Positions 1 to 64,000 of a stretch of DNA of 64,000 bases are shown one piece after another. The stretch is from the human T2T-CHM13v2.0 reference genome, Homo sapiens, in the NCBI GenBank assembly GCA_009914755.4, contig CP068257.2:16928001-16992000 (forward strand), read 5' to 3'. The notes below the pieces were generated by a model. That model worked only from the letters and a program-made list of their open reading frames with translations. It did no database searches and was not told where the DNA came from. Each line of letters starts with the position of its first letter. Position 1 is the first letter of the stretch. The position numbers and the translations under genes are program-made.

Positions 1-303
1 TCTAGGGGCATCAGAAACTGAAACGCTATCTTCTTCTGTTTGAAATGGTTCTAAAGCTGCTTTAATAATGGCCTAATCATTCCATACTGTAAGTGGAATG
101 ATATTACTTTTCCTACCTGCTTGTTTTAGTTCCTTACTAATTCTTTTTTAATCTTTTAGATCTAAAGTTCCTTGTTCTGGAAACTATGGGCAAAATTGTT
201 CTATTATTTGAAATAGCTTGATTAGATTTTTTGTAGATACTTTAACTCCCCCTCTTTTTAAAAGAATTTTAATAAAGCTGAGATAAGAGGCATATTTACT
301 TCT

Positions 304-1287
304 AATTTTAGGGGTGGGTTGCCCCTCCACAACTGTGGGTGTTTCTCGTAAGGTGGAACGAGAGACTTAGGAAAGAAAAAGACACAGAGACAAAATATAG
401 AGAAAGAAATAAGGGGACCCGGGGAACCAGCGTTCAGCATATGGAGGATCCCCCCAGCCTCTGAGTTCCCTTAGTATTTATTGATCATTTGTGGGTGTTT
501 CTCGAAGAGGGGGATGTGTCAGGGTCACAAGACAATTGTGGGGAGAGGGTCAGCAGACAAACACGTGAACAAAGGTCTTTGCATCATAGACAATGTAAAG
601 GATTAAGTGCTGTGCTTTTAGATATGCATACACATAAACATCTCAATGCTTTACAAAGCAGTATTGCTGCCCGCAGGTCCCACCTCCAGCCCTAAGGCGG
701 TTTTTCCCTATCTCAGTAGACGGAGCATACAATTGGGTTTTATACCGAGACATTGCATTGCCCAGGGACAGGCAGGAGACAGATGCCTTCCTCTTGTCTC
801 AACTGCAAGAGGCATTCCTTCCTCTTATACTAATCCTCCTCAGCACAGACCCTTTACGGGTGTTGGGCTGGGGGACGGTCAGGTCTTTCCCTTCCCACGA
901 GGCCATATTTCAGACTATCACATGGGGAGAAACCTTGGACAATACCTGGCTTTCCTAGGCAGAGGTCCCTGCGGCCTTCCGCAGTGTTTGTGTCCCTGGG
1001 CACTTGAGATTAGGGAGTGGTGATGACTCTTAAGGAGCATGCTGCCTTCAAGCATCTGTTTAACAAAGCACATCTTGCACCGCCCTTAATCCATTCAACT
1101 CTGAGTTGACACAGCACATGTTTCAGAGAGCACGGGGTTGGGGGTAAGGTCATAGATTAACAGAATCTCAAGGCAGAAGAATTTCTCCTAGTACATAACA
1201 AAATGGAGTCTCCTATGTCTACTTCTTTCTACACAGACACAGTAACAATCTGATCTCTCTTGCTTTTCCCCACACCTGGCAATAAAT
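304..1287 (-). mobile_element. Solo LTR12-family (HERV9) long terminal repeat, ~980 bp
   Basis: Reverse complement of 1287->1200 reads TGTGGGGAAAAGCAAGAGAGATCAGATTGTTACTGTGTCTGTGTAGAAAGAAGTAGACATAGGAGACTCCATTTTGTT, the canonical LTR12 5' end. The body matches LTR12C along its length (…GAGAAACACCCACAGATGATCAATAAATACTAAGGGAACTCAGAGGCTGG…). The 3' end …CAACCCACCCCTA lies at ~304-320. Flanks do not look like HERV9 internal sequence, so a solo LTR. Confidence 0.8.
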
Positions 1288-1439
1288 AACACTCATTTTA
1301 TAGTATGTTGTTATTAAAGACATTTTACTGAACATGAATTCTTTGCAAGATAATGTTATAATAAGTTAATATTTAATTTTTTTAAATTGGACATTTTATT
1401 TTTTAAAAAGACCATGAAAAGTCGTGCTTTTCCACTTAC

Positions 1440-1600
1440 AGGCTGCATGACTTGGGCAAATAATTCAGCTGCTATGATTCTCAGATGTATTCTTTTTACA
1501 TAATACATATGAGATTTAAAATAAAATATATATCTGAAATACTTAGCAAAGTGCTTGGCATATATTATGCTGTAAATAAGTATTATCTTTTTTGTTGTCT
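1440..1600 (+). mobile_element. MIR (mammalian-wide interspersed repeat) fragment
   Basis: ctgcatgacttgggcaaat… resembles the MIR core ctgtgtgaccttgggcaagtcactt. acttagcaaagtgcttggcatatattatgctgtaaataagtattat resembles the MIR 3' motif gcttagaacagtgcctggcacatagtaagcgctcaataaatgttagctat. Confidence 0.45.
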
Positions 1601-2293
1601 ATTTCCCTCTATCAGTCAGAGTCAATTCAGAAAACAAAATCACATCAGTTACTTTACCAATAGAATTTAATGTAAACAATTGTTAACCATGTACAAATTT
1701 GTTAATTAGCTTATAAGAAAGTCCAGACTAAAACTATAGGGTATCATGGAGGCAACAATTGAAATAATCTACCATTGTTCCCTATGGCTAGAAGAACAAA
1801 AGGAAGATGTTAGAATTACTGAAATTTAGAAGCATGGAGGAGGGGCCCGAGAAAATGAAACACAAACCTTGGAGAAGAGGGTGCTGGTGTGAGTGGTGAT
1901 GAGGCTGGTAAGGCTGGTATAGTAAATGTTGGAAAAACTGCAACCTGGATTTAGTTGCAACCGCAGGGAGGAACTGCTGCTGCCAGGGTGAAGAAACACT
2001 GCTATAGTGGAAGCTGCGGGAGCGAGAGAATGTAAGCAAGCCTAGAGGAAGAAAACAGGAAGGAGGAAGTCACTTCCTCCCCCAGCCTCAGTCTCTCAGT
2101 ACCACTTTATCCTGGCAGAGTAGAAAGTGGTTTTTCAGATGCTAGTCCTAGCATCACAAAGCAAAGGTGAAGTTAGAGTGGAGAGAGAATAGCTTCATAA
2201 ATAGCCTACTTTTTCACTCCTCTAACTCCATTCATTTTTACCTCTAATTTTTCCTTCTTACTTTCTATCATTTCTTTTTTCTTCTTTTTGAGG

Positions 2294-2582
2294 TTTTTTT
2301 TTTTCTTAGACGGAATCTTGCTCTGTCGCCCAGGCTGGAGTGCAATGGCGCAGTCTAGGCTCACTGCTACCTCTTCCTACTGGGTTCAAGTGATTCTCCT
2401 GCCTCAGCCTCCTGAGTAGCTGGGACTACAGGTACGTGCCACCGCACCTGGCTAATTATTTTTAGTAGAGATGGGGTTTCACCGTGTTGGCCAGGCTGGT
2501 CCCAAGCTCCTGACTTCATGATCTGCCCGCCTCGGCCTCCCAAAGTGCTGGGATTACAGGCATGAGCCACCACACCCAGCCC
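2294..2582 (-). mobile_element. Alu (S/J-like), full length, antisense
   Basis: Poly-T at 2294-2304, then ggagtcttgctctgtcgcccaggctggagtgcaatggcgcag… through …gggattacaggcatgagccaccacacccagcc. Classic dimeric Alu read on the complementary strand. Confidence 0.9.
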
Positions 2583-3796
2583 TCTTTTTGCCTTTCTTTA
2601 TTTTCCTCCTGGCTGGCCTTCCATCCTTCCTTCCTTCCTTTTTTGGCGGACAACAATTCTATGGGCTTGAAAAGACATGTTTTTAAATGTAAGCTATTGT
2701 CTTTTATGTAATAAACAGATATCGAAAATTATACATCAGTTCAGGGAATCTATATAATCATTTAAAAAAATCTATGGTGCCAGGCACTTTACATCATCTT
2801 AATTCAAATTATTAAATTTTCACAATCACAGGGATAATAGCAGACCTAAGATTTGAACCCAACATTTTCAGCCTCCAATTATGATGTTTAATTTTTTTTT
2901 CTATATCACAGATTCCAGTTCATTTGGATAAGTAGAGATGAATAATTCAGTCATCACTGTCATTTGAACTAGGTAGGCCTCAAAAGAATATGAAAATTTT
3001 GATACATTGAGAAAGTATATGATACATTATGACCACTGAAAAATTTATAAGCGAATTTGGGATAAGGCAAGACATTCTCCATAAACAATATTCAATAAAT
3101 CTAATAAACTAAAAAGTTGTAAAATTTCCAATATAAATTTATGTAATTTGGGAGGAATAAATGTTTCTTTTTCTTATTATATATGTACTAAAACTTTTAA
3201 GAGAAAATATTTGAAAGTATCATCTTTTACATACAAAAATACAGTTTGGAAGTTAATTAATTGTACTGGGCAATAAAAAAAAATTAAGGTAACTTTCTTA
3301 AAAAGTCCACTAACTGTTATGCTGATGGCAATTTCAAAAGCACATCTTATTATCTAATACGAGAAGATTAATACCAACTAATGTATTTCCTGGTAAAGAT
3401 ATAACATGAATTTAGACCTATAAAGATAAAATTATAACTAATCACCAGAGATGAAAAATAATCTTACTTTTTTTTGAAATTACATTTGAAAATTTTAGAA
3501 AAATATATGTATTAAAACAAGTTTACTCTGTATGTAACTAAATCATCTAAAATATGCAAACATATTTAAAATGATTAAAGCTGCATTTTGATGATAATTT
3601 ACAACTATATGTATAACTACACAGAAGTCTTCAAATGAAAGTTAAAATATCCAAAAACTCATGTTTCATTCTATATTTACCTGTCACTAGGGAACCATGA
3701 TCTTCAGTTGGACTGTTTTTATTTGAGATTAGAGGAGGTTTAGAAAATTAGGAAAATTATAGGTTCCAAATAGAATATACAAATATAGTTGCCAAA

Positions 3797-3955
3797 GTAC
3801 AGAGATAGAGAGAGGAGAGAGAGAATGACAGAAAGAGAGAGAGAGAGAGAAGCAGGAAGAGAAGGAGGATGGGAATGGGAAGGAGGAGGAGGAGAAGGAG
3901 AAAGGGGAGGAGGAAGTTGGTGGAAGGGGAAGGGGAGGGGAGACAGAAATAAGAA
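3797..3955. repeat. Polypurine/polypyrimidine simple repeat (GA/GGA/GGGA-rich), ~160 bp
   Basis: agagatagagagaggagagagagaatgacagaaagagagagagagagaga…ggaaggggaaggggaggggagacag. Over 90% purine on the + strand. This creates the spurious 75-aa ORF 3789..4016. Confidence 0.9.
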
Positions 3956-4255
3956 AATCACCTTGATTGTGCTGGATATAGGCAGAAAGGAATATGTCAT
4001 AAGCATACAAATCTAACCCCTTAGTCTAATTTTTACATTTTAATTATAAATTCCACTTCTACATTTTCTTGTTAACAATTTCCAATAGACAATAAATTTG
4101 AATTGTTAGAATTAGGTGTTTCAAATCCAGTTCATTGTCTAATAGAGATTATGTTCAAGTTACTAATGGAAAAAATTATACCTTAATAGACCTCAAGTGT
4201 ATTATGGACTCAGGTAATTACTACCAAAAACTAAGGTTCTAATGGGCTACTCATC

Positions 4256-4798
4256 CTTTTTTTAAATTTTTATTTCCATAATTTTGGGGATACAGGTAGT
4301 TTTTTGTTACATGGATAAGTTCATTAGTGTTGATTACTGAGATTTTGGTGCACCTGCGATTTTGCTGCACCTGTCACTGGAGTAGTGTACACTATACCTA
4401 GTATGTCATCTTTTATTCCTTACTCCCCTTTCACTCTTCTGTCCTGAGTTCCCAAAATTCATTATATCGTTCTTATGCTTTTGCATCCTCATAACTTAGC
4501 TCCTACTTATAAGTCAGAACATACAGTATTTGGTTTTCCATTCCTGAGTTACTTTACTTAGAATAATGGCTTCCTGCTTCATCCAAGTTGCTGCAAAAGA
4601 CACTATTTCATTCCTTTTTATGACAGAGTAGTATTCCATAAGGTGAATATACCACATTTTTTTACCCACTCATTGGTTGATAGGCACTTAGATTGATTCC
4701 ACGTCTTTGCAATTGTGAATTGTGCTGCTATCAACATGTGTGTGCATGTGTATTTTTCATGTAATGAATTCTTTTTCTTTGGGTAGATACTCAGTAGT
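4256..4798 (-). mobile_element. L1 (older L1PA/L1PB-like) 3' UTR and ORF2 C-terminal region, antisense
   Basis: ttatttccataattttggggatacaggtagttttttgttacatggataagttcattagtg…ggtgcacc, then …acccactcattggttgataggcacttagattgattccacgtctttgcaattgtgaattgtgctgctatcaacatgtgtgtgcatgtg…gggtagatactcagtagtg. This matches the reverse complement of the L1 3' end (…ccattgatgggcatttgggttggttccaagtctttgctattgtgaatagtgccgcaataaacat…). Confidence 0.8.
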
Positions 4799-4799
4799 G

Positions 4800-4912
4800 A
4801 GAAAAAAATCAACAAAGTAAACAGATAACCCACAGATCGGGAGAAAATATTTGCAAACTATGCATCCAACAAAGGGCTAATAGCCAGAATCTACAAGCGA
4901 CTCAAACAAATC
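4800..4912 (+). mobile_element. Short sense-oriented L1 ORF2 patch embedded in antisense L1
   Basis: gggagaaaatatttgcaaactatgcatccaacaaagggctaatagccagaatctacaagcgactcaaacaaatcagcaagaaaaaaa matches sense L1 ORF2 (gaagaaaatatttgcaatctactcatctgacaaagggctaatatccagaatctacaatgaactcaaacaaatttacaagaaaaaaac). Its orientation is opposite to the flanking L1 segments. Confidence 0.55.
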
Positions 4913-5805
4913 AGCAAGAAAAAAATTAAATAGGATGTTGGCTGTGGGTTTGTCATACATGGCTTCGAGGTTTATTTTATTACTTTCAGGTAAATTCCTT
5001 CTGTTCCTATTTTGTTGAGGGTTTTTATCATAAAATGATGCTGGATTTTATCTAATGCCTTTGTTGTGTTTATTGAGATAATCATATGGTTTTTGTTTCT
5101 GTTTATGTGATGTTTTACATTTATTGACTTGCATATGTTAAACCATCCCTGCATCCCAGATCTGAAACCCACTTGATCATGTTGTGTTATCTTTTAGATA
5201 CACTGTTGGATTCGGTTAGCTAGTATTTCGTTGAGGACTTTTGCATCTGTGTTCATCAAGCATATTGCTCTGTAGTTTTCTTTTCTCTATTATGTCCTTT
5301 CCCGGTTTTCTATCATGGTGGTACTGGCTTTAACAAATGATTTAGGGAGAATTTTCTCTTTCTCTTTTTTTTGTTTTGTTTTGTTTTTGTTTTTCTTTTA
5401 ATAGTTTCTGTAGAATTCGTACCAATTCTTCTTTGAATGTCTGGTATAATTCAGCTGTGAATCCACCTGGTTCTGGACATTTATTTTTGTTGGGAATTTT
5501 TTAAATTACTGATTCAATCTCACTGTTTGTTACTGGTTTGTTCGAGATTTCTATTTCTTCTTGATTTAATCTAAGAGGGTTGTATACGGCCAGAAATTTA
5601 TCCAATTCCTTTAGATTTTCTAGTTTGTGTATGTAAAGATTTTCATAGTAGCACTGAATGATCTTTTGTATTTTTGTGGCATTGTAACATCTCCATTTTC
5701 GTTTAACATTGAGCTTTTTAAATCTTCTCTCTTCTTTACATGGTTAATCTCACTATTAGTCTATCAATTTTGTTTATCTTATCAAAGAACCACCTTTTGT
5801 TTCAT

Positions 5806-6003
5806 TTAGCTTTTGTATATATTTTTTTCAATTTCATTTAGTTCTGCTCTGATCTCTGTCATTTCTTTTCTTCTGCTGGTTTGGGTTTCGGTTTGTTCTT
5901 GTTTCTCCAGTTCCCTGAGGTGTGACATTAGGTTGTCTATTTGTGCTCTTTCAGACTTTTCGATGTAGGAATCTAATGCTATGAACTTTCCTCTTAGCAT
6001 CAC
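5806..6003 (-). pseudogene. L1 ORF2 remnant
   Basis: The translation …[57 protein letters not shown] matches L1 ORF2p (…[57 protein letters not shown]…). Confidence 0.7.
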
Positions 6004-6050
6004 TTTTGCTGTATGCTAGAGGTTTTGATGAGTTTTGTCATTAATATCAT

Positions 6051-6263
6051 TCAATTCAAATAATTTTTTAAAATTTCCATCCTGATTTCATTGTTAATCC
6101 CAAAATTTTTCAAGAGCCGACTATTTAATTTCCATGTATTTGTATAATTTTGAAGATTCCTTTTGGTGTTAATTTCCAGTTTTATTCCACTGTAGTCTGA
6201 GAAGATACTTGATATGATTTTGATTTTCATAAATTTATTGAGATTTGTTTTGTGGCCTGGCAT
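6051..6263 (-). pseudogene. L1 ORF2 remnant (endonuclease-proximal region)
   Basis: The translation MPGHKTNLNKFMKIKIISSIFSDYSGIKLEINTKRNLQNYTNTWKLNSRLLKNFGINNEIRMEILK matches L1 ORF2p (…SIFSDHNGIKLEINNKRNFGNYTNTWKLNNMLLND…). Confidence 0.7.
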
Positions 6264-6793
6264 CTAGTAGAGCTTGGAGAATGTTCCATGCACTGATGAG
6301 AAGAATGTCTCCTCTGCAGTTGTTGTGAAGAACGTTTGGTAAATATCTGTTAAGTTCATTTGTCCAGGGTATAGTTTAAGTTCACTGTTTCTTTGTTGAT
6401 TTTGTGTCTTGATGATCTGTCTAGTGCTGTTAGCAGAGTATTGAAGTCCCCCATTATTATTGTGTTGCTATCTGTCTCATTTCTTAGGTCTAATAGTAAT
6501 TGTTTATATATTTGGCAGCTCCTGTATTAGGTGCACATAAATTTAGGATTATAATATCTTCTTGTTGTGCTAATCCTTTTATCATGATTTGATGCCCTTC
6601 TTTGTCTTTTTTGTTTTAACTATTGTTGCTTTATAGTCTGTTTTGTTTGATATATGAATAGCTACTCCTTCTCGCTTTTGGTTTTCACTTGTGTAAAATA
6701 TATTTTTCTACCCCTTAGACTTAAGTTTATGTGAGTCCTTATGTGTTAGGTGAGTCTCTTGAAGACAGCAGATATTTTGTTGTCAGTTTTTAA

Positions 6794-7108
<315 letters not shown>

Positions 7109-8496
7109 CAGCCAATTCTGTATCTTTTTAGTGCAGCATTTAGGCTGCTTACATTCAATGTTAATATTGAGATGTGAGATATTGTTCTATTCATCATGTT
7201 AGTTGTTGCCTAGATACTTTCTTTTTATCATTCTGTTACTGTTTTATAGGTCTTGTGAGTTTTATGCTTTAAGGAGATTCTATTTTGGCATGTACCGAGC
7301 TTTTGTTTCAAGATTTAGAACTCCTTTTAACATTTCTTATAGTTCTGGTTTGGTAGTGGAAAATTCCCTTAGCATTTGATTCTCTGAAAACACAAGCAAA
7401 ACCAAGTTTGTCATTCATTTATGAAGCTTGGTTTTTCTAGATATAAAATTACTGACTGACAGTTATTTTGTTTGTGGTGGCTAAAGATAGGACCCCAATT
7501 CCTTCTGGCTTGTAAGGTTTCTGCTAATAAATCTGTTGTTAGTCTGATAGGTTTTCCTTTATAGGTTACCTGATGCTTTTGTCTCACAGCTCTGAAGATT
7601 CTTTACTTCATCTTGACTTCAGATAGCTTGACGACTATGTGCCTTGGTGATAATCTCTTTGCAATGAATTTCCCAGGAGTTCTTTGTGCTTCTGGTATTT
7701 GGATGTCTAGATCTCTAGCAAGGCCAAGGAAGTTTTTCTCCATTATTCCCTCAAATTGGTTTTCCAAATTTTCAGACTTCACTTCTCTCTCAGGAACACC
7801 AATTATTTTTAGGTTTGGCTGTTTTATGTATTCCTTTATTTCTTGGAGACTTTGTTTATTTTATTATTTCTTTTTTCTTTGCCTTTGACTGATTGGGTTA
7901 ATAAAAGCCTTGTGTTTAAGTTCTGAAATACTTTCTTCTACTTGTTCTAGTCTATTGTTGAAATTTTCCACTGCATTTTGTTTTTTCTTAAGTGTGTATT
8001 TCATTTCCAGAAATTCCTATTACTTTTTTCTTTATGATATCTATTTCTCTGGAGAAAAATTTATTCATATCCTGAATTTTTTTCTTAATTTCTTTAAGTT
8101 GCTTTTCACTTTTCTACAGTATCTCCTTGAGTAGCTTAATAATTAACTTTCTGAATTCTTTGGCATTTCAGAGATTTCTTCTTGATTTGAATCCATTGCT
8201 GGGGGGCTAGTGTGATCTTTTGGAGGTGTTATAGAGCTCTGTTTTGTCATATTACCAGACTTAACATTCTGGTTCTTTCTTATTTGGGTAGACTATTTCT
8301 TCACATTGTTCTTGAATTTATTTTTGATTGGACTTTTTTTTATTGCTTTTTTTCCCCTCTGAAGGATCTGACTTTAGTGTTTGTAGTTTATTTTAGCCTA
8401 ATTTGATTCTTGGTGCTTTTAGGGTTGAAGACTCAGTATGAGTTCCTTAGTTATAGAGCATCTTTGTACACTGGGTTTCCCAGATCCTAGTTGTAG

Positions 8497-8622
8497 TAGT
8501 TGTATACTTGGTGTGTGAGAAGGTTCACTGTATCCTATGGGATTGGAATCACAGGGATCTCTTGAAGCTTATCTTGTTCTCTTGTGGTGTACACTTTATT
8601 TATTTATTTATTTTATTTTTCC
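8497..8622. repeat. Copy 1 of a ~125-bp locally duplicated segment (copy 2 lies inside MADE1 at 9619-9744)
   Basis: gtgtgtgagaaggttcactgtatcctatgggattggaatcacagggatctcttgaagcttatcttgttctcttgtggtgtacactttatttatttatttattttatttttcc. It is about 95% identical to 9619-9744. Confidence 0.85.
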
Positions 8623-9582
8623 CAAGTAGTTTATTTACTCAGTTGATGATTCAGGCTCCAAGCCAATAGGGGAGGTATTTCTGGGTAGGCATCAGTTGTA
8701 GCTAAAGCAGGTGGGTAAATGTAATAACCAATGTTGGGCAGAGGTCTTAGCCTTGATGAAGGTGACTCCTGGAGCTCTTAATTAGATGGCTTTATCAGGG
8801 TGAAGGATGGGAGCTACGTCAGCTCCCATGCCAGACCAGCAGGAAAGCTATCCACCTCACAGCCTCACTCTTGTCCCAGTAGTCTGACTATTCAGATCAC
8901 ACAGGAACTTCTTTTCATCTGTAGGAATGTGAATGTTCCAAATAGGGAGGAATTGTTACTCTCAATTTTGATATTGCCTTCCTTTCTGGATATGGAATGT
9001 ATCTACGCATATGAAAGCTTCAAATGTTTTTAATTTATGATTATCATATTGTTACTAAATGACCATAGAACAGTAAATTGCACAATTAAAATGAATTTTA
9101 GCCAGTTTGTGTGACAAAGAAGGAGGAGGTAATAAAGAATCAAGTGAAATGCGTTCAAAACTGTTTTACCTCTCTGCACCAAAGCATTGACCTAGAATCA
9201 CATTCTAAAGAAGATCTTTCTAATCAACTTCTCTAGAAATAAACAAAAACAACTTCATTGAATTCTCAACACAAGAATCCCTGCCTCACAAGGGAACCTG
9301 TACCAATTGCAGCATGTCTGAACTCAGTGATAGAGTGGGATGTTTGGCTAGCACCAATGTGGAGTTACAGAATTCTCCTGCCCATTTTCTTTCTTAGTAC
9401 TCCTCTCTCTACACTGAGATCCATAAACTTCTGTTCTGGATGTCCCAGCTTGGTTTACTATTCTCTTTATCAAACTTTATTACCATTTTATAAATTCTTC
9501 AGTCACCATTACAATAATATCATATACTTTATTTGCCAAGGGACATATAAACCATGCATGCATGTCAGGTTTACTCTTGATA

Positions 9583-9776
9583 TTATGTTGGTGCAAAAGT
9601 AATGGTATTTTTGCCATTCGTGTAGTTGGTGTGTGAGAAGGTTCACTGTATCCTATGGGAATGGAATCGCACGGATCTCTTGAAGCTTATCTTGTTCTCT
9701 TATGGTGTACACTTTATTTATTTATTTATTTATTTTATTTTTCCATTTTTGCCATTACTTTTGCACCAACCTAATA
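9583..9776. mobile_element. MADE1 (Hsmar1-derived mariner MITE) with a 125-bp internal insertion
   Basis: The left end ttatgttggtgcaaaagtaatggtatttttgccatt and right end atttttgccattacttttgcaccaacctaa match the MADE1 palindrome TTAGGTTGGTGCAAAAGTAATTGCGGTTTTTGCCATT…TTTTGCACCAACCTAA. Flanking TA dinucleotides are present. Confidence 0.65.
9619..9744. repeat. Copy 2 of the ~125-bp duplicated segment, located between the two halves of MADE1
   Basis: cgtgtagttggtgtgtgagaaggttcactgtatcctatgggaatggaatcgcacggatctcttgaagcttatcttgttctcttatggtgtacactttatttatttatttatttattttatttttcc. Confidence 0.85.
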
Positions 9777-22800: not shown

Positions 22801-24920
22801 TGGGTGCCTCTGTACTCTCTCCCAAACAGCAATCCTTTCTGCTGTTACAAAATGCAACTATTCCTTTTGGGGACTTCCAAGTCCTTTATGGTCAGTCCAT
22901 ATGTTGTGATTGCACTGACCACAAAGGTGATCATAGGAAAGCGTATAACTGAGGATAGACCAAATAAATTCAGTCTTATGATTTTATCTGGTATAATCAG
23001 AAGAGAGGAAGACTTTTTCACTGGAGATGGCAAGATAGTGGAGTACATATATGGTGTTTCCAGCGACTATTTTTACTACTATATGTAAAGAGACATCTGT
23101 TAATGAAATCAGTAGATCTAAAAGATAATGAAAGACATTGCTGAGGATATTATTTGAGCATCTGGACTTGGTGCTTTCTAAGTCATTCTTCCCTGAATTT
23201 TCAGTTGATTGTGACAAGAGTTCAAATTTGAGTTAAGTTTCCATCGTTTAATCAAGAAAGAGTCTTGATTAATACAGATATAAAGATAAAATAGAAGAGA
23301 AATGAACGGTATCCAAACAGGCTAAAGTGATAGAATAGTGGCTTCATGGCATTGTTTCTGTAAGTAACAGCTGACCAACAATTGTTATGGTTCTATATTA
23401 TTTGTGGTTATACACAAGATAGTTTGAGTTTGGCATTTGGAAAAAGTTTTCCCTTTTACAATTTGAAAAAAGAAAGTATTTATTTAAACACCAAATAGTA
23501 GACTTTATTAAACCATATGACCAACTCACTCATCAACCTCTTTACCTGACCTTTTTAGATAACTTCTCCCTCCCTAATTTTCAGAGCACCCACATTACTT
23601 AAATTGCTGTTGCAAGAACTGATAATTGTGGAGGTTATTGGTTATTGGTTTAGGAAGAGAAACTGAATAAATCTGAGCTGATTATTTCTCCTTCTGCAAA
23701 GTACGTCCTTCTGGTCAATCCTATTTATTCAATAATTGGCTCCCAGCTGAAGTTGAAGATCCTTTCAAAGGAATTTAAAACTTGGAATTAGGGAGAGAAA
23801 ATTATTTGGGGGGTATAGTTGCACTGAAATATCTACATCTTATGTGTTTTTGGTTGCCTTATTCTAATGTGTAGAGAGATAGGTTGAGAAGAATGGAACA
23901 AATTGCAGAGACATCCCAAAGAAAGGCTATGATGACCTCCTTGTTTCCCCACAAGATCTAGGTCTCCAGTTGTATTCCTGAGGCCCTGAATGGGATTTCC
24001 TAAAACACTTCACCATCCTTTTAATAAATTTATTTTTCTGCTTAAGTTTTAGTGAAGTTTATTTTATTTCAACCAAAAATAGTCCTAATCGTAGGACAAT
24101 TTACCATGTGTCAGTAAAGCATAAGATGCAGTAAGCTGATAGATATAAATAGTGGCATAAAAACTCTGTCTCAATAAAAGCATTTGATCAGATTTGTCAT
24201 GATGTTTTTATAAACAAGAGGAGAAATTGGGATGATTTAAATCAGGGACTGTTCTTACCATTTCTGTGACAGTGAGTAAACGATGCTGGTTAATGATGCC
24301 AACTTTTTGATAGTTTACAGCCTTATGTTACTGGGTTGCACTCTCAACTTTGTCTCAACAGTTTTTAGCTTAATAACTTGAGTGAGGATATTGATAGCAC
24401 GTTCATCGAAATCAAACATAACAACAAATGGGAGGTTAGTAGAATTTTTATTTTTTTTAAAAAAATAGCATACTGAACAGTATATTAAAATTTGAGATAA
24501 TTATAAACCCTTTAATTATAACAAAAAAATCCCCAAGACAAATACAAGATAGGAATAGATGAATCTAAATAGCAGAATATGTAAAATAGTATTGATCATT
24601 TTGAATAAAATTAAGCTCACTTACTTCAGCAATATGATAAAACTATTAGAAATGCTCAAGCAGTGTTCAGCACTATTGATAAATGTATTGTGCCCAGGAT
24701 AATGTCATAGTTAGAAGATAAATGAAAAGAGTCTTTAAGTAATAGCCTAATATAGTGGAATATATGTTGAGAATAATCATCTGGTTTATGAATTTGTAGT
24801 AAATATTGCATGTTTAGAACCAACCATTGAAATATTAGGATTGGTTATTGCGATAGTACAAATACTAAAAGAAAGTTGTAGAAGGAAGACCTAAATGTGG
24901 GTAAACTTCGTTAGCTGAAT

Positions 24921-25025
24921 TTTTTTTATTATACTTTAAGTTCTGGGGTACATATGCAGAACGTGCAGGTTTGTTACATAGGTATACGCGTGCCATAGTG
25001 GTTTGCTGCACCCATCAACCTGTTC
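24921..25025 (-). mobile_element. L1PA 3'-terminal ~105 bp, antisense (extremely 5'-truncated insertion)
   Basis: ttttttttattatactttaagttctggggtacatatgcagaacgtgcaggtttgttacataggtatacgcgtgccatagtggtttgctgcacccatcaacctg is the reverse complement of the last ~100 bp of the L1 3' UTR plus poly-A. Confidence 0.8.
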
Positions 25026-25989
25026 ATGTACAAAATGTATAATTACATATCTGGCCTATTTACTCACTTACACCATTGAGCCCTACTATAATGATTGCAA
25101 GTTCATTTTAAAAAACCTAATCTAAAATGACAAAGGGAGAAGATATCAGTAAAATAACATAATACAGCTTTGAAAGATGGGGACATTTAATAGAGGGAGT
25201 AGTTAAAATCTAAGACCTACAAGAAGGATCTACAGGAACAGGCTACACATGGTACCTACCCAATTTTCCCCCTAAATCCCTAAGAGGCTCCAGACTTCAA
25301 CTGTCAGGTGGACCAGTGAGGTGAAATGGAATTAGAATGGAAGACAGACAGGAAATGTGTCAAATTTATGTTAAAAAACAAACCAGTGCATGCCTACGCC
25401 TAGCCACCTCTTCCTCACAGTTGGATGATAATCTTTTCATCTAACCTGAAGATTTTTGCTGTTTTCAATTAATGATTAATGAATTAGTTAATTTAATGCA
25501 TTTGTCAAGCTATGGAGAAGGTGACAGCAGAATGAAAATATAAATCTTGCTGCTATGGGTCTGGACACAAGGCAATTAAATTCAAGTTTACAAACAAAAC
25601 TTTGGAAGCTTTTGCCACCTTCTCTGCAAGAGAGATTGATACATACTATCTCCATTACACAAACTGGAAAAAGGTCTCTCACCTTTTTCTCATTAATGTA
25701 CTATCATTAATGTATTATCATTAATGTACTATCTCTCATTACACAAGCTGGAAAAAGAAACCAGAAGAAGCATTCTTGGAAAATAAAGTTATAACATGGA
25801 AAAAAAGGAACCATGGTGGTGTGCTACGTGCGTATAAACAATATGTGCATAGTCATGATATTCTAAACGTTAATTCAACCATTGATTATGATATTGGTAT
25901 AAAAGAACAATGAAAGTTGGGAAATTGAATTGAAAGTACTTTAAGTTTTAGCTTTTTTTACATCTCCACCTTACCACATACAAATATTT

Positions 25990-27480
25990 TCTCTTCCCCA
26001 TACTCCTAGTATAAACATACTATAAGGTTTGTCCAATACTTATTGTTTAAATAATTATGGCTACCTAAATATGTTTATTACCAAGTTGCTAATGTACTTC
26101 CATTCTTATTTATTGCTTTTGTTTTACTGGTGTTATCAATTTTGCTTATTTGTTTGGTTAATTTCTATTTTCTTATTACTAAATCACTTTCAAACTTTCT
26201 AATGGAATTCTAAAATGGCTAGCTTTTTCTTAGTACAGTTCAAAAATTCATATAGTACATAAATCTATAAGGTATCATTGGTTCCATTTTGTCTTCTTTC
26301 CTTGATGGTTTTCTTCTTGAAGTTTTTCATTATCATGTTCCAGACTGAGCTGGCTGATCTCCAGCTGGCCATACTGCTGTTATTCTGGGACTTCTCTTTC
26401 CCATTTATTGTGGAATTCTTTTTGTGTTTCTTCTCTGTTGGCTAACCATTTCTTGGCTATCATGTATTTGTCTTTCTTGGGTTTGTCTCTAAATTTGGTG
26501 GAGCATAACCTTCAGAATCTTCCTGAGAAAGAGTGCTTAAGAAGTAAACATTCTCAGGACTTACCTGCCTAAAAATGTCTGTACTTTGCCCTTTCCCTTA
26601 ATTGACTTTTTGGATGTGTAAACAGTTCTAGATTGAAAATCATGTAAGCCATTATTTTATTGTCAGCTTCTAGTATTGTTAAAAAACAATCATCCCAGTT
26701 TACATATTCTTGCTTTTTTCTTTATAGAGGTTCCAGTTTTATTTTTTTCCCATTGATTTTGTTAATTTGATAATTTTTTTTCCATTAAACATAAATTTTC
26801 TTAGTTCTGGAAAAAGTTATTTTATTATTCCCTTGCTATCTTTCTCTTCTTAATGTATTCAGTTTCCCTTCCTTTGGTATATCTATAGATACATCTCTTG
26901 ATTTCTCTTCTGTTTTTTTCTTTTATTTTCTCTTCAATTTTCAATTTCTATTTTCGGTGAGAGATTATTTTCTTGAGCTATGCCCCAGATGAAAATATCA
27001 CCCTGTAGTTGTAAATCTTTGCTTTTCTCTCCATATCCTAACTCTGTTGTTTTTGTTGTTTCTTATCTGATTTCATAAAGTCAGGGGCTTTGTCTCCTTT
27101 GTACTATGCCTGTTATATAATATAACTTCAAGAGCCTCAAGAGCCTTTTTTTAAGTAACATTATCTCTTAAATGTATTTCTAAATTTTTTTGGTTAAAAA
27201 TTCCCATTGTCACATTTTTAATTTCCAGTGGCTTTTTCTTTATTCTTTGAATGTTCCTTTTATAGCAACCTGTTGTTTTCCTATGGATAGAATAATACCT
27301 CTTCTCTTTTAAGGATATTATTAGGTTTTATAAGTTTCCCTTTGCTCACTTTACAGTCTAATTCTTTTCCACTGAGTTTATTTTGCTGCCTATTTGATTG
27401 AATTCAATCTTCGTGTTGTGTCCTTTCTCAATATTTGGTGATCTTGGCTTTCTGTTTATATTTAAGAGAAGGGTGAAAAA
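25990..27480 (-). mobile_element. Possible ancient LINE (L1M-type 5'/ORF1 region) remnant, antisense. Tentative.
   Basis: A long pyrimidine-rich, T-rich tract with phrasing typical of antisense old L1 (…ttctttccttgatggttttcttcttgaagtttttcattatcatgttccagactgagctggctgatctccagctgg…). No precise consensus match can be verified by eye. Confidence 0.3.
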
Positions 27481-28225
27481 AAATACATATCTGACATGAG
27501 ACCAGTATGAATGGGCTGGGATTATGGGCTGATAAGCCTAAGGATCACCTGTTGGTAAATGGGCACTCCACTTAGATTCCCTTAAACGTCAGTATCATAT
27601 GTAATTTCTCTCGTACTAGATGTCCATATTTTTCCTGGGTTCTGAAAGCCTTATTTGGAGTTTTCTGAGGGTTCATTTGGGGAAAAAATAAAAACAAAAA
27701 AATGATAAAAAAATAAAACCTTAGATTTTCCCTAGTATATATGTAGACATTCTTAAAGTTCCCTTATCTTTAGTAGATACTTCACCCCTGCAGTTACGGG
27801 GACCTGGTAGCTCTGAGTTTAAGTCTTTATGACTAAATCTCACCAGAGAGTAAATTTCCTGCCTCAGAATAGACTGACTCAATGAGTTGGCTGAAAGTTT
27901 CCAATATTCTATTTGCTGTTTTTGCAGGCTTTTAATCATTAATCTTATTTTTTTTTTCAACCTTACCAGCACCCATTTCTGCAGAAATACTAGTTCTTTT
28001 AGTTCTGAGTTTCTTCTGGGTTTAGAGGTGCATCACTTGGCTTTTTATTGGCAGTAATGTTTCAGATTTGCCTACTCTGATAAGTCAGTATCTTCTCATC
28101 TTCCTAGTTTTCAGCTTCAAAACATTGTTGCTGTTGTTTATTTATTATTATCACTCTATATCCAATTTGCTCAGTCTTCTTTAATGGCTTACCGGAGCTT
28201 TTAGGGGTTTAGTTAAAATGAAATC

Positions 28226-28501
28226 ATGTGTTCTTTTTGCCATTTTTTTATTGTCAGTCTAAGCCTAGAAATACCATTTGACCCAGCCATCCCATTACTG
28301 GGTATATACCCAAAGGATTACACATCATGCTACTATAAAGACACATGCACACGTATGTTTATTGCAGCACTACTCACAGTAGCAAAGACTTGGAACCAAC
28401 CCAAATGTCCAACAATGATAGACTGGATTAAGAAAATGTGGCACATATACACCATTGAATACTATGCAGCCATAAAAATGATGAGTTCATGTCCTTTGTA
28501 G
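28226..28501 (+). pseudogene. L1 ORF2 C-terminal remnant
   Basis: The translation …LEIPFDPAIPLLGIYPKDYTSCYYKDTCTRMFIAALLTVAKTWNQPKCPTMIDWIKKMWHIYTIEYYAAIK matches the C-terminus of L1 ORF2p. Confidence 0.7.
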
Positions 28502-28793
28502 GGACATGGATGAAGCTGGAAACCATCATTCTCAGCAAGCTATCGCAAGGACAAAAAACCAAACACTGCATGTTCTCGCTCATAGGTGGGAACTGAACAA
28601 AGAGAACACGTGGACACACACCGGGGCCTGTTGTGGGGTCGGGGGAGAGGGGAGGGATAGCATTAGGAGATATACCTAATGTAAATGACGAGTTAATGGG
28701 TGCAGCACACCAACATGGCACATGTATACATATGTAACAAACCTGCACGTTGTGCACATGTACCCTAGAACTTAAAGTATAATTTTAAAAAAA
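28265..28793 (+). mobile_element. L1PA (young primate L1) 3' end: ORF2 C-terminus + 3' UTR + poly-A, 5'-truncated
   Basis: ctagaaataccatttgacccagccatcccattactgggtatatacccaaaggattaca…gcaaagacttggaaccaacccaaatgtccaacaatgatagactggattaagaaaatgtggcacatatacaccat…ggggtcgggggagaggggagggatagcattaggagatatacctaatgtaaatgacgagttaatgggtgcagcacaccaacatggcacatgtatacatatgtaacaaacctgcacgttgtgcacatgtaccctagaacttaaagtataatttt + aaaaaaa. Confidence 0.9.
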
Positions 28794-29641
28794 GAATCAA
28801 TAAATACCAAAAATTTGAAAAAAAAAAGAAATTAGAAATTAGGCTTAGGAAAAAACAGCTAAAATGCTTCAAAGTAGCTGTTTCTATAGCTAGAGACTGT
28901 GGTTATAATATTGTCCTTGATTTTATAGAAGTCTTTTAGTAAAATGTGACATCTATTTTCAAATAATATGAACATATTATTTTGATAGAAAAATTAATGA
29001 TTTAATTAAAAAACTGGTAAAAATTGTATTTTTTGAACTTTGCAAGTTGTTTTTTCATTGCAATTTTCAGACATGGTTGGACCAAAAAAAAAAAAACTTT
29101 TTTAAAAACAATTTGCTGGTTACATAAAAATCATTCCCTAATATCAATTTTTGAATAATCACATAAAAAATGAATTAGTTGCAAGGTGGTTCTAACAGAG
29201 GCAGGGATTTAAGCTTGTCAATCCTTCTTCTTCTCGGAATTATATATAGAATTTAGCAAAGAAAATTTTAATAGAATCAAGTATTTTTATTAATTATTGT
29301 GAAGTTTACACCTAGAAAGCTTAGATAATAGGAGCTCAAATCAAGCTTTCCTTGAAGTGTCTGCAGAGATATTGATACTGCATGCTTATAGTCTAATCTG
29401 AGTGTTCCAAAGAATGAAGTAACTGACCAGACTTTGGTTTCTGCATTTGAAAATTAGCAACTCACTGTAGGTTCAATACGTTTTGACAGATTGGCTTTTG
29501 TATTTTTCCCAAATATTAAAACATAGCTTGAAAAATATTGAATGATTGATTCTACTTTTAAAAGCTCAGTTAGTATGAAATGCCAGAGATTGCTGAATGT
29601 CTAAAGACATTCAAATACATTGGGGGATGGAAGAAGCCTTA

Positions 29642-29998
<357 letters not shown>

Positions 29999-30423
29999 AT
30001 AGTAATGTGTGCCCAAAGACTTTTTCATGAGCAAACTAATAAACTAGACAACCAACCAACCAGACAGTCAAAAGACATACGTGTGTTTTATTATTATTAT
30101 TATTATTATTATACTTCAAGGTCTGGGGTACATGTGCAGAATGTGCAGGTTTGTTACATAGGTATACATGTGTCATGGTGGTTTGCTGCACCCATCAACC
30201 TGTTACCTACATTAGGTATTTCTCCTAATGCTATCCCTCCCCTAGCCCCCGACACCCCAACAGGCCCTGATATGTGATGTTCCCCTCCCTGTGTCCATGT
30301 GTTGTCATTGTTCAATTCCCACCTATGATTGAGAACATGTGGTGTTTGGTTTTCTGTTCTTGTGATAGTTTGCTGAGAATGATGCTTTCCAGCTTCATCC
30401 ATGTCCCTGCAAAGGACATGAAT

Positions 30424-30735
30424 TCATCCTTTTTTTATGGCTGCATAGTATTCCATTTTCTTTATCCAGTCTATCATTGATGGACATTTGCATTGGTTCC
30501 AAATCTTTGCTATTGTGAATAGTGCCACAATAAACATATGTGTGCATGTGTCTTTATAATAGAATGATTTATAATCCTTTGGGTATATACCCAGTAATGA
30601 GATTACTGGGTCAAATGGTATTTCTAGTTCTACATCCTTGAGGAATCGCCACACTGTCTTCCACAATGGTTGAATTAATTTACCCTCCCACCAACAGTGT
30701 AAATTGTTCCTATTACTCCACATTCTCTCCAGCAT
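30424..30735 (-). pseudogene. L1 ORF2 C-terminal remnant
   Basis: The translation MLERMWSNRNNLHCWWEGKLIQPLWKTVWRFLKDVELEIPFDPVISLLGIYPKDYKSFYYKDTCTHMFIVALFTIAKIWNQCKCPSMIDWIKKMEYYAAIKKG is L1 ORF2p C-terminus. Confidence 0.75.
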
Positions 30736-30888
30736 CTGTTGTTTCCTGACTTTTTAATGATCACCATTCTGACATGAGATGGTATCTCATTGTGGTTTTG
30801 ATTTGCATTTCTTTAACGACCAGTGATAATGAGCATTTTTTCATATGTTTGTTGGCTGCATAAATGTCTTATTTTGAGAAGTGTCTGT

Positions 30889-31146
30889 TCATATCCTTCG
30901 CCCACTTTTTGATGGGGTTGTTATTTTCTTGTATACTTGTTTAAGTTCTATATAGATTCTGGATATTAGCCCTTTGTCAGATGGATAGATTGCAAAAATT
31001 TTCTCCCATTCTTTAGGTTGCCTGTTCACTCTGATGATAGCTTCTTTTGCTGTGCAGAAGCTCTTTAGTTTAATTAGATCCCATTTATCAATTTTGGCTT
31101 TTGTTTCCATTGCTTTTGGTGTTTTAGTCATGAAGTCTTTGCCCAT
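30889..31146 (-). pseudogene. L1 ORF2 remnant
   Basis: The translation [78 protein letters not shown] matches L1 ORF2p (…[17 protein letters not shown]…QPTEWEKIFA…[28 protein letters not shown]…). Confidence 0.75.
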
Positions 31147-34100
31147 GCCTATGTCCTAAATGGTATTGCCTAAGTTTTCTTCTAGTATTTTTATGGTTTT
31201 AGGACTTATGTTTAAGTCTTTAACCCATGTTGAGTTGATTTTTGTAGAAGATGTAAGGAAGGGGTCCAGTTTCAGTTTTGTGTATATGGCTAGCCAGTTT
31301 TTCCAACACCATTTATTAAACATGTTCTTTTTATTTATAATTTTATTCCTATCTCAGGAAACTGTGCTTCACATTGGCCACACGTTTTTCAGTGCAATGT
31401 GTTATGTGACTTGGTCAATATTGCCTGGTCATTAGTGAGGTCTGCATTTTCTTTTCTTCCTACTCTTCCTACTCTTCCTTCCTTCCTCTTTCTATCCTAC
31501 TTCCTGCTCTTTCTGAACATTGATTCCTTCACTTCCCATCTCTAATATTTAATGGCACAGCAGAAACAGTGAGGCTTTTATTTATATTCTTTTCAGTGAG
31601 GAGAGAAAAAACAATTCCTAACTGAAAACTTAGTAAAGTAGGAGGCCCATATAATAAGTCAAGTCTTCAAGGAATCAGAGAGAACCTAACTAATAATCTG
31701 GCCTTTCCCTTTGTTGGCGGGACCTTGCAATTTGGAAAATGGTGGCCTATTCATTCACTCAGCAAGGGTGAATACAGCACATATATAAGGTAGTGATTAT
31801 TTTAGCATTCATAGCAAATGAATATCTTGATTCCCAATAAATGCCTGGCATCTCATTTTGTATCAGTGAAATATATGTAAGACTACTTCTGAATGATACA
31901 TGATTGACTTTTTATATTTGAAAGAGTGTGGACAAGGGATTTTCTGAACACTTTGTGACATGGTTACTTTTTTAAATGGTAAATTTATGGTAATTTTCAA
32001 AATTGTGAAGAAGTCTAGAAAAAAGTAGCATTGAAATATAAAAGGATGTTCTCATTAAAACTTTGAGAAGCATATCACCTTGATTTAAAATTTAAAATGA
32101 ATTATTTAAAGTATTTCTTCAGACTCACAGACCCTATCCTCTTGCCTAATCTTATTTTAGAATTTCCTGACTTAAGTAGAAAAAGGCTGTATTTTGAACT
32201 CTGTTCAAAGGTTAGGTTTTGAAGACCTATGGTTCTTCAGGTTAAATATGATGATTATACATAATATCTATCAACATTAATTTTAGAATTTGACTTATTT
32301 TTTAAAATCTACATGGATAGATTTACTTTTGTATTGGTAAACAAAGAACCTAATTACATGTGCTTTCCCAAGTCTATGGTTTCCATATTTGATTGTTTCA
32401 TGTGAAAATGCATATTTTAAGATTCATTCTTACGTTCACAGATGTATGTAAAACTATCTTGCTTGAAAATAGTGGGAGTGTCTCAAGGCATAAATGCACG
32501 TTTGATCATCATATTTGGTCTCCATTTTAAAGATGGCATTGCTTTGTATTTACTAAGAAAACACTGTAAATGTTCAGATTATGAAAGAGACAATTTTAGT
32601 TATTTAATTAAATTAACTTCTTTAAAGAGGAAGTGAAGGGTAGATATTTTTAAAATTATTCTTTAAAAATTCTAAAACAGATTTAGCATTTGTTTAGCAT
32701 TTGTTTAAAAATTTCTAATTTTCTCAAAATATATATGAACTGAACATTTTATTAAGAAATTGTTTTAATTACTTAGAATCAGAACAGAATGCTAATAAAC
32801 AATTTACAACCTTAGAATAATATATTTAACATAATTGAGTCTTTTGTTTGTTTGTTGATTTGGTAGCTGTTAACTTTAAGGTGCAGATGGTGAAATAGAC
32901 TCTAACAGTGCTTTATTGCTCACACTGTCTCTAGAGTTTTAAGTTCCAATTGCACCTATAAAAAGGGGTAATTAGTCCTTTCTGTTTTATTGCTGTTAAG
33001 GGAAAAAAAGCTGTTTCAGTTAACTGCCAACTGGATACTATTCTAGATTAAAATCCTGGTATCAGTAACTTCTTCTCCTTTTCAAATTCCAAGTCAAGAG
33101 TTCAAAACATGTGAGAAATGTCACCTTCTTAAATATTACGGTCTATTAATTATGTCCTTGTAGTGAAGTTTATTGGTGCAATTAGTCGACAGGTAGGAAT
33201 ATCAGTCTTTATAAAATTATATGTGGTGGGGACAAGGTTAATACTAATTTCATAGGCATTAAGGATATATTTGAGTGTATTCAGAGATAAGCGAACCATG
33301 ATATTAGTAAAATGACATCTTTTGATTTGTTTAAAAGTTTGAAAATAAGAACATACTCAAAGACTATTTTTCTTCACAAATCCAGTAGTGTTGGCAGATT
33401 GAAAATGTGTAATTATAATTATTTTCCATTTAGACATGTATTATTTTGATAGCAATTTCTCAGTAATATCAAATATAATTACCCAACTCTAGAAAGTAAT
33501 TTCATTTCTCCCTACCTAGACATGTGGCTATAATATAAAAAGAATGATAAACATTTTGTTTTAATCAAAAGTACAAATTAGGTATTCTAGCTTCCAAAAT
33601 AATTTTCAAGCATGTCAAAAAAATTCATGTCAAGTATTAGCTTAATTATTTTTAACTTTAGTGTTTAGTGCCTTATAGGTAAAGTGGCTTAATTCACAGA
33701 GGCTTTGAGATATTTCTGCATAACTTTTACTATTTCAAGATGTGAAAACAAAGAATCCCAAGGAAGATATATAAATTGAAAGGATCAACATGCCACATAA
33801 CCAGTGATGGCATTAGCATTTGTTTGTGAATTATATTAATGGTTATAATTAGGATAATTTGAGCTTTTACATTAGTATAATGACAGTTTACTTGTAATGT
33901 TTTAGTCTATGTTTTAATTCCACCAACTGTGAAATGGAAGAAAATGTCAATACAAAGAACAAAGCAGAATTTGCATAGGAATGGAAACAACTACATCAAG
34001 ACAAATGAATCTTGAATTAGCTCATGAGCTGAATAATGTCATGAGTTTTTGTACTTGTAAATTTATTTTTTAAATCCATATGTAACACGAAAGATTGATA

Positions 34101-34482
34101 AAGACAGCTGCAATTTTAATTCAAATAAGATCAGCTATTTGGCAGAAGAGGCAGAGGAAAGAAAAATAGATACAATGATTTAAGTGAAGTGAGAAAATCA
34201 AAGACAAAGTGAAGCACAATGAAATCATCATGTAAAATACACATTAAATGTAACTTCATTCATTTTAGAAAAAAAGTTTGCTTAGTTTGCTTTTCAATGT
34301 GTCTAGCATAGTTTATATGTATTAAAAAGTTTTCTTAGCTATCCTTCAATGTGGACATAAGAACATTAGAGGTAAAAACAATTTTTGCTTAATTTCCTGT
34401 TTAAGGAAACTTAGTCCTGTTTTTGTGTTGGTCAGCATTATGCTATCAGCACAATCTATTTTAGGCTATGTGCTATTTTGCC

Positions 34483-34783
34483 TTTTTTTTAAGAGACAGA
34501 GTCTTACTCTGTCACCCGGGCCAGAGAGCAGTGGTGTGATTATAGCTTACTGCAGCCTGAAACTCCTGGGCTCAAATCATCCTCTCACCTCCGCTTTCTT
34601 TCTGAGTAGCTAGGACTACAGGTGCATGCCACCACACCTGGCTAATTTTTATTTATTGATTGATTTTTGGTAGAGACTAGCTCTCGCCATGTGGCCCAGG
34701 GAAGTCTCAAACTTCTGGCCTCAAGTAATTGTACCTCAGCCTCCCAAAATGCCGGGATTACAAACATGAGACACCATGCCCAG
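34483..34783 (-). mobile_element. AluJ-like (old, diverged) Alu, antisense
   Basis: Poly-T, then aagagacagagtcttactctgtcacccgggccagagagcagtggtgtgattatagcttactgcagcctgaaactcctgggctcaaatcatcctc…ggactacaggtgcatgccaccacacctggctaattttt…ctcccaaaatgccgggattacaaacatgagacaccatgcccag. Confidence 0.85.
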
Positions 34784-35629
34784 AGTATTTTACCTTTTAT
34801 GACAAAATCTCCCCCTGGCATACTAATTCCTACTTGGTTTCTCTAGTCCTCATTCCCTGTTGTGCTATACCTAACCCAGCAACCACAGCTCAACTGATCA
34901 CATATCTACACTAATTATTAATAGGGGCCATCTACAAGTTGCCTGGATCTTACCTACTATCTATTGACAGATGCCTACAATACCAGCTCATTCACCTACC
35001 AGTGTTTCAGCTGGATTGTTTTCACTGAATCTGCTTGTTGTTGTCTTGTGTGAAAGGTCCGCTACAGTTAAGGGCTGCCTGCCAAGCTGTTCCTGTAGCC
35101 ACTGCTGTTAGGCTCATAAATTGCCTTCTCTGTCTTAGTGGGGGGTTTCCCACTCTATTGTTAAAAGCATGCCCCACTCCGTTGCTTGATGAAATTCAAT
35201 TTTATGGACAATATTCACTGATTCAAAAATAGTTATTGATCTCCTTTCTAAGCAGTTATAGGTGCTAATTATATAATGATGAACAAATAGACATAGTACC
35301 TGCTTACCTGAACCTTCATTTTAGTGAGCTGTATTATACACACATAAACAGATAAGTACATATGTAATTAAGATCTTAATGTCATAAAAAGATAACAACC
35401 TGGATGTTGTAATAAAGAGTATGAGAAATAACTGAATTTGAGAGGGCAGTCTCTGTAATTTAGACTTTTTGAAGAATTATCTATTATTATAATTAATACA
35501 ATTAACAATCATAATTATTATATTATTACTATTATTATTATTACAATATAATAGTTGTGGACATTTTATTGAAGTAAAACTCTAACAAGTGACCTTTATT
35601 GGGAGCTTAAAATATGCTACATACTCTTC

Positions 35630-35840
35630 TAAATGTCTTATATACATTAAATCATTTAATACAGCAAACACATCTATGAGAATGGTGATAATACCTCTGT
35701 TTTTACAAGTGAAGAAACTGCAATACAAAGATGATGTCACCTGCCTAAGGCCACACTGCTAGTGAAAGTTTGAGAGGGAATAGAGCGAAGGTCATCCAGT
35801 GCCAGTGCCCGTATTTTTACCACAATGCTATACCACCTGT
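35630..35840 (-). mobile_element. MIR, antisense
   Basis: ttttacaagtgaagaaactgcaatacaaagatgatgtcacctgcctaaggccacactgctagtgaaag…cccgtatttttaccacaatgctataccacc matches antisense MIR (ttttacagatgaggaaactgaggctcagagaggttaagtgacttgcccaaggtcacacagctagtaagtgg…cccgtgctcttaaccactacgctatactgcc). Confidence 0.5.
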
Positions 35841-36774
35841 CAAGAGGCTGAGACCCAAACCTCACCTGAGTTGAAATTTGCAAAATAATAAGAATTCTGC
35901 CAGTGTACTGTAAATAGAAGGAAAAGCACAGGAAATGACAATCACATGGATTAGATCTGGAACGTAGTGACTATGGGTGTGGGCAGAGTAGCTCAAAGTA
36001 AGGACTAAGGCATGTTCACAGGTAGCAAGGTACTCTTAGCAGGCCATTCACTTGATCCACTTTATGTCTTCCTATTTGATTTGCTTTGCTTTATTTAGCT
36101 TTGCTTAATCATTCCAAGGTTTTGCAGAGAATATTAATTGGGAGGAAGCAAGGACAAATTGTTCAAGAAGAATTAGTGTAGTTTAAGAAAAAAACAGTGA
36201 TGATCTCCACTAGGGTTGTAGCAGCAGAAATGCAGAAAGTTACGCAGAACAGAATTACATTTGAAAGAACAATATATATGTGGGACTATGTGGGAAGCTC
36301 TTATCTAATAGGTACAGATACATTAAAACTAAAATAGAAATCCTTTAGGAACATTAAATATTCTGGATTTTAAGAAAATGGGCCAATACTTTTGCTAACT
36401 GGATGAGTGTGATAGCTAACTAATACAGTTATTAATAGAGGTAACTTCTGAACCTGTTGAGAAAAAAATAAGCAAAATAATAAAAAAGTAAAGACTTATA
36501 AACATATAGATTAAGGAAAACAATAGTATAAAAATATTTTTGTAAATTTTTCTGCATGCTTATATTATAAAATAAACGTTAAAAATATTAAAACTTACAG
36601 ACGTAATTAATAGCAAGAGGTTTAAATAATTAATCATTCCAGATTCACTTGACAGATTTAAATATAATCACAGAATTAGTGGGGGAAAGAAATGGAGTAG
36701 CTGTCACATACTTGAACACTGAGAAAGCATTTTATACAAACTTTAGAAGTTTTACTTGCACAATTAATGCAATA

Positions 36775-37165
36775 GACTGAATGTGTACCCCTCATCCCCA
36801 ATATTCATATGTTGAGCCCTATCCCCCATTGTGATGGTATTTGGAGATAGGGTCTTTGGGAGAATATTAGATTTAGATGAGGTCATGAAAATGGGCCCTC
36901 ACAATAATAAAGAATGGGTGCCCTTATAAGGGATAAGCACACTTATGAGAGGAGGAAGAAACAATATGGCTGGCTGTCTCTGCCATTTGAGGACACAGTG
37001 AGAAGGATGTCATCTCCAAGCTGGAAAGGGAGCACTAACCAGAACCCAACCATAATGGCCACCTGATCTCTGACTTCCAGCCTTCAGAATTGTGAGAAAA
37101 TAAATCTCTGTTGCTAAAGTCACCCAGTCTACAGTATTTTGTTATGACAGCCCAAGCTAATTGAA
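36775..37165 (+). mobile_element. ERVL-MaLR LTR (MLT1/MST/THE1-type), near complete
   Basis: tgtgtacccctcatccccaatattcatatgttgagccctatcccccattgtgatggtatttggagatagggtctttgggag…ggccctcacaataataaagaatgggtgcccttataaggg…gccatttgaggacacagtgagaaggatgtcatctccaagctggaaagggagc…cagaacccaaccataatggccacctgatctctgacttccagccttcagaattgtgagaaaataaatctctgttgctaaagtcacccagtctacagtattttgttatgacagcccaagctaa follows the MaLR LTR consensus motif order. Confidence 0.65.
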
Positions 37166-40100
37166 ACCGTCAATTTTTTAGAAAGATAAAAATAAAGTGA
37201 GTAACTTTAGATAGAGACAAATGGCCAATACCAATCCAATGAAGATTATTTTTGGTAGTTTTAGATCTAAGATTATTTGAATCTAAATTAAACTAATAAT
37301 AAAAAAATCAATTCAACTTGGAATACTCTAGGCATTATGCTTAAAGGCTTCAAGAGTGACCCATACCAATGTATCTGAGAGGTCAAACATTTTACTTGTA
37401 TGAATAGACTAGGTGTCTCTAAGGGAAAGTGAAAGTTGGAATTAATTTGAGAAAATTGCTAGTTTCCAGAGAACAGCAACAATACTTTCAACATAAATAT
37501 TAATGAGTAGCATAAGTATGGGAAACAACCCTACTGAGTATGGGAATGGATTGAGAATCTTTCTAAATAGTAAAACAATTAGTAGTAGTCAGATTGATGA
37601 GAACAGTATATGTACAGATGTCTGTTTTCCAAGGTATTAGACTGATATTAGCAAAATATCCATTCTTAAGAACAGCTTACTCCTTTGAAACATGGCATTT
37701 TGAGAACTGTCATCCTATACTTGGAAGATGCTAATGTTTTAGCATCTTGGCAATGCTTGACATTCTTGAGGAAATTTTAAATTATATTATTTTCCAGTAT
37801 TGGAAATTAAAGGTAGATCCGTGTGCTTTGATAATTAATTTAAGAGAGGTTAGGACTGGCAATTTCTAATGAAATTTTAAATCTTCAATTAGGGCAGAAC
37901 CAAATAAAATGTGATAACACAGAAATGTGTCTTAAAATGATCCACAGGGTAGGTCAAAATTTTTCTCAGGAAACAGTGTTCCATTGCAGAGAAATGTGTG
38001 TGAAAATTTTTAAATATTATGTGATTCCTTAGAGCATAGCTTCTCTTATATTAGCCAAATTGGTCATAAGGGGGCTGAAATCAATTACAAACCATAGTGA
38101 TTTTATTTTGAGGTCATTTTAATCCTGTTAGAGTAAAACTTTGTTACCTGAATAGAGATGTATATTCACATAGTATTTATTATCTATACAGAGAGCTGGA
38201 GTGAGAAGTAATGAATCTCATTTATATAGAAACATATCAAATTGCACATATTCACAATAAATTCTTGATTTATCTGATTTAAGATTTTTATAGAATCTGT
38301 CAACATAGTACTCATTACTTCCTTATTTCTTATAATATTTTATAGCCATTAATCTTTTTTTAGAAAAAAATATTAAGGTAAACTTACCTCTTTGCCCATA
38401 ATAGGTGCTATCCATCTCACCATCCTAAATTAATGTATATTAATAGTTTATATTATTTCTAACTCTTTTATAATTATAATATTTAAAATGAAGTTAATTT
38501 TTTAAGAATATTGCTCTTAGGCTAAGTTGAAAATTATTTTATGTACTACACATAAATGGCACTGAAAAATCAATTTTTTGAAGGGAGAGAGATAAAGAAA
38601 TTCAACTAAATTTAAACTATCTTCAACATTTTCCATATTTGTATTCAATCGCAAGTAGGTTAATCACTTGCTTAGGCTGTGAATGACTTGCCTTCTACTT
38701 TCTCAGGTTCTTAGAATGTGAAAATAATACGGTATTTGTTTCTTCTATGGTAGACAAGCATATATACTTAATGATTTGTTTTGTTTACTTTATTTTAGAC
38801 AGAAAGTTTTAAAAATGTATAATTGGTATTAAAGTGAGTAAATTCTACTTTTACTGAAAGTTTATTTCTCATTCTAACATTTTACCTATGTATATAATAC
38901 ATTGAAATTTGGTTTAAAATGTCACTATGAAGTCCAGTCATAAAATTATAAATAGGCACCTAATTAAATACGATTCTAAACTCAATGAATACCCTTTTAT
39001 CTAGAAAAGATATCATGAAATGAACTTTGAATTAATAACAAAGTATAGCAAAAATAAAATCAACTTATTCTAATTATGGGTGGCCTTTGGTTTACTTAAC
39101 TAAGCATATGCATCAAATACAGTATCAATATACTTAGCCTTTGGTGACAGTGGCAGGTTCAAAGTATTTGGGGGCAATTCTTCCTTCTAATGTGTTATTG
39201 GTCATGACGGTGCAGCCATGTATCTGTAATAAGGATTGACAGAGTAGGAAGGGAACAAACTTATAATAAAAGAAGAATTGGATAAAGTTAACTGTGAAAA
39301 TATGCTAACAGAATAAGCATCAATTAGTGTAGAGAAGTAAAACCTTGGGGGAGATGAATTATATTTTATGACCACTGATAATGGATTCTGAGTAAATAGG
39401 TTTACATTTCACTGGGGAAGGTTATTGTAAATTGAAAAGATGCAGCAGAAATGCAGTTATATAGGAAGAAGAGGGAAAATCATTTAATCCGATGAGTGTT
39501 TTTATGAGAAATTTTGACTCATATAATAATTATTCAGTATAAGTGGTGAAATATTATAATACATATTTGGAATTTGAAAACTGGTAACAAGTGTATCAGG
39601 ATAAAATTGAAAATTATGATATATGGCCTTTTTGCATCTAAACTTTCAGTAGTAATTGATTTAATTTTGTTATTTAGAGCATTAGAGAAAAAAATTATTT
39701 CCTAAGGTCTACCAATATATACACAAACTCCTTCTTTTCATTGATATAACAAATATATATGCATAACCTGTCATATTAAATTTCATTCCTGCTTTATGAT
39801 GGGCATTATAAAATGAGTTAACTGATTAGCAATTTCCTTTCTTATAATGCTTTCAGAAAACATAAACCTGATACTGCAATTGACAAACTCACCAAATCCC
39901 ACTCTTCCTCTTCCCTTAGAAGAAAAACGCCAGAGCAGGTGCTACATTATGATCATCAGAAAGCCATTCTGTTTAACATGAATAATGTCATTCAGAGGGT
40001 TAGCCATCTGTTTGCTGAGTGTTTTTCAGACTTACACCCACAGCAGCACAAAAGCAATGCATGTGGGTGCCATAATCATGGATCTTCCAAAAAGCTTTTG

Positions 40101-40733
40101 TCTCTTGTAAAAATGAAGTGAGATTATTTTAAGAACTAAGTTATATTAGAAATGCAGGCACTTAAATGCTGTCTTTTTTGTTGCTTTGTGAAAGATTCCA
40201 GATATGTAAATTAAATACTGTTTGGGTTTCTGTGTGTAATTTATGAGCTTAAAAAGGAGATCTGAGCAAATTAATTATAGTTGAAAAATGTGCATCACTG
40301 AGACAAATGCAGTTGGTTGTGCTTATATTTCTTGGACTTTATATCCCATTTTAAAGTGTAATTTTTTTCAGAATATTTATATTGTATTTTTACTTTGTAT
40401 TCCATGTAAGAAAACTAAGCAAAGAATTTCCTTTCCAAATACAGTAAGCAAACATTGTTCATTAAATATTTTCCCAGAAAATAAAGCATAAGGGAAACTG
40501 AACGAAGAGTTAAGTGAAATCAAGATTTTCTTTGATGTTTCTCACTCTATTGCCATTCAAATGTTAATTATAGAATTATCTTTAGTTACAGTCCACTATT
40601 TTATCACTACAGCATAGTGATGTTCCCTCCAGGATTAATTCAGGAAACTCCTAAAAAACGAATTAACATAAAATAATATTTGAAAAAAAAACCTGTATAA
40701 CTTCAGTAAGCACATCATTAAAAACCTTAAATG

Positions 40734-40800
40734 TGTGTGTATATATATATATAAATGTATGCATGTATGTATATCTATATATAGACATATATAGCATAAT
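40734..40800. repeat. (TG)n/(TA)n compound simple repeat
   Basis: gtgtgtgtatatatatatataaatgtatgcatgtatgtatatctatatatagacatatatag. Confidence 0.9.
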
Positions 40801-42934
40801 TCTTCATGTTACTTTAGCCACAATCATTATATATTTCTGAAGAAAAAAACTCTCTTCCTCAAACATGATTGCCATTGTATTTAGGAAATGAGTGATAAAA
40901 ATGTTCAATCTATTTTGATGAAATCCAAACTTATATTAGGCATTGAAATATTTGACAATTAGTTTTGAATATATTTGAAAGTTTAGAAAGTGTTTTGAGC
41001 AATTTGAATCTATCCAATGCATTTTTAAAATATTTTTAAAACAATATGATACAATATCAAGGAAATTTCCTTGTAAATTAATAAATCATATACATTAAAT
41101 TCAGTAACTGTTGGACAGATAAGCATAAAAATATACAGAATTTCCTGATACTATGATCTACTAGAACCTCATTTTAATACATAAATTTTAAAAAAAACTA
41201 TTTAAAATCACTTTATATCTACCTGCCTAGATCTAGTAAAAGAGTAACTTCAGGAAGTTCAAGTGCTTGCTTAGGACATTTGGAACCCCAGCATCACAGC
41301 AATCATTGAATATGTATGAGTTAGTGTTTACCGGTGTTAGCGACACTCTGCTTATGGGAAATGTAGAGATGCATCAAGGGAAATGTACATAGAAAAGACA
41401 CGGTCGTGTTTCGAGACTCTTAAAGGACTACAGGCAAGGAGGAGAAACCCATTCTACAGGCATTTCAAAGTATGCTAATACATAGAGAGTTTTTGAATGA
41501 ATCTAATCTACGTGAGTCCAATCCACTATTTCTAGTCTGCAAAACCTAATTTGACCTTGATTAGTGGAAATGAAGGCTTAAAAATGACAGAAAATCAGCA
41601 CCTGTTAAGTGATGATGTACATAGAAATTTTAACTTCCAAGAAGGATATTGATGGGTTTTTATTCTATACCATAAGCTGAGTGAAAAGAAGAGAAAAAGT
41701 GGGTCAGAACTAGAGGTTTGAAGGTCACTGGAAACATGATGAAGGCTTGTATATATTTACAGGCATGGAAGAAAAAAATCAAAACAAAATTTGTGTTTTC
41801 TGTTTTTGGAAAATGATCACTTTATATGGTGAGAGCATAGGAGGTTACCACTTTCAGTTACCCAAGACTGAGATGTTCTTTCTGAATGCAATGATCTGTT
41901 CACTTAGGGGACTAGTATGATGCTGATAAAGGGAGCAATTAATATTATTTTAAAATTATAGAATATATGTAAAACAAAGTTTTAGGAAATGATAAGTCTC
42001 AAATTTTGATAACAGCTTTCTTGATTACCCCATGTAAAGTTATTCCTTCAATGTTCTTGTATAGACCTTTATTATAATAGTAACCATGTTGATTCCCATT
42101 TATTTATATTTTACATTTCTGATTTCTCTTATTAGGTTATCTGTTCTCTGAAATCAGAACATATTTTATTTCTTCTTCATATTCCCAGCACCTAGCACAC
42201 AATCTACTATATAATATGCACAATAATATTTATTAAATAGATGAGTAACAATAAAACTATTCTAAGTTACATATATTGATACTGTGCATATTGATTTTGA
42301 TTAATTTAGAAGTCATCTAAAAGTTATGTTATTTCCCTTACTCTGAGAAACAAACATCATTTCAAATAAAATAGTGTTGTACTGATCTTGAGAAGAAAGT
42401 CCATGACTAAATAAATAGATGTGGTAATTGGTTTCTTAAAACATATATTTTGTCAAAATTCAAAGTCAAGTGAATGAGAAATCTGAAGTTTACAATATAT
42501 GTGTGTCTTATAAATACATAACTCAATAATCAAAATAATTCATTAGGGGATTGCTACATTTGAACTGGTGGCACAAGGCTATTATTCTCCTAATGATTCT
42601 ATGAAGTTTAGTAGAAAAATTGAATTTCCTTAATTATATTTATGATCTCCATCTTACATGTTAATTTTATCATTACAATAGCAAACATTCCTTTCAATTT
42701 TAGCCAGAGTAATTTTAACCCGAATCAACTATGCCCTATTAGATTTCTGATTCTGAAGATGGAGAATGAGCTAGGTTGTTTACAGGGACTCAAAAGGAAG
42801 GAATTTTAATACAGAATAACTATAGAAAAGAGAAAATGTGGATGTACAATTGGAAGTATTGGTCATAAGGATGAATTATAGTGGTTGCCTATTTTACAGA
42901 GATTTTAACATACATTACCACTTTATATAGACAA

Positions 42935-43070
42935 CGTTTGTGTCCCCCTAAAATTCATATGTTGAAATTCTAACCCCAAATCTGTCTGTTTTATAAGGTA
43001 GGGACTTTTGCAGGGGATTAGGTCATGGACTCAGAGTCCTCATGAATAGAATGAGTACCCTCATAAAAGG
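42935..43070 (+). mobile_element. MaLR-type LTR fragment (5' portion)
   Basis: gtttgtgtcccccctaaaattcatatgttgaaattctaaccccaaatctgtctgttttataaggtagggacttttgcaggggattaggtcatggactcagagtcctcatgaatagaatgagtaccctcataaaagg resembles tgtgtccccc(c)aaaattcatatgttgaaatcctaacccccaatgtgatggtattaggaggtggggcctttgggaggtgattaggtcatgagggtggagccctcatgaatgggattagtgcccttataaaag. Confidence 0.5.
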
Positions 43071-43717
43071 AATGATAAATTACCTAACTGGTATAAGGAA
43101 CATTACTCAGGAGATGGTTATACTGAAAGCCCAGGTTTCACCAGTATGCAACATACCCATATAGCAAAATGTCATGTGTATCCCTTAAAATTATACAAAT
43201 ACAAAATAAAGATAAGTAAAAACAAAAATAAAAGAGACCCCAGAGATTGAGCCTCAGCACTTTTTCTAAGTGCTCTGTATATGTTAAGTCATCTGCTTCT
43301 TACACCTACCCTGAGAGTCCAGTTTACAATTTTATCTCCATTTTGCGAATTAGGAGTAGAAGCAAAGATACACACTGACTAATAGGTAAGAATGGGAATT
43401 AGGACATATAATTTCTGGTTGTAAAATATTCCCTTTAATCATTATTCTAAATTGTCCCTCAATAGCAAGGGGAAGCATCAAAGTTAGCATGTAAAATAAA
43501 ATAAAAGGAACCAGTAGAGTCAGTTGAAAATGTACAGGTCTGTTTGACCTTGTAGAGAGAGAAACAAGGAGAAAAGATTACCAGAGATGTGCAATAGTTT
43601 GAAATCTTATAAACAGTGGGATTTCCAGAACAAAAAAGGCAGATGCTGGCTTACTTAGTGCTCATTCATTCACAGCTATGAGGTGTCCTCTGGGAGATAG
43701 GCCTTAGATTGGACCTA

Positions 43718-44193
<476 letters not shown>

Positions 44194-44792
44194 ATGACTA
44201 CCCTGTTAATGGCATTAATCCTCAAATAAGAGCAAGAGAAATCACAGAGACTTGGATTTGTCTGGTGCCATAACTTAATTGCACTTTGAGTGTCTTCCCT
44301 GTAGAATGCGTGAGCATACTTGCACACAGAACAGTGTGCATCGAAAATTTCTGACAAGCAGAGTTGGCTGTATAAGACTGAATTATCATTTGAAAATACC
44401 TGCCCCCTTTCCTGAAGAAGTATTCCATCTTGACTCTGCTCACATGGGACTTGTCCTGTAGCTTGCTTTGGCCAGCAAATAGAGAGCAGGAATACTACAT
44501 ATCACCTCTGCACAAAAGCTTTATAAGCAAGTACATTGTTTGACATTATTTATTTTCTTCTGCCACGGTGAGTGGCAAGGTCCAATTAAAGGTGGCTCCA
44601 TCCAGCTGAGTTTAGGATAAAGCACTATATGGGACAAAGCTACCCTAGAGTCACTATGAACACATGATTTTCATAAGAAATAAACCCTGGTTTATTAAGC
44701 CTCTGAGGTTTGGGAGGGATTATCACAGAGTAGCATAGCCTATCCTTTTGCAGTAACTTTATACTGTGTCAACTTAACAATGCTGGAAATAG

Positions 44793-44819
44793 ACACACAC
44801 ACACACACACACACACACA
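44793..44819. repeat. (CA)13 dinucleotide microsatellite
   Basis: acacacacacacacacacacacacacat immediately upstream of the Alu poly-T. Confidence 0.95.
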
Positions 44820-45110
44820 TATTTTTTGAGACAGGGTCTCACTCTGTTACCCAGGCGGGAGTATAGTAGTGTGATCTCAGCTTAATGCAGCCTCCATACC
44901 CTGGGCTCAAGAGGTCCTCCTACCTCCACCTCCTGAGTAGCTGAGACTACAGCCATGTGGCACCGTGTCTGGCTAATTTTTGTATTTTTGTTAGAGATGG
45001 GTTTTCACCATGTTGCCCAGGCTGGTCTTGAAATCCTGAACTCAAGTGTTCTGCTCATCTAGGCCTCCCACAGTGCTGGGATTACAGGGGTGCGCCACTG
45101 CACCCTGCTG
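44820..45110 (-). mobile_element. AluJ-like Alu, antisense
   Basis: attttttgagacagggtctcactctgttacccaggcgggagtatagtagtgtgatctcagcttaatgcagcctcc…ctgagtagctgagactacagccatgtggcaccgtgtctggctaatttttgtatttttgttagagatgggttttcaccatgttgcccaggctggtcttgaaatcctgaactcaagtg…ctcccacagtgctgggattacaggggtgcgccactgcaccctgctg. Confidence 0.85.
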
Positions 45111-48100
45111 AACTGTATTTATTAGTACACTTTTTCATACATGATTCTGAGTTAGAATTGGACAAAAGAGAAACTTGCATGAGTTGTGGAGACAGAAGGA
45201 AAGTAGCAGCTGGCATTGTCTAATGGCAAGAGGGAGGCACTAGGCACTGTTGCTACCTGCATTAGAGAGCTTCAGGGTAAACATAGAGTAGTTAAAAGTC
45301 TGACTTGCCCTTGTGAATTCTAATTTGTGCTCATGTGTTTCAGTTTTTCCTTTCTGTCTCTCACTATATACCTGGTGTTCCCAACCTTAGGTTCATAACT
45401 AGAATTGCATAGACTTTTTCACTAGTTATCACAATTGTTGAGTCTAATCACCATAATAAATCCATTATTCTATACTACTCTATACAGATTTATTGTCTTT
45501 CTGATTGAACCCTAATTTATAAACCAGTTAGAGCCTCTTTAGTCGTAACTACCATATGTTATTTGTAAAAGGCTTTGCATTCATTATTTATAAACCTTAC
45601 AATAATTCTTCAGGACAGGCATTACTATTTGTAATTTAGAGATGATAAATCTGGAAAAAGAAACATTGCTTTCCAAAGGTAAAAGAGCTAGTGAGCTGTA
45701 GAGCTTGCATTTGAACCCATGTTTTGATGATGTTTTTTACCTATGTCACCATTCTCATTACAAAAACCTTATTCATTATATATGTGATACTTTGCCGATA
45801 TACAGCATTTCCATTTGGAAGAAGTCATTTTGCACATTTTTACTGCCAACTTAAAACCATTTTTTGAAGTATGGAATGTAGAAGTGAGCTTGTAGGAGCA
45901 AAACTGTGCACCCATTTTAGAGGCCAAATAATGACAGGAGAGAATATGACCCAAAGAATATTACTTTGCATGCTGCAGTGCACTTACACACAGTAATGAA
46001 GGCTTTAATATCAGCAGGAGAGAGGAAAGTGACAATGAACATTAAAGCTGAACTCCTGCATTCTCTCTCAATGGAGCATGAAATAAGGCATGTCATCATG
46101 TCAGCGTATGCTAGGAAGGATTTGCTTAGACCCCGGTCCTTTTAGTATGGTAAGTCAGCTTCATGGTGAGTCAGATTCTCCAACATTGTGACTTTTTCAG
46201 ACCTTCTCATTTCTTCCCCTATTCAATCTTCTGCCTTCGCAGATTGACTGTGATACTAAATTGCTATCTTGTCAGGAGTATGTAGAAGACTTTCAAGTTT
46301 CTAATATAGTGGTGAAGTTTCATGAAAGGCAGATTATTATAGTGTTGCAAAAATATCATTTTGTAAGAGAGAAAAGATATTAAACCATGTTAAAAATGCA
46401 TCTTCATCTGCGCTGCTCTTCTCTAACCACGCCATATTAAATAGCATTATTATGTTAATATTCATCCTAAATTTGACTTCATATTGTGGTAACAACACTG
46501 ACTAAAAACTGCTAAAAATGATCATTTCCAAAGTACCTGATGTATATTTTATTTGTAGTAAGATTGTTACCAAGTCAGGTTAAGATACTTGAGCTTTCTA
46601 GGCCTCACTAGAAAGTGAGATTATCTAGATTATCTAGATCTGGATAATTTCAGATCTACATTCCAAGATTTACATTTTATGACCTTATTTTTCCAGCCTT
46701 TGTCTTAGTCCTTGCATAATTATTTAGCCCCTTAAAGGTCTTATGCTATGTTAATAATAGAGAAAGTATCATTTTATTTTCATTGTTTTAAGATTTCACA
46801 AATGTTGTATCTGAACAAATTAGCATAAATTCTAAGAAAGCTTATTGCAGATGAAGTTCTATTAAAAAGCAATCATTATCAAAGAAATACAATGTTTGAA
46901 GTTGAAGTATTAAAGGATTCCATGTTATTCTTTTATATTCAGCTGGCTAAATTGTTATTTCTATTCCACAGGTCTTTAAAAAACATTTTAAGGCATATTT
47001 TAATATTAAGACTTTATGCCAATTTCAGCCAACTTGGAATGTAGTCTAAATATAGGTAGAACAAGTAAAGACAGGAGAAGAGTATAAATAGGGTCTTAGA
47101 GTCTAAAATGTATATGGTTATGTTCAAGAGACAATGAAGAGATAGTTTCTCATATACAGTAGACTTCAGAACCTAATATTATTCTTCACAAAACATCAAA
47201 ATCACATGATGTTAATAAGGTGTCTTGATGGGAAGAAAAATGTTCTATGTAAGCTTATGAAATGTCCTTATTCGCATATCTATCTCACAGGTTTACAACA
47301 AACTTCAATAAAATTTCTAAGGGTATCCGCTCTAAAGAAATTTGCCTAATTTGTTTAATTACTATGATTTGCATTTGGAACCAGATTATATTGTTGACCA
47401 TATAATGCCATTTTATACCAAAAAATTAAATATACTTGGTGTCAATGGATTCATCACTATGTATAAAGCTTATTTGTGTAATAAGTCAAATAAGTAAAGA
47501 ATTATTTGAATTGTGCTTGTGTAACATTCTTATGTTAAATGCATTTTGTTTCTTTAAAAGTTCCATCCTTGAACTGCACTTTGCTTTCTTATCTAATCTA
47601 TAAATAATTAAGTTAAATAACCTAAATGATTCTCCCATTTAAGCATAGCTATTTGACAGATTTTCTTAAAAAACATCAAATATATATTACGTTTGAGGCA
47701 TATAATCCCGTAAGTGGTGGAAATATCAAGCATTTACTAAAATTAAATACCAATGGCAATTATTTTTAAACTTCTCTAAGGACCAACAAAACAAAACCTA
47801 ACAAAAAAATCTACAAACTTAATTTTGAGCCTCAGTTCAAGGTATACATTGGCGGTAGTGAGATGAACATTGATTTAGGGTATGCTGTAGAGATGGTGTT
47901 TAGTGTTTTACTGCTCACCAATTATGACAAATGCATTCTTCTTTTCTGATTTCTGAAAAAGTACATTGCTAGATATTGAATGCCTGTTTTTTTGCCTTTC
48001 AACCATACTGGAAAATGAAGTATAAAAGAACCAGAAAAGCCTGTTTCTCTTGATACTGCTTTTAAAATTTTATTTTATTTTGAGAATTCAGTGAGTACCC

Positions 48101-48140
48101 CAAATAGATAGAACACATCAGAAATGTAATAAATATGTCT

Positions 48141-48408
48141 TTGTTGAGAACAGCTTCACTGACTAGATATTTCCCCTTTTTTTAAAAAAAGTCTATTTTA
48201 TGCTACTGAATCTTTAAAATTAATAAAATACATTTCTTCATTAAGTTAGAACATTGAACATTGTCACTGAACTCATAATTCTGCATGAAATTAAATAAAA
48301 GCATGGACGTATAGAAACGCATTTCTCTGAACCCAGCTGTTTACTTGAAAGAAAGAAAATGGATCATATAACTTTCTTATCTAGTACTTACAAGGATTAA
48401 TTCTCTTT
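48141..48408. repeat. Left arm of a large inverted repeat (partner at 49162-49722)
   Basis: The reverse complement of 48181-48300 (ttttatttaatttcatgcagaattatgagttcagtgacaatgttcaatgttctaacttaatgaagaaatgtattttattaattttaaagattcagtagcataaaatagac) matches 49561-49676 with 2 mismatches. The inner 110 bp (48298-48408) matches 49162-49278 at ~89%. Confidence 0.9.
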
Positions 48409-49161
48409 TAAAGGTATCCCAATATTTATATTTATAACAGACTCAAACATCCTGAAATAGAGCTATTCAAACAATCATGAATTCATGATTACTTAGTACA
48501 AACAAATAATTGAAGGATAATATGTATTGAAGGATATATGACATTTTTCCATACTTTTTTCCCCCACAGTTGAGTATCCAATGCTTAAGAAATATATATT
48601 TTCTGAAAGTGACCTGAATGTTTGTGTTTAGACTTGATCATTTCTAGTTTTACTTTGATTTGTTTGTTGGAGTTCAAATATGCACTATTCTAGATTTACA
48701 GTAAGTAGATCTTTCCTTTTTAATGAAATGAAAAATAATTCCCGTTCATATTACTATTTGTTTTTAGATATGGTCAAAACTCTTTGACACTTTTAAAATA
48801 TTGCCTTAAAATAAAAGAAAGAGACTTAAAAGCTGTGTTTCAAAGTATCCAAACTTCAGATAGTAGCTTACTAAATTTTGTTTCACCATAAGAGTTATAA
48901 TTGAATAGCTAATGTGATTTTTTATAACCAGATTGCAGATATACAGCATTGGAGTGATAAGGGCCAGATGCTATCTGAACAGCAGGTCTTCAGTGAGAAA
49001 AATTAGCTCAGCTTCTGTGGTCTTTGTTTTTCAGTCAGAACACATTCACATCACAGCTGGGATTCATACTGGTCTGCTTGTTTCTGGTAGTCTTCCTGCC
49101 CTTTCTACTTTAAAGAGAGAAACATATTGACCAGAAACCAACATGCTTACAGGGGTTTGAC

Positions 49162-49722
49162 CTTTAAAAGAGAATGAAACCTTGTAAGCACTGGATAAGA
49201 AAGTTATATGATCCGTTTTCGTTCTTTCAAGTAAACAGCTGGGTTCAGAGAAATGTATTTCTATACGTCAAGCAGCACTTAGGACTCATTTTGGACCTCA
49301 AAAGTAAATCATAACATTTTGATATGTTGAAGGACCTTGGACAATTACCTAAAACTTAAAATAAATTACTAACTCTTTTATTAGGAAAAATACTTAACAA
49401 TCTTTGGATTCGCCGTTTAAGACAAACTTTCTCCTCTACTTTTCAATTTAAGAATATAAAGACTTGATTGCAGTAACAAAGTTAGGAAAATGTGAATACA
49501 TATTATACCTCCAAGTATGAAAACTCAAGTGAAATCAGTGAACAAAATAGTTTGGTCCATGCTTTTATTTAATTTCGTACAGAATTATGAGTTCAGTGAC
49601 AATGTTCAATGTTCTAACTTAATGAAGAAATGTATTTTATTAATTTTAAAGATTCAGTAGCATAAAATAGACTTTTTAAAAACTAAAGAGGAAATTACTT
49701 ATCTAGTCAGTGAAGCTGTTCT
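49162..49722. repeat. Right arm of the inverted repeat. It contains a ~278-bp segment (49279-49556) absent from the left arm.
   Basis: tttaaaagagaatgaaaccttgtaagcactggataagaaagttatatgatccgttttcgttctttcaagtaaacagctgggttcagagaaatgtatttctatacgtcaagca [278-bp insert] gcttttatttaatttcgtacagaattatgagttcagtgacaatgttcaatgttctaacttaatgaagaaatgtattttattaattttaaagattcagtagcataaaatagac…atctagtcagtgaagctgttct. Confidence 0.9.
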
Positions 49723-52700
49723 ATATGATCATTGGATATATTTGCTATATAGACTCAAATTAAATTTCTTTGGAAATATTTGAATATAGTCTTCCCATAT
49801 CAGAACATAAAAGTGCTAAATTCATTCTAATAACTGTGTATTATTATGTAAAGAGATTATTGTAAATCCTTTTTTCACTTACAGTAAATGTCTGGAAATG
49901 TCTGTCTTCTTTTCTGTTTCAGTGCTTATTATCATCTTCAAATACCAGTAACTTTCAACGAAGGACATATATCCCCTCCGTGTTGAAGCATGATTCCCAA
50001 TGTTGGAAGACATTCTTGGGATTTTAACACAAAACTGTATTTTAAACCCATACCTAAGTGGAATCTACTTTTGCCTTTGTCCTGTTGTGCTACAATTTGT
50101 TACTTCCAATTCCTTCCTCTACAACAGCTAGAATGACATTTTAATGAGGGTGATTTTGATCACATCACATTTTTGTTACTATCTTCTATTTTTTTTTTTA
50201 AATATCCAAAATCTGTAAGCGGCTCTACTATGTCCCGAAGAAAACTATCTTTGCACACCATCCTCCTTTACTCCCAGAATAACAATCATGCCAGAATGTC
50301 ATTTTTTTTCCTTAAAATTTTTCATAGTCCCATTTGGCTTATGGCTTTTTCACATGATTTTTTTCCTCCCTGAAACTCTGTTAAAAAAACATTTTATTTG
50401 CCCAAGAGCTACTTGATTTCCCTCAGTTTAAATGCTATTTCCTCCAAAAAGGCTTTGATCCTCACTTCAGTGACTATATGAAAGCATGAATATTTCTTCA
50501 AAACCATTTCAGTTTTCTTGTATTTGGGGCACATGGTGAGATTATAGTATTCTGTCTTAAAGAGTATAGGCATCATCATGAAGCTTACTGAGATTTTAGA
50601 CTTTTACTTCTTACCTGGAATTATTATTTAATTTTATTCAGTTTCACAAGCAAAGATTTGATCACCACTAGATTCACCTCCCTAATAAGTTTTACTATCA
50701 TATTATGGCACAATAATTTTTATTATGGCATGATAATTTTTACTTATTGGGTAATTGCTTGTGATATTTGCAGAATGCTGATGTCCAAAATCATCATGTT
50801 TTGCAGAGTCCAATAAAATATGGTAGATTGGGTATAAGAGGACACAAAATTGCACAGATTCTGAAAGTTGGGTATCTGTCCAATGAAACGGAGTTACTAC
50901 CAGATAGAATCTAGCTTCCTAGTATACCAGCCTCTCTACCAACAACTGGTCAAAAATATACAAATGTTTAGAGGCTTACATTTGAATTAATCACTAGCAT
51001 TAGAAAACCGATGATTGCCTGTAATAATAAATTAACCTGTAAAAGCATCTCTAAGGAAAGCGTAGTCAGTGAAGAGAGTAAGAGAAATAAATAAGCATCT
51101 ATGTCTACTGAGATAGCTAATTATTATACTTATGGGAGAAAGACATTAAAGCAGCTGGCCTATAATCTATTAGCATCCTTGAAATTAGCATCCCTGAAAT
51201 TACTGGTAAAGATCTCTGTTTAGTGTAATTTTGATTTACTGATCTGATTCATTGTGTCAGCTGAGCTCTCATGAAGGAATAAAAGGTTTATAAAATGAGA
51301 AAAACATTTTAATGGTAATTTACACCATGATGACTTAAAATAATGAAAAATTTGGAGGATAAAATTGTTAAAATCTCTAAGAAAATAGAAAAACATAAAA
51401 ATAAGAGATAACAAGTAAAATTAGAGGATTAATACAAGAAGTGTAAAACCTTCCTGGAGATACTTTCTGTACTTCTACTTCCAGTAGAAGTAGATAAGGA
51501 GAAACAACAGACAAAAGAGAAGGAATTATCAAAGAAATACTGTATTAAAATTTCAGAACAGAACACATGTATCATCAAATTAAAAGGAGCCCTGATTTTT
51601 TTTATTTTTTTATTACGAGCACAAAATTTTACTATTTATTTATTATTAGCACATTTTTTAAGTCTGTATGTTATCCTGTTTTTTTTTAAGTTTCTCATCA
51701 CAGAGAAAGATAGTATGCTACTGCTGAAATACATCAGTAGTGACCTCAAACCATCTCTCCAGGCACATAAAGCAAAAAATTGAAGGCAGTACTCAAACTT
51801 GTGCTACCTAGAAGCATCATGGATTTTTGTCTGCTGCTGTATATTCAATTTTGATTAGATAGGCATTAGCATATAACATTCATAGCATCAAAAAATTCAT
51901 GAAAATGAGTTAAAATGTCAGCCACACAACTATCTAAATGTTAGAACTATAACATCTAGCATGGTTATCTTGGAATGTCAGCATGAATTTTTTACTCTAA
52001 AAAGTACTCCAAAAAACTTTCACAATGTTAAATTCAACATTTAATGTAAAAGATTTATGTGTGCAGCAATGCATTGGAATCATCCTGTCGAAAGGGCTCT
52101 CTTTCAACCCTTCTGAAGGTGAGAAAGTGAATGGGGCTCACTTTTGGCTACAGCTGGTGCTGCGCTCAGCTCTCTGATATTATTTTGCTCTGTGGTCAAA
52201 AAGCAGAAGCATGAAGCATGCCCAAGCCAGCAAACTGAAGTGCAGTATGAACTGTTTAAATTTCTCTCTTCAGATATGTCTATTCAACCACCACTTGGAT
52301 GTCTAGGCTATCAGATACTTTTCCGCGGCTGCCTGTTTGGTTTTGTTGTAAACATTTAGTAGTTCCTGGTAGGTATGGTAGTTTCTGTTGAGCACACTTG
52401 CTTTGTTGAGTCCTGGAGAGGATACTGATAGTTCAGTTTGTCCTGATATGTTGTTTTTAGTGATCCACACATGTTTACGGATGTCTCAGGCAGTTGTCAG
52501 AGTTCTACTTTATGCAGCAATATAATCCTAAAGACAGAGAGCCATCTATCTAACAAGTTATAAGATCTTCTGAAGTTTTAGATTTCAGTTTGTCCTAAAA
52601 TGATTTAAAAAATTAGTTCATGGCTCATTCTACATCTCTGCATCCTGACCTGCTAGATTGGAAATGATAGCCTTGTTGGAAATTATTAAAAAGAAAAAAG

Positions 52701-54693
52701 TGACACAATCATTTGCCTCTCCAGTGGGAAGCATGAAATCTTCATATTTTTCATGTCCTTTTAATTTTGCCCCAAATCACCTTAGACATTGTGATATTTA
52801 TATCTAATAGAAAATTCCAATACTGATGCCAATCTGAGCTAACACATAGGATTATAATGCCCTATCAGACTTATGCAAATCAGAGATCTGTTCCAGTCTG
52901 AATTAAGCTTCACTAAATATCAAAGAAGTAGGCAATTAAGAAGCTGAGGAAAAGCAAAGAGATGTGTAGATATTGAAAAAAAATCTCTACATCTTGCTTC
53001 TCATGTTGGGCATATCCCTCTGGTGCAGAATAATTAAGGTGTCTAATGAAGTCTGCAGAATTCCATGCACCCTCAGGTATGTTGAAACTATGAAACCTTT
53101 CTATGTGTCAGCCAAGAGACTTGTATAGCTTAGGATACATTTTCCAGGGGGCCACAGCTCACAGATCCTTGGATCTATTTATTATATGTATTCTAAATTG
53201 GGACCATTCTTCCAAGGGGTTTTGTGGAAGAGCCATGTATGCAAAGAGATCTCCAACACAGAAGGAACCAAGAAACCAAAAGCAAGGCAGACAAATCCAG
53301 TTTGTTGGTAAAAAGCAATTTATTTGGGAAATTGTGAACAGAAGTGTGGTCTTGGAGAGCAAGGCCAGTAGATATCTGCACCATTACTTCCCAGACCCAG
53401 GGCTTTTTTCCACTGGGAAAAGGTATACGTGATCTATAGACATAATTGAAGGCAACTTCCTGAACAGGCAAGAATGCTATGTGCATCATGGTCTACAATT
53501 TGTGTGATAACATCAAGATTGCTCTGACCTGAGGACAGGATTTTATAGTTAGTACATGTTTAGACTAAGGACAGTAAACAAAGTTGGAAGCAGAGGGCAT
53601 TCCCAGGGCTGATGTTATTCAGAAGTCAACATGGTGGATTATCATCCAAGATGGAGTCACTTTAGCCACCACATAAGGACTTTGCAGAAATAAGTTTAAA
53701 ATGTCTTCTGAAGTGATACTGTGTTCCCATACTACTAGCAGGAATTTTTCTGTACCAATATGGTAATAATTCCAAGATATGTGAACTAAATATAAGTACA
53801 AAGAGAATTACTAGTGAAGTCTCAAAAGGAATATTCTGGCTGGTTTTGTAGTCTAGGGAGCAACCTATAGAAATATATATTTTTACTTGCCCTCTAAGTC
53901 AATATGTTTATTAAAAATGGTGTAATATAAAAAAGTTATAATCCTTCCTTTGAAATGTCTCAAATTTATTCAGTCAAACTCTATGTTAAGTGCAGATAAA
54001 TCTGTGATCAGGTATTCACTTGTTTGCCTGTCAGATTCTTCTTCACTATCTTGTTTTTATGTTCTATGTCTTACAGAAGAAAAAGAGGAATGATAAGTCA
54101 TACTAGGAAGCAGTGGCTTTTCCTAGTGTTTATACAAATTGCTCAAGATTCTGGTTTCAGATGCTCTATCAAGTTCACCATGGGGAACCTGATAAGATGG
54201 TTATGTCAATGAGAGCAGCCTTTGGCCTCTTCTAATGAGATTCATTCCATCTCCCAGAGCAAATTGACATGAATATTTTCAAATGCTTATATGTTATTTC
54301 CTGTTGTAGAATTGCCTATAGGAGCTGGTATTTATAGGAACAAAGGATTTTTTTAAGTGATTTAATTTTTCATTGGAAGTTGTCTGCTCCCATTACCAGT
54401 AAGAGACAGAACCATCTCTTAGGTCTCAGGGAGGACTGCAAAATAAAGCAGTAATTTTTAAAAACAAGTTACATAACTGTTTTCATACCTTTCAAAGTAT
54501 GAAAGCAAAGTTCAAAGGAATTTAAAGCAGGTAAGAAAATCACAACATATAAATTTTCCTGAATCTTTATTTTTCACCGTAATGGCTATGAGAACCACAC
54601 AGAAATGAACAAAAGACATGGAGCATGTTTAGATATTTAATGAAACAAGAATAGGAAAACCCTGGAGATTACTTGCTTCTGAATCATTGCCTT

Positions 54694-54806
54694 AAGCAAC
54701 ATAAAGTTACAGAAAATTAAAAAAAAATCTTTAAGCAACATAAAGTTACAGAAAATAAAAAAAAATCTTTAAGCAACATAAAGTTACAGAAAATAAAAAA
54801 AAATCG
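54694..54806. repeat. Tandem triplication of a ~38-bp unit
   Basis: Three copies of (cttt)aagcaacataaagttacagaaaat(t)aaaaaaaaat(c). Confidence 0.9.
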
Positions 54807-57217
54807 AACCACCAATTGTCCTCTTTAGTTATCTTCTCTCTGTTAATTAAGGTCTCTAATGAAGTCTCATAAACAAATCAAGTTGGCCTTCTTAGACAGT
54901 TCCTATAAGGCGATCCCCAACTCTAACCCCATGTCTGGATTCTGGAAAGCAACACCTATCACATGAATACTAATGTAATACTGGTGCATCCGTTCAGTGG
55001 TATTCTTAAACTTCATACTATTATATTGTGCTAAGCCCCAAGAACTTTCATATACATATCCTACAGAGTAGCCAGTTCCTTCACCAGCAACAATCAACAA
55101 AATAAAACACTTCCCTTTAATCATCAAAAAGATGTAATATCTCAGCAACAAAAGAGTGCATGCAGCGCCTTTATATAAGACCACAAGTTGAAGATTCACA
55201 AAAAGCATTAGCATCTTTACATAAAAACCATCTCTGTCTTAGTTTGTGTTCTACACAAACAGTCCCTAAGACAAGAGTTTAAGAGCAATTAAATTTTTGG
55301 GAGGTAATCTTAGGAAACATTGCTACAGTAAGACCAATTGAGAAGGGAAAAATAAGGAAGACAATAAATAATATATTGTCAAGGAAGTTACCCACTCTGG
55401 GCAACTGAAGGTTAATCCTATTGGGAAAACTTGAGAGATATTGTAGAACACAGGAGTCAGAGATTTTTTTTTTTTGCCTTGGGGACACATTTGCTATTTA
55501 TTCACCACCTTCCATGGACCTTCTTTGAGGGCTGCTGTTGAGAGGTGCTAATTGTGTAACATATTCAGCTTGCCCTATACACAGGCATGGCAGGCTCTGG
55601 TGCCTGAAGTAATAACTCAGTGAGAATTTAAAGTAGGGCTGAGATGATCCGAAATGGTAAGAATTGAGGAGTATCAGGTTGGCACAACAGCGTCTTCTAA
55701 ATCACCTCTTGGGAATCTAAGATTTAAAGCGTGTATGGCCTAGCGTAAGATTTATAATGTTAATATATGCTTGTTTTCTTTGGACCAAACTGGCACATGA
55801 GGATAGAGAATTTATTTACAACTGAATACAAAATTGACATCCATCCCGCCACCGCCAAAAGAGGAGGAAGATGTGGCAGCTCAAAAACATTATGTGTCTG
55901 AGACAGACAGGAGGTGGCCAAGTTGATTTGCTGACAGAAATTTTAATACCCTTTGTTATATTGAACTCTGTTTCAGTATGCTAGCTTAGATCATCATATT
56001 TCCCCTTTCCCGAATCTATTTCATCTGCCATAAAATCTCCCTCAATGGCTTTAACCAAGAGGAATTTAGATGACTGTAATCAGCCCTAATTTTCAAATAT
56101 AATGCTAGGCCACTTGTTGGCCAAGAATGAATTTGTCCAAAATAAACATTGCTGTAAACATCATAAGTCCAGTTTTAGCAGTACTGTCAAACAGCTTACC
56201 ACTGTGGAGGTACAGGATGCGCTATTGCCAACATTGCATGCAAAATTTTAGGGCCCTACTTCATCAGTAGCTTATACCATTTTAAGTCTTAAGTTTTAAA
56301 TATTCTGCAGATAAGTTGCAACATCTTACTTTGGTTTTAATTTATATTTCTCAGCTTAATAAGGAGTTTGAACCCTTTTTATATGTCTGAGTGTTTGTAT
56401 TAATCTTTTAATAAAGTGTCTATCTAAATTTCTTGTTCATATTTTTTAATTGGGTTGTCTGCCACAATTATTATTAATTGACAATAATTTATTTATACAA
56501 ATATAATTAAATGTATTAGAAGTGATCACTTCCATTCCTTAGATTACAGTTTCTCTCAATTATGCCATTTTTAAATTACAAATCCTTATTTCTTTATTTT
56601 AATACCGTTTAGTTATTTTTATCATTTATTTTATGGTCAGTACATCTGGATCCTGTTTAAGAAATAGTTCCCAACCAATAACAGAAAGCTAATGTCCTAC
56701 AAAATTATTTAGAAACTATGATGTTTTACCTTTATATTATTTGTCTAGGATTGATTTTGTGTATTGCATAAGGTGGCAGAGGTCGCTGGTGCCTGTTTCC
56801 AAACTTGCTGCATCACTGTCATCCTAGGACTGATATTGATGGCTGATGTTTATCCTTTCATCAATCTCAGGTTTTCTTTCTTAGCTTAAGCCCTTAGTAG
56901 ATAGCTTTAAGCCTCTTCCCAAGAAATAATTCATGGGAAATAAATTTAATGAACTGCTGCCTGGATTAAGTACCTAGATTTATTTTTTAAAAACCTGTCC
57001 CTTTAGAATATTAAAGTTATTAATCTATGTCTTCTAGAAAGTGATTTAGATATTGGAAAAAATAATTCCATTGAATTTTGTTTCTGTTTGGTTGATATGA
57101 TTTTAACCCTTTCTAGAAATATACTTATATTCCAAAATTTTACTATTATGAGCTTTATATTTGTTTGTTTTTTTTTTTTTTTTGCTGGATCTTTTTTTTT
57201 TAAGTTTTTTTTTCTTT

Positions 57218-57408
57218 TATTATTATACTTTAAGTTTTAGGGTACATGTGCACATTGTGCAGGTTAGTTACATATGTATACATGTGCCATGCTGGTGCGC
57301 TGCACCCACTAACTCATCGTCTAGCATTAGGTATATCTCCCAATGCTATCCCTCCCCCCTGCCCCCACCCCACAACAGTCCCCAGAGTGTGGTGTTCCCT
57401 AATTTTCC
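57218..57408 (-). mobile_element. L1PA 3'-terminal ~190 bp, antisense
   Basis: ttattattatactttaagttttagggtacatgtgcacattgtgcaggttagttacatatgtatacatgtgccatgctggtgcgctgcacccactaactcatcgtctagcattaggtatatctcccaatgctatccctcccccctgcccccaccccacaacagtccccagagtgtggtgttcc is the reverse complement of the L1PA/L1HS 3' UTR end. Confidence 0.85.
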
Positions 57409-58999
57409 AGGAAGCTTGGAATTATTTGAAAATTCTGCCCTTTAGCTCTAAGGATTTTATTTATTTATATAATTTATAATTTATTGTTATTTATTTTCTC
57501 TTTCAGTGATCTATAATTGAATAACAAATTTCCATTTTTTTCTGAATTTGGGGAATTAAGAGTTCATTCTTCTGATAAAGCAAAATAAATTACAATATAC
57601 TCATTTTTCTTTTAAGATTCAGACGATGCAAATAAAAGTTAGATGAAATTTACAGCAAAATAAAATAGAAAAAATTAACGTGTTTATACTGTTGTTCAAC
57701 TGTTCAGATTTCTAGTTTTGTACTATGTATTCTTTATTATCAACATACTAGAATATGATGTAATTCAAGAACATTTCATACATAATCACTTTGATAAAAA
57801 AGGAGATTGGCAAGAGCATAAAAATATTTAAAACACTAGATTAATGAATCCAAAGCTACATAAAGATCTTATAATAACAGTAGTAAACATTTTGAGAAAT
57901 GTGTAGAAACTCCTAACTGAAGGGTTTTATAACCAATATGTTATAACTAATATAAAAGCAATATGTTGCTAATAGACAGCCATACTTCACACTAAGTTCT
58001 CTAATGGGATAACTTGCAGGATTCATAATTTAACAACAGATTGAAAAAGGAAAATTTTTAGATTCAGTAGCAAACATTTTGGATTTCTCAACAACACTTT
58101 CTCCCTAAATTGCTGTGAAATACATTATTCATCAATACCTAGATCCAGAAATATTCACTGAGGGCCTGTAGTGGCAGGTAGTGAATTTATTGAGGCAACC
58201 CATGCAAAGTGCACCCACAGAGCCTGTGATGTGAGGGGGATTTAAACATAAGTTGCCCTCACTCTACTTCTTAAAAATATTTTCAAATGATTCATTAACA
58301 TTCTTATTTTATATGATCCTTGAATTAATTAGATGTATATTCCTCAATCTCCAAGTATTTTGAAATTTTTCTATCATTTTGCTATTAATTTTTAGTTAAA
58401 GTCCTCATGTTTGAGAACTTATTTTGTATGATTACTGTTATTTTAATTTCACACATGTATGTCCAATGGCCAAGAATGTTCTCTATCTTGGAGAGCATTC
58501 CCTGTGAGGTTGAGAAGATGTATATTTTGCTATTGGAACGATAATTCTATAAATGTCAGTTGGATCAAGTTACTGAAATAGGGGCTGAAATCTCTATCTA
58601 TAATAATAAATGTGTATGTTTCTCCTTGCGGTTATCAGTTTTTGTCACATATTTTGACACTCGATTTTTAAGTGAATGCTTCAAGGTTTGCTAATGTCTT
58701 TTTGGAGAATTAAACCTTTTATCATTATCATTAGGTAATGTCCCTCTTTATCTGTAATAATTTTCCTTCTGCTCTGTTTTGTCTGAAATGAATAAAGCTG
58801 CTCCAGCTTTCTTTTGATTAGTGATAGCATCCATGTCTTTCTTTATCTCCTTTACTTTTAGCCTATCTATGTCTTTATAGTTAAAATTGGTTTCTTGTAG
58901 GGAACAGATAGAGTTTTTCCCCCTGCACTCAAAATTTGTCTGTTAACTGATATATTTAGATCATTCACATTTAAAGTGACTATTAATATATTTCAATCA

Positions 59000-60430
59000 G
59001 TATCGATTATGTTTGTAGCTTTTAAAATTTTCTTGAACATTATTTGTTTCTTTTTTATCTCTTCTCTTTTTATATCTTCTCTGGTTTTCATTGAAGTTTG
59101 AATGATTTCATTTTACTTCCTCTCTTAACCTATCAATTATACTTTTTAAAAAATGGTTATTTTAGAGTTTACCACATACATTTATAATGAATTTAAGTTC
59201 ATTTTTAAATAACACTATGCCTCCTTACTGGTTTTTCAGGTAACTTATAGAGTATTTCCACTTCCCTTCTCCTATCCCTTGAAAAATTGTCATTTATTTC
59301 TCTTATCCATATGGCATAATCAAAGAATAAATTGGTGATATTTGTTCAAAAATCCATGCCTATTAGATTCATTTAGAATATAAAAAAATTTTATTTTATT
59401 TTCACTTATTTCTTCTCCACTGATTTTTCTATTTTTATGTAGAGATGAGTTTCTGACATATATTTCTTCTTCCTGAAGAAAATATTTTAACATTTCCTGC
59501 ATGGGTGGTCTCTGGTCATAAATTCCCTTAGTTTTTGTTTGAGCAAGTATTTATCTGTTGATGACTTTTCAAGGATAGTTTTGTGGGATACAGAATTCTA
59601 GATCAGCGTTTTTTTTTTTTTTCCCTTTCTACTCTTGATATAGTTCATCCCACACTCTTCTTGCTGACAGGACTTCTGCCAAGGACAACTTTCCTGTAAT
59701 GTTTATCTTTCCTTATTCCTCCATAGGTAAGGTTGTTTTTTTGTTTTTGTTTTTTTCTCAGAATTTCCTTTTTTTTTTCTTTTTCTTTCTGCAGTTTGAC
59801 TTTGCCATGCATAGGTGTCATTTTTTGTTATTTATCCTATGTCCTGTTTTTACATTTTTTTTAATTATAAAAAGGGAGGGTGCTTATTGGCTTCCTGGAT
59901 CTATGGTTTCTTAATTGTCACCAATTTTATAATGTTCTCCACCACTCTTGCTTCAAATATTTTTTCTTTTCTTTTTCTCCTCTTGGCATTCCAATTGTGC
60001 ATATGTTACAACTTTTGAATTTGCCCAGAAGTTCTTGGATATTACGTTTTTCTCTTTTTTTCTATAAATTTCTGCTTGAAAAGTTTCTACTGATTTATCT
60101 TCTGAATCACCAGTTCTTTCCTCAGTCAGTTTATTGATGTGTACATCCAAACCATTCTTAATTTTCATTAGTGTTTTTTAATTTTACGAATTTCTATTGA
60201 TACTTTCATAGAGTTTTTATTTGTCTGCTTTTATTACACATATGTTATTGCATGTTGTCTACTTTTTTCATTAGAGCTCTCAGCATATTAATCATAGTTA
60301 TTTTAAAGCCACTGTAAAACTTCTGATATCTGCTTGTGATCTGGCTTTGAAACTTGTTTCTTCTTTCCAGACTGTTTTCCTGCCTTCACATGACTTACCA
60401 TTTGTTTTGTTGTTATTGTTGAAAGCCTAG
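59000..60430 (-). mobile_element. Possible ancient LINE (L1M-type) remnant, antisense. Tentative.
   Basis: An extended T/pyrimidine-rich tract with old-L1-antisense-like phrasing (…gtttctactgatttatcttctgaatcaccagttctttcctcagtcagtttattgatgtgtacatccaaaccattcttaattttcattagtg…). Cannot be verified without alignment. Confidence 0.3.
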
Positions 60431-61726
60431 CATGCTATATCAAGTTATAGAAAATGAGGTAGATAGGCCGTTAGTGTGTTTAATCAAGTTTAGCCTAAAA
60501 CTGCCTCCTTACATATTTTAAGTTCCACCTAAAGTCTTCTCTATACGTTGTGAACTGTAAAAAGTGGAGGTGTAAACAGACCATAGCTTACACTTGTGCC
60601 AGTCACCAAGTTATGGTCAATCAAATGTAGCCAACTCTTCAAATAAGTCAAACTCCGAGCTGTAACCAATCCATCTATTTCTGTATCTTACTTCCTTTTT
60701 TCTGTACCTCACTTTCCTTTTTCTGTCCATAAATCACGTGGCTGTGCCGGAGTCTCAAAGAGCCTAGTCTCGTTCAGGAGGTTGCCTGATTCACATATCT
60801 TTCATTGTTCAGTTAAACTGTTTTAAATTAAATTTGGCAGAAGTTTCTCTTTTATCAAGTGTGAGGTTTTATGTAAATCTTTCTAGGACTTGAACTGTAT
60901 TTAATTTTCGCTGTAGCCATGGGTGCCAAGGCCTTCAAATTCCTCTAGTATTCTTACTTGTCTCTCTTCTTTGTTTTTTGTTTCTTTAAAAATTCCTTTT
61001 TTAATAGAGCCTGAAGCTCTGTCATTGTGAAAATAAGGAACAGGGTAGGAGAGGCATTTTATAATCTTATACAATCTCAGTCTTTTGGTGGTTCTGCATC
61101 CCTGGGTTGTGTCCTTTACAAGCATCTCTTACCTCTCTCCCCTCCTTCAACTTTAGGTGAGATAAGAAAGCACGAGAGTGCTGGAACTAGATAATTGCTT
61201 TTCTGCCTATGGAAGATAAATCACCGGCAAGTTCATTTTCAGTGGAAAATAATCCATTTTTCTGGGGTATGCATAGTTGTATTTCAAAGTGGTCACTTTT
61301 GTCCTCTCCCTGGCCAAAGACATGAGCTGAGTTTTCTTGGATCTCCACCATGAGAACCTGGTAGCCCATAAAGTTGTAGGGGGTCTCTCTAAGATTACAG
61401 TCCCCAGAAGTTTTTTATTCTCAAGCTAGTCTACACTGAGCCTCCAACAATTTATTGACTACTGTTGAAATGTCCCAGTTTATAGTTCTATCAGGGCCTC
61501 TTCTAAGTAACCTGATCTGAGGTTTGTTTCTTTGTATTCAGTTTGTTTTTTTCAGATCCAAAGCAACGCAATACTCTGATGCATGCAAGAAAACTCACTG
61601 ATTTTTCAATTGCTCATCTTTTTTTTTTTTTTTTTAAGATGGGAATGATAACTTTCAAACCCTTTTCTTGTTAGAGGTGAAACTATATACCCTGGTTTTT
61701 CACAAATTCAGATTATTGGCCTTGGA

Positions 61727-61762
61727 GCAAAAAACAAACAAACAAACAAACAACAAATCAGA
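61727..61762. repeat. (CAAA)n simple repeat
   Basis: aaaaaacaaacaaacaaacaaacaacaaatcag. A T19 run lies nearby at 61612-61637. Confidence 0.9.
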
Positions 61763-64000
61763 ACCTCATGGAAGTTGATATGGAATGCACATAGGAGCCC
61801 CCTTAATACACATTTACAACCTCTTAAGACACAGATGTTATGAAATCTAATTTTCTTTAGTTTCTGTACAGAAGAACTTCATATTTCTCTAAAGCAGTAA
61901 TAGGTTTTCTCATAAATCTTGCAAATTCACTCCAAACACATATACAAGTAGAAAAGGCATAACAATGAAATGGCCTTGGATATAGAACCAATATTCTATG
62001 AATATCTAACAGATGTATGAAACATTACAGGCATTCAGTATGCACAAGGATTTCATTACTGCCCTGGGGTCTGCAACATTATTTTGCTGAAAATAACCTT
62101 AAACAGCTAAGCAATGACAGCCTTTCTTCTTATTACCTGGCATCCTCACTTTAAGTGGTAACTTCAACAGTTCATCTAGGCTCTGCCTTCTTTCCACCGT
62201 CATTAATGATTTGCAGTGAGTCAGTTTTCATGGATTACCCACATTGCATTTTGATACTGATGACTAATTCTCTAGCGGTTTTCTATACTTAGATGAAATG
62301 GAGAAATCTTTCCTTTTTTCACATATGAAGAACCACTTCAAGTTACTAATATGAAGGTAACCAAACAGGGCTTCTCCTTTAAACTATGCTAATTTTTCTG
62401 TCTTCTTGTTTTGTGATACTTGTGTCATTTAGTGATCAGGTGTGATCTCATACTCTATGAATCATGCTATCAACCAAAATGACTCTATTTTAATGAACTG
62501 AGCCACAATTAAAACAAACAAACAGGCTATTTCATACTGAAATGCTGATTTAACAATTCTTTTAAACTTGGAAAATTGGCAACCTTATGTATGTATCTCT
62601 ACATGGAAATAATTAACTAGTTTGGGATATATGTAATTATTTTTGGATATTTATTACCATTTTTACCATTCCTTTTATTGCATATGCTGAGTGTGTGTGT
62701 ATGTATGTGCATATATGTAGCTCATTGAAAACTAAAGCAATAGGCTCTTTCATTAAATACTACGTATTTCATTGCATGCTATTTTTTCAAATATGCAAGT
62801 AAAATTGAGAAAACATTATAAATGATCCAAAATACATAATTTTGGTATATATTAAAGCAATTTTTAGTGCTCATCACAAAAATAAATGACTTTACTTTGC
62901 CAAATAAATTATTGTCTAGATAAAATGTCTAGGCCATACTATACAAAATAAACTTGCAAATCCTTCCCTCACTATTTCAGGCATTTTTCCTTTTTATTTT
63001 TTTTCATTCTGTGACTCTAGTCAATGACATTTTTTTCTTTTTAAGTAAGAAAAAAATTATATTACATTATATTAACATATATTTATCTAGCTTAAAAGAG
63101 CAGATATTTCAATTTTATGTCTCTGGGATAGGAAAAATCATTCCTTGAATGAAGCTAACTGAGAAAAAAAGTGTTTTCCATCTAAAGGGTAATTTTATTC
63201 TCCCTCATATTCAGTTTTTAAATTTTCAATATTATTTCAAAATTGCCCTTTTCAAACAATTTAAATTTGTGAACTTTCCACTGAGAGCTGGTTGTTATCA
63301 TGAATTCATACAAATAGTCACTGGCAAAGAGTAATTATCACACTATGATGCTGTTAAAATTGTGTTGACTCATCTGAAAATAGTTGGAGTTGAGTGACAG
63401 ACTCTCATGGCTGATTTTCAAATATAATTATAATAATTCATTCATTTTTTGTTTACTCATTTTAGTAACTGTTGCCACATATCAGAATATTCCAATACTA
63501 AGTAGCTTAAAACAACCTTCATTTAATCATCAATTCCAAGGTCAATAATCAGTACAATGAAAATGACTAGTCCCTGCTCTACAGTGGCTGGGAATTTAGT
63601 TGAGGAGACTTAAAGCCTGCATAAGCTTGGCTGCTTGGAGCTAGAATTATCTGAAGGGACATTTGCTCACATGTATTGTGGGTATTGCTTACCCTTAGCC
63701 TCAGTCTCAGCCAGACTTGAGGTTTGAACCCTTACATGTGATCTCTCCACATGACCTGAACTTGCTGTCATCACTGTGGCCCTAGGGCCATTGGATTCCT
63801 ATGTGACAATTCAGGACTCCAGTGTTAGTGTTCTAGTCACAAGGTAGAAACTGATCACTTTTATGATCCAGGCTTGAAAGTGGCTGATTGCCACTTCGGC
63901 CACTCATTCTTTTGATTAAGAGCAAGCCACAAATACAATTTAAGGGAAATGGAAGTAGCTATGTCTGTTAATAGGGTTGTGGCAATGTTCTAAAAAGTTC

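What the first reader, a model, noticed from the sequence alone, without database searches (positions are those of the whole stretch)
8497..9776. MADE1 mariner MITE whose interior has been replaced by a 125-bp filler copied from 1.1 kb upstream
The 34-bp left and 32-bp right ends of a MADE1/Hsmar1 palindrome (9583-9618, 9745-9776) flank a 125-bp segment (9619-9744) that is ~95% identical to 8497-8622. That upstream copy sits at the probable 5' edge of the antisense L1, in the same orientation. The central MADE1 palindrome core is missing. This is the signature of abortive gap repair after transposase-induced breakage, where an internal deletion is filled with templated DNA from a nearby ectopic donor. 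Such footprints are well described for Ac/Ds, P and Mos1 elements but are rarely pointed out for human Hsmar1-derived elements. The very low divergence between copies suggests the event is much younger than the MADE1 family itself (~40-50 Myr), or that the copies have since exchanged sequence.
Basis: partly seen in the sequence, partly recalled or inferred. Interest (0 to 1): 0.5.

Follow-up and report, generated by a model that had tools for sequence, protein, structure and literature searches.

The report
Local DNA patch inserted into MADE1
A 125-base piece of a neighbouring old L1 element was copied into the middle of a small mariner-type palindrome (MADE1) when a chromosome break was repaired, which is an ordinary and already catalogued kind of repair scar in primate genomes.

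Summary
Window 9620-9744 is a same-orientation copy of 8502-8622, with 6 substitutions and one TTTA-unit indel. It sits between the two ends of a MADE1 (9583-9774) that has TA duplications on both sides.

The interpretation needs correcting in three places:
- The insert is flanked by an exact 12-nt direct repeat of MADE1 sequence (ATTTTTGCCATT, 9607-9618 and 9745-9756), plus one untemplated C (9619). This makes it an insertion with a target-site duplication, not a replacement of the core.
- With the insert and one repeat copy removed, a 54-nt perfect hairpin remains. It matches MADE1 with a 25-nt deletion between two 9-nt direct repeats.
- The donor lies inside the 5'UTR region of the antisense L1, not at its edge. 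An unrelated L1 copy aligns straight through both donor borders.

There is no poly(A) tail and no L1 endonuclease site. The size (125 nt), distance (1.1 kb), TE acceptor, filler and duplication all fit the "repair-mediated duplications" of Pace et al. 2009. That study found 824 proximal cases and illustrated one inside a MADE1 with a flanking duplication.

What caused the break (Hsmar1 transposase, hairpin fragility or chance) cannot be decided here. The age is about 15-34 Myr (range 5-70), so "much younger than MADE1" is unproven. Interest is low.

The parts
4258..8649 (-). Old, degraded L1 on the minus strand, with an Alu nested near 6750-7050. The 3' poly(A) is read as poly(T) from 4258. 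The true 5' end was not determined: 8649 is only the last position shown to be L1-family sequence.
   Evidence: Pfam hits on minus-strand ORF fragments: Tnp_22_dsRBD at 7411-7587 (E 2.6e-10), Transposase_22 at 7603-7782 (E 4e-13), and RVT_1 at 4972-5172 (weak). ORF2-like fragments appear and the poly(T). L001 aligns to 8212-8649. No L1 target-site duplication was found in 8400-20000.
8502..8622 (+). Donor (copy A): a 121-nt internal piece of the L1 5'UTR region, about 250-370 nt upstream of the ORF1 start on the L1 sense strand. It consists of a 93-nt body plus a (TTTA)n/T-rich tract.
   Evidence: Alignment to copy B. A separate L1 copy (L001) is collinear through both borders of this segment, so A is original L1 sequence and not itself an insertion.
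9581..9582 (.). Left TA target-site duplication of the MADE1
   Evidence: Read directly. It is part of inverted-repeat arm I1.
9583..9618 (+). MADE1 left part. It aligns to consensus positions 1-37, with one substitution near the tip and a cluster of changes at the CpG-containing TGCGG.
   Evidence: Alignment, ITR core search, published ITR core. MADE1 copy and consensus lines are shown in Pace et al. Fig. S1.
9607..9618 (+). Copy 1 of the 12-nt duplication ATTTTTGCCATT (MADE1 positions 26-37)
   Evidence: Exact-match search (only two occurrences in the window). Background rate of such repeats.
9619..9619 (+). Single untemplated (filler) C at the left junction. A possible 2-nt TT microhomology lies just before it.
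   Evidence: Three-way alignment. The C is absent from the donor flank (…AGTT|GTATAC) and from MADE1.
9620..9744 (+). Acceptor insert (copy B): a 125-nt copy of 8502-8622 in the same orientation, with one extra TTTA unit
   Evidence: A and B share 17 states that differ from L001. B has 4 private changes, A has 1 (loss of a CpG), and 1 is unresolved.
9745..9756 (+). Copy 2 of the 12-nt duplication ATTTTTGCCATT
9745..9774 (+). MADE1 right part: consensus positions 26-43 joined to 69-80. This equals a 25-nt deletion between the two ATTACTTTT direct repeats.
   Evidence: After removing the insert and one duplication copy, the remaining 54-mer folds as a perfect 21-bp hairpin (-21.7 kcal/mol, z = -9.4).
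9775..9776 (.). Right TA target-site duplication of the MADE1
   Evidence: Read directly

Best explanation
This is a repair-mediated local duplication, also called a templated patch insertion.

Proposed sequence of events:
1. A MADE1 inserted at a TA site about 1 kb from the 5' region of an older antisense L1.
2. The MADE1 was probably already shortened to 54 nt by slippage between its two ATTACTTTT repeats.
3. The chromosome later broke near the tip of the MADE1 palindrome.
4. During repair, a 3' end primed synthesis on the L1 5'UTR 1.1 kb upstream and copied 121-125 nt.
5. The extended end was rejoined to the other side of the break without useful homology.

This left one untemplated C and a 12-nt duplication of the target. 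The duplication arose either from filled-in staggered ends or from overlapping repair synthesis from the two ends. The structure has no function; it is a scar that destroys the MADE1 hairpin.

Shown: the copy direction A to B, the insertion-with-duplication anatomy, the absence of a poly(A) tail and of an L1 endonuclease site, and the fit to a published class.

Inferred: the repair pathway (synthesis-dependent strand annealing followed by end joining), that the 25-nt MADE1 deletion was a separate event, and the cause of the break.
For: - Anatomy: MADE1 1-37 | C | 125-nt copy of 8502-8622 | MADE1 26-43/69-80, with the exact 12-nt duplication abutting the insert. That fit is not chance.
- Direction of copying: L001, an unrelated L1 copy, is collinear with the window from 8212 to 8649 across both borders of A, whereas B matches only within 9620-9744.
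- Local origin: A and B are 93.5% identical in the 93-nt body and share 17 states that differ from L001. A and B are only 77% and 79% identical to L001.
- Reconstruction: the 54-mer left after removing the insert is a perfect hairpin. The median MADE1 length in hg38 is 68 bp, so shortened copies are common (PMC8327481).
- Fit to a known class (Pace et al. 2009, PMC2671141). That study reports 824 proximal duplications interrupting TEs, median 147 bp, donor-acceptor distance peaking near 1.2 kb, and none with poly(A). Junctions show microhomology, filler of 1-68 nt, deletions or TSDs of 4-21 nt, and 6 of 39 inspected proximal cases carry a TSD.
- MADE1 precedents: Table S1 lists six MADE1 acceptors, among them chrX:125681305 (87 bp, donor 1257 bp upstream, 6.0% divergence, catarrhine-specific). 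Fig. S1 shows a human-specific case inside a MADE1, with the repeated motif cattacctttaatggca marked on both sides of the insert.
Against: - No orthologous empty site could be examined, so the order of the events and the single-step nature of the insertion are inferred.
- The junctions show almost no microhomology (at most TT, and that is separated from the insert by the filler C). This fits end joining better than the annealing step of textbook SDSA.
- The 12-nt duplication is also what L1-type staggered nicking produces.
- Only one outside family member (L001) was available. That B is closer to A than to any other L1 copy in the genome is therefore likely but not demonstrated.
- MADE1 looks over-represented among published acceptors, which argues that the break may not have been a random one.
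Confidence: 0.7

Rival explanations
1. Hsmar1 transposase excised this MADE1, and the gap was repaired from the sister chromatid. Repair synthesis from the left end switched template to the nearby L1 and copied 125 nt. The product was then joined to synthesis coming from the right end. In this version the deletion, the filler and the 12-nt overlap all arose in one aborted gap-repair event.
For: - Both termini and both TA duplications are intact.
- Independent synthesis from the two ends could itself create the 12-nt overlap, and slippage could create the deletion, so one event would explain three anomalies.
- The age range of 5-70 Myr overlaps Hsmar1 activity.
- MADE1 and HSMAR1 acceptors appear more often in Pace et al. 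Table S1 than their small genome share predicts.
Against: - The element's interior is not replaced: 12 nt are duplicated, and the core ACTTTT is still present to the right of the insert.
- The same footprint is found in Alu, L1, LTR and MIR acceptors, which never excise.
- At least two published MADE1 cases are younger than the New World monkey split, and one is human-specific. These arose long after Hsmar1 transposase was lost, so the transposase is not needed.
- The point estimate of 15-34 Myr is younger than the roughly 40-50 Myr activity period cited in PMC9062482.
Confidence: 0.13
2. Replication-based template switching (FoSTeS/MMBIR type). A fork stalled at the MADE1 hairpin. The nascent strand disengaged, copied 125 nt from the region 1.1 kb behind, and returned 12 nt upstream of where it had left, which created the flanking duplication.
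For: - The acceptor site is at the tip of a very stable hairpin (-21.7 kcal/mol for the 54-mer and -45.7 kcal/mol for the 80-mer).
- The copy is in direct orientation from a nearby template.
- A "return behind the exit point" naturally produces a short flanking duplication.
Against: Neither switch shows the 2-5 nt microhomology typical of this mechanism. One junction also carries an untemplated base. With the data available here, this model cannot be told apart from break repair.
Confidence: 0.1
3. An L1 ORF2p-mediated event (class 1 templated insertion). The L1 endonuclease made the 12-nt staggered nicks, and a fragment of L1 5'UTR RNA, or a cDNA of it, was inserted.
For: A 12-nt duplication lies in the usual L1 range of 7-20 nt. 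The inserted sequence is L1-derived. TSD, poly(A) and a TTTT/A site are the defining features of class 1 (PMC5110952).
Against: - There is no poly(A) at either end in either orientation. The T-rich tract is templated from the donor, and on the L1 sense strand it lies at the 5' end of the insert.
- The nick sites read AAGT/AATG and TGGT/ATTT, not TTTT/A.
- An internal 5'UTR fragment without any 3' end is not what 5'-truncating target-primed reverse transcription produces.
- In Pace et al., none of the 39 inspected proximal duplications showed retroposition features.
Confidence: 0.05
4. Copy B did not come from copy A. Instead it came from another, closely related L1 copy elsewhere, or the high A/B identity reflects later gene conversion between independently derived segments.
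For: The segment does belong to a dispersed repeat family, since L001 is a homologue from an unrelated source.
Against: A and B are 93.5-95% identical, against 77-79% to the only other member found, and they share 17 derived-or-private states in 93 nt. The L1 is old and degraded. Proximity within 5 kb is the rule for this class.
Confidence: 0.02

Closest known systems
[quoted passage not shown]
   Same: - A 50-619 bp copy of nearby DNA inserted into a TE, with the donor within 5 kb (distance peak about 1.2 kb; here 1.1 kb).
- Median size 147 bp (here 125 bp).
- No poly(A).
- Junctions with filler, microhomology, deletion or a TSD of 4-21 nt (here a 12-nt TSD plus 1-nt filler).
- MADE1 acceptors are listed, and one is illustrated with a duplication flanking the insert at the MADE1 centre.
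   Different: The donor here is itself part of a repeat (L1 5'UTR). Their pipeline states that it systematically excluded such cases, so this locus may not be in their catalogue. It was not seen in the parts of Table S1 that I read. Junction microhomology is minimal.
Class 2 templated sequence insertions / TSIPs (Onozawa & Aplan, PMC5110952)
   Same: A break is patched with a copy of sequence templated from elsewhere in the genome, without a poly(A) tail or an L1 endonuclease site.
   Different: Class 2 TSIPs are described as coming from distant regions, with evidence that they are RNA-derived, and as lacking target-site duplications. Here the template is 1.1 kb away in cis and a 12-nt duplication is present.
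Abortive gap repair with filler DNA after cut-and-paste transposon excision (described for Ac/Ds, P and Mos1; a proposed origin of MITEs, e.g. PMC3814204)
   Same: Both termini and target duplications are retained, the interior is altered, and ectopic templated DNA lies between the ends.
   Different: The interior is interrupted and partly duplicated, not replaced. The same footprint occurs in non-excising TEs. Transposase involvement cannot be shown, and the published MADE1 precedents that postdate Hsmar1 activity show it is not needed.
L1-mediated insertions (class 1 TSIPs, orphan transductions)
   Same: The target-site duplication length lies in the L1 range, and the inserted sequence is of L1 origin.
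   Different: There is no poly(A) tail and no TTTT/A site. The insert is an internal 5'UTR fragment, not a 3' end or a downstream flank.

Membership tests
Repair-mediated duplication (Pace et al. 2009) | An insertion of at least 50 bp splits an annotated TE, and the two fragments abut in consensus coordinates (within +/-30 bp) | tested here: met
   A 138-nt stretch (12-nt duplication + C + 125 nt) lies between MADE1 position 37 and position 26.
Repair-mediated duplication (Pace et al. 2009) | Parental copy on the same chromosome within 5 kb, and more than 50 bp away | tested here: met
   Donor 8502-8622 and acceptor 9620-9744: start-to-start 1118 nt, gap 997 nt
Repair-mediated duplication (Pace et al. 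2009) | No added poly(A)/poly(T) tail of 5 nt or more at an end of the insert | tested here: met
   The T-rich end of B is present in the donor and in the unrelated L1 copy L001, so it is templated
Repair-mediated duplication (Pace et al. 2009) | Breakpoint signatures of imperfect break repair (microhomology, filler, deletion, TSD) | tested here: met
   12-nt TSD, 1-nt filler C and a possible 2-nt TT microhomology.
Repair-mediated duplication (Pace et al. 2009) | The insert is found at only one other place in the genome | tested here: inconclusive
   Only two copies in the 64-kb window. One diverged L1 homologue (77-79% identity) exists elsewhere. No genome-wide search was possible.
Repair-mediated duplication (Pace et al. 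2009) | An empty pre-insertion site in an outgroup species | not testable with these tools
   No primate genomes were reachable. The protein-database routes found nothing.
MADE1 (Hsmar1-derived MITE) | Two inverted Hsmar1-type ITRs | tested here: met
   TTGGTGCAAAAGTAAT is exact on both arms in inverted orientation, and these are the only two matches in the window. The 19-nt core matches with 3 mismatches on the right arm. The arms are 96% complementary.
MADE1 (Hsmar1-derived MITE) | TA target-site duplication | tested here: met
   TA at 9581-9582 and at 9775-9776
MADE1 (Hsmar1-derived MITE) | 80 bp: two 37-bp TIRs around 6 bp (PMC1784062) | tested here: not met
   The element is 192 nt as found, and 54 nt after removing the insert and one duplication copy. 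It is therefore a rearranged and shortened copy. Shortened copies are common (median 68 bp).
Abortive gap-repair product of transposase excision | Internal element sequence is lost at the site where filler DNA is found | tested here: not met
   At the filler, the element sequence is duplicated (12 nt), not lost. The 25-nt loss maps between two 9-nt direct repeats to the right of the insert.
Abortive gap-repair product of transposase excision | The event dates to the period of transposase activity | tested here: inconclusive
   K2P distance 0.068, giving 15-34 Myr with a 95% range of 5-70 Myr
L1 ORF2p-mediated insertion (class 1 TSIP) | Target-site duplication | tested here: met
   12 nt
L1 ORF2p-mediated insertion (class 1 TSIP) | A poly(A) tail at the 3' end of the insert | tested here: not met
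   Neither strand ends in an added A-run
L1 ORF2p-mediated insertion (class 1 TSIP) | Insertion at a 5'-TTTT/A-3' site | tested here: not met
   The nick contexts are AAGT/AATG (minus strand) and TGGT/ATTT (plus strand), read.

The most novel reading that the evidence does not exclude
MADE1 palindromes may be preferential sites of germline breakage, through hairpin or cruciform formation or through SETMAR binding and nicking. If so, they attract repair-mediated duplications far more often than their size predicts, and this locus would be one more example.

The rough numbers are as follows. Six MADE1 acceptors appear among 1,136 catalogued events. From MADE1's share of TE DNA, about 0.2-0.5 would be expected. 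That estimate uses 2,679 paired-ITR copies with a median of 68 bp against roughly 1.4 Gb of TEs. At least two of the MADE1 cases postdate Hsmar1 activity.

The estimate is uncontrolled for detection bias in palindromic, RepeatMasker-split elements.
Probability: 0.2. Interest if true: 0.45.

Novelty: new member of a known kind. Interest (0 to 1): 0.12.

Why it matters
As a single locus it matters little. It is one more fixed scar of imperfect break repair, a class with more than 800 described human examples, and it has no evident function beyond destroying a potential mir-548-like hairpin.

It has two modest uses. First, it shows that donors lying inside repeats exist; the published screen excluded these by design, so the class is under-counted. 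Second, together with the published MADE1 cases, it raises a testable question: are short perfect palindromes such as MADE1 hot spots for germline breaks?

Tried and rejected
- **Rfam scan of 8300-10000.** No mir-548/MADE1 hit, because the insert splits the hairpin. Only chance-level matches were returned.
- **Exact-protein look-ups and a homology search with ORFs spanning the locus.** I tried these to reach orthologous primate loci. Nothing was found, since the databases do not hold such non-coding ORFs.
- **Scans of metagenome, genome and viral contigs for contaminating mammalian DNA.** One useful hit came back (L001, an L1 fragment chimerically joined to a bacterial contig). Two were chance matches (L002, L003).
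- **End of homology at window 8649.** L001 turns into bacterial sequence at that point, so this reflects the chimeric join and cannot be read as the L1 5' end.
- **blastn against the plasmid and phage collections.** No match.
- **Search for the L1's own target-site duplication, to fix its 5' end.** Not found.
- **Copy A as an insertion.** It has AGTAGTT on both sides, so I considered this. I rejected it because L001 is collinear through both borders.
- **Copy A as an L1/flank junction or 3' transduction.** Rejected for the same reason: the A-rich tract is internal L1-family sequence.
- **Tandem duplication followed by deletion.** Rejected because it cannot keep both ATTTTTCC and ATTTTTGCCATT at the right junction.
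- **Looking for this exact locus in Pace et al. Table S1, by distance values and by reading parts 7, 9 and 10.** Not found. Three of the six MADE1 rows were seen (chr18, chrX:21376673, chrX:125681305), and none matches this locus.
Full report
**1. What is in the sequence**

Window 8502-8622 (121 nt, copy A) and 9620-9744 (125 nt, copy B) align in the same orientation. They differ by six substitutions and one extra TTTA unit in B. Homology begins at 8502/9620, slightly inside the coordinates given. The non-microsatellite body of the segment occurs only at these two places in the 64-kb window.

Copy B lies between two inverted Hsmar1-type terminal repeats. The 16-mer TTGGTGCAAAAGTAAT overlaps the published ITR core GGTGCAAAAGTAATTGCGG (PMC8327481). 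It occurs exactly twice in the window, at 9588-9603 (+) and 9754-9769 (-). The arms are 96% complementary. The element spans 9583-9774 and is bounded by TA at 9581-9582 and 9775-9776, the mariner target-site duplication. It is therefore a genuine transposed MADE1. The canonical form is 80 bp, with two 37-bp TIRs around 6 bp (PMC1784062).

**2.

The insert is bracketed by an exact 12-nt direct repeat, ATTTTTGCCATT, at 9607-9618 and 9745-9756. These are the only two occurrences in the window. One extra C (9619) sits at the left junction.

Outside one minisatellite, the window holds only about a dozen exact direct repeats of 12 nt or more at 50-300 nt spacing. A repeat that fits both borders of an independently defined insert is not chance.

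The repeat corresponds to MADE1 positions 26-37. The sequence to the right of the insert, ATTTTTGCCATTACTTTTGCACCAACCTAA, is MADE1 left-arm plus core (26-43) joined to the last 12 nt (69-80). This rests on the consensus recalled from memory. That consensus is corroborated by the ITR core and by the MADE1 copy and consensus lines in Fig. S1 of Pace et al..

Removing the insert, the C and one repeat copy leaves a 54-mer, TTATGTTGGTGCAAAAGTAATGGTATTTTTGCCATTACTTTTGCACCAACCTAA. It folds as a perfect 21-bp hairpin (-21.7 kcal/mol, z = -9.4). It equals MADE1 with a 25-nt deletion between the two ATTACTTTT direct repeats of the consensus. Shortened MADE1 copies are common: the median length in hg38 is 68 bp.

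So the core was not replaced by filler. A 125-nt patch was inserted with a 12-nt target duplication and 1 nt of filler. The missing 25 nt lie to the right of the insertion point and have a simple explanation of their own.

**3. What the donor is**

Minus-strand ORF fragments from about 4500 to 8000 are L1 ORF2 and ORF1 remnants. The Pfam hits are Tnp_22_dsRBD at 7411-7587, Transposase_22 at 7603-7782 and a weak RVT_1 at 4972-5172. The poly(A) tail is read as poly(T) from 4258.

A scan of bacterial genome contigs with a 22-mer from the segment returned L001, a contig of an "Ignavibacterium" MAG. Its last 403 nt are mammalian L1 sequence joined chimerically to bacterial DNA. That fragment aligns with window 8649-8212 at 77% identity. 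The alignment runs without interruption through both borders of copy A and through the T-rich tract.

Three points follow:
- Copy A is original L1 5'UTR-region sequence, about 250-370 nt upstream of the ORF1 start on the L1 sense strand. It is not an insertion.
- Copy A is not at the L1's 5' edge, because family homology continues at least 27 nt further. The real 5' end could not be fixed: L001 becomes bacterial at that point, and no L1 target duplication was found.
- The T-rich end of the insert is templated. It is not a tail.

In the 93-nt body, A and B differ at 6 sites but share 17 states that differ from L001. B is only 79% identical to L001. B was therefore copied from A, or from something nearly identical to it, and the direction was A to B.

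**4. Mechanism**

There is no added poly(A) or poly(T) in either orientation. The two nick contexts implied by the duplication (AAGT/AATG and TGGT/ATTT) do not resemble the L1 endonuclease site TTTT/A. An internal 5'UTR fragment is also not what 5'-truncating target-primed reverse transcription yields. The criteria for L1-mediated insertions are taken from PMC5110952. An L1-mediated origin is therefore unlikely despite the 12-nt duplication.

The features match the repair-mediated duplications of Pace, Sen, Batzer and Feschotte (PMC2671141) point by point:
- They are insertions that split TEs.
- The donor lies within 5 kb, with a distance peak near 1.2 kb.
- The median size is 147 bp.
- None of the 39 inspected proximal cases has a poly(A) tail.
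- Junctions carry microhomology, filler of 1-68 nt, deletions or duplications of 4-21 nt.
- 6 of the 39 carry a duplication.

Their Table S1 lists six MADE1 acceptors. One is chrX:125681305, with an 87-bp insert, a donor 1257 bp upstream, 6.0% divergence and a catarrhine-specific distribution. Their Fig. S1 shows a human-specific case inside a MADE1, with the same short stretch of the MADE1 centre marked on both sides of the insert.

My best reading is as follows. A double-strand break formed near the tip of the MADE1 palindrome. One 3' end primed synthesis on the L1 5'UTR 1.1 kb away. The extended end was rejoined by end joining, since there is almost no junction microhomology and one untemplated base. 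The 12-nt duplication comes from filled-in staggered ends or from overlapping synthesis from the two ends. A replication-fork template switch at the hairpin would give the same product and cannot be separated from this here.

**5.

Excision by Hsmar1 followed by aborted gap repair is a special case of the same repair process. It differs only in what made the break, and in claiming that the core was replaced.

In its favour:
- Both termini are intact.
- One error-prone repair event could in principle create the overlap, the filler and the slippage deletion together.
- MADE1 looks over-represented among published acceptors.

Against it:
- The same footprint is common in Alu, L1, LTR and MIR acceptors, which never excise.
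- At least two published MADE1 cases postdate the split from New World monkeys, and one is human-specific.
- The element's sequence at the filler is duplicated, not lost.

I give this model about 13%.

**6. Age**

Six differences in 93 nt (3 transitions, 3 transversions; K2P 0.068) give about 34 Myr at 1e-9 per site per year and about 15 Myr at 2.2e-9. The Poisson 95% range is about 5-70 Myr. The statement that the event is much younger than the MADE1 family is therefore not established.

Four of the six changes are private to B and one to A (a CpG loss). This asymmetry is not significant.

**7. Novelty and score**

The kind of event is well described, including in MADE1. This particular locus may not be catalogued, because the published pipeline excluded repeat-derived donors by design. 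I did not find it in the parts of Table S1 that I read. I rate it a new member of a known kind, with low interest (0.12).

The only lead with some wider interest is the apparent excess of MADE1 among acceptors. Six appear among 1,136 events, against roughly 0.2-0.5 expected from MADE1's share of TE DNA. This is my rough estimate from numbers, and it is uncontrolled for detection bias. The excess would suggest hairpin-driven or SETMAR-related fragility. I give that reading about 20%.

**8. Limits**

- No primate orthologues, no genome-wide search and no repeat library were available.
- The MADE1 consensus beyond the published 19-nt core comes from memory, supported by the alignment lines.
- Only one outside L1 copy was found.

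Noticed in passing
window 18744-19149: A minisatellite with a period of about 50-52 nt, about 8 copies and 93% matches (unit GGCACGCCATTCCCTGTTACCTGCATCAGTGACTGATCAGAATGGGGTAA). It also shows a higher-order period of 154 nt.
   Followed up: partly
window 19752-19812: A 61-nt A-rich run (86% matches to poly-A). It is probably the tail of a retroposed element.
   Followed up: no
L001 3664-4066 (JAIMAZ010000277.1, 'Ignavibacterium sp.' MAG): The last 403 nt of this bacterial MAG contig are mammalian L1 5'UTR/ORF1-start sequence joined to bacterial coding DNA. This is contamination or a chimeric assembly in a public genome.
   Followed up: partly
Pace et al. 2009 Table S1 (PMC2671141), not in the window: Six MADE1 acceptors and at least one HSMAR1 acceptor appear among 1,136 repair-mediated duplications. 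This looks roughly 10-40 times more than expected from MADE1's share of TE DNA. The source paper does not discuss it.
   Followed up: partly
window 6750-7050: An Alu is nested inside the antisense L1, between its ORF2 N-terminal fragment and the rest of ORF2. This is inferred from Alu-like ORF translations and from repeats of 7000-7130 elsewhere in the window.
   Followed up: no
window 3780-3960: A purine-rich, low-complexity GA/GGA tract lies just beyond the L1 3' end.
   Followed up: no
window 9603-9612: The left arm of this MADE1 carries a tight cluster of about four changes relative to the consensus (AATTGCGGTTTTT becomes AATGGTATTTTT), at the CpG-containing part of the SETMAR-binding core. 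As a result the 19-nt core does not match on the left arm even with 3 mismatches allowed.
   Followed up: no
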